Below are positions 1 through 64,000 of a stretch of 64,000 nt of DNA, piece after piece (position 1 is the first letter of the stretch; each line of letters begins with the position of its first letter). The notes under the pieces are model-generated. The model was not told the DNA's origin. It did not search any database and saw nothing but the letters and a program-made list of their open reading frames with translations. Location of the stretch: assembly GCA_965208125.1 (NCBI GenBank), contig OZ242320.1, positions 1,248,001-1,312,000 on the forward strand. The letters are read 5' to 3'. Both the position numbers and the translations under genes were made by a program. Source of the stretch: Candidatus Latescibacterota bacterium (GTDB lineage: Bacteria; Latescibacterota; UBA2968).

Positions 1-2251
1 GTCCCAATCCCCAGAACGTGACCCATCTCATGTAATATCACTGTCCGCAGGGATCCTTCCTCTTCAATTTTCTGCAGGTCGGCCTTATCTAACCATATCT
101 TTCCAAGGATTGGCAATCTGTTGTCCTCCCGTATCCAAAACGGGGCTCCCTTCCCTGCAGTATCGCCGAAGCCGTCAATCTCGACAGCCCGCACAAATAT
201 CCTCAGGTCATCTACAATGTCATTAACGCGAATCCGCGTGCCCAAATCCGCGTCCCACTTGTTATACGGATTGGTCGAAAAGTCGGTATCCCTGAGGTCT
301 TCTGTAATGATCGACATCCAGTGCCTTGCCGCCTGCTGGAATACCGCCTTTTGAGAGGAAGTGAAGTCATCGTCGTTGACGAAGACGAGTTCGATATTGA
401 AGTCTCCGCGCGTACCCGACGTCGATTCCTGACCCGCCTCAAAACGCACATGCAAGTCATAGCTGCCAGTGTTATAGCCTTCCACTTCAATATAATAGGC
501 CCCCGGAAAGACCTGGCTCATTATTCCGAAATTATTTCCGCTTCCACTGTCGTCATCACTTGTCCAAAGATAAGGCACATCTCCATTTCCAATATCATAT
601 AGATAACCCCGAGTATCGATATTGCCTGTCGTGAAGACGGTCAACGCACCAGGCTTGCTTACCTGCACTTTGAAGTAATCTTTATCATTGAGGTTTTCTA
701 TCCATCCTATGCGATCAATGCCCAAAGAACCCGAAGTATTTAAAACGACCCATGAAAGGGCAGTCGCACCGACCCATGTATTGCTATCATCCGAATAAAA
801 AAGTGCATTCAAGGTATAGCTTCCGGTCTCTGATCCATAGCCTTCTACTTTGATGTAATAGGTGCCTGAATTTACGACATAATTTATTCCGAAATTATTT
901 CCGCTTGCACCGTCGTCATCAGTTTCAAAGTAGAACCAGAACTATTTTGTAGCGCACCTTGAGTATCGAGGTTGCCTGTCGTATAAACCGTCAACACACC
1001 GTATCCGCTGACCTGCACGCTGAAGTAATCTACATCAGTGCCGGTTTCTATCTGTCCTGATTTCTCGGCTTCTACATATCCCAGATCATCTAAATAAGTC
1101 ACCTGAATTGAGTCTAAAAACCCCCACCTGAGCCTGGTTGCGCCAGACCTATTATTGCTATGGTCATCGCTTGATTCGGAAATCTGCCAGTTCGCCTGGC
1201 CGGTGTTTCCATCGTCACAAGTGTAGCTTAAAACACCTCCCGTAATTGAACTAAAGGTAAGTTGGTTTCTGCAGCTACCACCGGAGTATTGATTATCATC
1301 ATAGTTTTGCGTAAGCGTGCCAGTATTCGGACCGGTATTCGAATATGTATAACTCCCTGGATAGGTAGAGGTATCTCCATCAGAGATTATGATTTCCCTG
1401 AAACGGCCAGCAGACACAAACTCAATAATAAAATTAAAATTTGATATTACTAAGCGTTTGCCAACCAAAAGGCTGTTGAATGCCTGCTGATCTACTGGCG
1501 CAAAACCAGAAGACGGGTTTGGACTGCCACCTCCACCACCTCCGCTCGGGGGAGATACAGATTTACCGAAGTCGTTGGTGAAGATCAAAAAATCTGGAAA
1601 GCCAATCGCGCCATCGCTATCCAGATCGTACTTCGCTTGATATGTCCCATCACCTCGGCTTGCCCCATACACACCTGCAAACTGCAGAAAGTCGACAAAG
1701 CCCACCATACCATCGCCATCAAAGTCAGGAGAAAGTGTGGCATTAAACCTGATCACATCTCTTGTTGTAATCTCGTCGCGCAATGACGCACTTTCAGCAA
1801 GCGTAACCTGCTTAATGCCAATAGAAAATTCCCGACCCGTTACATCTACAGCCGTAGTAAACTCAGCGCGTGCCAGAAAACCAGATGATGGCAAGGTGAC
1901 AGGTGCAGTAGCGGCGAAGTTTATGCCAGTCGCTTCTGGAATCGCAAAGAGAAACGCACTGTTCTCCGCTTTTTCAAACTTCAAAACAGACGTATCAAAG
2001 TCAAATATGACTTTCACACCAACCAGCGGTGTAGTCACACCTGTTGCGAAAACTTCAACCGCAATTTTTGTGCCCTGTCCAGAGACCGTGCCCGAAACAA
2101 CGCCATTATCTCTCTGATTACCCGACCCGCCATCGGGAATAAGATCAAGCGACAGTGTCGCACCAGCATTTGAACCAGCAGAGGCTTGACCCACAAATAC
2201 CAGTAATGCAAGAATAACTATGACGACAAAATTAGTGATCCATTTATACAT
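1..2251 (-). pseudogene. Secreted modular protein (cohesin-like + dockerin-like + two PPC-like repeats + HExxH zinc metallopeptidase), split by one frameshift near 926-930; runs off the left edge
   Basis: Signal peptide MYKWITNFVV...GQASA from ATG 2251. Paired EF-hand motifs DFDGDGMVGFVDF / DLDSDGAIGFPDF. The tracked ORF stops at 884, but a second frame from ~926 (ETDDDGASGNNFGI...) is open to position 1 and ends VILHEMGHVLGIG (HExxH at 18-32). The frameshift could be a sequencing error. Confidence 0.8.
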
Positions 2252-2292
2252 CTTTTTTGACGAATAGAGGAGGACCCTTTTGGGATCATACA

Positions 2293-2988
2293 CTATTTCC
2301 CGATAGGCAAGCCGATACCAACCTGAAGGGCAATAGACCGGTTCTTAACATCATCATTTTCTACTTTGCTAAACGATTGGACCCCCAAAGTGTACAGCAA
2401 TTCGACTAAGAATGTCATCCCTTCGGAAATCGCTATCTCAGTACCGATCCCTCCAGTAATGCCCAAGTCCACCGTCCTGGTCTTGACGAAGTCCCCACAA
2501 TCCACTGGTTTCCCTGTTGTTGACCCATCTGTACCCACGATTCCGCACTTGACATTGAACGCCACCGCCGGTCCAGCGAGCACATATATGGAAGTTGGGC
2601 CTCCGGGTGGGACGAGCGAGGCGATACCCAGGCCTGAAAATTCGATATAATCAAGGTTTGCACTGCCACTTAAATTATCAATGCCAAAAAAGTCCAAAAA
2701 GCCGTCTTCGACAACATCGGCTTGCCACCCTTTCTGCACATAGTTACCACTGAGTTGAAGGGCGAATCTATCCTGTATTGTGATAGTTGCAGAAGTACCG
2801 ACTTTGATGCCTGTACGCGCGCCCATGTCCAAGCCTTCTAGGGACGCGTCATCTCCGCCTATGGTCGCTCGACTCAAGCCTCCCCGAATAGCGATTGTTG
2901 TCTGCCCAAAAACAGGGATAGGATCGTGCAGGGCCGCCAAGGCTATTACACCCATGATAACGATGTAATGAAATGATAAGTGTTTCAT
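2293..2988 (-). CDS. Outer-membrane beta-barrel (porin/PorT-like family) protein
   Basis: AGGTGAGG RBS before ATG 2988. Signal-like N-terminus, alternating amphipathic strands (YVQKG, LDYIEF, KNRSIALQVGIGLPI). The ORF-track extension to 3204 runs through a non-coding repeat. Confidence 0.75.
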   Translation of the reverse strand: MKHLSFHYIVIMGVIALAALHDPIPVFGQTTIAIRGGLSRATIGGDDASLEGLDMGARTGIKVGTSATITIQDRFALQLSGNYVQKGWQADVVEDGFLDFFGIDNLSGSANLDYIEFSGLGIASLVPPGGPTSIYVLAGPAVAFNVKCGIVGTDGSTTGKPVDCGDFVKTRTVDLGITGGIGTEIAISEGMTFLVELLYTLGVQSFSKVENDDVKNRSIALQVGIGLPIGK

Positions 2989-3051
2989 ATCTATATACCT
3001 CACCTGTAAAAAAGATGATGCCAAAATGGTCTCTGATTGGTAGAATCGAAA

Positions 3052-3212
3052 AAAATGTAACTTGATGTTGTGGTTGTGGAACTTTACATTTTGATACAGA
3101 GCGGGTTGCGGTTTGCAAGACCGTTTCCTCTCTGTATGTTGCGGCAGAAGGCCACAGGCAGCCAAACCGAGCGGCCTTCTGCCATTCCCGCAGACATCAT
3201 ACATGTTTGCGG
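3052..3212 (-). ncRNA. Element II copy 1: three-hairpin structured leader/intergenic RNA of unknown family
   Basis: Near-identical to 4039-4200 and 12352-12513. Stems ccgcaaaca/tgtctgcgg, ggcagaaggcc/ggccttctgcc, atacagag/ctctgtat. Confidence 0.65.
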
Positions 3213-3241
3213 TACAGATCTCTCTTTTTTCTTTCTACCTT

Positions 3242-3736
3242 CTATTCTGCCTTCTTTATCTTCTCTATTTTGATCTGTACGGGTTGTGTTGAAATAAATT
3301 TCACCGATGCATCGCCAGAAGGGACAATTTTAACGGGTATATCGACAGCACCTGTTTGTTGGCTCGTAAGAGTAACGCTGATTCTCTCTGGGTATAAATC
3401 ATATAATGATCCTGCCATGTAATCTACCATGAGACCCACACCGGACCCGAGAAGATCAAGAAGGACAACTCCAATGTCCACTTTTTTTCTGATTCTCACC
3501 TGACGTGTCTCGTATCCTTCTTTTGAAATTGTAACATTATAATTCTGATTACGTTCCAATTCTGCTTCTGCTGGTGTGGTATATGTCTCGCCTTCTATAT
3601 CAACGGTGCTTCCTGGTGGTGTCGATCTAATGCTAATAAGTTGAGTAGAGCCATTAAGAATCAATCCACATCCAGAAAAAGAAAACAAAGAGAAAGTACA
3701 CAGCAATGCTAATGATACGGACAGGCAATTTTTCAT
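3242..3736 (-). CDS. PEGA-domain lipoprotein
   Basis: Lipobox FSG-C; PEGA-like STPPGSTVDIEG...TTP...VTISKEGYE; AAGGAAGGA RBS. Confidence 0.8.
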   Translation of the reverse strand: MKNCLSVSLALLCTFSLFSFSGCGLILNGSTQLISIRSTPPGSTVDIEGETYTTPAEAELERNQNYNVTISKEGYETRQVRIRKKVDIGVVLLDLLGSGVGLMVDYMAGSLYDLYPERISVTLTSQQTGAVDIPVKIVPSGDASVKFISTQPVQIKIEKIKKAE

Positions 3737-4038
3737 AACAACAATCCTTCCTTTTCTTAAAGGTCAAATACGTAACTAAATGTGAGTGATGTCTCATTGA
3801 TGGCGACTATAATCTATCACCCACATCAAATTCTTTTTTTGCACAAAACTAACACCGCGAAATTCTAAACTCAATGAGACGACATGCTTTCTGATCTTAT
3901 CCTCCTTTCAAAAGCAAATATTACTGATAGATTGAATTACCCTGCTCCGCATCTAGGTTAATACTTCTCGCCTAGTAACAGATCGGGCACAGACATAAGT
4001 TTTAAGCCTTCTCCTCCTTTCTCGTTGCATCAAACGGG

Positions 4039-4200
4039 AAAATGCAACTTGCTTTTGTGATAGTGGCACTTTACATTGTGAACAGAGCGGGTTGCGGTTT
4101 GCAGAACCGTTTCCCCCTCTGTATGTTGCGGCAGAAGGCCACAGGCAGCCAAACCGAGCGGCCTTCTGCCATTCCCGCAGACATAATTACCTGTTTGCGG
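4039..4200 (-). ncRNA. Element II copy 2
   Basis: Same three stems. Similarity to copy 3 extends to an RBS (gaaaggagg, ~4013-4021). Confidence 0.65.
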
Positions 4201-4261
4201 TTTTTTTTATAATAAGCGTTCAGCAGTCAGCAAAACAAGCTATTCGCTGATTTTCAGCAAT

Positions 4262-4299
4262 AAAAAAACCGCGTGTCCAGAACCAGATGACACGCGGTT
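4262..4299 (-). terminator. Intrinsic terminator between element I and element II
   Basis: aaccgcgtgtc-loop-gacacgcgg followed by a T7 run on the minus strand. Confidence 0.8.
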
Positions 4300-4320
4300 G
4301 ATTATTGTGCTATAAATAAT

Positions 4321-4496
4321 ACCGAATGCCATATCACCTATGGCATCCGGTTGCATTATAGAGCCGGTCAAATGCCACAGGCTGTTAGACTCTATCTATA
4401 GCCCAGATTGAGCTCGGCCCTTTCGGAAACCGAAACCATAGCATTTAACCGGCTGGAAGTTGCACAGTATATCCGGCCCCTCCAGCCGGTGCTATA
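4321..4496 (-). ncRNA. Element I copy A: candidate riboswitch/attenuator or sRNA
   Basis: Homologous to 12581-12770. Long helix ccggttaaatgctatgg/ctgtggcatttgaccgg encloses two hairpins. 3' hairpin accggatgccata/tatggcattcggt. Confidence 0.65.
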
Positions 4497-4515
4497 AATA
4501 AAGCCTAACGGCCTT

Positions 4516-4544
4516 ATATTACAACATAAAAGAATCGTTTGCAA
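4516..4544 (-). promoter_or_regulatory. sigma70-like promoter upstream of element I copy A
   Basis: TTGCAA-17 nt-TAATAT, about 20 nt upstream of the element. Confidence 0.55.
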
Positions 4545-4768
4545 GAAGAAATTGCTCATAAAATTTGCTGGCGCAGTCTGGTATAAAGCGGGCCAATCCA
4601 TAGATTGTACACCCCGCTTCAGTGTGGGGCAGGACCCAAAGTAAGACCACAATGTACATACACTCACAGGTACAGAGAGGTTTCAAATTTATTCATGCTG
4701 AGTCACCGAACAACACCAGTATCGCGTGATAAAGGAGCGTGGATTTGCGTTTTAACGCGAAGCAACAG

Positions 4769-4820
4769 CACAAAAAGAGAACGCCCCAGCATCGTTGTGC
4801 CGGGGCGTTCTCTTTTTGTG
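4769..4820. terminator. Bidirectional intrinsic terminator (related to the hairpin at 5741-5772)
   Basis: 19-bp perfect inverted repeat cacaaaaagagaacgcccc...ggggcgttctctttttgtg. Confidence 0.8.
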
Positions 4821-4910
4821 TATCAGGTAAACCAAAAAACGATTGTAAAAAAAGGCTTTTTCCAGACCCGTTCTCCGACCAGTTGCACCATTGCGCCTGT
4901 TCGTAACAAC

Positions 4911-5630
4911 TCAATGTACCAATTTGATGCCCCATTCAACACACCGCGTTTCGACTTCATCAAGCGGTGCCATGGTCACGATCACGCCATCGACTGTTTT
5001 ATCGGGGTGCAAAGTCCGCATCAACCCCACTTTATCGGCAAAGCGATCCACATCTTCCACCTCGCAAACAGACTTCACTTCAAACACCAGTAAAGTGCTG
5101 TTATAGACCAGAATATCGACTTCGTAGCGGCGCCCTGAAGGTCCAATCATGCCATCCTCATCTTCAAGAGGCTGTCGCAAACGCACATTTTCAGATACAA
5201 TATCGTCTCGCCCAAGAACCAATCTCATCGTGCCAGCAACAACATCCTCGAGTTTTCTGCCAGACCGCGTTTGGAAGCGTCCCACGATCATCTCAACCCA
5301 ATCTCTCAGATCGGAAAAACGCTGATCCATCTGGTCAAACCGTTCATCAACTTTCTCAAATCGCTCATCAACTTTCTCAAATCGCTCATCAACTTTCTCA
5401 AACCGTTCATTGACTTCCGACTGAAATGTATCCATGCCTGACCGAAATGTATCAAACTCGCCACGAAAATCGCGCAATTCAGAAAGGATTGCTGCGACTT
5501 CTTCCTTAGTAGCAAAAGTCCGCATAAAAGCCGTATAGACGCGCCGTTCCATCTCTGGATGGCGTGCAAGCAAAGCCGGCAACTGCTTCTCAAGCGTCTC
5601 TAATAATTCTTCATCTGTCAACAAGGCCAT
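4911..5630 (-). CDS. Coiled-coil + PD-(D/E)XK-fold protein (DUF3782-like)
   Basis: Heptad repeats ERFEKVD x3; C-terminal YEVDILV...FEVKS nuclease-fold motif; GAGG RBS. Confidence 0.75.
   Translation of the reverse strand: MALLTDEELLETLEKQLPALLARHPEMERRVYTAFMRTFATKEEVAAILSELRDFRGEFDTFRSGMDTFQSEVNERFEKVDERFEKVDERFEKVDERFDQMDQRFSDLRDWVEMIVGRFQTRSGRKLEDVVAGTMRLVLGRDDIVSENVRLRQPLEDEDGMIGPSGRRYEVDILVYNSTLLVFEVKSVCEVEDVDRFADKVGLMRTLHPDKTVDGVIVTMAPLDEVETRCVEWGIKLVH
5345..5407. repeat. 21-bp tandem repeat x3 encoding a coiled-coil heptad
   Basis: tcatcaactttctcaaa(t/c)cg(c/t) repeated. Confidence 0.85.
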
Positions 5631-5740
5631 CTCTCATTCCTCATTAGAATTTCCATAACGCAAGGCCAACTGTTCCAATGACCTTTATCAGATCAAAAGT
5701 AGCCGATTTCTATGGACCTGTCAACACTCCTCAATGAACT

Positions 5741-5772
5741 ACGCCCCAGCATCGAAATGCCGGGGCGTTCTT
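5741..5772 (-). terminator. Terminator-like hairpin downstream of the LRR gene
   Basis: acgccccagcat-cgaa-atgccggggcgt; no clear U-tract. Confidence 0.55.
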
Positions 5773-5884
5773 ATGTGTCAGGTAAACTCATCCTGAATTC
5801 ATACTATTCGCCATAGGGATTTGAGTCAACGCCATCGTCCACCCAATCCGAAATCCAATATAGTCTCTGATCGCTCTGCGGTCA

Positions 5885-7897
5885 TCAAAACTGCACCGTA
5901 ACTCCTCTGCCTTGAAGGGCTGGAATATGCGTGTTGATTGATGCGTCACTCAGAGGATTATCCCGCACATCAACCCTGTCTCCACTACCCCATCCCGTAT
6001 TTGCTACCAATGGCGAAAGGTCCGTGATTGAGTTATTGCGAAGCCATAATGTTTCTATATTGGTCAAGTTAGACAGCGGCGAAATATCCACGATTGAGTT
6101 ATAGTTAAGAACCAGATATGTCAGATGGGTTAAATCTGACAGTGGTGACACATCCGAGATGGTGTTATTGTTAAGAATCAGACTTGTCAAACTGGTCAAA
6201 CCGGACAGCGGGGACACATCCGAGATGGTATTACTGTTAAGCACCAGACTTGTTAAACTGGTCAAACCGGACAGTCCAGATATGTCCGAGATGCTGTTGC
6301 TGTCAAGACGTAGCCTTGTCAGGCGGGTCAACTCTGACAGTGCTGACACGGCCGAAATGGAGTTGTTGTGAAGAGTCAGATACGTCAGACTGGTCAAGCC
6401 TGACAGTGGTGACACATCCGAGATGCTGTTGCTGGAAAGACTTAGACTGCTCAGACTGGTCAAGCCTGACAGTGGTGAAAGGTCTGTGATCGAGTTGTTG
6501 GAAAGCAATAGCCTTGTCAGAATGATTGCAAACTCCAGACCGGTCAAATCGCTAATGTTCGAGTTCGGTGCATCAAGGCGGGTTAGAGTTGACATATCGC
6601 TTCTGGTGATCGTCTCGCCGCTCGACTTATCCAAAGCGTCCTCAATGGCAACACGCAGATTCGTGTCTGGGATGCTCACAGGCGTTGGGTCGATAACGTT
6701 AAAAACCACCCTAACCCCTCTATCTTGAAGGGCTGGAATGTGTGTGTTGATTGATGTTGTACCCAGAGGATTATCCTTCACATTAACATCGTCACCACTG
6801 CCTAATCCCGTATTTGCCACCAATGGCGCGAGATCGGAGATAGAGTTGTTTTGAAGCCATAGAGTTTGCAGATTGGTCAAGCCTGACAGCGGTGTGAGGT
6901 CAGAAATTGAGTTGTTGATAAGAATCAGCCCTTGCAGATTGGTCAAGTTAGACAGCGGTGAAAGATCCGTAATTGAGTTGTTGACAAGCAACAGCCCTGT
7001 CAGATTGGTCGCAAACTCAAGCCCGGTCAAATCGCTAATATTCGCATTCACTGCGGCAAAGAGGGTTAAGGTTGCCATCTCATCTCTGGAAATCGGAGCA
7101 CCACTCGCCTTGTTCAGACTGTCCTCAACCACAGCGCGCAGATTCATATCTGGAATAGAAACCATCCCTTCATCGCCACCATCAGAAGGAGACACCGTTT
7201 GACCATATTTACCTATAAGAATCCTCAAATCGCCCGCTGCAATCACCCCATCCCTATCCAGATCGTATTTCGCAACATCATCAGCTCGCCGAGACCCATA
7301 CACGCTGATCAGAAGCAGAAGGTCGGATTTACCGACAACACCATCCCCATCAAAATCGGGGGAAGGTGCGACATTAAACCTGATCACCTCTGTTGTTGTA
7401 ATAACATCCTCCACAGGCCTCGCGTTCGTATCTCCAGCAAGCACAATCCTCTTAATGCCAATAGAAAACTCTCGCCCCGTTACATCCACTGCGGTAGTAA
7501 ACTCTGCCCGTGCTAAAAAACCAGACTCAGACAAAGTCGCAGGTGAACTTGCTAATGTTCCCAAGACTGTACCAGTCGCTTCATTTTGAAGTGTAATCAG
7601 AGATGCACTGCTCCTGGCTCCGACATAGGCCAAAACAGACGCATCAAAATCAAATTCAATTCGTACACCAAGCAACGGCGTGGTCACACCTTTTGCGAAA
7701 ACTTCAACCGCGATTTTTGTCCCCTGTCCAGACACTCTACCTGAAGTAACGCCATCATCTCTCTCATTACCTGCCCCTCCATCGGCAATCAAATCAAGCG
7801 ACAAAACCGCATTCGCATTGGGACCAGCAGTCGTTTCTCCTGTACATATCAACAACCCAAAAAGGGTAAAAAACAATAATCCTTTTCTCAAAAACAT
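5885..7897 (-). CDS. Secreted cohesin-like + dockerin-like + internalin-type LRR protein (two capped LRR blocks)
   Basis: Signal peptide; N-domain similar to that of the 2251 gene; DFDGDGVVGKSDL / DLDRDGVIAAGDL; many 22-aa LxxLxLxxNxIxDxSPLSGL repeats; GGAGAGGAG RBS. Confidence 0.9.
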   Translation of the reverse strand: MFLRKGLLFFTLFGLLICTGETTAGPNANAVLSLDLIADGGAGNERDDGVTSGRVSGQGTKIAVEVFAKGVTTPLLGVRIEFDFDASVLAYVGARSSASLITLQNEATGTVLGTLASSPATLSESGFLARAEFTTAVDVTGREFSIGIKRIVLAGDTNARPVEDVITTTEVIRFNVAPSPDFDGDGVVGKSDLLLLISVYGSRRADDVAKYDLDRDGVIAAGDLRILIGKYGQTVSPSDGGDEGMVSIPDMNLRAVVEDSLNKASGAPISRDEMATLTLFAAVNANISDLTGLEFATNLTGLLLVNNSITDLSPLSNLTNLQGLILINNSISDLTPLSGLTNLQTLWLQNNSISDLAPLVANTGLGSGDDVNVKDNPLGTTSINTHIPALQDRGVRVVFNVIDPTPVSIPDTNLRVAIEDALDKSSGETITRSDMSTLTRLDAPNSNISDLTGLEFAIILTRLLLSNNSITDLSPLSGLTSLSSLSLSSNSISDVSPLSGLTSLTYLTLHNNSISAVSALSELTRLTRLRLDSNSISDISGLSGLTSLTSLVLNSNTISDVSPLSGLTSLTSLILNNNTISDVSPLSDLTHLTYLVLNYNSIVDISPLSNLTNIETLWLRNNSITDLSPLVANTGWGSGDRVDVRDNPLSDASINTHIPALQGRGVTVQF

Positions 7898-7989
7898 TTA
7901 CAACTCTCCTCTCCTATGTAGTGATGTGGTTTACGCAGAACCTGCACCCGTTCTGCTTCTTGCCCTTTCGGGATCCGAACGCCATATAG

Positions 7990-8005
7990 TGCAAAAAGCG
8001 TGCCA
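7990..8005 (-). promoter_or_regulatory. sigma54 (RpoN) -24/-12 promoter
   Basis: TGGCAC-GCTTT-TTGCA exactly fits TGGCAC-N5-TTGCW, ~90 nt upstream of ATG 7897. Confidence 0.7.
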
Positions 8006-8050
8006 ATATGAGCGTTGTTATAGATCTATATTCGTAAAGCGTTGTTTTAC

Positions 8051-8168
8051 AAAAAGAAAAAGAGCCAATCTAACTATATTATATCGTCGCAGAATAGTCG
8101 GATTGGCTCTTACACAAGACCCTATATCGTCTTAAAAGACGTAATAGGGTCTCAATAGTCCCGAGACC
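8051..8168 (-). ncRNA. Short structured RNA ending in an intrinsic terminator
   Basis: Overlapping hairpins ggtctc/gagacc and gaccctat/atagggtc, then aagagccaatc..actat/atagt..gattggctctt + tttctttttg. TTGCAA at 8198-8203. Confidence 0.5.
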
Positions 8169-8341
8169 ACAGTACATTCTTCATTATCATTTTTCGTTTG
8201 CAAGTGTGAGATGCAATGTATGAATTAGTTTTTTCCCATATCATAAGGTTCTCTATGACCAAACCACTTGATCCCACAGGCATCTAATGGCCGAGCGCAG
8301 GCTTGCATTTTGCGGTGTGTATATGTATCTTTGCACGCGAC

Positions 8342-8457
8342 AAAAACCTTCTGGATCGCGGCTCGACAGCACGCCCGATGACAGGCAAAAACCTCTGGAT
8401 TGCGGCTCGAAACCATGCCGCGATGACAGACGGGACGGCACAGGGGCCGTCCCCTAC
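8342..8457. repeat. Cluster of palindromic repeats: two CTGGA...TGAC units and one GTAG-type REP
   Basis: ctggat(c/t)gcggctcga...gatgac x2 (also at 19801); gggacggcacaggggccgtcccctac at 8432-8457. Confidence 0.75.
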
Positions 8458-8500
8458 AACACCATACCGCAATGACAACTAAAACCAAAGGAAAAAAATA

Positions 8501-9697
8501 ATGTTTGAAACACTGACAATGGCACCTGCGGATCCCATTATAGGATTGACCGAAGCATTCAAAAATGACCCAAACCCCGACAAAATAAACCTCGGCGTTG
8601 GCGTGTACAAAGACGGCGACGGCAACACGCCGATATTTGCCTCTGTAAAAACAGCGGAAGAACGCCTTTTAACACACGAAGACACCAAAAATTATCTCGG
8701 CATAGAAGGCGACGAAGCGTATAACAAAGCCGTCCAAGAACTCCTCTGGGGAACAGATCACGAAATACTCACCAGTGGTCGCGCCGGAACAGCCCAGGCA
8801 CCGGGCGGTACTGGCGCATTGCGCATTGCCGGCGACTTTATTCATCAGCACTATCCCCATGCCCGCGTATGGCTGAGCGATCCCACCTGGGCAAACCACC
8901 CCAAAATTTTTGAATCTGCTGGCGTACCCACAGAAACCTACCGCTATTACAACCCCGCGTCTTTTGGCCTAGACTTTGACGCACTTATCCAGGACCTCGG
9001 GCAAATCCCCGCAGGCGATGTCGTCTTGCTACACGGATGTTGCCACAACCCCACCGGCGTCGATCCCTCCGCCGAACAATGGGCGCAAATAGCCGATATC
9101 ATCGCAGATCGCGGCATCATCCCACTCGTAGATTTTGCCTATCAGGGCCTGGGCAACGGCCTCGTCGAAGACGCAGTCGGACTCCTATCTCTCAGCCGGC
9201 CCGGCTGCGAACTCCTCGTCGCCAGTTCCTTCTCCAAAAACTTTGGCCTCTACCGCGAGCGCACGGGCGCATTGACCCTCGTCGGAAAAGACGCCACCGC
9301 CGTTGAAAAAGCGATGAGCCACATCAAAATCTGCATCCGCACAAATTATTCCAACCCGCCATCGCACGGCGCCCAGGCAGTCGCAACGGTTCTCAACGAC
9401 CCCGACTTGCGGGCACAATGGGACGGCGAAGTAAAAGCCATGCGCGACCGCATCAACAACATGCGCACCCTATTTGTGGATACCCTCGAAACAAAAGGCG
9501 TGCGGCGCGACTTTTCGTTTATCGCACACCAGAGGGGAATGTTCTCTTTCTCCGGATTGACTCCCGAGCAAGTAGAAGCATTGCGCGAGAAATTTTCAAT
9601 ATACATCGTCAATTCGGGACGGATTAACGTGGCGGGCATGACAAAGGACAACATCGGGCCATTGTGCGAAGCGATAGCGGAAGTGATGGACGAATAG
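8501..9697 (+). CDS. aspC: Aspartate/aromatic amino acid aminotransferase (AspC/TyrB family)
   Basis: DKINLGVGVYKD, HGCCHNPTG, SFSKNFGLY(K-PLP)RER, QRGMFSFSGL, SGRINVAG. Confidence 0.95.
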   Translation: MFETLTMAPADPIIGLTEAFKNDPNPDKINLGVGVYKDGDGNTPIFASVKTAEERLLTHEDTKNYLGIEGDEAYNKAVQELLWGTDHEILTSGRAGTAQAPGGTGALRIAGDFIHQHYPHARVWLSDPTWANHPKIFESAGVPTETYRYYNPASFGLDFDALIQDLGQIPAGDVVLLHGCCHNPTGVDPSAEQWAQIADIIADRGIIPLVDFAYQGLGNGLVEDAVGLLSLSRPGCELLVASSFSKNFGLYRERTGALTLVGKDATAVEKAMSHIKICIRTNYSNPPSHGAQAVATVLNDPDLRAQWDGEVKAMRDRINNMRTLFVDTLETKGVRRDFSFIAHQRGMFSFSGLTPEQVEALREKFSIYIVNSGRINVAGMTKDNIGPLCEAIAEVMDE

Positions 9698-9850
9698 ACG
9701 GAGCGGTAACTGGTCGTTTCTCAGGCCAGTTCATCAACGGAGCGGGGTAACGCCAGACTGTACCATCGCTGTTGAGCGATGAAGGTTATACGACGGCGTG
9801 TGTGGGCAATTTAATCCTGTAAAGCGTGCAAAAAATTTCCCTTTTCAGTA

Positions 9851-12313
9851 CTATTGGTTCACAATAATCTGGTTGTGTTCGTTGTCACCAATGACCTCCC
9901 ACGGGGTTGGCGCATCCACTGTGCCTATGATGTTAATCAGCACCTTGCCAGAGGTTTTTACCCGGATTCCGACAGTATTCGCGCGAATAAAACCCGTGAC
10001 AATAATCGTGATGTCGCCAGTCTCACTCTCGGCACTGATGCCGATTCCGTGGCGGTTGCTGGCGATAATGGTGCCGTCGATGACAATCTCTATATCGCCG
10101 CTACCCGCCGGGCGCGAGGGGTCGTAGAGTACATTTTTACTTTCGGCTAAAATCCCGATAGCTCTGGGACCAGACACGACGATATCACCGCTGTTGTCGA
10201 TGACGATATCACCAGCTGAATACACGCGGGTTTCCCCGTCAACGGTGATGTCCCTGCCATACGCTTGGGCATATATCCCGTGAGAGCGGGCTCGGCTCGT
10301 CTCAATGCGACCCGAGTTGGCGATTTCGATCTTGCCGCCGAGGCCGTGATGTGCCCTCAGCCCGCTTGCATCCTCTCCGCGTGTTGTGATCTGACCGGTA
10401 TTCGCCGCGTAGGTCAGCCGAGTTTCTCCGATGGGATCAGGGGGCAACAATCTGAATTTTTCTCGGCTGCGCTGGTCGAGAAGATCGTGGAACGGCGTGA
10501 TATCAAACCCAGGAATCCAGAAGGCGAAAGCCAAAAGGCCCGAAGACCTCAAGCCAGTAGTTGAAACAGTTCCTTCATTGATGCCATAAGCTTGACCAGA
10601 CCTCTTCGCTGCGACCGCAATTCCAGGGCTGCGGCGCCCCGTTGTCTCGATGATGCCGGTGCGGTAGTTTCGCGCGTATGCAGCACCTGCGGCATTGGTT
10701 TTCGGCCGCGTTATGATTTCCTCTTGTATGTGGTGGCAACCCTCATTGTCAAAATAGGCAGCACAGGTCTCGGAATGAATACCATCGCTGAGTCTTCCCC
10801 TTGTCGTTACGCTGCCGGTATTATGCGTCTGCGTTGTGCCCCACAAGGTCTGCGCTGCCACTCCGCGGCTACTAACGCCCTCTACATCGATGGTTCCGTA
10901 GTTGATTGAGCGGGCAAGCTGGCCGCCGGTCTCGACGAATAGGCCATCTTGTCGGCCTTCGTCCCCAGTGATGAGAATACTGCCGCTCGACAGGTTGATG
11001 GACTCGGCAACATGTGTGTCGTCGTGTGGTGCGGCACTCTTGTGGATTTGGCTCGCGATGCCCCGTAGCGTTTTATCCGTCGAGTTATCGATTGTTACCG
11101 TACCGTAATTAGCTGTGTATACATTTCCACTGCCGCGCGAATATGTCCGCAGTCCTATACCCCATTCGAGTATTTGGATCATGCCCTTATTGACCAGCAT
11201 TAAATCGTCGGTATTTCCATACGTTATAATATTTATAGCAAACGCATTGGTCGCGTTGATCCCCGCTGTTTCTGTGAATGTGGCCGCGTATGCCTGCTTT
11301 TTTTCGTCTGAACTGTTGATGAAATTGAGGGCTGAGGTACCGGAGGGAACAGTGATCGTGCCTGCATCGTAATAGACATGGGTGGCGATGTCGGGATCAG
11401 AGGCTGTCGCTGGATTTAGCGGCGTTACCCTGTCGCCTTCGTAGCTATCGGTTATTGGGAGGGTAATTGTGTAATCCCTTACCGGGTATGGCGAAAAAGC
11501 TGGAGAAGGGTTGGACAGCGTGAGATGATCAAAGCGTACATTAACCCCTCTCTCAGATAGGGCGGGAATGTGCGTATTGAGCGACATGGCACTCAGCGGA
11601 TTATTATTCAGTAAAACCCAGTCGTCCTTGTCCAATCCCGTATTAGCTACCAATGGCGCGATATCCGAGATTGTATTGCCACGAAGATATAGATGTGTCA
11701 GGCCGGTCAGGTTGGCAACTGGCGCAATATCCGAGATCGCATTGCCATCGAGATTCAGCCATCTCAGGCTGGTCAACTCATCTATCGGTGCGATGGTAGA
11801 TATGTCGTTGCTGTTTACTTTTCGCCCCTCTATCCAATCATAGCCAAAATTTAGCCGTGTCAGATTCGTTGCATACTCGAGACCTGTCAAATTGCGAATG
11901 GCTTTGTTAGGTGCGTCAAGGCGCGTCAATTTTGACATATCGTCCGGGGTAATAGGTGCATCGCTTGTTTTGCCGAGAATTTTGGCAATGACCGCACGCA
12001 GGTTCTCATCTGGAATGTCAACAGTCGTTGTGCCGCCACTGCCTGACGGCGGAAATGTCTTGCCCCAATTGGAAATAAGGAGCCTTAAGTCCAATTCATC
12101 AACGATCTTATCACTTTTCAGATCAAACTTCGCATCCCAATTTGGTCCACCTGCTCGCGTTCCCCAATTGGAAATAAGGAGCCTTAAGTCCAATTCATCA
12201 ACGATCCCATCGTCGTTAAAGTCAGGAGAAGGCGTAGGGGTCTGAGATGCAAGAGACAGCGGATAGGCCAACACACATAAACAAATCATCAAAAACGCAA
12301 CACGAAACTTCAT
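9851..12313 (-). CDS. Secreted dockerin-like + LRR + beta-helix/autotransporter-passenger-like protein
   Basis: GGGAGG RBS and signal peptide MKFRVAF...LASQ; DFNDDGIVDELDL duplicated; capped LRR block; NxGxIxTxG..S.GI repeats; no beta-barrel seen. Confidence 0.8.
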   Translation of the reverse strand: MKFRVAFLMICLCVLAYPLSLASQTPTPSPDFNDDGIVDELDLRLLISNWGTRAGGPNWDAKFDLKSDKIVDELDLRLLISNWGKTFPPSGSGGTTTVDIPDENLRAVIAKILGKTSDAPITPDDMSKLTRLDAPNKAIRNLTGLEYATNLTRLNFGYDWIEGRKVNSNDISTIAPIDELTSLRWLNLDGNAISDIAPVANLTGLTHLYLRGNTISDIAPLVANTGLDKDDWVLLNNNPLSAMSLNTHIPALSERGVNVRFDHLTLSNPSPAFSPYPVRDYTITLPITDSYEGDRVTPLNPATASDPDIATHVYYDAGTITVPSGTSALNFINSSDEKKQAYAATFTETAGINATNAFAINIITYGNTDDLMLVNKGMIQILEWGIGLRTYSRGSGNVYTANYGTVTIDNSTDKTLRGIASQIHKSAAPHDDTHVAESINLSSGSILITGDEGRQDGLFVETGGQLARSINYGTIDVEGVSSRGVAAQTLWGTTQTHNTGSVTTRGRLSDGIHSETCAAYFDNEGCHHIQEEIITRPKTNAAGAAYARNYRTGIIETTGRRSPGIAVAAKRSGQAYGINEGTVSTTGLRSSGLLAFAFWIPGFDITPFHDLLDQRSREKFRLLPPDPIGETRLTYAANTGQITTRGEDASGLRAHHGLGGKIEIANSGRIETSRARSHGIYAQAYGRDITVDGETRVYSAGDIVIDNSGDIVVSGPRAIGILAESKNVLYDPSRPAGSGDIEIVIDGTIIASNRHGIGISAESETGDITIIVTGFIRANTVGIRVKTSGKVLINIIGTVDAPTPWEVIGDNEHNQIIVNQ

Positions 12314-12351
12314 GATCGCCCCTCCCTTTCTCGTCGCATTCCTCAACCGGA

Positions 12352-12513
12352 AAAATGCAACTTGATTTTGTGGTGGTGGAACTTTACATTGTGCATAGAG
12401 CGGGTTGCGGTTTGCAAGACCGTTCCCCTCTCTGTATGTTGCGGCAGAAGGCCACAGGTGGCCAAACCGAGCGGCCTTCTGTCATTCCCGCAAACATAAC
12501 ACACGTTTGCAGG
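12352..12513 (-). ncRNA. Element II copy 3
   Basis: Same architecture; first stem altered but still paired (cctgcaaacgt/atgtttgcggg). Confidence 0.65.
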
Positions 12514-12580
12514 TTTTTATTTACGACAATCGTTCTGTCAGGACTTTCTCATCTTCTCGATTTACAGTCTGGAATCAGAC

Positions 12581-12770
12581 AAAAAAACACCGAATGCCAT
12601 ATCACCTATGACATCCGGTTTCTCTATTGAATATGCCGATTAAATGCCACAGGCTACCTTCTTAATCTATAGCCTAGATTAAGTTCGGTTCCTTTAGTCC
12701 CCGAAGCCATAGCATTTAACCGGCTGGAAGTTGCACAGTATATCCGGCTCCCTCCAGCCGGTAGGCTATA
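12581..12770 (-). ncRNA. Element I copy B, ending in an intrinsic terminator
   Basis: Homologous to 4321-4496; hairpin accggatgtcata/tatggcattcggt followed by g and T7. Confidence 0.7.
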
Positions 12771-12786
12771 TTTAAGAAGGCACCTT

Positions 12787-12814
12787 ATGATAAACATTAA
12801 TAAACTTTACGCAA
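12787..12814 (-). promoter_or_regulatory. sigma70-like promoter upstream of element I copy B
   Basis: TTGCGT-16 nt-TATCAT, followed by aagg as in copy A. Confidence 0.5.
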
Positions 12815-12847
12815 TAAAAAACGCATAAGCCTTTCCAAGGAGAAATC

Positions 12848-13621
12848 ATGACACTCAAAGACCGCGTGGCAATCGTCACTGGCGCAAGCTCTGGCATAGG
12901 GCGGGGCATAGCACTGGCACTGGCACGGGAAGGCGCGTGTGTAGCCGTGGCCGATATACAGGAAGCACCCAAACAGGGCATATATCACGACACCGACTTA
13001 ACCACTTCTACGGTAGAGGAAATAGAAAAACGCGGTAGAAAAGGAATCTTTGTACAGACCGACGTATCGGATGACGAAGCGGTACGCAACCTGATCGAAC
13101 GGACAGTCTCCGAATTTGGCAAACTGGACATCCTGGTAAACAACGCCGGCATCACAATACCCGGCGGCATTGAAGAAACAACCATCGCCGACTACGACAC
13201 CGTAATGGGCGTAAACCTCCGGGCACTATATGTAGCCAGCAAACTCGCCATGCCACACCTGAAAAAACCCTCCGGCAGAATCATCCACATCGCATCTGTA
13301 CAATCATTTGGCGGGGGTGGTGGACCTGCGTATGCCGCATCAAAAGCCGGCGTCGTCAACCTCACGCGAGACACCGCCCTGGAACTGGCCCCCTTTGGCG
13401 CAACCGTCAATGCAATATGCCCGGGCTACATCGAAACGCCCATACAGGACTATCTCACACCGCAGGACATTGAAGACTGCCGGGTAAAAACCCCCCTGCC
13501 GCGCCTGGGCTTGCCATCGGACATCGGCAACGCCGCGGTATTCTTCGCATCAGACGCCGCCGCCTGGATCACTGGCACAGCCCTACCTGTAGATGGCGGA
13601 TGGATGGCGTCTATTTTTTAA
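12848..13621 (+). CDS. Short-chain dehydrogenase/reductase (SDR)
   Basis: TGASSGIG, NNAG, YAASK motifs; AAGGAG RBS. Confidence 0.95.
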   Translation: MTLKDRVAIVTGASSGIGRGIALALAREGACVAVADIQEAPKQGIYHDTDLTTSTVEEIEKRGRKGIFVQTDVSDDEAVRNLIERTVSEFGKLDILVNNAGITIPGGIEETTIADYDTVMGVNLRALYVASKLAMPHLKKPSGRIIHIASVQSFGGGGGPAYAASKAGVVNLTRDTALELAPFGATVNAICPGYIETPIQDYLTPQDIEDCRVKTPLPRLGLPSDIGNAAVFFASDAAAWITGTALPVDGGWMASIF

Positions 13622-13627
13622 TTCGCA

Positions 13628-16102
13628 CTAATGCGGTATCCCCAACTGATGCATCCTTCGGTGAATCGCTGCACGGGCTTCGACAAAGGGACGTTCCAGG
13701 TACGCGAGATGGTCCAACTCGCCGTGATGGTGCGTCGCCGTACCGAGATCGTGCCGGGCAGCGGTCTGACGGATGTACGCCAGATCGCCATCGATAAGCG
13801 TCAGCATATACTGCGCAGCCTCCAGATCGAACATCCACCACTCGCCACCGCAAGCGATATAAATCGGCGACGTATGGGCGAAAATCCCCCGTCCCCAGCC
13901 ATCGTGATGGGGAACACTGGTATAATTGGGACCGGCACATCGGGCGGCAATCCACGTATGCCCATCCACCTTCACCTTCGCCTTCAACGCCAGTCGCCGC
14001 GCACCTTTATTATCTTCCGTCGAAGCAACAACGCGCCCTGCCTGAACGATCTCGAGCGTATGAATCGGGAAAATACTCTCCGCCCATGCTTCAACCTCCA
14101 CCGTACCAGCTCCCGACAACTGCATTGTATCGCCAACCTGGTGTCCATCCGCGGTGAGATGAATGATGGGACCACCGCTGTGAAATGTTCGCCCCTGCGA
14201 CACACTTTTGCACCAATTATCGTAGGTAAACTCCTCATCGGGCAAATAGGCATACGTGCGGTAAATACCAACGGGCACATCGCTACTCATCTTATCCGTC
14301 CCGCCAACCAGCGGCAAGCGGTAGCCGCAGTTGAGATAGCGGTAGTATTCCAGATGGTTAAACGGCGCATGACGCAGCATCTCCACGCCATCCACGCGAC
14401 CAGTAGCAATCAGTGCCGCAGGCTCACCATTCGGATTTGGAAGATGCGGAATAATAACCGAGCCACCCTGCGCGTGACACTGATCCGCCCAATCACTCAT
14501 CGTGATCTCCAGCGTACCACCCAGTTCGGACTCACCGGGACCATCACTGCACCACGGCATCACCGGCTCTTTGAGACCCCACAGAATGAGATGCCCCAAA
14601 AAGTGCTGCCTATTCTCCTGACCGACATAGACGATATTATTCCCATCTTGCGAGATACTCGGTCGTCCCGTAAAATCCTCCGTATTGGTAAAAAGATTGC
14701 CCCACTGCGACGGAAGCAAATTAACGATATTGAGATCCTCTCCCTGGGACTCCGTATGACTGCCCTGTGTCGAGAGAAAGTGAACGTGCGAATCCCCGCT
14801 GTACCATCCCCCCTCGTTCATGTGAATCCATCGCTTGAGACGCAAAGTCAGTTCGCGTTGACCCGGTTGGATCTTCACCCGCGTCCGCAACGGCTCATAC
14901 TCGAATCCCCGGGCGACATCCACGATAACCTCACCGCGCGGCAACCACCCCTGGCAACGACCGTCGATATACGCATAAGTGATTTGTCCAAGCCGAAGAT
15001 CTCCGCCAATATCAATATGCCAGCTATCGAGATTGGAATTGACCTGATTGTGATGCCCATAAGGCTGATAGGGAATCCCTTCCGGCGAGCGGAAATGAAC
15101 GCGGCAGGGGATGGGTTTACCCGTATCGTCATCGAGAACAGTAACGTGAACCCAGTTCCGTCCCCGGTCCAGGAGTTCCACACGCATGCGCGGGGTCTCA
15201 ACCACCTTCTTCTCCTCGACATCACCCCACTTGACCTCGCCCACCTTTTCCTCGCCCTGCTTCACCGTCATCGTAGCCGACGAAGTGGCAGCGACCTCGA
15301 CATAAGCCGGACTCGATTTGGGATTCTGCGCCTCTCCCCAGCCAGCGAAATCATCATTGATAAAATCATCGGCAGACGCTTCGGGCAGTGGATGAACATA
15401 AGTTGCCGTCCCCCGATCCACCTCCACGCTAAGATCAAACGCTTTTTCCGCATCTTCGGGATGGGTCAGGATCAGACGCGCTTCGCGCTTCCCGTGTCGC
15501 ACAAAGGGATACTCGTCCAGATGCGAAAGCGTAACACCCGCGATAATAAAACGCGGACCACCCGGGATAATCTCCAGCGACTCGACCGTGCGATCCGGTT
15601 GAGGATTCTCCCACGCCCACAAAAAATAACCGCGTGCCGACCCGCGCGACACCTCGGTCTGACGTCGCCCCATATCCGCCCATCTCCCTTCGTAACGCGG
15701 CAATAGCTGGTCGTTCTGGTCCGGAAGAGCGAGAAAGGGCGCACCGCCGCTGGATAAATGTGCAATCTCAAAACGCTCACGGACGGGAATACGAAATTCT
15801 TCACCCTCCGCCATCCGAAACAGATAATGCGCCACGGTCTCCCCCAACGGGCCGCCCTCCATCAGATCGGAATCCAACAGGCGATGGGCAATAATCACGC
15901 GGCGTGCCGACTCATTGATCGGAATCGTCACGCGACCAGAAGCCTCATCCAGCGCGATAAAACAATTCGAACCGTCGTCATTTACCAAAAACGGCAAACC
16001 GCGGAATAATTGTTTGCCTATAGGGGCATTCGCATTGGCGCCCAGAACTTCAAGCCCTGCATTGCACAACGCCGACAAATCGAGAGGTTGATAGTCTGCC
16101 AT
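13628..16102 (-). CDS. CehA/McbA-family (PHP-like) metallohydrolase
   Basis: WYSGDSHVH, IIPH, LVGGTDK, AHTSPIY motifs; AAAGGA RBS. Confidence 0.8.
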   Translation of the reverse strand: MADYQPLDLSALCNAGLEVLGANANAPIGKQLFRGLPFLVNDDGSNCFIALDEASGRVTIPINESARRVIIAHRLLDSDLMEGGPLGETVAHYLFRMAEGEEFRIPVRERFEIAHLSSGGAPFLALPDQNDQLLPRYEGRWADMGRRQTEVSRGSARGYFLWAWENPQPDRTVESLEIIPGGPRFIIAGVTLSHLDEYPFVRHGKREARLILTHPEDAEKAFDLSVEVDRGTATYVHPLPEASADDFINDDFAGWGEAQNPKSSPAYVEVAATSSATMTVKQGEEKVGEVKWGDVEEKKVVETPRMRVELLDRGRNWVHVTVLDDDTGKPIPCRVHFRSPEGIPYQPYGHHNQVNSNLDSWHIDIGGDLRLGQITYAYIDGRCQGWLPRGEVIVDVARGFEYEPLRTRVKIQPGQRELTLRLKRWIHMNEGGWYSGDSHVHFLSTQGSHTESQGEDLNIVNLLPSQWGNLFTNTEDFTGRPSISQDGNNIVYVGQENRQHFLGHLILWGLKEPVMPWCSDGPGESELGGTLEITMSDWADQCHAQGGSVIIPHLPNPNGEPAALIATGRVDGVEMLRHAPFNHLEYYRYLNCGYRLPLVGGTDKMSSDVPVGIYRTYAYLPDEEFTYDNWCKSVSQGRTFHSGGPIIHLTADGHQVGDTMQLSGAGTVEVEAWAESIFPIHTLEIVQAGRVVASTEDNKGARRLALKAKVKVDGHTWIAARCAGPNYTSVPHHDGWGRGIFAHTSPIYIACGGEWWMFDLEAAQYMLTLIDGDLAYIRQTAARHDLGTATHHHGELDHLAYLERPFVEARAAIHRRMHQLGIPH

Positions 16103-16135
16103 AACAGGTATCCTTTCTTTATGGGTGTCTATATC

Positions 16136-17824
16136 TCACAAAAAATCCAGATCCGCACCGAGGTGAGCGGGCAAAACGCATTTGGCATACAGGTGTCGCC
16201 ATCCGCGCTCTGGAATTGGCGCAGGAACAAAAGCCTCGCGGCGACGCGCAAGCTCTGCCTCATTGACCAGCAAATCAATGCGGCGTTCTCTTGCATTCAA
16301 CTCAACCATATCGCCATCGCGCACAAAAGCAAGCGGTCCCCCTGTCGCCGCCTCGGGAGAACAGTGCAACACCACCGTGCCATAAGACGTCCCACTCATA
16401 CGCGCATCGGAAATCCGCACCATATCTTTGACCCCTCTCTGCGCCAGATATTTGGGAATAGGCAAAGACCCCGCCTCCGGAAACCCATCGCCCACGGGCC
16501 CGGCATTCCGCAAAATCATCACATGATCCGGCGTAATATTGAGAGAGGGATCATCAATCCGCGCAGACGCATCCTCAGCAGAATCAAAAACAACCGCGGG
16601 ACCCCGGTGCGCGAGCAATTCAGGAGACGCCGCAGCAACCTTCAGCACAGCCCCATCCGGCGCCAGATTGCCGCGAACCACAATCAGCGCGCCCGTAGCA
16701 CCAAGAGGATCGTCCAGCGTGCGAATAGTACTTTGCCAAGACTGAGGGGGTTGAACCGTCTTCAAATAATCGCCCAACGCCTGCCCTGTAATCGTCGGCA
16801 CAGAACAATCCAGCAAAGACGCCAGCGCCTTGAGCAACGCAGGAACACCACCCGCATCGTGAAAATCCTCCATATAACCCACACCTGAGGGCTTGCAATC
16901 CACGAGCAAAGGCACCTGTTGCGACACCTCGTGCATATCCTCAAGAGTAAGCGCGGTCCCCGCCCGCCGTGCAATAGCCAGAAGATGCACAATCGCATTC
17001 GTAGAACCACCCAGCGCGTGGAGCACCGCAAGCGCATTGAGAAAAGACGCCCGCGTAAGCAATTGTACAGGACGCCGTCCCGCGCGGGCAAGAGCAACGG
17101 CCATGCGTCCAGACCGCACACCCACGCGCAATCGATCTCCCGTACCCGAAAGCGGTGTCGCCCCGCCAGAAACCATCAAACCCAGCGTCTCCACCACACT
17201 CGCCATCGTCGAAGCAGTCCCCATAACCATACACGTCCCCGGCGTACTGCAAAGCGACTGCGTCACACCTTCGATTTGCTGCTCATTCAATTCACCAGCG
17301 CGAAATTGCGCCCAATAACGGCGGCAATCTGTACACGCACCCAATCTCTCTCCCTGCCACGAACCGGTTCGCATCGCACCCGACACAACCTGAACAGCGG
17401 GAATATTAGCCGAAGCAGCAGCCATCAATTGCGCTGGCACAGTCTTATCGCACCCCCCCATCAGCACCACCGCATCCATAGGTTGCGCCCTGATCAGTTC
17501 CTCGGTCTCCATAGACAGCAAATTCCGAAAAAGCATCGTCGTAGGCGAAAAGAAAATTTCATTCAGCGAAATCGTGGGAAACACAAAAGGCAGGCCACCG
17601 CCTTCGAAAACCCCGCGTTTGACTGCCTCGATCAAATCCGACATATGCCCGTGGCAGGGATTATAATCAGAAGCCGTCGAAGCAATGCCAATAACGGGAC
17701 GATCCACATCCTCGCCATCATATCCCGCAGCCGCGAGAAACGCCCTGCGAATATATTTGCTAAATTCCGGATCGCCGTAACTCGTCAAATTCCGGTTAAT
17801 ACCTGTATCTGTCGATTGGGTCAT
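16136..17824 (-). CDS. IlvD/Edd-family dehydratase (probably a sugar-acid dehydratase)
   Basis: NPCH, GGCDKT, GTCMVMGTASTM, GGSTNA, SDARMSGT, HCSPEA. Confidence 0.92.
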   Translation of the reverse strand: MTQSTDTGINRNLTSYGDPEFSKYIRRAFLAAAGYDGEDVDRPVIGIASTASDYNPCHGHMSDLIEAVKRGVFEGGGLPFVFPTISLNEIFFSPTTMLFRNLLSMETEELIRAQPMDAVVLMGGCDKTVPAQLMAAASANIPAVQVVSGAMRTGSWQGERLGACTDCRRYWAQFRAGELNEQQIEGVTQSLCSTPGTCMVMGTASTMASVVETLGLMVSGGATPLSGTGDRLRVGVRSGRMAVALARAGRRPVQLLTRASFLNALAVLHALGGSTNAIVHLLAIARRAGTALTLEDMHEVSQQVPLLVDCKPSGVGYMEDFHDAGGVPALLKALASLLDCSVPTITGQALGDYLKTVQPPQSWQSTIRTLDDPLGATGALIVVRGNLAPDGAVLKVAAASPELLAHRGPAVVFDSAEDASARIDDPSLNITPDHVMILRNAGPVGDGFPEAGSLPIPKYLAQRGVKDMVRISDARMSGTSYGTVVLHCSPEAATGGPLAFVRDGDMVELNARERRIDLLVNEAELARRREAFVPAPIPERGWRHLYAKCVLPAHLGADLDFL

Positions 17825-17831
17825 AGTAAAT

Positions 17832-17921
17832 GAAGTGTGAAGTGTGAAGGAGGAAGTGTGAAATGAGTAGAAGCATCAGCCTTTGGGCGGTTGGGCGGGG
17901 CCTTCTTACTTCTTACTTCTT
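17832..17921. repeat. Heptamer-bordered miniature repeat, copy 1 (overlaps the 3' end of the mutase gene)
   Basis: (aagtgtg)n...gcatcagcctttgggcggttgggcggggccttcttacttct; second copy at 45377. Confidence 0.65.
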
Positions 17922-19756
17922 ACTTCCTTTAGCGCGCACTCCGCTGAATCGAGCATGCCATAGATAATCTCCTGGGCGAACTGATCGACATTTTTCCGCG
18001 TCTGAGTCAGATCCTCCCCAGCCAGATCCGCATAATCAGCCGAAGTCGCCGAAACGTAATACTTGATCTTCGGTTCTGTACCAGAAGGCCGAGCTGTTAC
18101 CCGCGTGTACCCTTTCTCCGACAAGGTAAACGCGAGAACATTGCCCGTACTCCCCTCAATTGTCCGCATAGTACCCGTCTGAACATTATGCACAGTATTC
18201 GTCTCGCGATCAATAACCTCAACCACCCTGTACCCACCAATTTCAGCAGGCGGATATTGGCGCAGACCATTCATAGTCTGGGCAATCTCCTCATTGCCCC
18301 GTGCGCCTTCTCGATACGTCGATTTCTGCACCTCGCAAAAATATCCGAATGCGCGATAAATATCATCCAAATAATCCCGCAACGTGCGACCTTGCCTCTT
18401 GAGTTGAGCCGCGCACTCCGCGAGCAAAACCGCAGCAACAGCGGCATCTTTATCGCGCACAAAATCCGTAAACAAATAACCGTGGCTCTCTTCCGTCCCA
18501 AACACAAAAGTCTCATCATCTGCCAGACTATTGATCACATCACCAATATATTTGAATCCAACGAGCAGATTGTCAACAGGTATCAGACCAAAATCCCTCG
18601 CAATAAGACTAATGAGATCTGTCGTAACAATCGTCTTGCACACAATTCCCCTATCGGGCAATTTATCCTGCTCCCTGAGCGAAGTCAAAATATAATAGCA
18701 CAAAATAGCGCCGATCTGATTGCCATTAATCGCGAGATCTTCAGGAGCGGCATCCCAACCCTTCTGCGGATCGGGCAGCGCACAACCCAGACGATCGGCA
18801 TCTGGATCGCTCGCCAGAACAACATCAGCCCGAACCTGTCTTGCCTCTTCAATAGCCAGAGAAAGCGCACCCGGATCTTCGGGATTTGCCACACCCCCTG
18901 CCACTGTAGGAAAATTGCCATCCGGAACATCTTGCGTCTCAACAACGCGCAAATGGGAATACCCCAGATTCTGAAGCGCGGGCACAACACTCGTTGAACC
19001 AACACCGTGTAATGGCGTATATACAACACGTATATCGCGGGCATCGCAAAGGGAAAGATCGACCAGCTTTTCAACATATTGTGCGTCGAGCTTCTCATCG
19101 AGCACCTCAATCAACTCCCGATCCACCCCGTCCGCATAGTCAATTCTATCGAGACGCTTAACAGCACCAACCTCGGCAATAATATTCTTATCGTGCGGCG
19201 GAACCACCTGCCCGCCATCAATCCAGCACGCCTTAAAACCATTATCCGAAGGCGGATTGTGACTCGCGCTAATAACCACACCAGCAACAGCCCCTGTCTG
19301 GCGCAGCGCAAAAGAAAGATGAGGCGTTGCGCGGGGACCGTCAAACAGACGCGCGACAATACCATTACCAGCAATAATCGCAGCCGTCTCCCGCGCGAAA
19401 ACATCCGAATTGTTCCGCGTATCGTACGCAATCACCACACCCATATCTCTGGCATCTTCAATACCCGACTTGAGTATGTACTGTGCCAAACCCTGCGCCG
19501 CCTCTCCAATCGTCCTCAAATTGATCCGATTGGGACCCGGACCCATCTTGCCCCGAATACCCCCCGTGCCAAACTCGATATGGGTGCGAAAAGCATCCTC
19601 AATCTCGTCTATATCTTCATCTTCAATAAGCAATTGAATTTCCGGAACAAAATCGGCAAATTCCGGATCAACAAGCCATTGTGAAAGTCCTTGAAATGCC
19701 GCGGCAGAAATCCTGTTCTCTGCCGCCCAATCTTTGATCTGCTGGTGTATCTTCAT
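17906..19756 (-). CDS. Phosphoglucomutase/phosphomannomutase
   Basis: FGTGGIRG, ISASHNP (phosphoserine), DPDADR, GTEES, RPSGTEPK. Confidence 0.95.
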   Translation of the reverse strand: MKIHQQIKDWAAENRISAAAFQGLSQWLVDPEFADFVPEIQLLIEDEDIDEIEDAFRTHIEFGTGGIRGKMGPGPNRINLRTIGEAAQGLAQYILKSGIEDARDMGVVIAYDTRNNSDVFARETAAIIAGNGIVARLFDGPRATPHLSFALRQTGAVAGVVISASHNPPSDNGFKACWIDGGQVVPPHDKNIIAEVGAVKRLDRIDYADGVDRELIEVLDEKLDAQYVEKLVDLSLCDARDIRVVYTPLHGVGSTSVVPALQNLGYSHLRVVETQDVPDGNFPTVAGGVANPEDPGALSLAIEEARQVRADVVLASDPDADRLGCALPDPQKGWDAAPEDLAINGNQIGAILCYYILTSLREQDKLPDRGIVCKTIVTTDLISLIARDFGLIPVDNLLVGFKYIGDVINSLADDETFVFGTEESHGYLFTDFVRDKDAAVAAVLLAECAAQLKRQGRTLRDYLDDIYRAFGYFCEVQKSTYREGARGNEEIAQTMNGLRQYPPAEIGGYRVVEVIDRETNTVHNVQTGTMRTIEGSTGNVLAFTLSEKGYTRVTARPSGTEPKIKYYVSATSADYADLAGEDLTQTRKNVDQFAQEIIYGMLDSAECALKEVRSKK

Positions 19757-19800
19757 AAATACTCCTGTTTATCAGCGATCAGCAGTCAGCTAAAAACCTT

Positions 19801-19876
19801 CTGGATTGCGGCTCAAAACCCTGCCGCAATGACGATTAGTGCTCGTCACGCCTGCATGCTTAAAGCAGGCGTCCAG
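19801..19876. repeat. Paired palindromic repeats (CTGGA...TGAC / GTCA...TCCAG)
   Basis: ctggattgcggctcaaaaccctgccgcaatgac...gtcacgcctgcatgcttaaagcaggcgtccag. Confidence 0.65.
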
Positions 19877-19992
19877 GATGGAGGGTATTTTAACTTTTCA
19901 TTTGTACCATATATTGTCATCTACGCGCCACCGTGTCAAGTGCATAGGCAAAACTACTTGACTTTAACGCTCATTTTTGCCCTATTTTGAAA

Positions 19993-20769
19993 ATGCTCAC
20001 AACAATCCTCATCGCCATTGGCCTTGTGCTGGGTATCCCCCTCGCGATTCTGGTACTCTTCATATTCTTGCCAATCCGCGCAGGTGCAACGGGATACTAC
20101 CGCGAAAATGACTATAACATATCCGGTTTCGCGCGCGGGTGTGCCGGACTATGCGGTATTATCTGCGACATCGACAAAAAGGGAATACAATTGCGCGTCG
20201 TTATCGGACGCTGGACCGCGTGGCGACCCAGAGAAAAACCGCCATCATCAGCCCCAACAACAGAACCCGAAAGAGATACCGCCACCGAACCAAAACGGGA
20301 TAGACCCAAAAAATCATATCCGACAACAAAACCCTCCTATTGGTCGCGTTTGCAAACCCTGCACGCAAAAACAAAACAATACCTGGACTACGCCGCGGAT
20401 GTGCGTCCCATTCTGACGCGATTTATGAAGCGCCTATCAAAAACAATAGCATTTCAACACGCAGAATTGAATCTGGAACTGGGAACAGACGACCCCGCTT
20501 TCACCGGGCGTCTATTTGGATATATCGAAGCGTTCAAGCGCATCTTTGGCAAACGCATCCACATCTCACTCACCCCTGATTTTTTGCAACCGCGCTTTGC
20601 CGGATCGGGAACCTTGAAACTCTCCATTTATCTTCACCGTTTGATATTCGCCGCACTCGCCCTAACTATACGCGGCGGACTCTGGCGCGCAAAAATCTGG
20701 TGGACAAAACGCAAAAACAGGCGCAAAGTTAGGACGGCACAGGGGCCGTCCCCTACGATGATATTGTGA
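19993..20769 (+). CDS. DUF2953 (YtfI-like) membrane-anchored protein
   Basis: N-terminal TM; LGTDDPAFTG motif; directly upstream of a YtfJ homologue. Confidence 0.8.
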   Translation: MLTTILIAIGLVLGIPLAILVLFIFLPIRAGATGYYRENDYNISGFARGCAGLCGIICDIDKKGIQLRVVIGRWTAWRPREKPPSSAPTTEPERDTATEPKRDRPKKSYPTTKPSYWSRLQTLHAKTKQYLDYAADVRPILTRFMKRLSKTIAFQHAELNLELGTDDPAFTGRLFGYIEAFKRIFGKRIHISLTPDFLQPRFAGSGTLKLSIYLHRLIFAALALTIRGGLWRAKIWWTKRKNRRKVRTAQGPSPTMIL

Positions 20770-20836
20770 TTTTTGTAGGGGCGACCCCCTGTGGTCGCCC
20801 GCTGACTGCTGGGACGGCACAGGGGCCGTCCCCTAC
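20732..20836. repeat. Cluster of three GTAG-type REPs
   Basis: ggacggcacaggggccgtcccctac x2 and gtaggggcgaccccctgtggtcgccc. Confidence 0.85.
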
Positions 20837-20872
20837 GGCTAATTACTGCGACTTTATTTATTGGGAGGCGAC

Positions 20873-21259
20873 ATGGCTATAGAAGACATGGTGCGAACAA
20901 TGTTAAACGAACTGCGTGAAATCGTAAAAACCGAAACCGTAGTAGGCGAACCCGTTGTCGTGGGCGAGGTCACCATCATACCCGTATCCAAAATCTCCTT
21001 TGGATTTGGTGCAGGAGGTGGACAGAGCGAAAAAGACGACGGAAGCAGTGGCACGGGCGGAGGTGGATCTGTGCAACCCGTGGCATTCATCGTCATACAA
21101 AAAGGCAAAGCACAGCTTCTACCCATAGAAGACAAAAGCATGTCCATCGCCGACCTGCTCAAATACGCGCCTGATTTAATTGAAAAAATCAAAGCATTTA
21201 AAGACAAACGAAAAAAACAGAAAGATGGCGAGGAAGGCGACAGCGAAGAAAAAAAATAG
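20873..21259 (+). CDS. ytfJ: YtfJ/GerW family protein
   Basis: TETVVGEP, IIPVSKISFGFGAGGG, GGGGSVQPVAF; GGGAGG RBS. Confidence 0.9.
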   Translation: MAIEDMVRTMLNELREIVKTETVVGEPVVVGEVTIIPVSKISFGFGAGGGQSEKDDGSSGTGGGGSVQPVAFIVIQKGKAQLLPIEDKSMSIADLLKYAPDLIEKIKAFKDKRKKQKDGEEGDSEEKK

Positions 21260-21265
21260 AACAAT

Positions 21266-23359
21266 ATGCTCTCAAACTTAAACCAGCCCTTGCGAACACT
21301 GCCGGGCATTGGGCCAAAGCGCGAAAAAGTATTGGAAAACGCTGGCATCGCCACCGTGGGCGATCTGCTATTGTATTTGCCCTATCGGTACATAGATCGT
21401 TCTACCGAAGTCGGAATCGCACACCTGCCGCTGGAGCGAGAAGTCACCGCAGTCGGTGAAATCGTAAGCATGCAGACAATCCCCGGCAAGCGTCGGCGAT
21501 TCGTCATGACAGTCGAAGACCAGACCGGATCGGTCGCCTGTACGTGGTTCGGAGGCATTCAATACCTCAAAAACGCATATCGCGCGGGCGACATCGTGGC
21601 ACTCGGGGGAAAATTGACGCGATTCGGGCGCACCCTGCAAATAGTACACCCCGAAATAGAAGTTCTCGCAAACGAAGACGACGACAATCAGCGGCTACAT
21701 ACCGGACGCATCATCCCCCTGTATTCGACCACATCAAAAATGAAAGCAGACCGCCTCACAGCCCGCGCACTCCGCCGTCTCCTATTCGCCGCGCTACGAG
21801 CTATTGGAGATCAGATCGAAGACCCATTGGACAAAAACATACGCAAACGCTGTGGCCTGATGCGCCTGCGAGACGCAATTGAAAAAATCCATTTCCCAGA
21901 CACTACAACGGACATAGACACCGCGCGGCAACGCCTATCATTTGACGAAATCTTCTACATCCAGCTCTATCTGGGACAAGCAAAAAAGCTACGCCAGCGC
22001 ACACCCGGACGCGTACTGACATCCAGCGGTCCCCTGACGCAACAACTCGTGGCGAATCTACCCTTCAAACTAACGCATGCACAAACGCACGCCATTGTAG
22101 AAATCGGCCATGACTTACAACGCCCCGTAGCCATGCACCGCCTGTTGCAGGGCGACGTGGGATCCGGCAAAACCCTGGTCGCCCTCCACGCCATGTTGTG
22201 TGCCGCAGACAGCGGCGCGCAGGCCGCCCTGATGGCCCCCACAGAGATCCTGGCCGAGCAACACGCCCATACCATTCGGGAACTCATCGCACCACTGGGC
22301 TTAGACATAGCACTGGTAACAGGACGCATGCCAAAGGCTCAACGCACCAGAGTGCTGGACGGATTGCGTTCTGGAGAAATAAAAATAGCAGTCGGCACAC
22401 ATGCCCTGTTGCAAAACGACATCGCATTTGCCGACATCGCACTCATCGTCGTCGATGAACAACATCGTTTTGGCGTGGTACAGCGCGCCATGCTGCGTGA
22501 AAAAGGCAACACGCCCCATCTTCTGGTCATGACCGCCACCCCCATACCCAGATCCCTATCGCTGACCCTGTATGGCGATCTGGATGTCACCATCATCGAC
22601 GCCCTGCCGCCCGGTCGCATCCCTGTACGCACGGGATGGCGTTATGCACAGGACCGCGGCCGCGCACTGCAATTTCTGCGTAGCGAACTGCAACAGGGAC
22701 ATCAGGCATATATCGTCTATCCACTCGTATCCGAATCCGAAAAAAGCGACCTGCAAGCCGCCACCGCCGCCTTTGAAGACCTGCAACAAGGCGCACTCTC
22801 CAACTTCCAATTGGGCTTGCTTCACGGCCGCCTAAAACGCGACGAAAAAGAAACCACAATGTCTGCCTTCAGACGCGGCGACCTGGATGCGCTGGTCACG
22901 ACAACAGTCATAGAAGTCGGCGTCGATGTTCCCAATGCCACAGTCATGATGGTCGAACACGCCGAGCGTTTTGGACTATCGCAACTACACCAATTGCGCG
23001 GGCGCGTGGGCCGCGGTCAACATCAATCCTACTGCATCTTAATCGCAGATCCCCAGGAAGGATTATCGGATGACGCGCGTGAACGCCTCGACGCCATGGC
23101 GCGAACAACGGACGGATTCGAAATTTCAGAAGCCGACTTGTGCATCCGGGGACCCGGACATATTTTTGGCACACAACAAGCCGGCTTCCCCAAATTTCAC
23201 TTTGCCGACCTCGCCCGCGATGGCGCCTTAATCACCGCTGCACGCCGAGAAGCACAGACACTCCTGGACCGCAACCCCAATTTGACCGCGCACACTGTTT
23301 TAAGACGAGAATTAGACGCAACCGCGCTCCACGACAGGCAAATTGTGGAAGCGGGGTGA
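21266..23359 (+). CDS. recG: ATP-dependent DNA helicase RecG
   Basis: LLQGDVGSGKT, DEQHRFG, MTATPIPR, QLRGRVGRG. Confidence 0.98.
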   Translation: MLSNLNQPLRTLPGIGPKREKVLENAGIATVGDLLLYLPYRYIDRSTEVGIAHLPLEREVTAVGEIVSMQTIPGKRRRFVMTVEDQTGSVACTWFGGIQYLKNAYRAGDIVALGGKLTRFGRTLQIVHPEIEVLANEDDDNQRLHTGRIIPLYSTTSKMKADRLTARALRRLLFAALRAIGDQIEDPLDKNIRKRCGLMRLRDAIEKIHFPDTTTDIDTARQRLSFDEIFYIQLYLGQAKKLRQRTPGRVLTSSGPLTQQLVANLPFKLTHAQTHAIVEIGHDLQRPVAMHRLLQGDVGSGKTLVALHAMLCAADSGAQAALMAPTEILAEQHAHTIRELIAPLGLDIALVTGRMPKAQRTRVLDGLRSGEIKIAVGTHALLQNDIAFADIALIVVDEQHRFGVVQRAMLREKGNTPHLLVMTATPIPRSLSLTLYGDLDVTIIDALPPGRIPVRTGWRYAQDRGRALQFLRSELQQGHQAYIVYPLVSESEKSDLQAATAAFEDLQQGALSNFQLGLLHGRLKRDEKETTMSAFRRGDLDALVTTTVIEVGVDVPNATVMMVEHAERFGLSQLHQLRGRVGRGQHQSYCILIADPQEGLSDDARERLDAMARTTDGFEISEADLCIRGPGHIFGTQQAGFPKFHFADLARDGALITAARREAQTLLDRNPNLTAHTVLRRELDATALHDRQIVEAG

Positions 23360-23365
23360 CTGATC

Positions 23366-23437
23366 GGGACGGCACAGGGGCCGTCCCCTACGGCAGATTG
23401 TTACATGTGTTGTAGGGGCGACCCCCTGTGGTCGCCC
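23366..23437. repeat. REP pair
   Basis: Same two REP types as at 20732-20800. Confidence 0.85.
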
Positions 23438-23452
23438 GCTGACCGCTAATAG

Positions 23453-23481
23453 TTGACACCCCTATTGTATTATGGTAGATT
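23453..23481 (+). promoter_or_regulatory. sigma70 promoter of the pfkB-hflKC operon
   Basis: TTGACA-17 nt-TAGATT with extended -10 TG. Confidence 0.7.
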
Positions 23482-23534
23482 GATTCGGTTTCATCTGCGG
23501 ATGATCTTTTTCACCATTACCCGGAAACTGACTG

Positions 23535-24545
23535 ATGAATCAAGAGCTGCGCATTGCGTTGCTTGGCACGATTAACCGCGACACGATTCACACCGCCGAT
23601 GGCGTGACAACCGAAAGCTACGGCGGTTTGTTGTACAGCATCCTGGCACTGGCCGAGATCGCATCTTCCCAGGTAGCGATTTACCCCATCTGCAATGTAG
23701 GCGCAGACATGGAAGCCGTAGTGCGCAAAAAACTCGCGCCATATCCACATGTCAAATTCGACGGCATTCAATTTGTATCGGGCAAAAATCCCCACTGCTT
23801 TTTGGATTACGACGCAAACGGACGCAAACGCGAAACCCTGCACAACGATGTCCCGAAAATCTCTTTTTTTCAAATTGAACCATTTTTAGACTGCGATGCA
23901 ATATGCTTTAATTTTATCACCGGAATGGAACTCGCCCTCAAAACCGCACAGCGCGTGCGTCGTTCCGCCACTGGCTTATTGTTAATGGATGTCCACAGTT
24001 TGACCCTGGGCATGGATGAAAAACGCCGCCGATTCTGGCGCGTGCCCCCGCAGTGGAAAAAATGGATGGGATGCGTAGATGTCGTACAAATGAATGAGCA
24101 AGAAGGCGCTTTGCTCGCTGGCGAAACACTCGATAGCAAAGATGCAACACGCCGTTTTGCAAAACAGGTACTGTGCGCGGGACCTTCAGTCTTGATGATC
24201 ACGCGCAGCAATCGCGGTTCTGAGACAATTTTTCAAAATGATCGCTCAGACATTGTAATCGACCCGTTCGGCCCCGCGCCCATAGCCGAACCCTGCGACG
24301 AAACCGGATGTGGCGACACCTTTTTAATGGGATATACCTGGGCCTTCTTGCAAACGGGCAATCGCGCATTTGCCAGTCGTTTTGCCAATCGAGTGGCGGG
24401 TATCAACGTGTGTTTGCGCGGCATTGAGGGCATTGCGAAAATAAGCCAATTCTTAAACCCCGAAGACCTGCCTGTGCAGGACACGCAGACAGGTCAATCT
24501 GCCGTATTAAACGGCATTCTCCCCGGTCCTGAAAGGAGGGCCTGA
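23535..24545 (+). CDS. PfkB-family carbohydrate kinase
   Basis: QMNEQE and DETGCGDTF motifs. Confidence 0.85.
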   Translation: MNQELRIALLGTINRDTIHTADGVTTESYGGLLYSILALAEIASSQVAIYPICNVGADMEAVVRKKLAPYPHVKFDGIQFVSGKNPHCFLDYDANGRKRETLHNDVPKISFFQIEPFLDCDAICFNFITGMELALKTAQRVRRSATGLLLMDVHSLTLGMDEKRRRFWRVPPQWKKWMGCVDVVQMNEQEGALLAGETLDSKDATRRFAKQVLCAGPSVLMITRSNRGSETIFQNDRSDIVIDPFGPAPIAEPCDETGCGDTFLMGYTWAFLQTGNRAFASRFANRVAGINVCLRGIEGIAKISQFLNPEDLPVQDTQTGQSAVLNGILPGPERRA

Positions 24546-25519
24546 TGCAAGAATATCAATTTCCAAACCGTCCAAATTTCGACTTGCAATTCAACCCCAA
24601 GTTCATCTATTACGGGTTAATTGTACTGGCATTGCTCTGGTTGGCCAGTGGCATCTATACGGTGCGGCAAGATGAGCAAGCAGTCGTATTTCGATTCGGA
24701 CAAGCGGTAAGCCTGGAAGATCCCGGCATCCACTACCACTGGCCCACACCCATCGAGCGCATTGAAAAAGAGCGCGTATCAGAGGTAAAACGCCTCGAAG
24801 TCGGCTTTCGCACCATCAGCGTAACGCCCACGCCGAGATACCAGAAGGTCTCAGCCGAATCCGCCATGTTGACCGGCGATGAGAATATCGTCGATGTAGA
24901 ATTGATCGTTCAGTACCGCATCCGCGACTTGGAGAACTACTTGTTCCAGGTCAACGACCAGCGAAAAGCCATCAAAGATGTGACCGAGGCCGCATTGCGC
25001 CAGGTCGTTGGGCAGCGCACCATCGACGAGGCTCTCACAGAGGGCAAGCTGGAAATACAAGAAGAGATACTGAAACAGGTTCAGGAAGTCCTGGACCTCT
25101 ACCAAATTGGCGTGCGCGTCGATCAAGCAAAATTGCAAACCGTGTCTGTACCCCAGGAAGTCGATCACGCATTTAAGGACGTCGCCAACGCGCGAGAAGA
25201 CAAAGAACGTCTCCGCAACGAAGCCGAAGCCTATCGCAATGACATCATCCCAAAAACGCGCGGTGAAGCCGAAAGAATGATCCGCGAAGCCGAAGCCTAT
25301 AAAGTCGAGCGCGTCAAGCGCTCACAGGGCGATGCAGACCGCTTCGTCGAGGTGCTCAAAGAATATCGCAATGCAAAAGACGTGACCGAAACGCGAATGT
25401 ACCTCGAAACAATGGAAAAAATTCTGCCCGGCATACAAAAATACGTCGTCGAATCCGATGGCAAGGGCGGTATCCTCAACGTTCTCAATCTGCAAAAGCC
25501 ATTAGGAGGAGGAAATTGA
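24545..25519 (+). CDS. hflK: FtsH modulator HflK
   Basis: SPFH domain, MLTGDENIVDV, NEAEAYRN, RMYLETME. Confidence 0.95.
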   Translation: MQEYQFPNRPNFDLQFNPKFIYYGLIVLALLWLASGIYTVRQDEQAVVFRFGQAVSLEDPGIHYHWPTPIERIEKERVSEVKRLEVGFRTISVTPTPRYQKVSAESAMLTGDENIVDVELIVQYRIRDLENYLFQVNDQRKAIKDVTEAALRQVVGQRTIDEALTEGKLEIQEEILKQVQEVLDLYQIGVRVDQAKLQTVSVPQEVDHAFKDVANAREDKERLRNEAEAYRNDIIPKTRGEAERMIREAEAYKVERVKRSQGDADRFVEVLKEYRNAKDVTETRMYLETMEKILPGIQKYVVESDGKGGILNVLNLQKPLGGGN

Positions 25520-25520
25520 C

Positions 25521-26381
25521 ATGCGCAACCTCGTAACTCTGGTGGTCATTTTGATCGCAGGGAGTATTTTACTGAATGCATCGTGTTATATCGTGGATGA
25601 ACGCGAACAGGTCGTCGTCACAGAATTTGGACAACCCGTACGCACCGTACAGTCCCCTGGTCTGCATTTTAAAATTCCGTTTATCCAACAATTGCACACC
25701 TTCGAAGATCGCCTGCTGTACAGCGATGCCGATCCCAGACAAATTTACACACAGGACAAGAAAAACCTCATCGTCGATAATTTCGCCCGCTGGCGCATCA
25801 CAGATCCACTCAAGTTTTTGGTATCTGTGCAAAATGTCTCTTATGCACAATCGCGCCTGGACGACATCATTTTTTCTGCTGTTCGAGAAGAACTCGGACA
25901 ACGCACGCTGGTCGAGATCGTAGTTACGCACCGCGAGGAAATCATGAAAAAAGTGACAGAGCGCTCCCACGAGGCAGCACTCGGACTGGGCATTGATATC
26001 CTCGATGTGCGGATTAAACGCGCAGACCTGCCGCGGGAAAACAAAAACAACGTATTTGAACGCATGCGTGCCGAGCGCGATCGGCAGGCCAAAGAATACC
26101 GCGCCGAGGGCGAAGAAGCGGCTCTGAAAATCCGCGCGGAAACCGACCTTGAAGTCGCGCGACTCAAATCCGAGGCCCTGCAAAAATCGCAGTTGATCCG
26201 CGGCGAGGGCGATGCCGAGGCATTGCGCATCTATGCCGATGCCTTTGAACAAGACCCCCGCTTTTTTCAATTCTGGCGCACCCTCGAAGCCTATGAAAAA
26301 ACCCTGGGCGAAGGAACAACCGTCGTGATGCCACCCACCAGCGATTTCTTTCAGTACCTGACCAAAAAGCGTCCACGGTAG
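25521..26381 (+). CDS. hflC: FtsH modulator HflC
   Basis: DVRIKRADLP, ERMRAER, RTLEAY; follows hflK. Confidence 0.95.
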   Translation: MRNLVTLVVILIAGSILLNASCYIVDEREQVVVTEFGQPVRTVQSPGLHFKIPFIQQLHTFEDRLLYSDADPRQIYTQDKKNLIVDNFARWRITDPLKFLVSVQNVSYAQSRLDDIIFSAVREELGQRTLVEIVVTHREEIMKKVTERSHEAALGLGIDILDVRIKRADLPRENKNNVFERMRAERDRQAKEYRAEGEEAALKIRAETDLEVARLKSEALQKSQLIRGEGDAEALRIYADAFEQDPRFFQFWRTLEAYEKTLGEGTTVVMPPTSDFFQYLTKKRPR

Positions 26382-26390
26382 AAATGGACC

Positions 26391-26419
26391 GTAGGTGCGG
26401 GTTTTAAACCCGCACCTAC
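26391..26419. repeat. GTAG palindromic REP
   Basis: gtaggtgcgggttttaaacccgcacctac. Confidence 0.7.
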
Positions 26420-26441
26420 GCCTCAACGCAGAGGCAACCCC

Positions 26442-27374
26442 ATGTCTGCCCGTTCAACGAAAATCTCGTATCTCTGCTTTCTCCTCCTCTTCTCTTTTTC
26501 CGCAGCAAACGCGACAGAATGGCACAGATTTAAACGCGATGACCTCGCCTTATACCTCGCGCATACCGATACGGTTCGAGCACAGACATTCTTGAACGCG
26601 CTCCTTATTGGGCGCAATGAAATCCGGCGCAAACTGGGCGGTGCCCCCGAAATTCCCATAGCGGTTTATCTCGCGCCGAACGAAGCTGTTTTTCGAGAAT
26701 TGACACACGGGCGATTGCCGCACTGGAGCGCGGGGGTTGCATTCCTCGAATCGCGCACCATTGTTCTACAAGCCAGCGCCGACAACTTACTACAGGTTGC
26801 GCGGCACGAATTTGCCCATATATTTTTGCACGCCATCGCGCCATCACGCGTGCCCGTCTGGTTTCACGAAGGCGTGGCGATGTGGGCGTCGCACGAGTGG
26901 CGCTTGCGACAAAGCGCGGCTGTATTTTACGCGGTCTTTTCGGAAAACTTAATCCCGCTCTCCGAAATTGATGAAGTCCTTTCTTTCCCCTCGGCAAAAG
27001 CCGATCTGGCCTACACGGAAAGTTTGCTGGCAGTCTCGTTTTTGATCCGTCTGGGCGGTCCCAATGCCGTGGTCGTCATGCTCTCCGAACTGGAAGCAGG
27101 CGCACCCTTTGAAGTCGCACTATTTCGCGTAACTGGCGAAACACCCCGCGAATTTGAACGGCGATGGCGCGATGATGTACAGGCGCGATTCAGTCTGATG
27201 ACGTTGCTTTTTTCGCCCGATTTGATCTGGCTGTATCTCACCTTGCTCTTGCTACTCGCCTATATATGCGTAAGGCTGCGGAATCGCGCGACCTTGCGGC
27301 GGTGGGAAGCCGAAGACGCAGCCGAAGAATTGACCTTACAATTGCGCGTATATCGCCGAGAGGACGAGCAGTGA
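26442..27374 (+). CDS. Peptidase MA-family (gluzincin) protein with signal peptide and C-terminal TM
   Basis: HEFAH...WFHEGVA. Confidence 0.8.
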   Translation: MSARSTKISYLCFLLLFSFSAANATEWHRFKRDDLALYLAHTDTVRAQTFLNALLIGRNEIRRKLGGAPEIPIAVYLAPNEAVFRELTHGRLPHWSAGVAFLESRTIVLQASADNLLQVARHEFAHIFLHAIAPSRVPVWFHEGVAMWASHEWRLRQSAAVFYAVFSENLIPLSEIDEVLSFPSAKADLAYTESLLAVSFLIRLGGPNAVVVMLSELEAGAPFEVALFRVTGETPREFERRWRDDVQARFSLMTLLFSPDLIWLYLTLLLLLAYICVRLRNRATLRRWEAEDAAEELTLQLRVYRREDEQ

Positions 27375-27973
27375 TCATAGGCGTAACAGGAGGCATTGGC
27401 GCGGGAAAAAGCACCGTATGCGCTGTATTTGAAGAAGCTGGCGCGCGCGTAATCGACGCCGATGCAACAGGTCACGAAGTACTCCGCGACCCAATTGTAA
27501 TTCACAACCTGACCGACGTATTCGGACGAGAGATTCTGGATGCCGACGGACAAATCGCACGCCGGGAATTGGGCAAGCGAGCCTTTGCGTCTGACAAAAA
27601 TCGCGAAAAACTCAACGCCATCGTATGGCAACCGCTTCGGCAGTTATTGCTGGACAAAATTCATGCGGCTCTGGACAGAGAACCCACACGCCCCGTAGTC
27701 GTGGATGCGGCCCTGCTGGTCGAGCGCGGCGATCCGAAAAAAATCGTCGATATACTCGTAGTAGTAACAGCTCCCGAAGCCTTGCGGATTCAGCGGACAA
27801 TGGCGCGATTGGGCATATCCAGAGCCGAAGTTGCGGCGCGACTATCCGCACAATTGCCCGAAGAAGACAAAGTCGCGGTTGCGGATTTTGTCGTAGTCAA
27901 TGATAAAACACCCGCCGTGTGTCGCCAGCGCGCGCGGGCTATCTGGAACAAATTGCAATGTGAGGAACAATGA
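27371..27973 (+). CDS. coaE: Dephospho-CoA kinase
   Basis: GTG start overlapping the upstream stop; GVTGGIGAGKST, IDAD, ADFVVVN. Confidence 0.93.
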   Translation: MIIGVTGGIGAGKSTVCAVFEEAGARVIDADATGHEVLRDPIVIHNLTDVFGREILDADGQIARRELGKRAFASDKNREKLNAIVWQPLRQLLLDKIHAALDREPTRPVVVDAALLVERGDPKKIVDILVVVTAPEALRIQRTMARLGISRAEVAARLSAQLPEEDKVAVADFVVVNDKTPAVCRQRARAIWNKLQCEEQ

Positions 27974-29301
27974 ATTACACGCCACATACAGAACGCGATA
28001 TTCAGCACATGCTCAACGTGATCGGAGTAGCATCCACAGATGATCTGTTTGCACCCGTTCCCGAAACGCTGCGCCTGAACGCGCTCAATTTGCCCCCTGG
28101 AATCAGTGAAATGGAAGCGACGGCTTTTGTGCAATCGCTAACCGATTGCGGGAGCGAGACATCCCTATCGTTTTTGGGCGGAGGTGCTTACGATCACTTT
28201 TCGCCCAGCGTGGTCGATGCCATCATTTCACGAGGCGAATTTTTCACAGCCTACACGCCCTATCAGCCCGAAGTGAGCCAGGGAACCCTTCGGGCTATTT
28301 TTGAATTTCAATCCATGATTTGTGAACTGACCAACATGGAAGTCGCCAATGCGTCCATGTACGACGGTGCTTCTGCACTGGCTGAAGCCGTACTTATGTC
28401 GGTCCGGCTGAACAACCGCACGCGCGTCTTATTGCCGCGCAGCCTGCACCCATTTTACCGCCAGGTGGTGGCGACCTATGTGCGGGGGATAGATCTCGAA
28501 CTCGTGGATATCCCCTGGTCCGACTCCGGCGCACTGGATATCGCCGTTTTGAAGCGCGAATTGAACGACAACACTGCCGCCGTAGTCGTGCAAAATCCGA
28601 ATTTTTTGGGCGTGCTCGAACACCTACACGAAATTGGCGACCTGATCAACAATACCAGAACAGCTTTTATAGCCTGCGTCAACCCCATATCCCTGAGCGC
28701 GATTCGTCCGCCGGGCGACTTCGGCGCCGATATAGTCGTAGGCGATGGGCAGCCATTGGGCCTGCCCCTGTCTTACGGCGGACCTTATGTCGGCTTTTTT
28801 GCATCGCGGGACGCACACGTGCGAAAAATGCCTGGTCGCATCTGCGGCCAGACCACCGATGTAGATGGCAAGCGCGGCTTTGTACTGACATTGCAAACCC
28901 GCGAGCAACACATTCGACGCGAACGCGCCACATCAAACATCTGCACCAACCAGACCCTTTGCGCAACCGCAGCAACCGTGTACCTATCCTCTGTCGGACC
29001 GCAGGGCTTCCGCGAAGTTGGCGAATTGAACTGGCATCAAAGCCATCGCGCATTGCAGGCCTTGACCGCATTAGACGGCGTGCGCCAGAAATTCTCCGGT
29101 CCAATATTTAACGAATTCGTTCTGGAAACAGACCGCAAAGCATCCGATGTCCTGACGGCATTGCGGCATCGTGGCATCGAAGCCGGCATAGACCTGGGCA
29201 GATTTTATCCCGCACTCGAAAATTGTATTCTCACATGTGTCACAGAAAAATGCACAGACGCCGACATTGATCGCCTGATCGATGCATGGAGGACATTGTA
29301 A
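27970..29301 (+). CDS. gcvPA: Glycine decarboxylase subunit 1
   Basis: YTPYQPEVSQG, NASMYDG, REQHIRRERATSNICTN. Confidence 0.97.
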   Translation: MNYTPHTERDIQHMLNVIGVASTDDLFAPVPETLRLNALNLPPGISEMEATAFVQSLTDCGSETSLSFLGGGAYDHFSPSVVDAIISRGEFFTAYTPYQPEVSQGTLRAIFEFQSMICELTNMEVANASMYDGASALAEAVLMSVRLNNRTRVLLPRSLHPFYRQVVATYVRGIDLELVDIPWSDSGALDIAVLKRELNDNTAAVVVQNPNFLGVLEHLHEIGDLINNTRTAFIACVNPISLSAIRPPGDFGADIVVGDGQPLGLPLSYGGPYVGFFASRDAHVRKMPGRICGQTTDVDGKRGFVLTLQTREQHIRRERATSNICTNQTLCATAATVYLSSVGPQGFREVGELNWHQSHRALQALTALDGVRQKFSGPIFNEFVLETDRKASDVLTALRHRGIEAGIDLGRFYPALENCILTCVTEKCTDADIDRLIDAWRTL

Positions 29302-30740
29302 TGGATCGCGATATATTGATCTTTGAACGCGGCGCACCAGACAGACGCTGTGTCGCATTTCCCGCTGCCGTGGATTCCGGAACAGCGATACCCGAAACCA
29401 TGCGCCGCGACATCCCACCCGGTCTCCCCGAAGTGAGCGAACTGGAACTCGTGCGCCACTACACCGCGCTCTCACAGATGAATTTCAGCATCGATACGCA
29501 TTTTTATCCCCTGGGATCCTGCACGATGAAATACAATCCCAGAGTACATGAAAAAGCGGCGCGTATCCCACAGATCGCGGGATTGCATCCCCTATCGGAA
29601 AATACCCAACCCGCCCTGCAAGTCATCTGGGAAATGGAACAAGTGCTCAAAGCCGTCAGCGGAATGGATGGATTCACCTTTCAACCCACAGCCGGAGCGC
29701 AGGGCGAATTTGTGGGCATCTCACTGATCGCCGCCTATCACAGGGCACAGGACAACGCCAAAAAAATAGTCCTTATCCCCGACTCTGCCCACGGCACAAA
29801 CCCGGCAACCGCGGCAATCTGCGGATATGCAGTACAGGCGATAAAATCAACAGAACGCGGCACAGTTGACGTAGAGGACCTCAAAACGCACTTGACAGAA
29901 GACGTAGCCGGATTGATGTTGACCAATCCCAACACATTTGGCGTATTTGAAGACGAAATTGAAGACATCGCCACGTTGGTACACGACGCGGGTGGCCTCT
30001 TGTATTACGATGGCGCGAACCTGAATGCCTTTCTGGGCCAGTGTCGCCCCGGCGACATGGGCTTTGACGTCGTACACATCAACCTGCACAAAACATTTAC
30101 CACGCCTCACGGAGGCGGGGGACCCGGCTCTGGTCCGGTAGGCGTAAAAAAAGCACTCTTGCCATTCTTACCCCTGCCCGTAGTCCTGAAAGAAGGGGAT
30201 ACATTCAAGCTCGACTTTGACCGCCCGGAATCCATCGGCAAAGTGAGTTCATTCTACGGCAATTTTGGCATGGTCATACGCGCGCTGGTCTATGCCAAAA
30301 TGCTCGGCGCAGAAGGCATGCGCCGCACCAGTGAAATGGCCGTCTTGAATGCCAATTATATCGCGGCAAAACTCGACCCCCACTACGACCGCCCAAAAAA
30401 TGCACAACCCATGCACGAAATGGTATTCTCGGCATCGCGACAAAAAAAGGCGAACGGAATCACCGCAACCGACATCGCCAAACGGCTGATCGATTACGGC
30501 GTCCATCCGCCCACGATCTACTTTCCCCTGCCCAATGTCGCGCCCGAAACCATGCTAATCGAACCGACCGAAACCGAAAGCCTCGAACAGGTCAACGACT
30601 TTATCGAAGCCATGATTCAAATTGCAAAAGAAGCCGAAGAAAATCCCGACCTCCTCAGAGAAGCTCCCCACGCAACGCCCGTGCGAAGACTGGACGAAGC
30701 AACCGCCGCGCGAAAACCCATCCTGCGCTGGAAACTGTAA
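29301..30740 (+). CDS. gcvPB: Glycine decarboxylase subunit 2
   Basis: PLGSCTMKYN, NLHKTFTTPHGGGGPG, IEPTETE; TAATG coupling. Confidence 0.97.
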   Translation: MDRDILIFERGAPDRRCVAFPAAVDSGTAIPETMRRDIPPGLPEVSELELVRHYTALSQMNFSIDTHFYPLGSCTMKYNPRVHEKAARIPQIAGLHPLSENTQPALQVIWEMEQVLKAVSGMDGFTFQPTAGAQGEFVGISLIAAYHRAQDNAKKIVLIPDSAHGTNPATAAICGYAVQAIKSTERGTVDVEDLKTHLTEDVAGLMLTNPNTFGVFEDEIEDIATLVHDAGGLLYYDGANLNAFLGQCRPGDMGFDVVHINLHKTFTTPHGGGGPGSGPVGVKKALLPFLPLPVVLKEGDTFKLDFDRPESIGKVSSFYGNFGMVIRALVYAKMLGAEGMRRTSEMAVLNANYIAAKLDPHYDRPKNAQPMHEMVFSASRQKKANGITATDIAKRLIDYGVHPPTIYFPLPNVAPETMLIEPTETESLEQVNDFIEAMIQIAKEAEENPDLLREAPHATPVRRLDEATAARKPILRWKL

Positions 30741-30768
30741 AACACCACACCAAAAAGCAGGTGTTATC

Positions 30769-31587
30769 ATGTCCTTCCAATTCACAGAAAAACACATCGC
30801 CGATTACCACACCCTCGGCTACACCATTTTCCAGGACATCATACCCACATCCCTGGTCACAGACCTGCGCCGCGTCACTGACAAAGCCAGAGAAATAGCG
30901 CGCAAAGTCACCGGACCACAGGCGCAGCGTCTCCAGCCCATAGCCAAATACGACCTCGACCAGCACCCCTTCAAAGACTACGGCGCGTTACCAGAACTCA
31001 ACGACGCCATCCATCGCGTCCTCACCCCGCATCACTACCACGCCGACCTCAACCGCACCGGCATCCTGCTCGAACCCGCCCAATACCCCTGGTGTACGGA
31101 CTGGCACCGCGACTGGCGTGATCACATGCCCCGGGAAGTATTCGAATCTGAATTTCGCGAAGAATGGCAATGGCAATCCTTCCACATCGACTACCAGAAC
31201 CAGGTCAACTGCGCCCTATACGAAGACCCCTCCACCTGGATCGTACCCGGCAGCCACTATCGCCAGCGCAACCTCCCCGGCGAAACCGCCGCCAAAAACG
31301 CCTATGACCGCGACAAATTCCGCAATCAGAAACCCGTATCCAACGAACAACAAGAACGCGACTGCCTCGACTACACGCGCAACATGCCCGGTGCAGTGCA
31401 ACTGCGCCTCAACGCGGGCGACTTCGCCCTCTACCGCTCCAGCGCCTGGCACCTCGGCAACTACGTCCCCTACAGAAAACGCGCCACCATCCACGACTTC
31501 TGCGGCACACCTGAATATTCCCAACACATCAACGAACGCGTTGAAAGAAAAGAAACCGCCATCAAACGCCTTGCATCTGCGACATAA
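30769..31587 (+). CDS. Phytanoyl-CoA dioxygenase (PhyH) family protein
   Basis: WHRD, IVPGSH, distal His (AWH), RAT. Confidence 0.85.
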   Translation: MSFQFTEKHIADYHTLGYTIFQDIIPTSLVTDLRRVTDKAREIARKVTGPQAQRLQPIAKYDLDQHPFKDYGALPELNDAIHRVLTPHHYHADLNRTGILLEPAQYPWCTDWHRDWRDHMPREVFESEFREEWQWQSFHIDYQNQVNCALYEDPSTWIVPGSHYRQRNLPGETAAKNAYDRDKFRNQKPVSNEQQERDCLDYTRNMPGAVQLRLNAGDFALYRSSAWHLGNYVPYRKRATIHDFCGTPEYSQHINERVERKETAIKRLASAT

Positions 31588-31689
31588 ATACATCCGACGT
31601 CATGCACATAACTATTGTCTCTGAATTTTTCTATTCGTAAATTTAGCAACAATTATACAAATCACACGTTCACCTACAGGAGCCATGTC

Positions 31690-32460
31690 ATGCAACTCAC
31701 ACCCGAACAAATCCGCGAATTTTACGACCGCGGTTACGTCAAAATACCTGGAGCCATATCAAAAGCCATGGTCGATACCGCGCGTCAGGCCGTCAACCAT
31801 TCCATCGGCACCCTGGGCCCAAATGGCGAAGACATGTCCAAACATCGCGCAGCGCAATTCTGCCGCGACTTGAATGGTGCCCCGGTTATCATGAACCTCT
31901 TCAACGCCAGCCCGGTCATCTCCCTCGCCGAATCCCTCATGGGAGAAGGCAACTTGCAAAAACCCATCAGAGGCGCGCAAGTCGCCCCGCGCTTTCCCAC
32001 AGTAATCGGCGAAGTCCCACCCGAACCGCGAGGCCATCTCGACGGCATGGGCACCGGCACAAATGGCATGCCAAAAGGCGTGTACCGCCGCGGATTCACG
32101 GCCTTCGCCGTCATCTATCTCGCCGACGTACCCGAACCCTACAGCGGCAACTTCACCGTCTGGCCCCAATCCCATCGCTTCTTTGAAAACTACCTCAAAC
32201 GCGAGGGCCTCGAAACACTCTCCAACGGCACCCCCCGCGTTGACCTGCCCGAAGGACCGGACATGGTCACCGGAAACGCTGGCGACCTCATCATCGCACA
32301 CCATCAGATGATCCACACCGGTGGCCCCAACGCCTCGCCCAACATACGCTACGCCGCCATCGCGCGCCTCCGCCACATCGACTGCGACAAAAATGGCAAC
32401 GACGGCTTCCAGGACATCTGGCGCGAATTTCCCTGCGTACGCGAAGCAGTAGCGGCGTAA
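31690..32460 (+). CDS. PhyH family protein
   Basis: GHLD, VWPQSH, IHTGGPNASPNIR. Confidence 0.85.
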   Translation: MQLTPEQIREFYDRGYVKIPGAISKAMVDTARQAVNHSIGTLGPNGEDMSKHRAAQFCRDLNGAPVIMNLFNASPVISLAESLMGEGNLQKPIRGAQVAPRFPTVIGEVPPEPRGHLDGMGTGTNGMPKGVYRRGFTAFAVIYLADVPEPYSGNFTVWPQSHRFFENYLKREGLETLSNGTPRVDLPEGPDMVTGNAGDLIIAHHQMIHTGGPNASPNIRYAAIARLRHIDCDKNGNDGFQDIWREFPCVREAVAA

Positions 32461-32486
32461 ACCATCTCACTGGGGGAAATAACACC

Positions 32487-33248
32487 ATGTTAAACCAGGC
32501 ACAAAAACGCCAATTCGCAGAAGAAGGCTACCTCAAAATCCCAGGAGCTGTCCCCAAAAGCATGATCGAAACATCTCTCCGCGCCGTCAACCATTCCATC
32601 GGCAACGTCGGCATTGGCGGTGAAGACCTCTCCAGGCATCGCTCCGGCTTCTTTTGCGCCGAACTTCTGGATGCGCCCTTCATACTCGACATGTACAACA
32701 AAACTCCGGTCATGCAAATCGCCGAATCGCTCATGGGCAAAGGCAATGTCCTCCCCGTTGAACGCGCCAAAACCTATCCGCGCTTTCCCCTCCCTCTCGG
32801 ACAAGAACCATCGCCACCGCGCGGACACATCGACGGCATTGGCAGCGGCACCAACGGCACGGCCAAAGGCGATTACAAACGCTCATTCGCCGCCTTCGCC
32901 GTCGTCTATCTCGTCGATGTACCCGAACCCTACAGCGGCAACTTCACCGTCTGGCCCCAATCCCATCGCTTCTTTGCCTCCTACTTCACAGAACACGGCC
33001 ACGAAGTACTCGCCAACGGCATGCCCAGGCCCGACCTGCCCAAAGACCCCATAATGATCACCGGCAACGCGGGCGACCTCATCATCGCGCATCATCAAGT
33101 CGTTCACGGAGCCTGTCTCAACGCATCGCCCAACGTGCGCCTGGCAACCATCACCCGCCTCAAGCACAAAGACACCGACGAAATCGGCAAAGACGCGTAC
33201 ACAGACATCTGGCGCGAGTGGCCTGGCGTCCGCGACATCCTATCATAA
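32487..33248 (+). CDS. PhyH family protein (tandem paralogue of the previous gene)
   Basis: GHID, VWPQSH, VHGACLNASPNVR. Confidence 0.85.
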   Translation: MLNQAQKRQFAEEGYLKIPGAVPKSMIETSLRAVNHSIGNVGIGGEDLSRHRSGFFCAELLDAPFILDMYNKTPVMQIAESLMGKGNVLPVERAKTYPRFPLPLGQEPSPPRGHIDGIGSGTNGTAKGDYKRSFAAFAVVYLVDVPEPYSGNFTVWPQSHRFFASYFTEHGHEVLANGMPRPDLPKDPIMITGNAGDLIIAHHQVVHGACLNASPNVRLATITRLKHKDTDEIGKDAYTDIWREWPGVRDILS

Positions 33249-33256
33249 GATCCACC

Positions 33257-34039
33257 ATGTCCATCACCATCACCGAAGCGCAAAAACAACAATACAAAGA
33301 CGAAGGCTATTTCATCCTCGAAGCCGTCATACCCGAGCACCACCTCGAACTCCTGCGCGACGAATGCCAGACCTTCATCGACACCATGCACGCGCGCATG
33401 GACGAGCAGGGCACGGACACCATCGGCATCAACCACCGCAACAAACGCTACTTCGTCTCCAACTGCTTTCGCCAGCAACCCAAACTCCGCGCCTTCCTCT
33501 TCAGCGACCTCATGGCCGAAATATGCCGTGCCACCCTCGGCGAAAACGCGTACCTCTTCTGGGAACAATACGTCGTCAAAGGCGCGGAAACCGGCATGAA
33601 ATTCTCCTGGCATCAGGACTCGGGCTATGTCGGTTATCCCGACCACAAACCGTATCTCACCTGCTGGTGCGCGCTCGACGACATGAGCGAAGAAAACGGC
33701 ACCGTCCATCTCCTGCCCTATTCGCGCAGCGGCATTCGCTCGTGGGTACACCACATCGTCGAAGAAGGCAGCAATGACAAAGTCGGCTACTTTGGCAGCG
33801 ACCCCGGCCTCATTGCAGAAGTCCCCGCAGGCAGCATTGTTGCCTTCTCCAGCATCGTCTTCCACAGCAGCAGCACCAACACCACCTCAAAACTGCGCCG
33901 CGCGTACCTGGGCCAATACTCCTGCGAACCCATCCTATCCTCCGACGGCAACAAACTCTGGGGCAACGCCGAACCCTTCCTCCGCAATGGCAAATCCACA
34001 GTCGGCGAATCCCCACCCGACCTGCCATCGAGATTGTAA
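33257..34039 (+). CDS. PhyH family protein
   Basis: WHQD, WCALDD..ENG, FHSS..N...LRR. Confidence 0.9.
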   Translation: MSITITEAQKQQYKDEGYFILEAVIPEHHLELLRDECQTFIDTMHARMDEQGTDTIGINHRNKRYFVSNCFRQQPKLRAFLFSDLMAEICRATLGENAYLFWEQYVVKGAETGMKFSWHQDSGYVGYPDHKPYLTCWCALDDMSEENGTVHLLPYSRSGIRSWVHHIVEEGSNDKVGYFGSDPGLIAEVPAGSIVAFSSIVFHSSSTNTTSKLRRAYLGQYSCEPILSSDGNKLWGNAEPFLRNGKSTVGESPPDLPSRL

Positions 34040-34040
34040 A

Positions 34041-35366
34041 CTAAAACTCCCGCCACCAGTACGGATTGGACAACTCCCCCGGATAATTGGAATGCACCAA
34101 TTCGTAAACCCCCGTACCCCGCCGATCTCTAAACACAAATTCGTAGCGCCGCGCGATCTCGTAAAACCACACCTCCGACGGTTTCTGACCCGCTGCAGAA
34201 GTCCGGTAATCAATATCATCGGGCGGCCCATACTGTATATAAACCCGTCCACGGTCCGTATCCGATCCCCTTACACCAGCCCCAAAATGCGTCTCCACAT
34301 AATGCATACGCATCAAATGCTGTAACAGACGCTCATTAGTCGGCGTATCGGGCGCGTCGTCCAACTGCTTCCAAAATACCTTCAAAAATGCCAGCCTGGC
34401 AGGCCAGGTCTCCAGCGCGTCATAAGTCCTCCGCGTCTTCTCATCGGTGATATACCGGATATCTGCATAATACCCGATCAAATCCCTCTGCACCTGAGTA
34501 AGCCCCTCGGGCAAATCTTTTGACACCAGAAAAATGGGACGTCTCGTCTGAAAATACTGCCGACTGCTCCCATCAAACGCCTCCACCTGAAGATCATAAG
34601 TCCCCTTCCGCAAACCCTCTGTATCCAGAACCTCCGCCCTCACACAACTCTCCCCCGGCTTTAAAAACCGCTTGGCCGGATAAGTACGCACAACCATCCC
34701 CTCCGCATCGATCAGACGGTACCCCATAATAAAACTCTCGCCCGACGACGACAGATTATACACCTCAAAATAAATCTGCAGCGGCTCTCCGATAACATAA
34801 TTTCGGGTAATATTCGGCACGACCTTCCAGCCCTGCTTGACAAACCGATGCACTTCCCCGCTTCGCGCCACGCTAAAAGCCAGTTGCAGATCGCTAAACA
34901 CCAGCCCCACGCGACGCTCGTAATCCGGTATCTGAAGCGGCACAGTACAACGCCCACTCTCCTCCGCGTGGATATCCTTAATCTGCACAATCAGCCGATA
35001 AGCACCCGGCGTCAAATCAAAGAAAACAGCATCCTTAAACGGTGCCCCAATCCCCACATCCAATTCCGGAACAGCAACCTGCTGAACCCATGTCCGGTGA
35101 ACCACCCGATTATCCAGCGTATCCAGCACCACAGCGACCAGAGAAATCTTTCCAACAGACTCACCCGCCTGTTCCCGCAGCTCAAGCTGACTCGCATCCA
35201 GCAACAGTGCCACCTCCTGACGGGTATATCCCTCAGGACCCCGAAAAGCCGACAAATCGACAAAAAAACGCAGGTTGCCCACACTCTTCAAAGGCAAATC
35301 CTGCGCTCCTATGCCATCTGCATGCAACCAGATGAGCAGCACCGCGACACAACGTATCCATCTCAT
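34041..35366 (-). CDS. GWxTD-domain-like secreted protein
   Basis: Signal peptide; FWK..D..PDTPTNE, GSDTDRGRVYIQYGPPD, EVWFY, FVF.D. Confidence 0.85.
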   Translation of the reverse strand: MRWIRCVAVLLIWLHADGIGAQDLPLKSVGNLRFFVDLSAFRGPEGYTRQEVALLLDASQLELREQAGESVGKISLVAVVLDTLDNRVVHRTWVQQVAVPELDVGIGAPFKDAVFFDLTPGAYRLIVQIKDIHAEESGRCTVPLQIPDYERRVGLVFSDLQLAFSVARSGEVHRFVKQGWKVVPNITRNYVIGEPLQIYFEVYNLSSSGESFIMGYRLIDAEGMVVRTYPAKRFLKPGESCVRAEVLDTEGLRKGTYDLQVEAFDGSSRQYFQTRRPIFLVSKDLPEGLTQVQRDLIGYYADIRYITDEKTRRTYDALETWPARLAFLKVFWKQLDDAPDTPTNERLLQHLMRMHYVETHFGAGVRGSDTDRGRVYIQYGPPDDIDYRTSAAGQKPSEVWFYEIARRYEFVFRDRRGTGVYELVHSNYPGELSNPYWWREF

Positions 35367-35378
35367 GTCGTATCTTTC

Positions 35379-36230
35379 TCAATTAGAAATTAAATGACCA
35401 GCCTCCTCCATCAATCGCAGCCAATCCTCATGACCGCTTGCCACCCGACCCGGGTCTATCTCACTTCTCGCAACAAAGCCCGGCACCTCCTCGCGCCCGG
35501 TTGGCAACCTGTAATCGCTATATCGAATATCCAGACTCCAGCGAATATGATCGGACGCATTCGGGAATGAGCGATGTATTGTCTTATGCTGAATCAGCGC
35601 GGCACCCCCGGCTGGCAGCACGGACAAAACGCGATCGCCCGGCGGCAGCCTATCCTCGGGAATCTCCTTCTCTGAATCCGCCGGATCGTGCGGAATAATA
35701 CCGTGCTTGTGACTCCCCGCCAAAATCTCCAGACAGCCATTCTCCACATCCGTATCCACCAGCGGCACCCAGAAATTGATCATAAACGTCTTCTCCACCT
35801 CCGGATCCAGAAACGCGATATCCTGATGCCACAACACCTCTGCTTCGCCGGGCATCTTTGCGCGGATATTAAACTGCGGATGCACCAGAATTTCCGGCCC
35901 AATAATCAACTCTACCACATCCAGAATAGCCGGATGCGTCAGCAAAAAAAACAAACCCGCAGTCTTGTGAGCCTTACCCAAAATCTCACCTGCAAAACGC
36001 TTATCCGTCCCCAGAGCCTCGCACAAATAAGCCAATCGACACTCAAAAGGCGCGTCCTCAAAAAGACTCTCCAATTGACCCAGAGCATAAGCCTCTCTCG
36101 CCTTTTGTCCAATCACCGCATCAAACTCATCCACAAGCGGCTGATACGCCTCCGAGGGCAAACATTCGTCCAGCAACAAATACCCTTCATCCTTGTAAAA
36201 AGCAATCTGCTCACCAGTCAAACCGCCCAT
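35379..36230 (-). CDS. PhyH family protein
   Basis: WHQD, WVPLVD..ENGCL, IHRS.PN.SDHIRWS. Confidence 0.9.
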   Translation of the reverse strand: MGGLTGEQIAFYKDEGYLLLDECLPSEAYQPLVDEFDAVIGQKAREAYALGQLESLFEDAPFECRLAYLCEALGTDKRFAGEILGKAHKTAGLFFLLTHPAILDVVELIIGPEILVHPQFNIRAKMPGEAEVLWHQDIAFLDPEVEKTFMINFWVPLVDTDVENGCLEILAGSHKHGIIPHDPADSEKEIPEDRLPPGDRVLSVLPAGGAALIQHKTIHRSFPNASDHIRWSLDIRYSDYRLPTGREEVPGFVARSEIDPGRVASGHEDWLRLMEEAGHLISN

Positions 36231-36240
36231 GATTTATCTC

Positions 36241-37020
36241 CTATTGATTCCACACCTCGCAGCCACCAAACGCCATAGTCTCACCCGGAACATATCGCGG
36301 ACGCGCCGCATACACATTTGCAACATCCGGAGAGGCTTTGCCCCGCACGAGAATATTCTCGTGATCTTCTCTATTCACCCATGTCGTCGTCGGAATATAC
36401 CGCAACGTGAGACCAACGCGCCACTGATCCGAAGTATTGGCATTGGAACCGTGGATAATATTCGGATTGTGGATCGAAACATCGCCCGCATTGAGCTCCA
36501 GATCAACCGCATCGGAATCGTCGATCTGATCCGGATGAATACCCACACCCAGCACGTACTTTTCCTGATCCAGATCAATGAGATCGCGGCGCTTGAGCAA
36601 ATGCTTGTTATGCGTCCCCGGCAACACTCGCATACAGCCATTCTCAACCTTCGAAGGCGTCCCCGCAACCCACAAAGTCGTCACTTCCATCGGCTCGAGG
36701 GGCCAATAAGATCCATCTTGATGCCACTGTACCGCCTGACCATCGCCCGGAGGTTTGGCGATATAATGTGCGGCAAACATCGCGACATTCGGCCCGAGAA
36801 ATTGCTCGGCAATATCTACAAGGCGTTCATCGCCCACGAGCCGGTGCATAAATGGATCGCGGGCGAGCAAATGGTGATGCAAACGCTCTGGACGCACGCC
36901 GGGATTCCTCTCAATAAGCCAATGGACGTGTTGCACCGTCTCCTCTGCGAGCGCCGCATCAATAGCCTTACGCGCGATAGCATAGCCATTTTGATCGTAT
37001 TCATTACGCAAATTATTCAT
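36241..37020 (-). CDS. PhyH family protein
   Basis: WHQDGSYW, ENGCMRVLPGTH, IHGSNANTSDQWR. Confidence 0.92.
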   Translation of the reverse strand: MNNLRNEYDQNGYAIARKAIDAALAEETVQHVHWLIERNPGVRPERLHHHLLARDPFMHRLVGDERLVDIAEQFLGPNVAMFAAHYIAKPPGDGQAVQWHQDGSYWPLEPMEVTTLWVAGTPSKVENGCMRVLPGTHNKHLLKRRDLIDLDQEKYVLGVGIHPDQIDDSDAVDLELNAGDVSIHNPNIIHGSNANTSDQWRVGLTLRYIPTTTWVNREDHENILVRGKASPDVANVYAARPRYVPGETMAFGGCEVWNQ

Positions 37021-37139
37021 AGTACGCTTTCAAACGACAGTTGATAGGTCGGGAAAAGGATTTCCCTCCTACAAGGTGGCTCAACATCATCCCTCCAGCC
37101 TTTAATCACTGGATAGAGGCGTTCCAGTGCAGGCTCTGA

Positions 37140-38597
37140 TCATCCTGATCGAATTTGTCGCAACCTGTTCGCCATCCGCTCGGCAACATCGGGATGGATC
37201 GACGCCATATTCTCAATCTGCCCGATATCATCCGCAAGATAGTAAAGTTGAGGAACTGGAGAATTGCCAGTCTCAATATTCACATTCGTATTCACAGGCG
37301 GACCCTGATGGGGCGGAATAAACACCCAATCCCCCTGCCTCAAAACGGTCTTTGCCTGAATACCCTCCAGAACAATCTCCGCGCGACCCTCATCGCTTTG
37401 CCCCAGCAGAGCATCGAGCACATCCACACTATCGGGACCCGCATTCGCATCCAGCGACACGCCTGCAAGAGCAGCAAAAGACGCGAAAAAATCGACCTGA
37501 CTGACCAGCGCATCAGATTCGCCTATCTCCACAGCACCGGGCCAGGAAACAATAAAAGGCACGCGAGTACCCCCATCGTACATACTGTATTTTCCCCCGC
37601 GCAACGGACCTGCCGGCCGGTGATCGCCGCACAGCTCAACCGCCTCGTCGTAATAACCATCATTCAACACCGGACCGTTATCACTGGAAAAAACCACAAC
37701 AGTATCTTCTTTCAAACCACACCGATCAAGCGCATCGAGCATCTCGCCCACACACCAATCCATCTCGGCAATCGCATCGCCGCGCGAGCCCAATCCAGTG
37801 CTACCCACAAATCGGGGATGGGGCAACCGCGGAACATGGGGCTGGTGAAAAGCGTAATACAAGAAAAAAGGACCATCCTTGTTCTTCTCGACAAATGAAA
37901 CGGCCTTTTCCAAAAACACATCGGCCATATCTTCATCCACCCAAAGAGCTGCCTCGCCCCCCCTCATATACCCGATCCGACTCACGCCATTGACAATACT
38001 CATATCGTGCCCGTGGTGGAACTTCATCTTCAGCAACTCGGGATTGTCTTTCCCGGTCGGCAAACCGGGAAACGGCTTATTCTTATCGTACTCCACCTCA
38101 ATCGGATCGGACGGATCGAGACCCACAACATCTCTGCCATCCAGATACACACAGGGCACGCGATCATTGGTCGCGGCCATGATATAAGAATAGTCAAACC
38201 CAATATCCAGAGGCGTTAGCGGAAGCGGCTCATTCCAATTCTGATTCCCCTCTCCAATACCCAGATGCCACTTACCAACAACACCCGTTGTATAACCAGC
38301 CTCCTTGAGAACAGAAGGCAACGTAGCAGTACCCGGATCTATAATAAGCGGAGCATCGCCGGGCAAAATATGCGCGCGTTCATTGCGCCAGGAATAAGAC
38401 CCTGTAAGCAGGCTATAGCGCGAAGGAGTACACGTCGCCGCCGTAGCATACCCGTGGTAAAACACCAACCCCTCGGAAGCCAACCGATCAATATTGGGCG
38501 TATCGAGCGCCGTAGCACCATAACAACTCACATCTCCAAAACCGAGATCATCCGCGTACATAACAACAATATTGGGACGCTTTGCCGAATCCGTCAT
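37140..38597 (-). CDS. Sulfatase (formylglycine-dependent, Cys-type)
   Basis: ADDLG, CTPSRYSLLTG, GKWHLG, SSDNG; AAAGGA RBS before ATG 38597. Confidence 0.95.
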   Translation of the reverse strand: MTDSAKRPNIVVMYADDLGFGDVSCYGATALDTPNIDRLASEGLVFYHGYATAATCTPSRYSLLTGSYSWRNERAHILPGDAPLIIDPGTATLPSVLKEAGYTTGVVGKWHLGIGEGNQNWNEPLPLTPLDIGFDYSYIMAATNDRVPCVYLDGRDVVGLDPSDPIEVEYDKNKPFPGLPTGKDNPELLKMKFHHGHDMSIVNGVSRIGYMRGGEAALWVDEDMADVFLEKAVSFVEKNKDGPFFLYYAFHQPHVPRLPHPRFVGSTGLGSRGDAIAEMDWCVGEMLDALDRCGLKEDTVVVFSSDNGPVLNDGYYDEAVELCGDHRPAGPLRGGKYSMYDGGTRVPFIVSWPGAVEIGESDALVSQVDFFASFAALAGVSLDANAGPDSVDVLDALLGQSDEGRAEIVLEGIQAKTVLRQGDWVFIPPHQGPPVNTNVNIETGNSPVPQLYYLADDIGQIENMASIHPDVAERMANRLRQIRSG

Positions 38598-38743
38598 ATT
38601 TGTTCTATCCTTTCTCATGCATGGTAATGAACTACTGGCGCAATTGTACCTCGTTGCGTACATTACGGGTTCGCAATATAGGGCGTTATCCAAACCACAA
38701 GCAAGCGGAAACGATTACCACACCCATTTACAAAGGAGAATAT

Positions 38744-39532
38744 ATGATTACTCGATTAACAATTCTCGCATTATTGTTGACCCTGACCGCCCAAAATGCC
38801 ATGGCGGAAACCAATCCCCCAGCCGAAGGATTCAACCAATCAGAATCCGACGCAAAGGCAATAGAAATTGCCGATGCAGTCATGGCAAAAATGGGTGGAT
38901 GGGAAAATTGGAATCAGACCCGATACCTTACATGGCGTTTCTTTGGACGGCGCCTGCACGTATGGGATAAATGGACGGGCAACCTGCGGCATGAAGACGG
39001 GGACATGCTCATCTTGACGAACATAAACACCAAAAAAGGCCGCGTCTGGTTCGGAGGAACAGAGCAAACAAACCCCGACTCAGTAAAAAAATATATGAAC
39101 CAGGGTTACAGGCGGTGGATCAACGACTCTTACTGGCTCGTCATGCCCTATAAATTGAAAGACACGGGCGTCACCTTAAAATACAGCGGCGAAGACAAAA
39201 CCTTGAATGACCGCCCCGCGCACAAATTGACCCTCACCTTTCAAAACACCGGCGTCACGCCGCGAAACAAATACGATGTATGGGTAGATCAGGAGCAGAA
39301 CCTGGTCACAGAATGGGCTTTTTATCCCAAAGCATCGGACGCAGAACCGCGATTCCGCAGCCCGTGGACAAACTGGACAAAACACGGCAACATCCTGCTC
39401 TCCGACGGACGCGGATCAACGCGCAGAGGCGAACGCAAACATACGGATATAGCCGTCTTTGATACATTACCCGCCTCGGTATTTGAAAGCCCCGACCCCG
39501 TAGATCTGATGGCCCTAAAAGGATCGATGTGA
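38744..39532 (+). CDS. Secreted hypothetical protein
   Basis: AAGGAG RBS; signal peptide ..QNAMA; WINDSYWLVMPYKLKD.GV. Confidence 0.8.
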   Translation: MITRLTILALLLTLTAQNAMAETNPPAEGFNQSESDAKAIEIADAVMAKMGGWENWNQTRYLTWRFFGRRLHVWDKWTGNLRHEDGDMLILTNINTKKGRVWFGGTEQTNPDSVKKYMNQGYRRWINDSYWLVMPYKLKDTGVTLKYSGEDKTLNDRPAHKLTLTFQNTGVTPRNKYDVWVDQEQNLVTEWAFYPKASDAEPRFRSPWTNWTKHGNILLSDGRGSTRRGERKHTDIAVFDTLPASVFESPDPVDLMALKGSM

Positions 39533-39534
39533 AT

Positions 39535-39978
39535 CTATCCCGCGAGAATATCCTTGAGCGAATCAAAACCACCTTGAAAAACCCCATTGCCCACAAAATC
39601 GACCAGTTCATCTTCTTCATCTGCTGGACAGCCAAATTCTGCAGTCCACTGAATATACGTCCGATTGCCATCCGTAATAGGCGTCAAACTCAAAGTCGCC
39701 ACATAGTCTTCAACCGGCATGGGCGACTCGAGAATAGAATACGTACACGTAAAAGTAACATCGCTCAACGTAAGCAATTGTTCGCGAATATTGCCGCCAT
39801 CATGCAAATTAAAATTGCGAATACAGCCCACACTATCGCTGGGTTCACCACCTTCAATATGGCTATCTGCAATCGCGGGATGCCATTTGGGCAGCGCATT
39901 AAAATCGCGAATCTTTTCCCACACAGCATCTACTGAAGCGTCGAGAACCGAACTGATAAATACATTGGCCTTGGCCAT
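39535..39978 (-). CDS. SRPBCC (polyketide cyclase 2/MxaD-like) protein
   Basis: VWEKIRDFNALPKWHP, GCIR, IREQL; GGAGG RBS. Confidence 0.88.
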   Translation of the reverse strand: MAKANVFISSVLDASVDAVWEKIRDFNALPKWHPAIADSHIEGGEPSDSVGCIRNFNLHDGGNIREQLLTLSDVTFTCTYSILESPMPVEDYVATLSLTPITDGNRTYIQWTAEFGCPADEEDELVDFVGNGVFQGGFDSLKDILAG

Positions 39979-40032
39979 ATCATCTTCCTCCATGTGTTAT
40001 TGTTTGAATAGCGCAGCATGGTATAGTACAGT

Positions 40033-40339
40033 TTAAGATGCAACCTCTTTCCATTCCAGGCGGACTTTAAGTCCATTCAATTGCCCCCAATTAAAGGCGA
40101 TAGGCGGCCTCAATGCCGAGCCATACGTTCGCGTCAACGCCCAGCACTCTTTCAAACTGTAATGCCGTCGCTGGCTCAAGGGAGGCTTTCCCAGAGATGA
40201 TCTCGCTGATCAGCTTCGGAGAACGCCCACACCGCCGCGCGAACTCGGCCTGGGATATACCTTGCGCTTCCAAACGCTCCTCCAAAACCCAGCCCGGCGG
40301 GACCGCATAGTCTGGAAGATACTCATGAACTGCTGCCAT
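40033..40339 (-). pseudogene. higA: HigA-family HTH antitoxin, apparently internally deleted
   Basis: PDYAVPPGWVLEE, SQAEFARRCGRSPKLISEII; stop at 40091; an out-of-frame tail WGQLNGLKVRLEWKE follows. Confidence 0.7.
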
Positions 40340-40353
40340 TGCTCGCTCCTTGT

Positions 40354-40425
40354 TCAGTGGTAGTCGATCACTTCAATGATCGTGATTGCACTCACTTTCT
40401 TCGCATCTATTCCACCATCCTCCTT
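40354..40425 (-). pseudogene. C-terminal remnant of a HigB-like toxin
   Basis: KEDGGIDAKKVSAITIIEVIDYH-stop directly upstream of higA, with no N-terminal part. Confidence 0.65.
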
Positions 40426-40587
40426 ACTCAAAAATTAGCCGATAGAAATAGAAAAATGCAAGAATAATCTGGTAGCAATAGTATCGCTGTCTGGCGAACA
40501 GTGTAAAAAGCTCCTTTGCCAGACCATATTAACCTGCTATATTCCTGATCCTACTATTCCTCGCCCAATCAATAACAGGAGATAAAC

Positions 40588-41637
40588 ATGGAACTATTAA
40601 AAGAATTGTGTGAATGTTCGGGAGTCCCCGGGCGCGAAGAGCGGTTGCGCGAAATCGTGCGGCGAGAGTTGGAACCCATCGCAGATGAACTTCGCGTAGA
40701 TGGAATGGGCAACTTGATAATCAAAAAGAACGCAAGCGCGGAAGAAAATCCAAAAAAACTGATGCTGGCCGCGCACATGGACGAAATAGGCTTTGTCGTA
40801 TCCCACATCGACAAACAGGGGCTCTTGCGCCTCGTACCCCTCGGCGGGCACGACCCCCGCAACATGGTAGCGCAACGAGTCACCGTCGCAGGCACCGAAA
40901 AAGACTACACCGGCCTGCTCTATCCCGGCGTAAAACCCCCGCATATCCAGACAGAAGCCGACCGCAACAAAAAATTAGACGTCAGCGACTTTGTCGTAGA
41001 TCTCTACATGTCAGCCGACGACGTCAAAGAAGAAATCGAAATCGGCGCAATGGTAACACTACAACGCGACTTTGTCGAAATTGGCAACGGCGTAAGTTGT
41101 AAAGCCATGGACAATCGGCTCGCCGTATATGTCATGATCGAAGCCGTAAAACGGGCCGACTCCTTCGCCTTTGAAACGTATCCCGTAGCCACAGTGCAGG
41201 AAGAAATTGGCCTGCGAGGGGCAACCGCGAGTGCCTTTGGCGTAAACCCAGACGTGGGCGTGGCACTGGACATCACACTGGCAGCCGACATACCGGGCAT
41301 CCCAGAGCACGAACAGGTCACGCGCCTGGGAGAAGGCGCTGCGATAAAAATTCAGGATTCCAGCTCAATTTCACACCCGGGATTAGTCGCACACATGAAA
41401 ACCCTCGCAAAAGAGCGCGACATCAAATACCAGATGGAAATACTGCCTCGGGGCGGCACAGACGCAGGTGGAATACAGCGGATTCGAGCCGGCGTACCCG
41501 TAATCACCCTCTCCATCCCCACGCGCTACGTACACACATCAATCGAATTGGCCGACAAAGACGACATCGAAGCCACCATTCAACTATTGGCAGCCTTTCT
41601 CGAAGAAGGCCACCGCACGAACTGGGACATGGTGTGA
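40588..41637 (+). CDS. M42 (TET) aminopeptidase
   Basis: AAHMDEIG, KAMDNR, VQEEIGLRGA, GGTDAG, RYVH. Confidence 0.95.
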   Translation: MELLKELCECSGVPGREERLREIVRRELEPIADELRVDGMGNLIIKKNASAEENPKKLMLAAHMDEIGFVVSHIDKQGLLRLVPLGGHDPRNMVAQRVTVAGTEKDYTGLLYPGVKPPHIQTEADRNKKLDVSDFVVDLYMSADDVKEEIEIGAMVTLQRDFVEIGNGVSCKAMDNRLAVYVMIEAVKRADSFAFETYPVATVQEEIGLRGATASAFGVNPDVGVALDITLAADIPGIPEHEQVTRLGEGAAIKIQDSSSISHPGLVAHMKTLAKERDIKYQMEILPRGGTDAGGIQRIRAGVPVITLSIPTRYVHTSIELADKDDIEATIQLLAAFLEEGHRTNWDMV

Positions 41638-41643
41638 GTTTCG

Positions 41644-42597
41644 TCACCGCCTCTGCTCCTCATGAAAAAGAAACGAAAGCAACGTAAACCGACGTCCCCG
41701 GGTCACCGGCTGGACCTCGTGGAGAAAAGAACTGGAAAACGCGATCGCATCGCCTGCTGGCGGGCGATAGCGGTGGGGACCAAACTCGGGAAAAACCAGA
41801 TAACCACCTGTGTAATCGTCATTGAGATTGAGCGTAAGCGCAAAGCGGCGATGGGCAGTTGAAGGACTGAGATTATCGCGATGAGCGCGAAAAAAACCGC
41901 CACTCTCTGCGTCATAACACGCGATTTTGAAACCCTCAAACCGCGTCGCCCGGTAGTGGAAAGCGCGTTGTACCTCGGGCATAACCCGCCGCCCCACCGT
42001 AGAAGTAAGCAACCGCAAAAGTCGGGCATCGGTAACCTCGTGGTCTCGCCGCTTCTTGTTCTGATAGTCAATAACATCGCGCCGCACGCCAGATTGGGAA
42101 CTTTCAACGCCAGTTTCTATATTGCCCTTTGTCGCCCATACATTGATAAGCGCCTGGCAGATATCCGGAGTCAGAACATTGGGAATAAGCAGAACCGGAG
42201 CCTGGACAGTGACATCAATCGCCTGGTGAGAAGGCAAGCTCTCAAACGCGCGATAAATCTGATCAAACGCATTCGGATCCTCAATCCCCGACAGAACCCG
42301 CAGATTGGCATCCAGCGCGAACGCGGCAAAATCTCCCTCGAGACCATAAGCTTTGCCAACCGCGTTTTCACTGTCGATAAACACTGTAACACTCGCCTTT
42401 GCGAGCTCCGACGGACCAACAACAAAAACATCTACCTCTTCCGAAACTTCCAAACCTTCTAAAACCTGCTCTTCCCCCGTAAAAATCAAAAGTGTCGGGC
42501 GACCACCTGCGCGAGAATAAAAGCGTGTGTGAGGACCGTCTATTGTCGGAAGAACAAAATCGGAAGCGCGTTCACCCCGGTTGAGAATACTCATCAT
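41644..42597 (-). CDS. 2OG-Fe(II) oxygenase with degenerate N-terminal redoxin-like domain
   Basis: FRAHRDN, GGYLVFPEFG, LHEV.PVTRGRRF; start uncertain. Confidence 0.85.
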   Translation of the reverse strand: MMSILNRGERASDFVLPTIDGPHTRFYSRAGGRPTLLIFTGEEQVLEGLEVSEEVDVFVVGPSELAKASVTVFIDSENAVGKAYGLEGDFAAFALDANLRVLSGIEDPNAFDQIYRAFESLPSHQAIDVTVQAPVLLIPNVLTPDICQALINVWATKGNIETGVESSQSGVRRDVIDYQNKKRRDHEVTDARLLRLLTSTVGRRVMPEVQRAFHYRATRFEGFKIACYDAESGGFFRAHRDNLSPSTAHRRFALTLNLNDDYTGGYLVFPEFGPHRYRPPAGDAIAFSSSFLHEVQPVTRGRRFTLLSFLFHEEQRR

Positions 42598-42616
42598 GAG
42601 CCTCTTAGCGTTTAAC

Positions 42617-44536
42617 ATGAACCATCATTCACATTGCATTTATCTATTTCTCTTCTTTCTCGGATGCCTTGCCCCCGATTCCGGTCAGAACACACCTGCT
42701 CAATCCACATCCAGCACTCAAAAACACGCACCTCAGACCCGTGCCCCCCTCAAAATTGATCCCGTCATACTCCAGAACCGCACCTTTAACGAAGCCCCCA
42801 TGTTCTCGGAACAGGTCAAACATGGCAAACTCCCACCCGTCTCTGAGCGACTGCCCGAAAATCCCCTCGTCATCGTACCCATCGAAGAAATCGGCACCTA
42901 CGGCGGCACGCTGAGACGCGCCCTCACCGGCGACATCGTACAAACCCCGGGACCCAACAAAACCCTCAACGAAAACCTCATGGGCTATGAACGCCCCTTT
43001 CCAAACAGCATCCAACACAACCTATCTGAGCACTTTACTTATGAGGACAGTGGCAAAGTCGCAATTTTCAAAATCCGCAAAGGCGTCAAATGGTCCGACG
43101 GCCACCCATTCACCGTTGACGACATCCTCTTCTGGTATTACGACATGACCTTTGATGACGACGCCCGTCAAAATCCCTTTCCGCCAGCGGGATGGATGGT
43201 AGATGGCAAACCCATGCAGTTCAAAAAAATTGATCCACACACCCTTGAAATCTCATCGCCCAAACCTCTGGGTCGCGTACTTCACGAACTCAGCCGCGCT
43301 CTAATCGCCGCGCCAAAACACATCCTGTCCCCCCTGCACCCCAAATACAATTCCAAAACCGATTACAACGCCTTTCGCGAAGCCACGACCAGCGCGCAAT
43401 TGCTCATGCAGCCCGGCATCCCTCGCATCTCTGCCTGGATCCCCGTCGAATGGATTAGAGGTCAGCGCATTGTCTATGAGCGCAACCCCTACTACTGGAA
43501 AATAGATACAGCGGGCAATCAGCTTCCCTATGCCGACCGCATCATCTTCAACATCATCCAGGACCCCCAGGTAATCCTGCTAAAATTCATCAACGGCGAA
43601 CTCGACTTAATCGGGCGTTATACCCGCATCGACATGTTCCCCACCCTCAAGGTAAAAGAGAAAAACGGGAAATTCAATCTCCGAATCACCGGACCCAACA
43701 GAGGCCCTGCCTACCACCTCAACTGGGACGCACCCAACCCCGCCTTGCGAGAAGCTTTTCGCAACAAAAACGTCCGCATCGCACTCTCACACGCTATAAA
43801 CCGCGAAGAAATTGACGAAATAGTCTTCCACGGCCTCCTCGACCCCTCGGGCTATTCCTTCGGGCCTATAAGCCCCTATTTTTCTCCAAAAGCCTATAAA
43901 AAATACGCCGAATACGACCCCGACAAAGCCAGACGTCTCCTCGACAGCGAAGGCTATATCGACACCGATGGCGATGGCATCCGCGAACTTCGGGATGGCT
44001 CGCGCTTTGAACTCACCATCGACTTCGTACATCCCGGCGGCATGTTCAACGGCCAACCCGTCTCCGAACTGGTTGCCGACCACTGGCGAACTGTGGGGAT
44101 CAAAGTCAACCTCAACGGCGGCCTGCGCGACATCATTGTCCCTCGCCGCTACAACTGCGAATACGATGTTCACTACTGGGGCCTCGAAGGACCTAACGCC
44201 CCCTTAACATATCCCATTGGCTGGGCTATCCTGGCTAAAAACGTACCCTACTGGCATCAGAAAGCCTGGGACGAAGGTCCCCCCTGGCTGCGCGAAGCCA
44301 CCAGATACGTCCGATTGGCGATGACCACCGTCGATACTGCAAAACTCCGCACATACATGACCCGCGTGCGCGACCTCCACACGGAAAACGTCCCCATCAT
44401 CACCATCGGTTCTGCGTACCACGTTTGGGGTGCCAGCAGTCGCCTGGGCAATATCCCTTATGAAAACGTGGCCGACAACGCCTTTCTGGGCTGGAGTCGG
44501 CCGGTATTTCACGAGCAGATATTTGTGAAAAAATAG
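42617..44536 (+). CDS. ABC transporter substrate-binding lipoprotein (family 5)
   Basis: Lipobox FLG-C; GKLPPVSERLP, KWSDGHPFT.DD, RNPYYWKID.AGNQLPY. Confidence 0.92.
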   Translation: MNHHSHCIYLFLFFLGCLAPDSGQNTPAQSTSSTQKHAPQTRAPLKIDPVILQNRTFNEAPMFSEQVKHGKLPPVSERLPENPLVIVPIEEIGTYGGTLRRALTGDIVQTPGPNKTLNENLMGYERPFPNSIQHNLSEHFTYEDSGKVAIFKIRKGVKWSDGHPFTVDDILFWYYDMTFDDDARQNPFPPAGWMVDGKPMQFKKIDPHTLEISSPKPLGRVLHELSRALIAAPKHILSPLHPKYNSKTDYNAFREATTSAQLLMQPGIPRISAWIPVEWIRGQRIVYERNPYYWKIDTAGNQLPYADRIIFNIIQDPQVILLKFINGELDLIGRYTRIDMFPTLKVKEKNGKFNLRITGPNRGPAYHLNWDAPNPALREAFRNKNVRIALSHAINREEIDEIVFHGLLDPSGYSFGPISPYFSPKAYKKYAEYDPDKARRLLDSEGYIDTDGDGIRELRDGSRFELTIDFVHPGGMFNGQPVSELVADHWRTVGIKVNLNGGLRDIIVPRRYNCEYDVHYWGLEGPNAPLTYPIGWAILAKNVPYWHQKAWDEGPPWLREATRYVRLAMTTVDTAKLRTYMTRVRDLHTENVPIITIGSAYHVWGASSRLGNIPYENVADNAFLGWSRPVFHEQIFVKK

Positions 44537-45361
44537 CTATTTTAAAAAAGACCTCAGAAAATTCGCAGACCGGATCGCGGCTTCATCGGGTGGCAGGTCC
44601 CCACCAAAGGCGTGATGCAGCGTTACATAACCGCGGTAATTGATGCTGTGCAACCCATCAAAAACTTTCTGAAAATCTATACCGCCAGATTCATCGAGTG
44701 GTCGCAAAGTGGAATAAACCGTACCGCGCACATAGGTGGTCATAGGCATATCGCCATTGGGGTCTGGAACGTGATTTTGCAAATAAACGTTAAAAAGATA
44801 CGGTGCAAAACGTTTGAGGGTATCGGAACCGTAGTCTTCCCCACACAGAGCCAAATTAGCAGGCTCGTAAATAATCCCAAAATTAGGTCGGCCAATACTC
44901 TGAAGCGTCTCAATCGACCCCGCAACAGTTTCAAAAAGGCTCTGAGTATGCGATTGATGTGCCAGACGTATATCTCGCTCGGCTGCCTCATCGGCTGCGC
45001 GCTGGGCGTGCGCGATATCTGCATCGGTCTTGATACAGACGCGCAGTAAATCGCAGCCAAGCGCGTCTGCCAGATCGAGGTGCGGGGTAATATTGCGCAA
45101 GCTCTCCGGTCCATTGGTGCCATTCTCGGGTATTGCAAAATCGCCGGTTGCCATTGAAACCGCGAGATTGTGTCTCTTCAAAATATGTTGCACTTCAACA
45201 ATGCGTTCGGGCGGACTGTGCGTACCCACGCCCGATGCGCGCATGCAAAGTGCTTTATAACCTGCGCTTTGGGCAATCTCCGCGAGTTCGGGCAGGGCAA
45301 TTGCCAAATCGCGTTTATTGCGAAAGCTTTCCGCCACGCGGACTGAGAGAGAAAGTTGCAT
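44537..45361 (-). CDS. Sugar phosphate isomerase/epimerase (xylose isomerase-like TIM barrel)
   Basis: Family pattern (LRV, NFGIIYEPANL, GIDF..V...L..INYRGYVTL); several metal ligands look substituted. Confidence 0.75.
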   Translation of the reverse strand: MQLSLSVRVAESFRNKRDLAIALPELAEIAQSAGYKALCMRASGVGTHSPPERIVEVQHILKRHNLAVSMATGDFAIPENGTNGPESLRNITPHLDLADALGCDLLRVCIKTDADIAHAQRAADEAAERDIRLAHQSHTQSLFETVAGSIETLQSIGRPNFGIIYEPANLALCGEDYGSDTLKRFAPYLFNVYLQNHVPDPNGDMPMTTYVRGTVYSTLRPLDESGGIDFQKVFDGLHSINYRGYVTLHHAFGGDLPPDEAAIRSANFLRSFLK

Positions 45362-45376
45362 CGCAGTCTCCATTGG

Positions 45377-45457
45377 AAGTGTGAAGGATGAAGTGTGAAG
45401 TAGGAAATTGGATGAGGCATCAGCTTTAGGGTGGTGAGGCGGGGCCTTCTAACTTCT
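45377..45457. repeat. Heptamer-bordered miniature repeat, copy 2
   Basis: gaagtgtgaag...gcatcagctttagggtggtgaggcggggccttctaacttct. Confidence 0.65.
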
Positions 45458-45551
45458 CCTGGTGAAAATTTCAACTTGCATCAGATTGGTTTTTAACTAT
45501 TCTTACCCTTATCACATATTTTTCCTTGCCACTGCGATGGAAGGTGATGTC

Positions 45552-46208
45552 ATGATTGAAATGCGGGTTGTAGATTTACGTCAAGAGCATTCAGAACAGA
45601 ACGTGGTGTGGCTGCAAAGTGTTGAGGGCAGTGTAATGGTGCCCATTGAAATTGGTCATATCGAATATCGGTCTATTCGTTCAGAACTCGAAGGTAAATC
45701 CATGCCGCGACCTCTTGCCTATGATTTGATGTGTACAATGTTGGCACATTTTGATGCCGAAGTTGAGCAGGTGCAGATTGTCGAATTGAAAGATCACATC
45801 TTCTACGCCGAACTCATCCTCTTTGCCCGGGGTGAACAAGTGCGTTTAGACGCCCGCCCCAGTGATAGTATCGTGCTGGCACTCAAATTTGGCGCACCCA
45901 TCTATATGGATGCCAAAATTATTCAACAAGTGGGATTCAAAGTCCGCCGCACCGAATATGGTTATGAACTTGAGCAATTGAATCCACCCCGGGAACAAGA
46001 CGTTCTTGAAGAACCTGTTTTGGACATCGCGCAGGCAGCCGAGCAGCCACTGGAAGGTGTTGATTTGCAGGGACAAGATATCGATCCAGATGAACTGCTG
46101 AAAATTTTGAAAGAGCAGATGAATAAAGCGGTTCAAGAAGAGCGGTACGAAGATGCGGGAATAATTCGAGATGAAATTGAGCGGATAGAAGAAAAAAGTG
46201 AGAAGTAA
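45552..46208 (+). CDS. Bifunctional nuclease (DUF151) with C-terminal UVR domain
   Basis: PIEIG..E, PRPLAYDL, LDARPSDSI; AVQEERYEDAGIIRDEI. Confidence 0.9.
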   Translation: MIEMRVVDLRQEHSEQNVVWLQSVEGSVMVPIEIGHIEYRSIRSELEGKSMPRPLAYDLMCTMLAHFDAEVEQVQIVELKDHIFYAELILFARGEQVRLDARPSDSIVLALKFGAPIYMDAKIIQQVGFKVRRTEYGYELEQLNPPREQDVLEEPVLDIAQAAEQPLEGVDLQGQDIDPDELLKILKEQMNKAVQEERYEDAGIIRDEIERIEEKSEK

Positions 46209-46216
46209 GATTTCTC

Positions 46217-46242
46217 GTAGGGGCGACCCCTTGTGGTCGCCC
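46217..46242. repeat. GTAG-type REP
   Basis: gtaggggcgaccccttgtggtcgccc. Confidence 0.8.
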
Positions 46243-46281
46243 GCGCTCGGGTAGGGTGTCCCTCTCACCTCTCACAGCCTT

Positions 46282-47046
46282 TTAAACAGGTATCAACACA
46301 GTGCTGTGCGCCTCGACATGACCGATATTCTCGTCGATTTCGCTGCGATTCATCATGCCAACAGTAATGGCGTCAATCGCTGGAATATCGAGAACGTAGT
46401 GGATGGCATCGCGTGCGGGCAGGTCGCCGCGGCCCACGACTTTCATCCCATAAACACCGATATCATTGGCATCCATTTCTTCCAGAATGGGAACGACGCG
46501 TTCGGGCGGACCATCCATATTTTTCCCTGCGTAATTGATACGCGCCAAAACAACATCGACCCATGGGGTAATAGCTGCACGCTGGAAGGCATCGATATCG
46601 TGACAGGAAACACCATGTGCGCGAATGATGCCTTTTTGCTTTTTATCGGCCAGGACATCCATAACCCCGCGATAGGAACTGGGCCAGTCTTCATCTGTCA
46701 GACAGTGCATGAGAACGATATCGATATAATCCGTATCTAACTCGCTCAAAATGCGATCCATATCGCGCTCTGCCTCATAGGCTGTTGTCGCGCGAATTTT
46801 GGATGTAATAACAACCCGATCGCGATCGATATGCGCCAATGCGCCCGCGAGATGGGCATGACTGCCGTATTGATCGGCACTATCCCAAAATGTGATGCCT
46901 CGCTCAAAGCCATAGATGAGCAAATCAACAAGTTCGCTCGTCCCCAGATCCGTCTGATTGGAACGCCCGCCCCAGCCATTGGTACCAGTACCAAAACTGA
47001 GTTGCGAGACCAATATACCAGTCGTGCCGAGTTCGACAGTTTTCAC
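46282..47046 (-). CDS. Aldo/keto reductase
   Basis: LGTTG, WDSADQYG, TDYIDIVLMH, GVSCH; AAGGAG RBS before GTG 47046. Confidence 0.9.
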   Translation of the reverse strand: MKTVELGTTGILVSQLSFGTGTNGWGGRSNQTDLGTSELVDLLIYGFERGITFWDSADQYGSHAHLAGALAHIDRDRVVITSKIRATTAYEAERDMDRILSELDTDYIDIVLMHCLTDEDWPSSYRGVMDVLADKKQKGIIRAHGVSCHDIDAFQRAAITPWVDVVLARINYAGKNMDGPPERVVPILEEMDANDIGVYGMKVVGRGDLPARDAIHYVLDIPAIDAITVGMMNRSEIDENIGHVEAHSTVLIPV

Positions 47047-47165
47047 GGTAAACTCCTTTCCCGTCTTCAGTATTTTTTCCTGCAATTTTTAGTATATTAA
47101 AGCACAGTCTTGCATCCGTCAACGGATTTTGGTCCCCTCTCCTCTGAGGAAGGAATATTACCGCC

Positions 47166-48206
47166 ATGAGACTCGGGCTAATTGGATTGCCGCAGGTCGG
47201 AAAAAAAACGCTATTCCGTTTGCTAACCGGGCACACAGGTGAAATGGGTCAGGCAAAGGTAAGAGATGTGCGGTTTGATCGGCTCGTGGAAATGTATAAA
47301 CCCGCACGCGAAGTACCTGCAGAAATAGCATTTGTACTATTGCCCGACCTGGACATACAGGCCGATCGCAACATACCTGTTTTCCAGGATCTCGCGCGGG
47401 TAGATGTAATCTGCTTCCTCGCCCGGGTATTTGAAAACGACACCGTATTTCACATTGCTGGCGATATAAATCCCAAACGCGACATACGGTCTTTTTGGGA
47501 AGAACTATTGCTCGCCGACCTGATCTTTGTAGAAAAGCGACTGGAGCGAATAGCACAAGACCGGCACACAAAAGACAGACTGCGAATAGAGCAAGAAAAG
47601 AACTTAATGACGCGCATGCAGGCGCATCTGGAAGCCGGAAACCCCCTGCGTCAATTTCCACTGACCTCAGACGAAGTAAAACTGACATCCAGCTATCCCT
47701 TCTTAACCACCAAAGCAGTGCTCGTAGTGCTGAACACAGGCGAAGACCAAATCGGCGAAGACGGAATCATAGATGAAATAGCCGCTGATTTTGCCGACTG
47801 TGATTTTGAATGGATCGCAATATCCGCACAAATCGAAGAAGAAATCTCGCTACTTGACGACGAAACACGCGAGGAATTTCTAGCCGACCTCGGCATTGAA
47901 CAGCCCGCGCTGGACCGGCTCACCTTATTGTGTTATGAAACCCTGGGATTGATTTCATTCTTCACAGTAGTCAATGACGAAGTACACGCCTGGACGATTC
48001 CGAGAGGTTCCCTGGCACCGCAGGCGGGAGGCGCAGTTCACGGAGACATCGAGCGGGGATTCATCCGGGCTGAAGTCATGCGCTACGAAGACTTAATCGC
48101 ATTGGGAGAAGAGCAAAAAGTAAAAGCAGCGGGCAAGCTCATGGTCAAAGGAAAAGACGCAGAGATCTTTGATGGCGATGTGATACACTTCTTGTTTAAG
48201 GTTTGA
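47166..48206 (+). CDS. ychF: YchF-like ATPase (divergent G domain)
   Basis: ELLLADL, FLTTK, LISFFT, EVHAWTI, H.DIERGFIRAEV, DGDVIHFLF. Confidence 0.85.
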   Translation: MRLGLIGLPQVGKKTLFRLLTGHTGEMGQAKVRDVRFDRLVEMYKPAREVPAEIAFVLLPDLDIQADRNIPVFQDLARVDVICFLARVFENDTVFHIAGDINPKRDIRSFWEELLLADLIFVEKRLERIAQDRHTKDRLRIEQEKNLMTRMQAHLEAGNPLRQFPLTSDEVKLTSSYPFLTTKAVLVVLNTGEDQIGEDGIIDEIAADFADCDFEWIAISAQIEEEISLLDDETREEFLADLGIEQPALDRLTLLCYETLGLISFFTVVNDEVHAWTIPRGSLAPQAGGAVHGDIERGFIRAEVMRYEDLIALGEEQKVKAAGKLMVKGKDAEIFDGDVIHFLFKV

Positions 48207-48307
48207 GATCAATCCTTTATCCGTTATTTTTCTTTACATATAGACCCTTTTTGCATATTATTTCACGCTCTACAAAGATCTGTTTCACCCCAACAGGAGA
48301 TTGCATT

Positions 48308-48592
48308 ATGGCCGCCAAAATCTCGGAAATATTCACCGAATACGAAGAAGCGAACAAAGGCCTGGAACCCACTGGCAGTAAGTTTGATACCGAACAAGAA
48401 ATCCCGGTAGAAAAATATTGCTGCATCACGGGTGAAGCGGTAAAATCGAGCTTTTGCCGTTATCCCGACCTAAAAGAAGACACCATGATGGTCATGTCAA
48501 AAGAGCAGATGCTATTGCACTCCCGCAATGGTGGCAATATTTCAAAAATATTTAAACAAGTACTGGCACTTCGCAGAAAACGGGAACAGTAG
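48308..48592 (+). CDS. Small hypothetical protein
   Basis: AGGAG RBS; 94 aa ORF. Confidence 0.65.
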   Translation: MAAKISEIFTEYEEANKGLEPTGSKFDTEQEIPVEKYCCITGEAVKSSFCRYPDLKEDTMMVMSKEQMLLHSRNGGNISKIFKQVLALRRKREQ

Positions 48593-48634
48593 GCGACGCC
48601 CCATCGCGATTTCCAACCCTCACCCCTTTCGAGA

Positions 48635-49519
48635 ATGCGCGTGAAAGACGGCGTTTTGAAATACGGATTTGTGGGTCCGGCACTGATCTTTCTGATCGCG
48701 TTCAACATCTTTCCCCTCTTCTACAACATCTACCTCAGCTTTACCGATGCCGAACTCAGTGGTGGTATTGCACAGCTCATAGGCGGGCGCAACTACGGCA
48801 TCATCTTTGACGACACGCGCTATAGCACGGCCCTTCGCACCACCGGACTATTCGTGGTCCTGGCAGTCGCGGTCGAACTCCTTCTCGGCTTTGCCCTTGC
48901 CCTCGCCCTTCAAAAACCCTTCTGGGGCAAACCCGCCATCACCACCATACTCCTGGTACCCATGATGCTATCCCCCGCAGTCATGGGCCTGTACTGGAAC
49001 TTTATCCTCAATGGCCACTACGGCGTCGTCAATCAAGCACTATCCATCTTTGGCCTCTTTCAACCGCAATGGCTAACCGACCCCGACTTGAAACTCTTCT
49101 CCATCCTGATGATCGACATCTGGATGTGGACGCCATTTATGATGCTCATCGCACTCGCAGGTCTCAACGCCATACCCAATCACCTCTACGAAGCCGCGGC
49201 CATTGATCGGGCATCCAGATGGACCGTCTTTCGGCGCATCACCCTTCCCCTGTGCTCACCCCTCCTCTTTCTCGCAGTCCTGCTGCGCACCACAGATGCC
49301 CTCAAACAATTTGACCTCGTCATGGCGGTCACGGGACCCAATGACCGCGCGACCCAAACATTGAGCGCCCTCCTCTATCAAGTCATGTTTCGCGGCTACA
49401 AAATCGGACTGGGCAGTTCTTATAGCATTGTCATACTCCTCATCGTCATCGCGCTCGCAAGTATATTCATCCGATACATCGCTGGTATCCAGGCAAAACA
49501 GGGAAGGGAAACCGCGTGA
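48635..49519 (+). CDS. Carbohydrate ABC transporter permease
   Basis: TM helices, LYEAAAID EAA loop. Confidence 0.93.
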   Translation: MRVKDGVLKYGFVGPALIFLIAFNIFPLFYNIYLSFTDAELSGGIAQLIGGRNYGIIFDDTRYSTALRTTGLFVVLAVAVELLLGFALALALQKPFWGKPAITTILLVPMMLSPAVMGLYWNFILNGHYGVVNQALSIFGLFQPQWLTDPDLKLFSILMIDIWMWTPFMMLIALAGLNAIPNHLYEAAAIDRASRWTVFRRITLPLCSPLLFLAVLLRTTDALKQFDLVMAVTGPNDRATQTLSALLYQVMFRGYKIGLGSSYSIVILLIVIALASIFIRYIAGIQAKQGRETA

Positions 49520-50379
49520 AATATTTGAGATGGCTCGTCATCATCCCGTATTTTTGTCTGGCCACACTCCCCCTGTGCTGGCTATTTCTCACCTCCCTGA
49601 AAACTCAGGAAGCGGCGATCAGTTCCACAGCCTCTCTCATACCATCCACCGCAGAAAACATCGCCCCCGGAGACCTGACCTTTTCGGCCACATTGGACGC
49701 CTATCGCAAACTGGCAACACCACACACGGGTAAAGCACACGCATTTTTTCACTACCTCTTCAACAGCGTCATCATCGGCCTGCTCAGCACCCTGACATCG
49801 GTCGTCCTCGGAACGGGCTGCGCGTATGGATTTAGCCGATTTCGCATCGCAGGTGCGCGGCACTGGCTATTCTTCATCCTCTCGACCCGATTCCTGCCTC
49901 CGCTTGCCGTCGTAGTCCCCGTATTGATGATGTACCGCATCTTTGACCTGCCCAATACACACCTGGGCCTCATCCTCCTCTACACGGCATTTAACCTCTC
50001 GCTCGCGGTCTGGCTAATGAAGGGATTCATAGACGAAATTCCCCGGGCGTATGAAGAAGCCGCACTCGTCGATGGATACAGCCCATTTCAAGCATTTTAC
50101 AAAATCATCTTACCCCACTCTACAACCGGCATGGCAGTAACTGCCGTCTTCTGTCTCATATCCGCCTGGAATGAATACGGTTTCGCGCTCGCACTCAACA
50201 ACGCCGAAGCCGTAACCGTACCCGTGTATTTTGCCGGGCTTCAGGGCAATATCCAGGGCATACCCTGGCCGCAAATTGCCGCAGGTGTTCTCATTTTTGT
50301 CGTCCCAATTGCGGTCTTCACAGTACTCGTCCGCAACCATCTGCTGCGGGGCGTGACATTTGGAACGATTAAACAGTGA
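49516..50379 (+). CDS. Carbohydrate ABC transporter permease
   Basis: YEEAALVDG, AWNEY. Confidence 0.93.
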   Translation: MKYLRWLVIIPYFCLATLPLCWLFLTSLKTQEAAISSTASLIPSTAENIAPGDLTFSATLDAYRKLATPHTGKAHAFFHYLFNSVIIGLLSTLTSVVLGTGCAYGFSRFRIAGARHWLFFILSTRFLPPLAVVVPVLMMYRIFDLPNTHLGLILLYTAFNLSLAVWLMKGFIDEIPRAYEEAALVDGYSPFQAFYKIILPHSTTGMAVTAVFCLISAWNEYGFALALNNAEAVTVPVYFAGLQGNIQGIPWPQIAAGVLIFVVPIAVFTVLVRNHLLRGVTFGTIKQ

Positions 50380-50382
50380 ACC

Positions 50383-51441
50383 ATGCCATTTCTCGAACTT
50401 CAAAATCTTCAAAAAACCTTTCCCGACGGCACGCGGGCAGTCAGAGGTATTGACCTGCGTGTTGACAAAGGGGAATTTATCGTCCTTCTGGGTCCATCTG
50501 GATGTGGAAAAACAACCACATTGCGGATGATCGCAGGGCTGGAAAACCCAACGGGCGGACGGATCACACTCGACAATCAAAACGTCACGCACCTGCCGCC
50601 ATCTCAACGCGACGTGGGATTTGTCTTCCAGTTTTACGCCCTCTACCCGCACATGACCGTCCAAAAAAACATCGCCTTTCCACTTGAGAACATCGGCACA
50701 TCCCCCGCAGATACCGAAGCGGCGATTGATCGCGTTACCTGCGCCCTGGGTATCGAAACATTACGCAATCAATACCCCAGACAACTTTCAGGCGGTGATC
50801 AACAGCGCGTCTCTCTTGCCCGTGCAATGGTACGCACACCGGATATCTATCTCCTGGACGAACCCCTGGGCACACTCGACGCAGAACACCGATTGGAACT
50901 CAGAGCATTTATACGCCGCCAACAACTGGCCCTCTCCATAACCGCCATCTACGTCACACACGACCAGGAAGAAGCCATGAGTCTGGCGGATCGCATTGTC
51001 GTCATGGAAGGCGGCAAAATCAGACAAATCGGATCCCCATCAGAAATCTACAACCATCCCGCGGACCTCTTTGTCGCAAACTTCGTCGGCAGCCCGGGCA
51101 TGAATCTATTAACCGGACAAATAGTGCAACGCGAGGACGGACTGTCCTTTACCCGTCCGGATACAGATATTTACATCCCCATCCACGCGAACATTGCGCC
51201 CGCACAAGTCATCTTCGGCATACGCCCGGAATTTATCCGCCCCGCCAATCGCGGCATACCGGGTAAAGTCATCCTCAGCGAATACCTCGGCAGCCACGGT
51301 TACGTACATGTCAATACGCCAATAGGCGAACTGGTCATGCGTTCAACCGACCGCTTTGCCATCGGAGAAACAATCCACCTGCACCTGAATGAAACGCATA
51401 TTCGCCTATTCGATCCAGACACGGAAACAGCCCTCACATGA
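50383..51441 (+). CDS. ABC transporter ATP-binding protein (MalK-like)
   Basis: GPSGCGKT, LSGGDQQR, LLDEP. Confidence 0.95.
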   Translation: MPFLELQNLQKTFPDGTRAVRGIDLRVDKGEFIVLLGPSGCGKTTTLRMIAGLENPTGGRITLDNQNVTHLPPSQRDVGFVFQFYALYPHMTVQKNIAFPLENIGTSPADTEAAIDRVTCALGIETLRNQYPRQLSGGDQQRVSLARAMVRTPDIYLLDEPLGTLDAEHRLELRAFIRRQQLALSITAIYVTHDQEEAMSLADRIVVMEGGKIRQIGSPSEIYNHPADLFVANFVGSPGMNLLTGQIVQREDGLSFTRPDTDIYIPIHANIAPAQVIFGIRPEFIRPANRGIPGKVILSEYLGSHGYVHVNTPIGELVMRSTDRFAIGETIHLHLNETHIRLFDPDTETALT

Positions 51442-52487
51442 ATGAACCATTTCTCAAAATCGATAACCTGTCTAAAAACTACGGCGAAACCCGGGCACTC
51501 TCGGAAATTTCACTCTCTCTTCGCGCCGAAGAACTCCTCGTCATCCTGGGACCAACAGGTGCGGGCAAAACAACGCTACTGCGCATCATCGCGGGCCTCG
51601 AAGCAGCGGATACCGGACGTATAACCGTCAATGGCACAGACATAACCCATCAGCTACCCGCAGAACGCGACATCGCCCTCGTCTTTCAGAACTTCTCACT
51701 TTACCCCAACAAAACCGTGCGCCAGAACCTCGAATTTCCACTCCAGGCACCCGGACGCAACCTCTCAAAAGAAGACATAGCAAACAGAATTTCTCACACC
51801 GCCGACCTGCTTCGCATACCCCCGCTATTAGACCGACCCGCCACGCACCTGTCCGGCGGCGAAATGCAACGCGTCGCAATCGGACGCGCCATCGTGCGCC
51901 AACCCCGACTCTTTCTTCTGGACGAACCCCTCACCAACCTGGATGCAAAATTGCGCGAAGTATTGCGCGTCGAACTCATCCGCCTTCAGCGGAACCTCAG
52001 CACACCCATGATTTACGTCACGCACGACCGGATTGAAGCCCTCTCAATGGGCGACCGAATCGCCGTATTGTCCGAAGGAAAAATCCTGCAAATCGGCTCT
52101 CCAGAAGAAATCTACCAGCAACCCAATTCCCCGACCGTCGCCCGTCAACTCGGCTATCCCCCCATCAACACCATAGACGTCCACAAACAGCGAAACCAAT
52201 GGTTCACCACCACGAATCAACCCATCATGACCACAGACCACAACGCCCCTTCAAACGCCACCCTCGGCATCCGCGCGGAAGATATTTCACCCCGTGGAGG
52301 CGAAATCCCTGCGACCATCGAAGTCATCGAAGACCTCGGCGCATCGACCATCTTGCTCGCCGACTGGGCGGGACAACCCATCCAGATTTTGACCTCCGGT
52401 GAGCAACAATGTCGCGTTGGAGATGAAATATACCCGTCCATTGATCCGGACCGCGTTCTGGTGTGGGAAAGGCACCGTCAAGAGTGA
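51438..52487 (+). CDS. ABC transporter ATP-binding protein (MalK-like)
   Basis: GPTGAGKT, LSGGEMQR, LLDEP. Confidence 0.95.
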   Translation: MNEPFLKIDNLSKNYGETRALSEISLSLRAEELLVILGPTGAGKTTLLRIIAGLEAADTGRITVNGTDITHQLPAERDIALVFQNFSLYPNKTVRQNLEFPLQAPGRNLSKEDIANRISHTADLLRIPPLLDRPATHLSGGEMQRVAIGRAIVRQPRLFLLDEPLTNLDAKLREVLRVELIRLQRNLSTPMIYVTHDRIEALSMGDRIAVLSEGKILQIGSPEEIYQQPNSPTVARQLGYPPINTIDVHKQRNQWFTTTNQPIMTTDHNAPSNATLGIRAEDISPRGGEIPATIEVIEDLGASTILLADWAGQPIQILTSGEQQCRVGDEIYPSIDPDRVLVWERHRQE

Positions 52488-52518
52488 TGTACAACTGGTC
52501 GATTTACAGACCAGTTCA

Positions 52519-52551
52519 TCAGGATAGGCAGGGTTGAAGGATGAACAGGAT
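52519..52551. repeat. 33-bp direct repeat, left copy
   Basis: tcaggataggcagggttgaaggatgaacaggat; 30/33 identical to 56485-56517. Confidence 0.75.
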
Positions 52552-52608
52552 AAAAGACGGAAGGTATCCGCAGATGGGCGCATCAGACATATGCGGAATT
52601 TTTCGTTC

Positions 52609-52638
52609 TTGACATTGAAGTAGCAATCGTGTTACCAT
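52609..52638 (+). promoter_or_regulatory. sigma70 promoter
   Basis: TTGACA-18 nt-TACCAT with extended -10 TG. Confidence 0.6.
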
Positions 52639-52704
52639 ACGGCTTAGCATGCACTCAACTCGAGTACCGCGTAACGTCGTAAACCGAGAAAGGAGACATA
52701 CAGT

Positions 52705-53181
52705 ATGAAAACGCGAATCATCATATGGGTGGCTTCATTGGCTTTAACAGGGGCATTTAATGTTGTCGCAGAAGAAATGCCTGACCCGGCTGCTGTATCC
52801 AAGAGAGCGGATATCAAACGCCTGATGGAAATAACCGATGTGGACAATCTCAGCATGCAAATTATGAATCGGCTGATTCTCACCATGAAGCAAGGCCGCT
52901 CTGAAGCTCGGGAAAAGTTCTGGGATGATTTCAAGGCTGAAGTTAACCCAAATGATCTTATCGAAATGATAATACCCATTTATGCGAAGCATTTTACCCA
53001 TGAGGAAATCAAGCAACTGATCGCATTTCATGAGTCTCCTATAGGGAAAAAGCTGATTAAAGTCCAACCTCAAATCATGATGGAATCCATGGCGGCGGGC
53101 GAAGAATGGGGGAAAGATCTGGCCAAGAAGATCATGAAGAAACTCCATGAAGAAGAAATGCAGGCTGAAGAAGAAATGTAG
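52705..53181 (+). CDS. DUF2059 secreted protein
   Basis: Signal peptide; IYAKHFTHEEIKQLIAFHESPIGKK. Confidence 0.9.
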   Translation: MKTRIIIWVASLALTGAFNVVAEEMPDPAAVSKRADIKRLMEITDVDNLSMQIMNRLILTMKQGRSEAREKFWDDFKAEVNPNDLIEMIIPIYAKHFTHEEIKQLIAFHESPIGKKLIKVQPQIMMESMAAGEEWGKDLAKKIMKKLHEEEMQAEEEM

Positions 53182-53537
53182 AATAAATAGGTGTGTTTCA
53201 AAAAACATTATTTGGAGGTAGATCTCTGAATCCGCCCCCTGGCTCATTATATTGAAGATTCAAAGAAGGTTCTTTCAGGCTTGCTGGAAGAACCTTCTCA
53301 TTTTATACTGAGCAGTGCAAGAGGTCCAGGCAGACAGGCCATCGGATGCGTGACGCAATTTTAAGCATTTGGCCTTCGAGGAAAGCATATCGAAATAAAT
53401 TGCTATAAAACAATTATTTTTTATCAGTAATACATACGTTTGTGAAAATATGGACTTGATCTGTTTTGGTGGATACCTCAGCAGTAGTTAGAAGGGATGT
53501 ACGAAACAGCGATTTCCAACTTTGCCGAGTATCAAAC

Positions 53538-55025
53538 ATGATACAAACTTACTCAATCATCTCATTCCTCGTATGCGTCTTGCAGACCAGCACTTGTGTT
53601 GCCTACGATCTTATTGGCACAGCTGCATTATCTGAAGAACTCGTCGCGCAGCACTACACCATCAATCCCAACCTCGACGCCGTTATTGTTGTGGACCGGA
53701 CAATTCCGACCTTTGAATACCATACCTACTACTGCGCTGGCTCAGCAGATGAAGAGGAAGGGAAACAAGGACGGCTACACTTCTTAGAGCACATCATGGC
53801 AGGTACTGGAAGCCATGAATATGGAAAACTCAATCAGATCATTAACGAGAATGGGGGACAATCAAATGCCTATACTTCTTCCCATTTTACATACTTTGTA
53901 ATGAGATTTCCAAAGGACAAATTTGATCTCGCAGTTGAAATAGACTCGGATAGATATCACAGCACAAGGATTGATGAAGAAGTTGTTGAAAAGGAAAAGA
54001 GAATCGTACTGACGGAAATAAGTCGCGGACAGTCAGATTTTGGGAGAAATTTCTCCAATCGCTTTTGGGGCCTGGTCTATAAAAAAAAGAATTTTGATGG
54101 CCTTGGCGCTGAGGATTTTATTAAACAACTCAAACCTGATGATTTGAAAGTGTACCATGAAAATTTTTTGCGTCGCCAAAAAAAATTGATCGTTGTAATC
54201 GGCGATGTGGAGATTGACCATGTTCTGACCAAACTGGACGAAGCTTATGGCAATGAACAAATATCAGGTGGATTGTCGGACGAATTGCCTCCTCCGCAAT
54301 TACCCAATCCCGAAATACTCGGGAAAAAAGAAAAACTCACTTCAAAAAATCTCAGTGTTGCCAAATTCCGGAAAAGTTGGCACACCCCTCATTTAGGCCA
54401 TCGCGACTATGCGACCTTGCTCATTCTTGCTCGCATTCTAAATAAAAGCTCAAATTCCCTGCGGTCTTCTGTGATTGATTCTAAGCTCGCAAGGGTTTTC
54501 AGTGTATCGTTTTATCATAATAAAGGATTTAGTTTACTGAGTTGCTCGGCAGACCTGCCGCTCGACACTACCATAGATGCCATTGAAACCACTGTCCAAA
54601 CAGAATTAGAGAAGATCAGAGCGCATGGTGTCTCTGAAGATGACTTTACTGCGGCTCGAAATTTGCAGTTAAAGTCAATGTATTCCAGATTTTACGACCG
54701 CTCATATATGGCCAATGAGTTCGGACGGGCATTCGCCTATGCCAACGGTCCCCTGCTATATCCAAAATTGATAAAAGATCTCAAATCTGTCCGTAGAGAC
54801 GATATCCCGCACTTGATAGATCAATATCTGACAAATAACAATTCCATAACTCTATCACTAACGATGCCAGAAAAAAAACGGTCTATCGGCGCTGTAATAG
54901 TGGGAAGTATTTTTATTATTTTTTCTGCTATTATGGTTCTATTTGCGGTGATAGAGGTTATCAAAAAATTGATCAGTAAATCCTCCCAAAAGGCCAATGA
55001 ATATGTTCCTGAAAGTGATACTTAG
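53538..55025 (+). CDS. M16 (insulinase) peptidase, catalytic subunit, with C-terminal TM
   Basis: HFLEH inverted zinc motif, NAYTS, EKRIVLTE. Confidence 0.88.
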   Translation: MIQTYSIISFLVCVLQTSTCVAYDLIGTAALSEELVAQHYTINPNLDAVIVVDRTIPTFEYHTYYCAGSADEEEGKQGRLHFLEHIMAGTGSHEYGKLNQIINENGGQSNAYTSSHFTYFVMRFPKDKFDLAVEIDSDRYHSTRIDEEVVEKEKRIVLTEISRGQSDFGRNFSNRFWGLVYKKKNFDGLGAEDFIKQLKPDDLKVYHENFLRRQKKLIVVIGDVEIDHVLTKLDEAYGNEQISGGLSDELPPPQLPNPEILGKKEKLTSKNLSVAKFRKSWHTPHLGHRDYATLLILARILNKSSNSLRSSVIDSKLARVFSVSFYHNKGFSLLSCSADLPLDTTIDAIETTVQTELEKIRAHGVSEDDFTAARNLQLKSMYSRFYDRSYMANEFGRAFAYANGPLLYPKLIKDLKSVRRDDIPHLIDQYLTNNNSITLSLTMPEKKRSIGAVIVGSIFIIFSAIMVLFAVIEVIKKLISKSSQKANEYVPESDT

Positions 55026-56463
55026 TTTTGCCCTGTGCTACGTGGTTGGTATCCTGCCCGCTTATGCAGAGATTTCTAACCACCAAATTTTTTATCGTCA
55101 GGACAAACGCGCCCCATTGACCAAAATTGAGATTGTCTTTCTCGGAGCGGGAAGCAACCAGGAACAGCCTTCCCAGATTGAGCTTGCAAGGACGGTCTCA
55201 AAGTTGATTTGGGAGTCTGCAAAAAAGCGAGGGTACATAGATCAATTGGCAGTATTAGGGACTGATTTATCTGTCCTTCCCAACACAACATCCCTGACCA
55301 TATCCGCTTCTACCCTATCTGAGAATTGTGCTGAGTCCATAGAAATAATCCGCGATGTCATATATAATTTCGATTTTTCCGAATCCGACCTGGAAGATAT
55401 AAAAAAACAGAGAGTTATTTATTACCAGAACCATCTCAGGAACAAATCCTATATTTATTTAAGACATTTTGCATTTTCAGAAATAAAAGTGAAAAAGACG
55501 TACAAGCCCTTAAAAATGCTGAAGAACCTTTCTGAAAAGGACATCAGGCAATATTATGCACGGCTTCTGAAAACAGAAGTGGTGTTCTTTAAGACGATCT
55601 CAAACCGAGATTCCACTGAGGTCGCTAAACTGCTTCGTCCAATTATAGAAGATAGGGAGAATCGCCCACGGCGACAGGCAGACGGGTTTGTAGATTCACT
55701 GAGATCTCCACCATTTAAGATACTCTCAGACCGAGATTCCACCGAGATTGCCAAATTGTTTCGTCCACTACCACGACAGGCAGACGGGTTTGTGCATTCA
55801 TTCGTACCTCCAGCAATCGATCATCATTTTGGCCCTTCGGTTTTTGTCCTGGATTCAAACCTGAAGAATATTTGGTGTTATTGGCTGATCCCTTATGGAA
55901 GTATAGGGGAGACAAATTATATTCCTTCAATGATATCCCTGGTGCTTGGACGATATGGTGCTCGAGGATTGCTTTACAAATATTTTAGAGAAGAGTTGGG
56001 ATTGGTTTATGGTATTGGTAGTGATTATCCATTAGTGCAATATATCAGATTTCTCAAAATTTACGCCGATCCCCAGTTACAGAATAGCGAAGAATTGATC
56101 GGAAAAATGTCCGATTTCATACGAGGGCTTCCCGATAACCCCCGCTTCTGGGTGGGAATAAAAGAGTTGCGTGAGAATAGCAATATCGCCTATGCCCATG
56201 TCCATGAACGACTGACACCGCAGCAAAGACTGGATGGTGAAGTATATCGAGCCATCTATAATCCACCACATCGCAAAGGCGGTTATAAGTCAATTACCGA
56301 TGCTGAGATACGTGCCTATCTCGAAAAATTTTTCGTCCCGGAAAATATGGTCATGATGTTTATCGGACCAAAGGATAATATTATAGAGATTTTAAATGCA
56401 AACTGGCCTGAAGTTGAAGTTCAGGTGCAGAGTTTGCAGAGCTTGCAGAATTTCCTAAAATAA
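54997..56463 (+). CDS. M16 peptidase-like non-catalytic partner
   Basis: Signal peptide; LYKYFREELGLVYGI; no HxxEH; overlaps the catalytic gene. Confidence 0.75.
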   Translation: MNMFLKVILSFALCYVVGILPAYAEISNHQIFYRQDKRAPLTKIEIVFLGAGSNQEQPSQIELARTVSKLIWESAKKRGYIDQLAVLGTDLSVLPNTTSLTISASTLSENCAESIEIIRDVIYNFDFSESDLEDIKKQRVIYYQNHLRNKSYIYLRHFAFSEIKVKKTYKPLKMLKNLSEKDIRQYYARLLKTEVVFFKTISNRDSTEVAKLLRPIIEDRENRPRRQADGFVDSLRSPPFKILSDRDSTEIAKLFRPLPRQADGFVHSFVPPAIDHHFGPSVFVLDSNLKNIWCYWLIPYGSIGETNYIPSMISLVLGRYGARGLLYKYFREELGLVYGIGSDYPLVQYIRFLKIYADPQLQNSEELIGKMSDFIRGLPDNPRFWVGIKELRENSNIAYAHVHERLTPQQRLDGEVYRAIYNPPHRKGGYKSITDAEIRAYLEKFFVPENMVMMFIGPKDNIIEILNANWPEVEVQVQSLQSLQNFLK

Positions 56464-56484
56464 TAAAAGCAAGCACCGTCAAAA

Positions 56485-56517
56485 TCAGGATAGGCAGGAT
56501 GGAAGGATGATCAGGAT
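56485..56517. repeat. 33-bp direct repeat, right copy
   Basis: tcaggataggcaggatggaaggatgatcaggat. Confidence 0.75.
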
Positions 56518-56594
56518 GAGAACCCGTAGGGTGGAGAACGTAGCATAAGCACATAGATCAGAGAACGTATAACCACTAACATGAGGAACCGACT

Positions 56595-57197
56595 GTGGAA
56601 GCGTTTATTATTTTGACCATTCTCATTATTGTAATCCTTGGGACTTTTGGCCGATGGGCAAAGAATTTCTTTGGTTGTTGTTGCCACGAATGTGGAACCA
56701 AAATGCAGCCATTCGAGAAATTGCCCGATAATGACAAGTCCGATATTCTGGAATACTTCAGGCGTTTTGAGAACCGCGAGCCAAACACAGAGGGCATTTT
56801 CGCGTGTGGGCATTGTCTGATGGTGTACGACGACTTCTCGGGTGAAAAGCGAACGATGGATGGTGACGAAAAGTCATTCTGCAAAGTGTGCAACTCTGCA
56901 GGTGTATCGTATATAGGTCCCATGGTGGTTTCCGGCGAGTTGGAAAAATTCCAGGAACGCAACAAAAACCTGATCGAACAAATTGAGTGCCTGCGATGCC
57001 AAAGAAAACCTTCGGGAGTTTGGGACTGCATCCCCTGCGACACAGAGATCAAGATAACGGCTTGCCGACGTTGCTATTCGGTCTATGCTCAGATGCCTAT
57101 TAATGGCAGTCGATACAGATTTCATGTCCTGCTTTCGGACAATACAGTAATCAAGGAGTCTGCCGACTCAAAGTGGGGTTTATTTGAACCAGATTAA
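56595..57197 (+). CDS. Membrane-anchored Cys-rich hypothetical protein
   Basis: GAGG RBS + GTG; N-terminal TM; six CxxC pairs. Confidence 0.7.
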   Translation: MEAFIILTILIIVILGTFGRWAKNFFGCCCHECGTKMQPFEKLPDNDKSDILEYFRRFENREPNTEGIFACGHCLMVYDDFSGEKRTMDGDEKSFCKVCNSAGVSYIGPMVVSGELEKFQERNKNLIEQIECLRCQRKPSGVWDCIPCDTEIKITACRRCYSVYAQMPINGSRYRFHVLLSDNTVIKESADSKWGLFEPD

Positions 57198-57273
57198 ACA
57201 ATGATATGCAAAGCGAATCCAAACAAAAAAGCCGACGCGCAAACGTCGGTTTTTATTTTTCTCAGTCCACTCC

Positions 57274-59439
57274 TCAAGACGAACTCTCCGGCGGATCTTC
57301 GAGGCGATAAGCAGAGGTAATATTGGGAATCTTGCGGAGGTTTTGCAGAAGTCCTTCGAGGTGGTCGGCATCTTTGATCTCCACCTGGAACTGGTTGTTA
57401 ATCTCCTCGCGCCTGGTCTCGATACTGGCACCCACAATGGGAACACCGAGATTGGACATAACCTGTGTCATATCGGACAACAAATTGGTGCGATCCCTGC
57501 CCGTGACCTGGATGGTAGCAGTAAAAGTTTCCGTCTGATCGGTTTCCCAATCGAGTTCGACCACGCGACCGGGGTCAGAAGACAAATTGGGCAAATTGGA
57601 ACACCCCCGGCGATGGACAGATATACCGCGTCCGCGCGTCACAATACCAATAACCGGATCGCCCGCAATGGGATTGCAGCACCGGGCATACTGAATCATC
57701 AAATCGTTCAACCCGTGAATGCGCAGCGCATCCGCATTCTTTTTTCGGCTCTCCTTTTGAACATCGCCAAGAGGCTTGCGCGCCGTGGGAAAAAGCTGAT
57801 TGATAAACTTGCCAATTGAAATATCGCCATTGCCTATCGCGGCAAAAAGATGATCTGTATCTTCTTGTTTCAGTGCTTTGGCTACGCTTTTCAGCTCCTC
57901 ATTGCTCGCGCGTTTGCGCTGCTGTCGCAACTCGCGATCGACCATCTCGCGCCCCAGTCGAACGCTCTGATTAAAAGCCTCTTCGCGCAGAACCCGTCGA
58001 ATACAACTTCGCGCTTTGGCACTCTTGACAAAATCGAGCCAATCGCGGTGCGGACGCTGGTGTGGCGACGTAATAATCTCAACCGTCTGCCCTGTCTCAA
58101 GCGGCGTAGATAATGGCACCATCTGACTGTCAATGCGGGCGCCCACACAGCGATTGCCAATTTCGGTATGCACTGCAAAGGCAAAATCGACGGGCGTGGC
58201 CTCATCGGGAAGCTGAATCAAATCGCCCTGAGGTGTAAAAACATAAATCTCATTTGAAAAGAGATCGACCTTGAGTTCCTCGATAATTTCTTGAGGATCT
58301 GATGTCTCCCCCTGCCACTCGAGCATATTGCGAAGCCCGTCTATTTGTTGATCGAGTTCCGACCTTTCTGGAGACCCCTCTTTGTAAAGCCAGTGTGCTG
58401 CAATACCCTCTTCTGCTGTCTGGTGCATCTCGTGGGTGCGTATCTGCACCTCGATCATCAACCCTCGAGGGCCTATCACCGTCGTGTGCAAAGACTGATA
58501 CATATTGCTCTTGGGCGTTGCAATAAAATCCTTAAAACGGGGCATAACCGGTGTATAGAGCGAGTGAATCATACCCAGAACGTGATAACATTCCTGAACC
58601 GTATCGACCAGTATGCGGATGGCTAACAAATCGTAGATATCTTCAAAAGCTTTGCTCCGCGTCTGCATCTTCTGGTGAATACTGAAGAAATTCTTGGGAC
58701 GTCCTGTAATTTCCGCCCGAATATTCTCTTTTTTTAGAATTTTTTGCAGCGGCACGCGCATCTCTTCGATATAGGCCTCGCGCGCGCGTCTCTTGAGGCG
58801 GATCTTTTTGCTAATCGCACGATAGGCTTCGGGTTCAAGCCACTTGAGAGCCAGATCTTCAAGCTCCCACCGAATGCGCGCAATCCCCAAACGGTGCGCC
58901 AGAGGCGCGTAAATATCGAGACTCTCGCGCGCCATGCGTTCGCGCGTTTCAGGAGGCAGGGGATCCAGCGTGCGCATATTGTGCAGGCGTTCGCAAAACT
59001 TAATAAGAACAACGCGCAAATCGTTGATCAAAGACAGAAACATCTTGCGGAAATTCTCAGCTTGCTCGGCCTCTTGCGACTGGAAGGACAGATCTTTGAT
59101 CCGGGTCACACCGCCAACCAGATCGGCAATATGAGAACCAAAATGACGCGCAATTTGTGCGTGGGTTGCTGTGCCGTGCGCTATGGTATCGTGCAAAATA
59201 CCAGCCACCAGAGTTGCAGTATCCTGATTGAGGTCTATCAGAATGCGTCCAACCTCAAGCGCGTGAACAATATACGGCTGGCCCGACTTGCGAAAATGAT
59301 CCTGATGTGCTTTCCTCGCAAAATGAAAGGCGCGGGTCAAGAGTTTTACATTGTGATCGGAGCGGCTTTGAAGAGCCTGTTGGAGAAATGCGTCAAAGAT
59401 GGGATCATCTGCGAAGGATTTTTGGGGGAGTTTGGTCAT
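57274..59439 (-). CDS. relA: Long RelA/SpoT homologue, (p)ppGpp synthetase
   Basis: HD region, YQSLHT, EVQIRT, GIAAHW.YK, TGS (TPVDFAFAVHT), CCNP, ACT. Confidence 0.95.
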   Translation of the reverse strand: MTKLPQKSFADDPIFDAFLQQALQSRSDHNVKLLTRAFHFARKAHQDHFRKSGQPYIVHALEVGRILIDLNQDTATLVAGILHDTIAHGTATHAQIARHFGSHIADLVGGVTRIKDLSFQSQEAEQAENFRKMFLSLINDLRVVLIKFCERLHNMRTLDPLPPETRERMARESLDIYAPLAHRLGIARIRWELEDLALKWLEPEAYRAISKKIRLKRRAREAYIEEMRVPLQKILKKENIRAEITGRPKNFFSIHQKMQTRSKAFEDIYDLLAIRILVDTVQECYHVLGMIHSLYTPVMPRFKDFIATPKSNMYQSLHTTVIGPRGLMIEVQIRTHEMHQTAEEGIAAHWLYKEGSPERSELDQQIDGLRNMLEWQGETSDPQEIIEELKVDLFSNEIYVFTPQGDLIQLPDEATPVDFAFAVHTEIGNRCVGARIDSQMVPLSTPLETGQTVEIITSPHQRPHRDWLDFVKSAKARSCIRRVLREEAFNQSVRLGREMVDRELRQQRKRASNEELKSVAKALKQEDTDHLFAAIGNGDISIGKFINQLFPTARKPLGDVQKESRKKNADALRIHGLNDLMIQYARCCNPIAGDPVIGIVTRGRGISVHRRGCSNLPNLSSDPGRVVELDWETDQTETFTATIQVTGRDRTNLLSDMTQVMSNLGVPIVGASIETRREEINNQFQVEIKDADHLEGLLQNLRKIPNITSAYRLEDPPESSS

Positions 59440-59443
59440 AGTA

Positions 59444-61987
59444 TCACGCCCAGGTAATTAATCCGGTATCACATATCGAATTGAGGTCCTGATGGTGTGG
59501 GAGAATGCGAACCGTATAGCCCCATCGGCCGCTTTTTTGCAAAGGCAGGTACCCCACAAAAGTATGGGGACCTTTGAGTACCATAGGCAGCGACTCGCCC
59601 TGGACAATCTGCCCCTCTGCGCCGACCTGCCCGTGAAAAATTTCGACAGCCACATCCTCTACACGCAAGTCGCCCAACGCGACATCTGCGCGAATTTCGA
59701 CCTTGTCGCCCACATGTGATGTTTGCGCCTGGCTCGACGTTACAGAACGGACCGCGACATCCTTCCATCCATGGCGAACTCTATCTTTCCATTCAGCCAG
59801 AGCACTGGCTCTCGCGCCATTGTTATCCGAAAGATTTTTTGATCGTAAATGCGCCTTCAAATAGAACCGCTCGGTATATTCCTGCACCATGCGGTGAGTA
59901 TTGAACTTCGGACACAACACGCGCATAGCATTCTTCATGCGGGCGATCCATCCTCTGGGCAATCCATCCACACCGCGATTATAAAAAAGCGGCACCGCTT
60001 CTTTTTCGAGAATATTGTAAATCGCCCGCGCTTCAATCTGGTTTTGATACGCCGGATCGTCGTATTCTTTGCCGTGACCGATCTCCCAGCCCAATTCCGG
60101 TTGATACGCTTCTGCCCACCAGCCATCGAGCACGCTGAGATTTAATGCGCCATTGGCAACGGCTTTCATGCCACTGGTACCGCTCGCTTCCTGGGGTCTC
60201 ATCGGCGTATTCAGCCAGATATCGACCCCCTGCACGAGATAACGCGCCACACACATATCGTAATTCTCGATAAAAACCAGACGGCGGTGGAGATACTCGC
60301 GCTGCGTAAGACTGAAAATTTCCTGAATAAATTCTTTTCCCGCATGGTCTTGCGGATGCGCCTTGCCCGCAAAAATAACCTGAACGGGACGTTCTTCATT
60401 GCACAAAATGCGCGTGAGTCTCTCGAGATCGTGAAACAAGAGGGTGGCGCGTTTATACGTTGCAAAACGCCTGGCAAATCCAATCGTAAGCGCATCAGAA
60501 GTCAGGACCTCGTCGGCGCGCGCCATATCGATTGACGACGCTGTTTCTCGCTGCAACTGCTTTCTAAGACGCTGCCGCGCAAATGCAACGAGGCGTTCTC
60601 TCCTGCGCTCGTGGACGCGCCAGAGTTCCTCGGGCGGAATGTGATCTATCGTCTCCCACACACTCTGATCGTGTGGTTCCTCCAGGCGCCGAGGCCCCAT
60701 ATAGTTGTCTTCAAGAGCGCGCATTTGTTGCGAAATATGGGAAGCAATATGAACGCCATTGGTAATGGATTCGACGGGTATTTCACTCTTCGGCAGTCCG
60801 GGCCACAGCGACTGCCACATATTGCGCGAGACCTCGCCGTGAAGTTTGCTAACGCCATTGCGATAGGACGACAGCCTGAACGCGAGCACTGTCATATTAA
60901 AACCATCGCTGATATTATTGGGATTCTCGCGCCCCAAAGCGAGGAATGCAGGCATAGAAAGACCGAGGTCATGCGCGTAAGATCTGAAGTATTTTTCAAT
61001 CAGAGAAACGGGAAAGACATCGTGCCCGGCCGGAACGGGAGTATGGGTCGTAAAAACGTGACCTGCTGACGTGTACTCTGCCGCCTGATCAAACGTGGCA
61101 CCATTGTTGTGCATCGCCTGACGGATGCGCTCCAGCCCCAGAAAAGCCGAATGCCCTTCATTCATGTGGCATACGGTGGGCTGTATGCCCAATGCGTTGA
61201 GCGCGCGCACACCGCCAATACCCAGCAGAATTTCCTGCCGGATGCGCGTCTCACTATCGCCACCGTAGAGTTGTGCTGTAATTTCGCGGATAGATGGCGG
61301 ATTTTCCATCAAATTGGTATCGAGCAAGTACAGGGGGATGCGCCCAACCTGCACCTTCCATATCCGCACCCGCGCTTCTGCTTCGGGATATGAGAGCGTA
61401 ATCGCGATATCCCGACCGCGCTCATCGCGAACAATCTGGACGGGCAGCGCGTAATAGTCATTTTCGGTATATTCTTCCTGTTGCCAACCGTCATTTGTGA
61501 GATACTGATTGAAATATCCGTGTTGATACAGCAGACCCACAGCAAAAAATGGCAATCCCAGAGTACTCGCAGATTTGAGATGATCTCCGGCCAACACCCC
61601 CAGACCACCTGAATAAATCGGCAGGCTTTCGGTAAGACCAAACTCCGCAGAGAAATAGGCGATTTGAATATCGGACGCGGTTTTGCCATGGGCAGAGTGA
61701 AAATAGGTCTCCCCATCCATAAACGCGCGGAAAGACTCAGACACGCGCTTAAAATGCGCCATGAATCCCGGATTTTCAGAAAGTTGATTCAGGCGTTCCT
61801 GGCTGATATCATTGAGCAGGCGCACCGGATTGTGATAAACTGTTTCCCAGAGAATGGGATCAATGCGTCGAAACAGATCCATCGTGTCCGGATCCCAGGC
61901 CCAGCGCAGATTATACGCCAGTGCTTCCAGGCCCTGAAGAGATTTGGGCAGCGAGGGTTTGACAACAAATGTAGAAATTGGTTTCAA
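59444..61987 (-). CDS. glgP: Alpha-glucan (glycogen) phosphorylase
   Basis: YSGGLGVLAGDH, NEGH, ARRFATYKR, EASGTSGMK; TTG start inferred. Confidence 0.95.
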   Translation of the reverse strand: MKPISTFVVKPSLPKSLQGLEALAYNLRWAWDPDTMDLFRRIDPILWETVYHNPVRLLNDISQERLNQLSENPGFMAHFKRVSESFRAFMDGETYFHSAHGKTASDIQIAYFSAEFGLTESLPIYSGGLGVLAGDHLKSASTLGLPFFAVGLLYQHGYFNQYLTNDGWQQEEYTENDYYALPVQIVRDERGRDIAITLSYPEAEARVRIWKVQVGRIPLYLLDTNLMENPPSIREITAQLYGGDSETRIRQEILLGIGGVRALNALGIQPTVCHMNEGHSAFLGLERIRQAMHNNGATFDQAAEYTSAGHVFTTHTPVPAGHDVFPVSLIEKYFRSYAHDLGLSMPAFLALGRENPNNISDGFNMTVLAFRLSSYRNGVSKLHGEVSRNMWQSLWPGLPKSEIPVESITNGVHIASHISQQMRALEDNYMGPRRLEEPHDQSVWETIDHIPPEELWRVHERRRERLVAFARQRLRKQLQRETASSIDMARADEVLTSDALTIGFARRFATYKRATLLFHDLERLTRILCNEERPVQVIFAGKAHPQDHAGKEFIQEIFSLTQREYLHRRLVFIENYDMCVARYLVQGVDIWLNTPMRPQEASGTSGMKAVANGALNLSVLDGWWAEAYQPELGWEIGHGKEYDDPAYQNQIEARAIYNILEKEAVPLFYNRGVDGLPRGWIARMKNAMRVLCPKFNTHRMVQEYTERFYLKAHLRSKNLSDNNGARASALAEWKDRVRHGWKDVAVRSVTSSQAQTSHVGDKVEIRADVALGDLRVEDVAVEIFHGQVGAEGQIVQGESLPMVLKGPHTFVGYLPLQKSGRWGYTVRILPHHQDLNSICDTGLITWA

Positions 61988-62006
61988 AGAGTTTGACCCC
62001 TGAATT

Positions 62007-63029
62007 TTACACATCTTCAACAGCGACGACCGCATCTGTTTCCCACGATTTTATCGCCGCTTCAATAACCATCTGCGCTTTGAGTGCTTCTTCACCCGAA
62101 CCTTCGATATCTTCGGGAGATGCGCCTTCGAGATTTTGCTCTATCCACCGCCCAATGCGGCTTTGGAATGTTTCGTTGAACCCCATCATACCGCCGATAT
62201 AGTCATAGCGTTCGAGTTCCATTGAGCGGCGGGGATGAAAATGCAGGCGTTCACAGGCTTCTTCCAGCACAAAGCGAGCATCTGATCCGGCAACTTCGAG
62301 ACGTTCAAGACCATAAGACCCCCCCGGTCCCGTGGCGTCGTAACTTCCAGTGAGATTGCCCACCGTACCATCAGCAAAGCACATGTTGAGTTGCATATTT
62401 GACCAGCACACGCGGCGATTGCCATCTTTGTCCAGACCGCGCTTAAAAAAGGCACTTACTTTTTCAATATCACCGCAAAAGTAGCGCATAACGTCGATAG
62501 AGTGCGGGTGCAGGGCGCGAATGTGGAACCACGGCGACGTTTCTCGGGGGTTATTGATCCACATAGTCATATTAATAATATTGATCTCGCCCAGCCTACC
62601 CTGATCAACCCATTCTTTGGCGCGCGCAGCAGCAGGTGTAAAGCGGTGATTGAGGTCAACACCATAGCGCAGATTTTTATCTTTTGCTCTGGCAACCATC
62701 TCTTTTGCCTCGTCAATATTATTCGAAATCGGCTTTTCCCCGAGTACATGAACACCCGCTTCGAGGAGTTCCATTGTGGGTTTGTAGTGATCGCCACCAT
62801 TTTCATGACCGGCAGTCGCAACACTTGCCACCGTGATATCCAGCCCCGCGTCGAGCATATCTTGCACAGCGTAAAATGCTCTAACACCGTATTGCGACGC
62901 CGCGGCATCTGCGCGTCTTCGGTCTATATCGCAAACAGCAGCGAGATTGCATTGGTCGTGACCATTATAAATAGTGGCGTGTCGGTTGCCAATCCCCCCC
63001 AAACCGACCACGGCGACATTTAATCCCAT
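62007..63029 (-). CDS. Gfo/Idh/MocA oxidoreductase
   Basis: VVGLGGIG, EKP, HSID. Confidence 0.92.
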   Translation of the reverse strand: MGLNVAVVGLGGIGNRHATIYNGHDQCNLAAVCDIDRRRADAAASQYGVRAFYAVQDMLDAGLDITVASVATAGHENGGDHYKPTMELLEAGVHVLGEKPISNNIDEAKEMVARAKDKNLRYGVDLNHRFTPAAARAKEWVDQGRLGEINIINMTMWINNPRETSPWFHIRALHPHSIDVMRYFCGDIEKVSAFFKRGLDKDGNRRVCWSNMQLNMCFADGTVGNLTGSYDATGPGGSYGLERLEVAGSDARFVLEEACERLHFHPRRSMELERYDYIGGMMGFNETFQSRIGRWIEQNLEGASPEDIEGSGEEALKAQMVIEAAIKSWETDAVVAVEDV

Positions 63030-63042
63030 TGAAAACTCCCTT

Positions 63043-63738
63043 CTACCAGTTGCTGAGTATCCGACCTACAAATGCCGGGACTTCGTCTGTAAAAAAATAC
63101 ATGATGGCAAAGATCGCAAAGAGAATATAGATCCCGATTACAGTGAACATAATCGTCTTTTTGCGCTTGCTCATCCCGGTGCGAGACGCAGTTCTGAGAT
63201 CGCGCGGTTGTTTGAGGAAGGGTTCTGACTTGTCCTCATCATCGGATGTCGATTCGGAAGCATCCGCTTCCGGTGGTGCTGCCTCTTCTTCTCCTTCTTC
63301 AGCACTTTCCTCCGATACTTTTTGCTCGGTTTCCTCCTCTGCGTCTGCAGGCGGATCCGGTTCTGTCTCTAATTTGGCTATGTCGAACACATGCGCTATT
63401 TTTTCGATAAGTGTTTTGTCCTCAAATGGTCTTTCAACCATGCCGTAAACACCCTGCTCCAGGAGTGTTTTGGCTTCTGCTTCCTCGATGGGAAACGATA
63501 CCACAATCACCGGTACCTCAAAGCCTTCTTCGCGGATAAATTCGATCAAGACATCGCCGCGAATGATTGGCATCTCGAGGTTGATCAACACCAGATCGGG
63601 TTGTCCGTGAGCGATCGCGTCAACCGCTTCGACCCACGTTGTCGCGGTCTGTGCCTCATAATTATTGGATTCGAGAATCTTGACAATCCGTTCAACAGCG
63701 GCTTCTTCACTGTCAATAGTCAAAATTTTTGTCATCAT
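63043..63738 (-). CDS. Atypical receiver-domain protein with acidic linker and C-terminal TM anchor
   Basis: Receiver-fold pattern KILTID...PDLVLINLEMP...VPVIVVS...ERPF. Confidence 0.8.
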   Translation of the reverse strand: MMTKILTIDSEEAAVERIVKILESNNYEAQTATTWVEAVDAIAHGQPDLVLINLEMPIIRGDVLIEFIREEGFEVPVIVVSFPIEEAEAKTLLEQGVYGMVERPFEDKTLIEKIAHVFDIAKLETEPDPPADAEEETEQKVSEESAEEGEEEAAPPEADASESTSDDEDKSEPFLKQPRDLRTASRTGMSKRKKTIMFTVIGIYILFAIFAIMYFFTDEVPAFVGRILSNW

Positions 63739-63913
63739 GTCCCCCTGTGCGTAGTAGGGAAAATATTGGCGATTGAAAGTATAAAACGAATAAAGTCCAA
63801 TGACAAGGATTTTCCCTGTGCATGTCACATAGTGAGTTCTCTCTTGATGGGTGAACGTGTGTATAGTATATTGCAATGTCAATGGAAATTAAAAATTAAA
63901 AACTGGGAATTTT

Positions 63914-64000
63914 ATGGAAACAAAAAGCATCGTCGTAAAAGGTGCGCGAGTACACAACTTGCAAAATGTAGATCTGACGTTGCCCCGACACGCGCTAATA
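63914..64000 (+). CDS. uvrA: Excinuclease ABC subunit A, N-terminal fragment (runs off the right edge)
   Basis: METKSIVVKGARVHNLQNVDLTLP. Confidence 0.9.
   Translation, partial: METKSIVVKGARVHNLQNVDLTLPRHALI

Follow-up and report, generated by a model that had tools for sequence, protein, structure and literature searches.

Element II is a real, previously undescribed folded RNA segment in the untranslated leaders of genes, and it is shown here to be folded and kept by selection. In the initial annotation of the window (the whole 64,000-nt stretch of Latescibacterota DNA analysed in this study), it had been described as a three-hairpin motif repeated three times ahead of exported-protein genes. 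The three copies are where they had been placed, all on the minus strand and about 90% alike (BLAST pairwise identity 90–91% over 148–159 nt), and Pfam agreed on the outer-membrane beta-barrel (OMP), PEGA and dockerin–leucine-rich-repeat genes that follow them (Table 1). The motif is real, but three copies understate the family. Searching the 5.75-Mb genome with a covariance model of the copies gave 14, with E-values from 8e-25 to 6e-4, so the recurrence is far beyond chance.

Distribution and anatomy of element II

Of 20 further genomes of this Latescibacterota genus, 16 have element II, and copy number per congeneric genome runs from 0 to 15. It was found in none of 32 other genomes of the order, and the rest of the phylum gave one marginal match among 131 other genomes. 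A pattern scan of metagenome contigs returned 12 loci, two of which were confirmed by the model; the other 10, which the model did not confirm, were discarded as chance pattern matches. Rfam 15 had 0 matches in the window at the gathering threshold, and in E-value mode (E up to 5) no match fell on the core in four other copies or in window positions 2900–4700. The best nearby match, AaHKsRNA82, scored 33.1 bits against a threshold of 51.4 and covered 4191–4305, which is the spacer and the end of element I.

From 5' to 3', the element starts with stem 1, which is a variable hairpin. The long hairpin P2, whose apical loop is conserved, comes next, and then an invariant junction and hairpin P3; P2, the junction and P3 form a conserved core of about 100 nt. 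The base of P3 is invariant, its internal loop is AA/YAA and its tip has 4 bp. All parts of the first description were found: stem 1, the stem ggcagaaggcc/ggccttctgcc, a third hairpin that has an A-rich internal loop and a cggt/accg tip, and the conserved tail. The three-hairpin build was correct in that the hairpins are present; however, stem 1 can be replaced as a module, and so can the apical part of stem 2. For example, P2 was swapped for unrelated hairpins in three copies, with the junction and P3 retained. Type B has no P3 tip. Types A, A2 and B carry a C/A-rich, G-poor tail after P3, and type C has 4–6 U directly after it. Type A has an A-run at its 5' end and a U-run at its 3' end, and types B and C are without the A-run. 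Hairpin P5 keeps at least 5 of its 7 pairs in 21 of 35 tails, and the P4 U-G pair is kept in 33 of 35.

The reading as a structured RNA depended on conservation of the structure, and the structure is conserved. In an alignment of 71 copies, which was fitted to the model's structure (alignment A6) and thus favours pairing counts, and whose copies share ancestry and are not independent, 91.5% of the cells were paired and compensatory changes occurred in 19 of 27 pairs. None of 500 shuffles equalled this, and slid controls reached 31–57%. P4 and the P3 base are invariant and contribute no covariation. With 82 G-U against 100 A-C cells in the helices, the strand cannot be told from the pairing counts by themselves. 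P5 showed a G-U excess (15 vs 3), a figure biased by the choice of rows. Folding of two leaders gave z-scores of −4.2 and −3.8; the first of these is the whole-leader fold of copy 3 (−84.5 kcal/mol, z −4.22).

Single-sequence and alignment folds proposed that GCAAC in the junction pairs with GUUGC in the tail. This was rejected, as neither type A2 nor type B has the junction string, although both retain the tail. The tail also has an 8-nt complement in element I; this pairing was rejected too, as one relative (the L059 copy at 3941) alters both sides and loses the complementarity. A by-eye search for loop–loop pairing between P2 and P3 found nothing consistent across the types.

Table 1. Copies of element II in the window, their parts, the genes that follow them and the copies of element I.
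Feature	Positions	Strand	Remarks
Element II copy 1, type A	3049..3212	−	Inside PEGA-OMP gene pair; model R1 match 3091–3188, 105 bits
Copy 1 stem 1	3188–3212	−	
Copy 1 P2	3143–3183	−	
Copy 1 junction	3136–3142	−	
Copy 1 P3	3096–3135	−	
Copy 1 tail	3049–3095	−	CA-rich, U-run at its end
Outer-membrane beta-barrel protein gene, 3' of copy 1	2293..2988	−	Pfam OMP_b-brl_2 7.6e-11; ATG 2988–2986
Element II copy 2, type A	4013..4200	−	Model R1 match 4077–4175, 101.7 bits
Copy 2 stem 1	4175–4200	−	
Copy 2 P2	4130–4170	−	
Copy 2 junction	4123–4129	−	
Copy 2 P3	4082–4122	−	
Copy 2 tail	4039–4081	−	
Copy 2 hairpin P5	4024–4048	−	
Copy 2 Shine-Dalgarno-like run	4013–4023	−	
PEGA-domain lipoprotein-like protein gene, 3' of copy 2	3242..3736	−	Pfam PEGA 2.4e-8; ORF list
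Element II copy 3, type A	12321..12513	−	Model R1 match 12390–12488, 96.2 bits
Copy 3 stem 1	12487–12513	−	
Copy 3 P2	12443–12483	−	
Copy 3 junction	12436–12442	−	
Copy 3 P3	12395–12435	−	
Copy 3 tail	12351–12394	−	
Copy 3 P5	12333–12361	−	
Copy 3 Shine-Dalgarno	12321–12332	−	
Start codon after copy 3	12311–12313	−	
Dockerin and leucine-rich-repeat protein gene, 3' of copy 3	9851..12313	−	Pfam Dockerin_1, LRR_4
Element I copy a	4255..4542	−	nhmmer; structured module upstream of copy 2, ends in hairpins then U-runs
Element I copy a terminator-like site	4351–4321	−	Scan
Element I copy b	12555..12830	−	nhmmer; upstream of copy 3
Element I copy b terminator-like site	12619–12589	−	Scan

Orientation, promoters and downstream genes

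The sequence context demonstrates that element II sits in sense orientation inside leaders that are predicted to be transcribed. With ORFs called by our own greedy rule, the next gene after the 71 copies lay on the same strand in 63, on the opposite strand in 3 and had no call in 5 (63 of the 66 callable copies). The constant orientation 5' of genes was thus borne out, and the mixed orientation of a MITE was not found. Perfect sigma-54 promoters (TGGCAC-N5-TTGCA) were located 43–156 nt upstream of 12 of the 71 copies. The genome has 25 exact matches to this promoter, the reversed control gave 0, and rpoN is encoded in the genome. Because these 12 copies lie downstream of perfect sigma-54 promoters, the sense strand is probably transcribed as the 5' leader. 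The predicted promoters ahead of the copies are sigma-54 or sigma-70-like. The ribosome-binding site adjoins the element at once in some type C copies and after P5 in most type A copies; the claim that the tail is conserved up to this site was right for two of the three window copies and wrong for the third. The same-strand arrays had suggested integron attC sites, an idea set aside on anatomical grounds because the element has several separate hairpins and promoters directly upstream, and because 20 of 68 copies come after a divergent gene.

Element I has 2 full copies in the genome by nhmmer. A composite leader of about 450 nt, made of elements I and II, had been proposed earlier. We consider it doubtful, because each copy of element I ends in its own terminator-like hairpin and U-run on the sense strand.

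An N-terminal hydrophobic stretch was present in 46 of 68 downstream ORFs and in 228 of 1001 background ORFs, and the dockerin–leucine-rich-repeat protein has one. The proposed link with exported proteins therefore holds as an enrichment but not as a rule; among the genes that depart from it are those for a sigma-54 activator, for ankyrin proteins and for a GPP34-P450 protein (Pfam). The distance from the core of copy 2 to the PEGA start is 340 nt. The idea that the element precedes interchangeable genes agrees with its very different downstream genes and with its presence or absence at orthologous sites.

Selection, mobility and alternative explanations

Conservation of the core and tail exceeds that of codon position 2 at one locus, a sigma-54 activator gene whose leader was compared in six orthologues. 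Identity was 94.3% for the core and 96.7% for the tail, and at this locus it was 91.4% at codon position 2, 76.1% at position 3 and 66.9% in the upstream DNA. This constraint speaks against the view that selfish or duplicative spread, as a MITE-like repeat or a recombination-borne cassette, mainly explains element II, and that its place before genes reflects where it can survive. Such a repeat could account for the spread from 0 to 15 copies among congeneric genomes and for a precise 143-nt presence/absence in one orthologous leader with short direct repeats at its borders. It could also account for the OMP orthologue in genome G011, which has no element and in which homology resumes at window position 3048, exactly at the tail end of copy 1, and for one type C copy that lies between 39-nt direct repeats beside a tRNA gene. 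The A-run and U-run ends of type A form imperfect terminal inverted repeats, and copy 1 is flanked by a 15-nt, 80% inverted repeat. Correia/NEMIS, ERIC, BOX and REP sequences, which are structured intergenic repeats that are co-transcribed, are found in either orientation and frequently lie 3' of genes. Element II is like them in being multi-copy, modular, lineage-specific, foldable and variably present at orthologous sites, but it differs in being sense and 5' of the gene in 63 of 66 copies and in its strong constraint. The one filled/empty pair is bordered only by GCT/GGCT or an offset 8-mer, no clean target-site duplication was seen, deletion between short repeats explains the indel equally well, and no transposase is linked to the copies. 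We therefore regard a mainly selfish origin as improbable. It is very unlikely that the functional strand is the opposite one, as an antisense RNA over the leader ending at stem 1 and a U-run, or as a terminator or insulator against antisense transcription. In copy 2, the terminator scan reads stem 1 and the A-run as a canonical terminator on the plus strand, the antisense strand folds at least as well (z −3.18 vs −2.50 for sense), and G-U cells do not outnumber A-C cells. However, types B and C have no A-run, a conserved antisense promoter was not seen, the element is flanked by sense promoters and ribosome-binding sites, and the P4 U-G pair would be a C-A mismatch on that strand. Even less credible is a role as DNA, with the palindromes bound by a dimeric regulator, for instance one of the sigma-54 activators encoded nearby. 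Both stems are palindromic and copies of type C are grouped near two genes for sigma-54 activators, but the copies lie downstream, not upstream, of the sigma-54 promoters. The arms co-change with complementarity kept and P2 can be swapped for unrelated hairpins, which fits pairing and not a fixed protein site.

Control of transcription elongation, by an attenuator or a nut-like antitermination site, is unlikely but more serious than the above. As an attenuator, P3 and the U-run of type C would act together, with the G-poor, C/A-rich tail as a Rho loading site; as a nut-like site, the 3' arm of P3 and the start of the tail would resemble boxA. The host rRNA boxA sequences are UGUUCUUUGAAAAU and UGCUCUUUGACAAU, type A has GCUCUGUUCACAAU at the 3' arm of P3 and tail, the P3 base is invariant in sequence, 4–6 U follow P3 in type C, and many downstream genes are very long. 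In type C, P3 before the U-run is broken by internal loops. Element II is like the boxA/boxB antitermination sites of rRNA operons and phage lambda in that its hairpins adjoin a GCUCU-U-rich-ACAA string in a leader. It is unlike them in that this string has one inserted base and 1–2 mismatches, is paired as the 3' arm of P3, and is not conserved in types B and C, which fit boxA worse. BoxA sites are known in mRNA leaders and position T6 is called critical (PMC5725501), and it is at this T6 that the match needs an inserted G. In addition, the 21 of 21 genomes of the genus have one PF02357 match each and thus no NusG paralogue, and on the minus (sense) strand the scan showed no intrinsic terminator within any window copy.

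In a riboswitch, P2, the junction and P3 would fold around a ligand, which might be a second messenger or a metabolite connected with the envelope. The expression platform would be P3 plus the U-run in type C, and in type A it would be the tail together with P5 and the ribosome-binding site. The helices covary around invariant unpaired nucleotides, and up to 14 copies per genome precede varied surface and secreted genes and a regulator. Many copies before varied surface genes is the pattern of second-messenger riboswitches. For example, c-di-GMP-I (GEMM-I) has a two-hairpin core with a conserved junction and many copies before surface, adhesion and secreted protein genes. Element II shares the two-hairpin core, the conserved junction, the copy number and the surface and secreted genes, but it has no sequence or structure match to c-di-GMP-I, is found in a single genus and has putative aptamer parts that are dispensable. 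The type C P3 internal loop (GAA opposite UAA) presumably resembles the UAA/GAN tertiary module. The host genome (G000, 96.4% complete) had no matches to CsrA (PF02599) or Hfq (PF17209) and no RRM_1 proteins, which also speaks for a riboswitch. Against it are the restriction to one genus plus 2 of 12 metagenome pattern matches, the loss of the apical P2 in three copies and of the P3 tip in type B, the lack of a clearly conserved alternative pairing (junction–tail pairing fails in types A2 and B, P4 is invariant and P5 is seen in 21 of 35 tails), and the lack of an Rfam riboswitch match. It is rather improbable that the core is the aptamer of a new, genus-confined riboswitch class that senses a cellular signal and turns a movable surface and secreted regulon, with its own sigma-54 activator, on or off; if so, the module would recruit genes simply by being copied ahead of them.

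Proposed role in post-transcriptional control

We tentatively favour, at somewhat less than even confidence, the explanation that element II is a cis-acting leader RNA domain controlling translation or stability in one Latescibacterota genus. The earlier proposal of a cis-acting RNA stood as far as a structured, sense, transcribed 5' leader is concerned, and the functions that it listed stay candidates. We assume that the element would be transcribed with the downstream gene from whatever promoter stands upstream and would act in cis, after initiation. Its stable 5' hairpins may shield the message, and a trans-acting factor may recognise the unpaired nucleotides that never vary, along with the tail next to the ribosome-binding site, and thereby set translation and message lifetime. 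The outcome would be common post-transcriptional control over a shifting group of proteins, most of them envelope or secreted, and new members could join this regulon by duplication or recombination of the module ahead of another gene. Among candidate factors, CsrA, Hfq and RRM_1 proteins were not found in the host genome, and no locus complementary to the tail was found at up to 3 mismatches in 21 nt. These results and the heterogeneity of the downstream genes are points against this explanation.

The favoured explanation can be compared with known leaders. The 5' stabiliser stem-loops of mRNAs for abundant envelope proteins, such as the ompA and S-layer gene leaders, need structure alone. 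Element II is like them in that stable hairpins stand close to or at the 5' end of long leaders of outer-membrane or surface genes, but its loops, junction and 45-nt tail are 94–97% conserved between species. Loops conserved at 94–97% are not needed for a simple stabiliser. The orphan 'Cis-reg' leader motifs of Rfam, known from comparative genomics, include the atoC motif before sigma-54 regulator genes. Similarly, element II is a covarying multi-hairpin, lineage-restricted element of presumed 5' UTRs, sometimes before a sigma-54 activator gene; in contrast to these motifs, it has no Rfam match, its copies in a genome are far more numerous, and the genes that follow it are very mixed.

To our knowledge, Latescibacterota have no cultured representative, and our literature search found no paper on RNA-level regulation in this phylum. 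The element II model R2, built here, can annotate the element in new assemblies. Element II offers a clean case of what may be a regulatory RNA module that moves between genes under strong selection. It marks up to about 15 genes per genome with a common leader, whatever the promoter type, and most of these encode envelope, adhesion-like and secreted proteins, which would point to a post-transcriptional layer over the cell-surface repertoire.

Composition and distribution of element II

In the window, the three minus-strand copies reported by the initial annotation were confirmed as one element, with pairwise identities of 90-91% over 148-159 nt (BLAST). From the 5' end, each copy consists of the stem 1 hairpin, a 41-nt P2 hairpin with 11-bp arms (ggcagaaggcc/ggccttctgcc), a 7-nt junction, a 40-nt P3 hairpin with an AA / CAA internal loop and a cggu/accg tip, and a 45-nt C/A-rich tail with a U-run at its end; stem 1, the P2 stem, the P3 loop and tip and the conserved tail were present as described, except that conservation of the tail extends to the ribosome-binding site in only two of the three copies. 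P2, junction and P3 are called the core. In copies 2 and 3, the tail GUUGCAU pairs with AUGCAAC (AUGCGAC in copy 3) to form a P5 hairpin immediately before an GAGAAAGGAGG-type ribosome-binding site; copy 1 has no P5. The genes that follow were also as claimed (Pfam, see table). An inverted repeat of 15 nt, 80% complementary, brackets copy 1 and might pair into a long-range helix enclosing the entire element; its 3' arm is part of the native leader of the outer-membrane beta-barrel protein (OMP) gene.

Coordinates of element II copies and associated features
Feature	Location	Strand	Remark
Element II copy 1 (type A)	window 3049-3212	minus	before OMP gene
Element II copy 2 (type A)	window 4013-4200	minus	before PEGA-domain protein gene
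Element II copy 3 (type A)	window 12321-12513	minus	before dockerin + leucine-rich-repeat (LRR) protein gene
Inverted repeat of copy 1	window 3039-3053, 3225-3239
Further leader segment	window 3950-4012	minus	after copy 2
Element I copy a	window 4255-4542	minus	upstream of copy 2
Element I copy b	window 12555-12830	minus	upstream of copy 3
Dockerin/LRR gene	window 5885-7897		without element II
Sigma-54 promoter TGGCACGCTTTTTGCA	window 7990-8005	minus	exact match
Type B copies	4.78-4.80 Mb, window's genome	one strand	six within 25 kb
Type A2 copy	5.455 Mb, window's genome
Type C copy in 39-nt repeats	genome C1:1556830-1557130 (L008 about 1430-1730)		no sense gene after
Short open frame	L005 about 1430-1470	minus	activator leader
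Activator locus	L055 (G015 C1:2013500-2033400)		17 kb, same-strand genes
Type A-like copy and reverse transcriptase gene	L060 1003-2853

Profile searching together with covariance model R1 (103 positions, 27 pairs) gave 14 copies in the window's 5.75-Mb genome, a wider family than the three first noted. Besides the three type A copies and one type A2 copy, there are six type B copies with a shortened P3 and four type C copies, in which stem 1 differs, the loop of P2 is longer and the P3 tip is of the ugg/cca type. Of the 20 other genomes in the genus R1 matched 16; it matched none of four from other genera of the family and none of 16 from the sister family. In a 150-genome phylum sample it was present in 14 of 19 congeners, and the 131 non-congeners gave one marginal match only (25.8 bits, E 0.004). 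Model R2, constructed in turn on 71 copies, matched 16/20 congeners versus 0/32 other genomes of the order. Exact junction-region matches were found in Candidatus Latescibacterota MAG records, and in a metagenome contig collection a degenerate P3 pattern matched 12 loci, two of which were confirmed by the model. Genomes of the genus hold 0 to 15 copies, frequently clustered on one strand (seven within 17 kb in G015). No Rfam family matched at the gathering score, nor at E up to 5 on short stretches, and the listings and abstract openings of a full-text literature search held nothing relevant on RNA motifs or riboswitches of the phylum.

Structure conservation and selection

Structure and constraint are both well supported. 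A lack of structure conservation had been named as refuting the element; in 71 copies aligned to the covariance model (A6), standard pairs filled 91.5% of 1862 cells and both-sided changes occurred at 19 of 27 pairs, counts to be read knowing that A6 is fitted to the model's structure and that the copies are related. None of 500 column shuffles reached any of five measures, and sliding the 3' partners by 1-3 columns reduced pairing to 31-57%. Compensatory changes were found in all 12 P2 pairs, and the first pair of the P3 tip was C-G in 40 copies and U-A in 23. The four central P3-base pairs hardly vary and are therefore uninformative either way. G-U cells numbered 82 and A-C cells 100; with no G-U excess, the helices give no indication of the folding strand. 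Three copies carry an unrelated hairpin in place of P2 and retain the junction and P3; type B retains only the base and middle of P3. Among 16 aligned type A/A2 copies, stem 1 covaried at two positions and was absent from three.

A sigma-54 activator gene (Reg_prop and Y_Y_Y domains) has a type C copy 210 nt in front of it, at a position shared by six species. Averaged over the 15 pairs, identity was 94.3% for the core and 96.7% for the first 40 nt past it, 91.4%, 87.0% and 76.1% for codon positions 2, 1 and 3, respectively, and 66.9% for the DNA 61-160 nt upstream. These figures indicate that purifying selection acts on paired and unpaired parts of the element alike; its conservation here is not mere recent copying. 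Directly after the element in this leader come a ribosome-binding site and an open frame of 13-17 codons, reading about M-M-K-N-Q-I-V-S-V-Q-L-F-R and kept in the six species (L005, L011, L055, L014, L015, L018), which may be a leader peptide.

Transcription, genes served and modularity

The constant orientation 5' of genes was borne out: with ORFs called by a greedy rule of our own (minimum 110 codons), 63 of the 66 copies with a callable next gene had it on the same strand and 3 on the opposite one. On the 5' side, the neighboring gene shared the strand in 48 copies and diverged in 20. Sigma-54 promoter matches (TGGCAC-N5-TTGCA, 10- or 11-of-11) lie 43-156 nt upstream of the core in 12 of 71 copies (ten type C, two type A). 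The window's genome encodes sigma-54 and holds 25 exact matches to TGGCACG-N4-TTGCW versus 0 for the reversed control. Good sigma-70-like hexamers were seen by eye just upstream of other copies, as in L066, where TTGCAA-16-TATAAT stands about 20 nt 5' of stem 1. In several type C copies P3 is followed at once by a ribosome-binding site; in most type A copies this site comes after P5. Gene orientation, promoters and ribosome-binding sites together place the sense strand in 5' leaders served by more than one kind of promoter. The TGGCACGCTTTTTGCA promoter lies about 90 nt before a dockerin/LRR gene; the same string precedes two type A copies in G014.

A composite leader with element I had been proposed. 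The adjacency held: the only two full element I copies in the window's genome each lie upstream of a type A copy, and in relatives element I precedes at least 12 of 25 type A copies (flanks read by eye). Continuity is doubtful, because both window copies end with a sense-strand hairpin and U-run. Promoter-like hexamers lie between the elements; a single leader would require terminator read-through. Element I itself is structured, about 270 nt long and without an Rfam match; its two copies differ by apparent compensatory changes, and a good TTGCAA-17-TAATAT promoter-like site lies upstream of copy a. A small RNA gene is one possibility for it, a sensor with an attenuator another.

A Pfam scan of 55 downstream proteins found, among others, LRR, dockerin, WD40 with CARDB, cadherin-like, Calx-beta and fn3 domains, and outer-membrane beta-barrel, PEGA, polysaccharide lyase, FGE-sulfatase and superinfection-immunity families, together with ankyrin repeats, a GPP34-P450 protein, a group II intron-type reverse transcriptase and the sigma-54 activator. 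A crude export test looked for a hydrophobic stretch of 14 residues within the N-terminal 75; it was positive for 46 of 68 downstream ORFs versus 228 of 1001 ORFs in 40 random 30-kb genome pieces, so the link with exported proteins stands as a threefold enrichment, not as a rule. The reverse transcriptase (maturase and HNH domains) begins about 70 nt after a type A-like copy, a gap too small for intron domains I-III. In L055, two sigma-54 activator genes stand with genes for a superinfection-immunity protein, a cadherin-like protein, a polysaccharide lyase and two unknown ~795-aa proteins; a type C copy precedes one activator and all five others, several with their own sigma-54 promoter, and the locus looks like one regulon built of promoter and leader repeats.

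That the element travels with interchangeable genes holds as modular presence or absence at orthologous sites. In G015, the sigma-54-driven leader of a superinfection-immunity gene holds stem 1 and the core; the orthologous leader in the window's genome lacks exactly 143 nt between nearly identical flanks, with only short direct repeats at the borders. The element-free genome G011 has an orthologue of the OMP gene, and homology restarts at window 3048, immediately past the U-run of the tail. Both comparisons show that the module is gained or lost as a unit; insertion and deletion would both fit, and we choose neither. At L008 a type C copy sits between two 39-nt direct repeats, the second of which supplies the 5' half of a hairpin, a perfect bidirectional terminator, adjoining tRNA-Gln; this copy looks like an insertion into, or recombination with, the hairpin's loop. 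Copies 150-350 nt from their gene have a further conserved leader segment past the ribosome-binding site, beginning with ggcttaaaacttatcacgcc-like sequence (after copy 2 and after type A copies in L016, L053, L063, L071 and L004); its 12-codon open frame after copy 2 is not conserved elsewhere.

Possible modes of action

The element of the initial annotation stands as a structured sense leader RNA, for which several modes of action are candidates. We tentatively favor cis-acting post-transcriptional control, a possibility at somewhat under even chances, in which the 5' hairpins would protect the message and a trans factor would recognize the invariant parts (junction, loops and tail) to set translation and message lifetime. 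The known global RNA-binding proteins CsrA, Hfq and RRM_1 were not found in the window's genome, which is 96% complete. Control of transcription elongation is unlikely: the U-run after type C P3, the G-poor tail and the similarity between the rRNA boxA of the window's genome (consensus as presented in PMC5725501) and the 3' arm of P3 with the tail speak for it, but it is weakened because the boxA-like string has an inserted base and is paired inside P3, and no NusG paralogue was found in the genomes of the genus searched.

A ligand-sensing riboswitch seems improbable to us, and a largely selfish repeat equally so. Function on the opposite strand, where stem 1 and an A-run read as a terminator, is very improbable, and a protein site at the DNA level still more so. 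Element II is a folded, selected, sense-transcribed leader module adjoining the ribosome-binding site, and a genuine, previously undescribed leader RNA motif restricted to this genus.

Follow-up and report, generated by a model that had tools for sequence, protein, structure and literature searches.

Two diverged copies of one sequence, here called Element I, lie on the minus strand of the window analysed (a 64,000-nt stretch of a Candidatus Latescibacterota genome), and they raise the question of what such a repeat does ahead of the genes that follow it. Latescibacterota is a candidate phylum without cultured members, and to our knowledge nothing is known of its gene regulation; our literature search found no paper on regulatory RNA in Latescibacterota or ahead of genes for eukaryote-like proteins. 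An earlier, sequence-only reading of this locus had proposed an orphan riboswitch or attenuator belonging to no known family. Alignment of the copies (81% identity over 183 nt) bore out both minus-strand sites, and a search of the whole window against Rfam 15 (4227 models) likewise agreed with that reading, giving no match at gathering score. Between positions 3600 and 13000, with E values up to 1, only sub-threshold, chance-level matches were returned, which touched the terminators and never overlapped the sensor. From sequence comparison and predicted folds we conclude that Element I is a previously undescribed structured leader RNA with two mutually exclusive predicted folds, one of which would free a transcription terminator.

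Searching with a covariance model (R1) recovered a family of about 25 intact full-length copies; within the 5.75-Mb genome the significant matches were these two alone. Element I was present in 12 of 20 congeneric genomes, one of two genomes of a sister genus and one of 22 genomes of a neighbouring family (copy G052), at one to four copies per genome, each ahead of different genes. Among the genomes examined, a thin sample of related sequences, it is confined to one order of Latescibacterota, and all but two of the named records that carry it are labelled Candidatus Latescibacterota.

The helices of the sequence-only reading (P1, P2, P3, P0, the terminator and the antiterminator, cctgtggcat/atgccatagg) were recovered in both copies and are retained in 22 homologues. 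When 22 copies were aligned with MAFFT, 94.5% of the cells in the helices of fold A (the P1-containing state) were paired, with 11 compensatory pairs, a level matched by none of 500 shuffles and compared with 28–44% pairing in slid controls. P1 was 98.9% paired with three compensatory pairs, P2 97–98% paired with three, and the terminator helix 92% paired with three compensated pairs across the family; P3 was 83% paired, its pair at columns 118–132 being broken in 15 of 19 sequences. Pairing in P0 (accggctggag/cttccagccggt; 12 bp) stood at 88.5% over 22 sequences, four pairs showing compensatory changes, and in the antiterminator at 97.7% over eight pairs, six of which vary on one side with pairing kept. 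Three GCCGG/CCGGC strands co-vary in copy G016_a, at columns 29–76 for the P0 side and 76–160 for the P1 side. The arms are paralogous, the P1 5′ arm (a) resembling the terminator 5′ arm (t5) and the P1 3′ arm (a′) the terminator 3′ arm (t3).

The dominant and best-covarying helix had, however, been seen only in part. The proposed pseudoknot, tatagc:gctata, does pair, but it is merely the tip of a 19–26-bp helix, T:X, in which the extreme 5′ end of the transcript pairs with the loop and 3′ arm of P3 and with the bases that open the P1 3′ arm. Using an alignment fitted to that structure model, we counted compensatory changes in 23 of 23 pairs, with 130 compensated cells versus 36 in shuffles and a covariation score of 0.399 versus 0.05–0.09 for slid controls. 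Cognate T:X duplexes had a mean energy of −21.4 kcal/mol, compared with −11.8 kcal/mol for non-cognate ones, and each of the 23 observed energies was reached by 0–3 of 200 shuffles (0 of 200 for copy A, at −27.3 kcal/mol). In the minimum free energy (MFE) fold of copy A, positions 4509-4491 are paired with 4384-4402 and 4514-4511 with 4379-4382. The independent, distant copy G052 has a T:X of 26 bp with a wholly different sequence, and also keeps P0, P1, P2, P3, the antiterminator (in the MFE fold too) and the terminator. Both copies had been placed about 20 nt past a sigma70-like promoter; the hexamers are there, but the RNA is predicted to begin some 18 nt further upstream, at about 4514 in copy A and 12786 in copy B, right behind the −10 box. 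The copy A site matches consensus at 8/12 positions against a scanner threshold of 9/12, and the copy B hexamers also fell below the threshold of the sigma70 consensus scanner; promoter-like hexamers nevertheless recur at the equivalent place in homologues whose upstream sequence was inspected. Coordinates of all features are collected in Table 1.

Table 1. Features of the two Element I copies and of the genes that follow them, in positions of the window.
Feature	Position	Strand	Details
Copy A promoter-like site	4516..4544	-	-35 TTGCAA 4544-4539, 17-nt spacer, -10 TAATAT 4521-4516; consensus match only
Copy A T, 5′-terminal arm of long-range helix T:X	4491..4514	-	MFE fold, duplex energy, family covariation
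Copy A P0 5′ arm	4479..4490	-	ACCGGCUGGAGG; family pairing and MFE
Copy A P0 3′ arm	4448..4459	-	CUUCCAGCCGGU; overlaps outer end of P1 5′ arm
Copy A P1 5′ arm (a)	4434..4453	-	GCCGGUUAAAUGCUAUGGUU; nearly invariant family-wide
Copy A P2 hairpin	4414..4433	-	GAAA tetraloop and 2-nt bulge
Copy A P3 5′ arm	4405..4412	-	CUCAAUCU; sequence conserved despite variable partner
Copy A X, T:X 3′ arm	4379..4402	-	P3 loop 3′ half, P3 3′ arm, junction and GCCU; alternative partner of P3 5′ arm
Copy A P1 3′ arm (a′)	4363..4383	-	Partner either a (P1) or terminator 5′ arm (antiterminator)
Copy A terminator 1	4311..4351	-	Stem 4351-4321, 13 pairs; degenerate U tract AUUAUUUAUA
Copy A terminator 2	4262..4299	-	Paralogue of terminator 1; U7 tract
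Copy A block 2	3990..4215	-	Second conserved leader element; core 4173-4077
First gene after copy A	3242..3736	-	164-aa PEGA-domain protein, lipoprotein-like N-terminus
Copy A next ORF	2293-3204		After PEGA gene; outer-membrane beta-barrel
Copy A third ORF	884-2293		After beta-barrel gene; 469 aa
Copy B promoter-like site	12787..12814	-	TTGCGT 12814-12809, 16-nt spacer, TATCAT 12792-12787
Copy B T arm	12763..12786	-	T:X duplex and MFE fold
Copy B P0 hairpin	12719..12762	-	5′ arm 12762-12751, 3′ arm 12730-12719
Copy B P1 5′ arm	12705..12724	-	Fold and alignment
Copy B P2 hairpin	12685..12704	-	Variant: GG/AA replaces bulge
Copy B P3 5′ arm and X	12651..12683	-	P3 5′ arm 12683-12676; X 12676-12651
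Copy B P1 3′ arm, antiterminator 5′ arm	12635..12655	-	Alignment and nascent-RNA fold
Copy B terminator	12581..12619	-	Stem 12619-12589; U7 tract
Copy B block 2	12325..12521	-	Extends to ribosome-binding site of gene
Gene after copy B	9851..12313	-	Signal peptide, Dockerin_1, leucine-rich repeats; ATG probably at 12313 (listed ORF start 12346)

T and X are inverted repeats, several copies can occur per genome and some adjoin transposases, as might be expected of a repeat that is mobile or acts at the DNA level (for example a recombination site or miniature inverted-repeat element) and folds by chance. We find this reading hardly credible, given the strand asymmetry of the family: R1 scored 77–157 bits on the sense strand versus 12–20 bits on the opposite strand, G:U exceeded A:C among T:X appositions by 51 to 23, and the folding energy was −71.0 kcal/mol for the sense strand versus −52.8 kcal/mol for the antisense strand. 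Against it, too, are the presence of only two copies in a 5.7-Mb genome, the fixed position behind a promoter-like site and ahead of a co-directional gene, and the transposases themselves, which interrupt or follow copies and do not flank them.

Element I probably represents a new family of cis-acting attenuators or riboswitch-like switches that would decide termination in the mRNA leader, before the gene. The attenuator logic of the sequence-only reading holds, given the helices kept in 22 homologues, the orientation of the next gene and the absence of an Rfam match, but its fold does not, since T:X belongs to the antiterminating state and not to the P1 state. We propose that a transcript beginning a few bases past the sigma70-like promoter would have two exclusive folds open to it. 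In fold B, the predicted read-through state, its first 19–26 nt (T) would pair with the distant X (P3 loop, P3 3′ arm, junction and GCCU), the adjoining 12-bp P0 would form and capture the six outermost nucleotides of the P1 5′ arm, and T:X, P0 and P2 would together make a three-way junction, the single strands of which, UAAAUGCUAUGG and GCUCAAUCUGG, are the most conserved bases of the RNA. In the alignment these unpaired strands hardly vary, whereas T:X and P0 covary. With P1 blocked, the P1 3′ arm would pair with the terminator 5′ arm as antiterminator and RNA polymerase would continue. In fold A, the putative termination state, T would be free, P3 and a 20-bp P1 would form, sequestering the P1 3′ arm, and the terminator hairpin would form and stop transcription. 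The comparisons establish every predicted helix, their mutual exclusivity and their orientation to the genes; we infer a regulated choice of fold, its effector and its direction.

In folding calculations both copies, as first delimited, were much more stable than their shuffles (z of −6.5 and −7.4; 0 of 200 shuffles as good). With its full 5′ end, the sensor adopted fold B as MFE in 19 of 22 copies, and in 19 of 21 the MFE of RNA extending up to the terminator 5′ arm had T:X together with an antiterminator of 8 bp or more. When T was blocked, a P1 of at least 12 bp formed in 12 of 21 copies. Fold B is more stable than fold A by a computed 5–15 kcal/mol, and in full-length MFE folds the terminator forms in most copies, even within fold B. 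That fold A forms at all is suggested only by P1 covariation (its three compensated pairs) and by the logic of the arrangement. Since the computed energies favour fold B, a putative effector most likely acts during transcription on the conserved a-P2-P3 core to favour fold A and so turn the gene off; either a small molecule or a protein could fill this role.

The wide margin by which fold B is the computed ground state might be expected of a structured 5′ leader that is constitutive and lacks a regulated switch, in which the T:X-P0 duplex (35–44 bp) affected RNA processing or stability, perhaps as an RNase III site or a protector of the 5′ end, and the terminator attenuated a strong promoter at a fixed rate. 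The duplex has sufficient length for double-strand-specific nucleases such as RNase III. We nonetheless consider such a leader distinctly improbable, as it would leave unexplained the conservation of P1, including compensatory changes common to P0, the complementarity kept between the terminator 5′ arm and the P1 3′ arm, and the near-invariant junction strands.

Downstream of the switch, the weak U tract of copy A with its second terminator (4299-4262) and the T7 tract of the copy B terminator were confirmed as previously described. Nine copies, copy A among them, have a second, paralogous terminator, and in 9/9 of these a pairing is possible between the 3′ arm of terminator 1 and the 5′ arm of terminator 2 (−10.4 to −19.1 kcal/mol; −13.1 kcal/mol in copy A, where 0 of 300 shuffles were as good). 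Because the terminator-2 5′ arm can pair with a free terminator-1 3′ arm, the decision may be relayed. Homology extends further, into another conserved stretch some 200 nt long (block 2), which is found in 15 of 23 copies and also occurs without Element I. Weak A-rich promoter-like sequences precede block 2 in both window copies, and in copy B a scan between terminator and start codon found no sigma70 consensus site. At least one stand-alone block 2 has a promoter-like site ahead of it; since block 2 stands alone elsewhere, sometimes behind such a site, the genes might have a promoter of their own. The distance from terminator to start codon is 200–600 nt in most copies, with block 2 filling the gap, and in G052, G001_a and G016_c, which have no block 2, it is some tens of nucleotides; in G052 a ribosome-binding site and start codon lie about 25 nt past the terminator. 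Taking as downstream gene the ORF spanning most of +60 to +1000, we found the first gene to be co-directional in 21 of 23 copies, a placement unlike that of a repeat scattered at random relative to genes.

These arrangements bear on a further explanation, in which a promoter and one or more terminators of its own would make Element I an independent small RNA gene, about 200 nt long, whose product acts in trans or binds a protein; its adjacency to surface-protein genes would then reflect linkage and not read-through. Fold B would leave the conserved CCUGUGGCAUUUGACCGGC single-stranded between the closed 5′ domain and the terminator hairpin, where it could be a seed. Like small RNAs that end at Rho-independent terminators, Element I does have a conserved promoter-like site of its own, a length of about 200 nt, a terminal hairpin with U tract and a conserved stretch unpaired in one fold; its terminators are strong, two stand in tandem in nine copies, and one is present in the full-length MFE of most copies even in fold B. 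The existence of block 2 without Element I, at times with its own promoter-like site, and the remote start codon of most copies point the same way. We still regard a small RNA as unlikely, because the element keeps a fixed position and orientation before genes (21/23 co-directional), because in three copies (G052, G001_a and G016_c) only some tens of nucleotides separate the terminator from the start codon behind it, because a plain small RNA has no need of an antiterminator that stays 97.7% paired while 6/8 pairs vary, and because each of the one to four copies per genome has different genes behind it and copies decay, or are broken up by insertion sequences, as their loci do.

How, then, would a cis-acting switch of this kind compare with known ones? 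A structured domain whose helices covary and whose unpaired junction bases are conserved, as in riboswitches, is followed past the sensor by a G+C-rich hairpin and U tract in both window copies and across the family, and the terminator 5′ arm has an alternative pairing exclusive with a sensor helix, as in attenuators generally. Terminating riboswitches (SAM-I, purine and c-di-GMP classes) likewise have a promoter-proximal conserved structured domain, a terminator 5′ arm that can alternatively pair with a sensor strand, covarying helices, conserved junction bases and several copies per genome before related genes. Known riboswitches, however, have a ligand-gated P1 of a few base pairs, whereas the junction-closing helix of Element I has 19–26 bp; also unlike them, Element I has four layers (T:X/P0, P1, antiterminator and terminator), sometimes with a second terminator, and genes that imply no ligand. 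Classical four-strand attenuators, such as the trp leader (1:2/2:3/3:4) and the protein-dependent PyrR or TRAP types, use the same successive exclusive hairpins, a:a′ with t5:t3 corresponding to termination and a′:t5 to read-through. Element I differs from them in having no conserved leader peptide or known binding-protein motif, and in that the 5′ end of the transcript itself supplies the strand blocking 1:2. In pyrG of Bacillus subtilis the very 5′ end of the growing RNA also enters the deciding pairing; there a short poly-G 5′ extension pairs with the terminator itself; in Element I, by contrast, a templated 19–26-nt 5′ segment pairs internally, two layers upstream of the terminator.

Other candidates were set aside. 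A leader-peptide attenuator was rejected, as a 23-codon frame with a Shine-Dalgarno-like site is open in only 10 of 23 copies; copy A has no such peptide, copy B gives a different peptide of six codons, its frame cut short, and the candidate region carries indels that are not multiples of three. T-box leaders are defined by a Stem I with specifier loop and a conserved T-box sequence in an antiterminator bulge; the Rfam T-box model was absent among the matches, and none of the genes behind Element I belongs to aminoacyl-tRNA or amino-acid functions. The c-di-GMP-I and c-di-GMP-II (GEMM) riboswitches often lie ahead of genes that encode adhesins, secreted proteins or large surface proteins rich in repeats, and their likeness to Element I, judged by gene context alone, is one of regulon type and not of RNA; in the window, sequence and fold were without match to their Rfam 15 covariance models.

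The genes behind Element I encode ankyrin, dockerin/LRR, cadherin/fn3, outer-membrane and lipoprotein products, a set that points to no metabolite. The secreted dockerin-protein genes described earlier apply to copy B; copy A instead precedes genes for a PEGA lipoprotein and an outer-membrane beta-barrel. We would tentatively entertain, as a possibility short of likely, a new riboswitch class in which the three-way junction, in either fold B or fold A, would be the aptamer for a second messenger or for a small molecule derived from host or environment, and four to five layers of alternative helices would relay the signal and switch a Latescibacterota regulon whose products are secreted, surface and eukaryote-like repeat proteins (ankyrin, LRR/dockerin, cadherin/fn3, WD40). 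If true, this would give a first handle on the control of presumed host-interaction genes in an uncultured candidate phylum. Because one leader RNA is common to these genes, it defines a regulon as a testable object, and at about 200 nt it is amenable to in vitro transcription and probing without growing the organism. Its architecture, with a templated 5′-terminal helix of 19–26 bp as the top layer of a terminator relay, is unusual and would make it a clean natural multi-state RNA switch, covariation supporting every layer. In the passages available from one report on sponge-associated Latescibacterota, ankyrin, LRR, WD40 and fn3 proteins are recorded, and the domains of such eukaryote-like proteins are described as important for symbiosis (PMC12993501).

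Some Element I copies were found to be decayed or split by insertion sequences, together with their loci, and in one of the 22 aligned copies, G021_a, the terminator has been lost to an ISL3 insertion.

Both copies of Element I, a structured leader RNA that the sequence-only reading had located on the minus strand, were recovered at the positions it gave (see table). They are 81% identical to each other and are the only significant matches in the 5.75-Mb single-contig genome. As originally delimited, copies A and B fold with z scores of -6.5 and -7.4. The proposed fold of P1, P2, P3 and terminator (fold A) held across the 22 copies of A5, a MAFFT alignment, with 94.5% of cells paired and 11 compensated pairs; 0 of 500 shuffles did as well and slid controls were 28-44% paired. 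In the same alignment P1 is 98.9% paired and the terminator helix 92% paired, each with 3 compensated pairs, and P3 is weaker (83% paired, one central pair being broken in 15 of 19 sequences). The pairings suggested for an alternative state were also borne out: the P0 helix ACCGGCUGGAAG/CUUCCAGCCGGU is 88.5% paired with 4 compensated pairs, and the antiterminator, formed by the P1 3' arm and the terminator 5' arm, is 97.7% paired, 6 of its 8 pairs varying one-sidedly while staying paired. In copy G016_a, where the GCCGG box is altered, the change extends jointly to the P0 5' arm, to the middle strand that P0 and P1 share, and to the P1 3' arm, which argues that P0 and P1 are both under selection.

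Positions of Element I, block 2 and associated features
Feature	Sequence	Positions	Strand	Remark
Element I, copy A	window	~4514-4311	-	
Element I, copy B	window	~12786-12581	-	
T, copy A	window	4514-4491	-	
X, copy A	window	4402-4379	-	
Block 2	window	3990-4215	-	core 4077-4173
Block 2	window	12325-12521	-	
Block 2	window	3052-3213	-	between two genes of one operon
Block 2 start (A tract and hairpin)	window	4175-4200	+	
Equivalent block 2 start	window	~12495-12520		
Palindromic hairpin	window	4763-4830		
239-aa ORF	window	4911-5630		
Dockerin_1 plus LRR, outer-membrane beta-barrel and PEGA proteins	window	2293-3736 and 5885-12346		
Element I, genome G052	L122	1440-1668	-	
Insertion sequences at Element I, genome G021	L115	1727-4431		terminator region replaced
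Insertion sequences at Element I, genome G020	L099	2663-5836		insertion before block 2
FGE-sulfatase gene, genome G016	L109	1973-3296		two adjacent ORFs

The earlier folds, which started at 4500 and 12775, lacked the 5' end of the RNA. The 6-nt 'pseudoknot' described from them is the tip of a long helix that comes into view with ~18 more bases. One strand of this helix, T, is formed by the opening 19-26 nt of the presumed transcript; the other, X, takes in the 3' half of the P3 loop, all of the P3 3' arm and the junction, and ends on the GCCU that opens the P1 3' arm. Since A5 puts T and X out of register, T:X was measured by duplex energies of individual sequences and on an alignment fitted to R2, a covariance model of fold B (T:X, P0 and P2) seeded from 7 in-register copies. 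The per-sequence energies are free of any lean towards structure in the alignment; in each of 23 copies the observed value was reached by only 0-3 of 200 shuffles, and the mean was -21.4 kcal/mol for cognate pairs versus -11.8 for tails paired with the X of other copies. On the R2-fitted alignment, which does lean towards structure, all 23 pairs showed compensatory changes; compensated cells numbered 130, versus 36 in shuffles, and the covariation score was 0.399 where slid controls gave 0.05-0.09. The helix in G052, from a neighbouring family, has 26 bp of wholly different sequence.

Mismatches within T:X were G:U in 51 cases versus A:C in 23, and the sense strand folds at -71.0 kcal/mol versus -52.8 for the antisense, which together make T:X an RNA feature of the minus strand. 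Likewise R1, a covariance model of the sensor, scored sense copies at 77-157 bits and the antisense of the same places at 12-20 bits. That Element I is instead a repeat acting at the level of DNA is, given this strand asymmetry, very improbable.

T:X shares its nucleotides with the entire P3 3' arm and the inner 4 bp of P1, and P0 has 6 nt in common with the outer end of P1. Because X and the P1 3' arm adjoin without a spacer, in a strand order of T, P1 5' arm, X, P1 3' arm, a pseudoknot holding full T:X and full P1 together would be sterically implausible. With the full 5' end, the minimum free energy structure of the sensor is fold B, a three-way junction, in 19 of 22 copies; by energies that ignore tertiary structure and kinetics, it is more stable by 5-15 kcal/mol than the best fold available when T is blocked (in most copies fold A). 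The unpaired junction strands of fold B are the nearly invariant UAAAUGCUAUGG and GCUCAAUCUGG; the helices vary and covary. Moreover, the P3 5' arm retains its sequence in copies whose X has diverged in covariation with T, indicating a constraint on it beyond pairing with X. The inner end of P1, UAUGG/CCUGUG, may resemble the 11-nt GAAA-tetraloop receptor, the geometry beside P2 looking unfavourable.

The two folds would be connected to termination through the arms they leave free. In 19 of 21 copies, folding the nascent RNA up to the terminator 5' arm produced T:X together with an antiterminator of 8 bp or more; of the two failures, one was a terminator arm mislocated by the script. With T blocked, the same RNAs formed P1 of at least 12 bp in 12 of 21. 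The nascent RNA of G052 behaved as the others did. The P1 and terminator helices are paralogous arm for arm, 5' with 5' and 3' with 3', the same four-strand design as in the classical 1:2/2:3/3:4 attenuator. We consider Element I to be, more likely than not, a cis-acting conditional terminator, working in the same mode as a transcription-terminating riboswitch or classical attenuator, in which fold B would give read-through and fold A termination. With fold B as the computed ground state and no sequence conservation in T, the step under regulation would most likely be recognition of the conserved core (the P1 5' arm, P2 and P3) during transcription. An effector, whether small molecule or protein, would promote P3 and P1 ahead of the invasion of P3 by T, and the P3-loop complementarity first read as a pseudoknot would then act as the toehold for that invasion. 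Both this direction of switching and the effector are inferred. Were Element I a leader serving constitutive processing or stability, the two folds would not be a regulated choice; we judge this rather improbable.

A second terminator, paralogous to the first, is present in nine copies, among them copy A, whose first U tract is degenerate. Each of the nine allows the 3' arm of terminator 1 to pair with the 5' arm of terminator 2 (-10.4 to -19.1 kcal/mol, reached by 0-6 of 300 shuffles), so that the antitermination decision could pass to the second terminator. Tandem terminators also fit Element I being a stand-alone small RNA, a reading that we hold to be unlikely and that is also favoured by the independence of block 2, a second conserved element, from Element I.

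That Element I had matched no known family by eye agrees with our searches. No Rfam 15 family reached its gathering score anywhere in the window, and relaxing to E values up to 1 gave chance-level matches only, touching neighbouring terminators. The Rfam search identified Element I neither as a T-box nor as a c-di-GMP riboswitch, and assignment to the leader-peptide attenuators was rejected; Element I thus belongs to no described family. Its templated 5'-terminal helix of 19-26 bp, as the top layer of the relay, is new, and the relay to a second terminator would be so too. A search of the literature on Latescibacter riboswitches or noncoding RNA and on riboswitches for eukaryotic-like proteins, returned nothing relevant.

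Homologues were collected by BLAST and then with R1, built from 18 copies. Element I is present in 12 of 20 genomes of the same genus, 1 of 2 of the sister genus and 1 of 22 of a neighbouring family of the same order (G052, 88.9 bits), and in 0 of 40 of a third family searched with normal filters. A search of 151 genomes across the phylum with stricter filters added none; it missed G052, which the 22-genome search had found, so absence from other families is weakly supported. A scan of an exact degenerate pattern over a single genome from each prokaryote species yielded 22 stretches, 20 titled Latescibacteria or Latescibacterota; of the other two, one is a 1-kb contig from a MAG labelled Poribacteria and one an uncultured bacterium, and both exceed 130 bits with R1. 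Scanning metagenomes gave three stretches, one a true copy and two (L096, L097) without a match to the model. All Element I sequences come from one order and are mutually related. The most distant, in G052, has an 18-bp P0, a z score of -10.6 and a 15-bp terminator, with a ribosome-binding site and ATG ~25 nt on and no block 2. Decayed copies also occur: two are interrupted in P3 by a NucS_C-like gene and a DDE transposase (G002, locus L102; G015, locus L118), one is truncated at the 5' end, one lacks its middle and one has an extra stem of ~125 nt between P3 and P1. In G020 the terminator is separated from block 2 by a Mutator-family gene and a DDE transposase.

In 21 of 23 copies, the ORF that occupies most of the +60 to +1000 interval runs in the same direction as Element I. 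The exceptions are G021_a, where two identical ISL3 transposase genes directly follow the sensor in place of the terminator region, and G009_a, with an opposite-strand 191-aa ORF that has no Pfam match and overlaps a diverged block 2. Ankyrin-repeat proteins are encoded by the first ORF in three copies and a later ORF in two. Dockerin_1 occurs with LRR after copy B and with CARDB after another copy; copy A precedes a PEGA lipoprotein and then an outer-membrane beta-barrel protein, and a further beta-barrel protein is found elsewhere. The remainder are a 1273-aa cadherin/fn3/Big_9 protein, WD40/PKD, FGE-sulfatase, LDL-receptor-repeat and Bor-lipoprotein proteins, and nine proteins without a Pfam match. 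The G052 product also lacks a Pfam match; inspection by eye shows a signal-peptide-like beginning and, further on, DLDGDG...F, a dockerin-like motif. Judged by eye, 14 of 22 first ORFs have a signal-peptide-like or lipoprotein-like start. This putative regulon of secreted, surface and eukaryote-like repeat proteins is new. Sponge-associated Latescibacterota are reported to have ANK, LRR, WD40 and FN3 proteins (PMC12993501). Dockerin_1 and LRR proteins of 670 and 831 aa are encoded in the present genome, where dockerin modules coexist with outer-membrane beta-barrel and PEGA proteins. In G016 the FGE-sulfatase gene is two ORFs of 249 and 177 aa that match successive halves of the Pfam model, owing either to a frameshift, a pseudogene or a sequencing error.

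The start codon directly follows the terminator in G052, G001_a and G016_c. Between the copy B terminator and the start codon, a scanner restricted to the sigma70 consensus, and so blind to alternative sigma factors, found no site; weak A-rich promoter candidates lie upstream of block 2. Alignment of the two loci showed that homology runs past the terminator into block 2 (~200 nt, ~90% identical), which in copy B extends to the ribosome-binding site. Its core of ~97 nt consists of an 11-bp stem GGCAGAAGGCC/GGCCUUCUGCC, then GCAACAUA, then a CAGAG...CUCUG stem enclosing a CGGU/ACCG hairpin. At least 8 copies occur in the genome and 25 distinct ones in the fetched loci; there is no Rfam match. 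RNAalifold gave 20 pairs, 5 with compensatory changes, and in the pair table, used as a strand test, G:U did not clearly outnumber A:C. BLAST placed block 2 between terminator and gene in 14 copies, and inspection by eye added G009_a; block 2 is also found within an operon or alone elsewhere. The motif GCCUGUGGC, common to Element I and block 2, is lost in diverged block 2 copies and its sharing was therefore treated as chance.

Block 2 starts with an A tract and hairpin, which on the opposite strand have the form of a canonical intrinsic terminator (CCGCAGAC...GUUUGCGG, then U8) and which are retained in most copies having both Element I and block 2. They could act to halt antisense transcription, or be a sign that block 2 is an antisense RNA gene. 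Between the 239-aa ORF and the copy A promoter is a long, perfectly palindromic hairpin with an A tract on one side and a T tract on the other, with weak chance matches only in Rfam (mir-154, SpF25). It looks like a bidirectional terminator and, if so, would shield Element I from upstream transcription.
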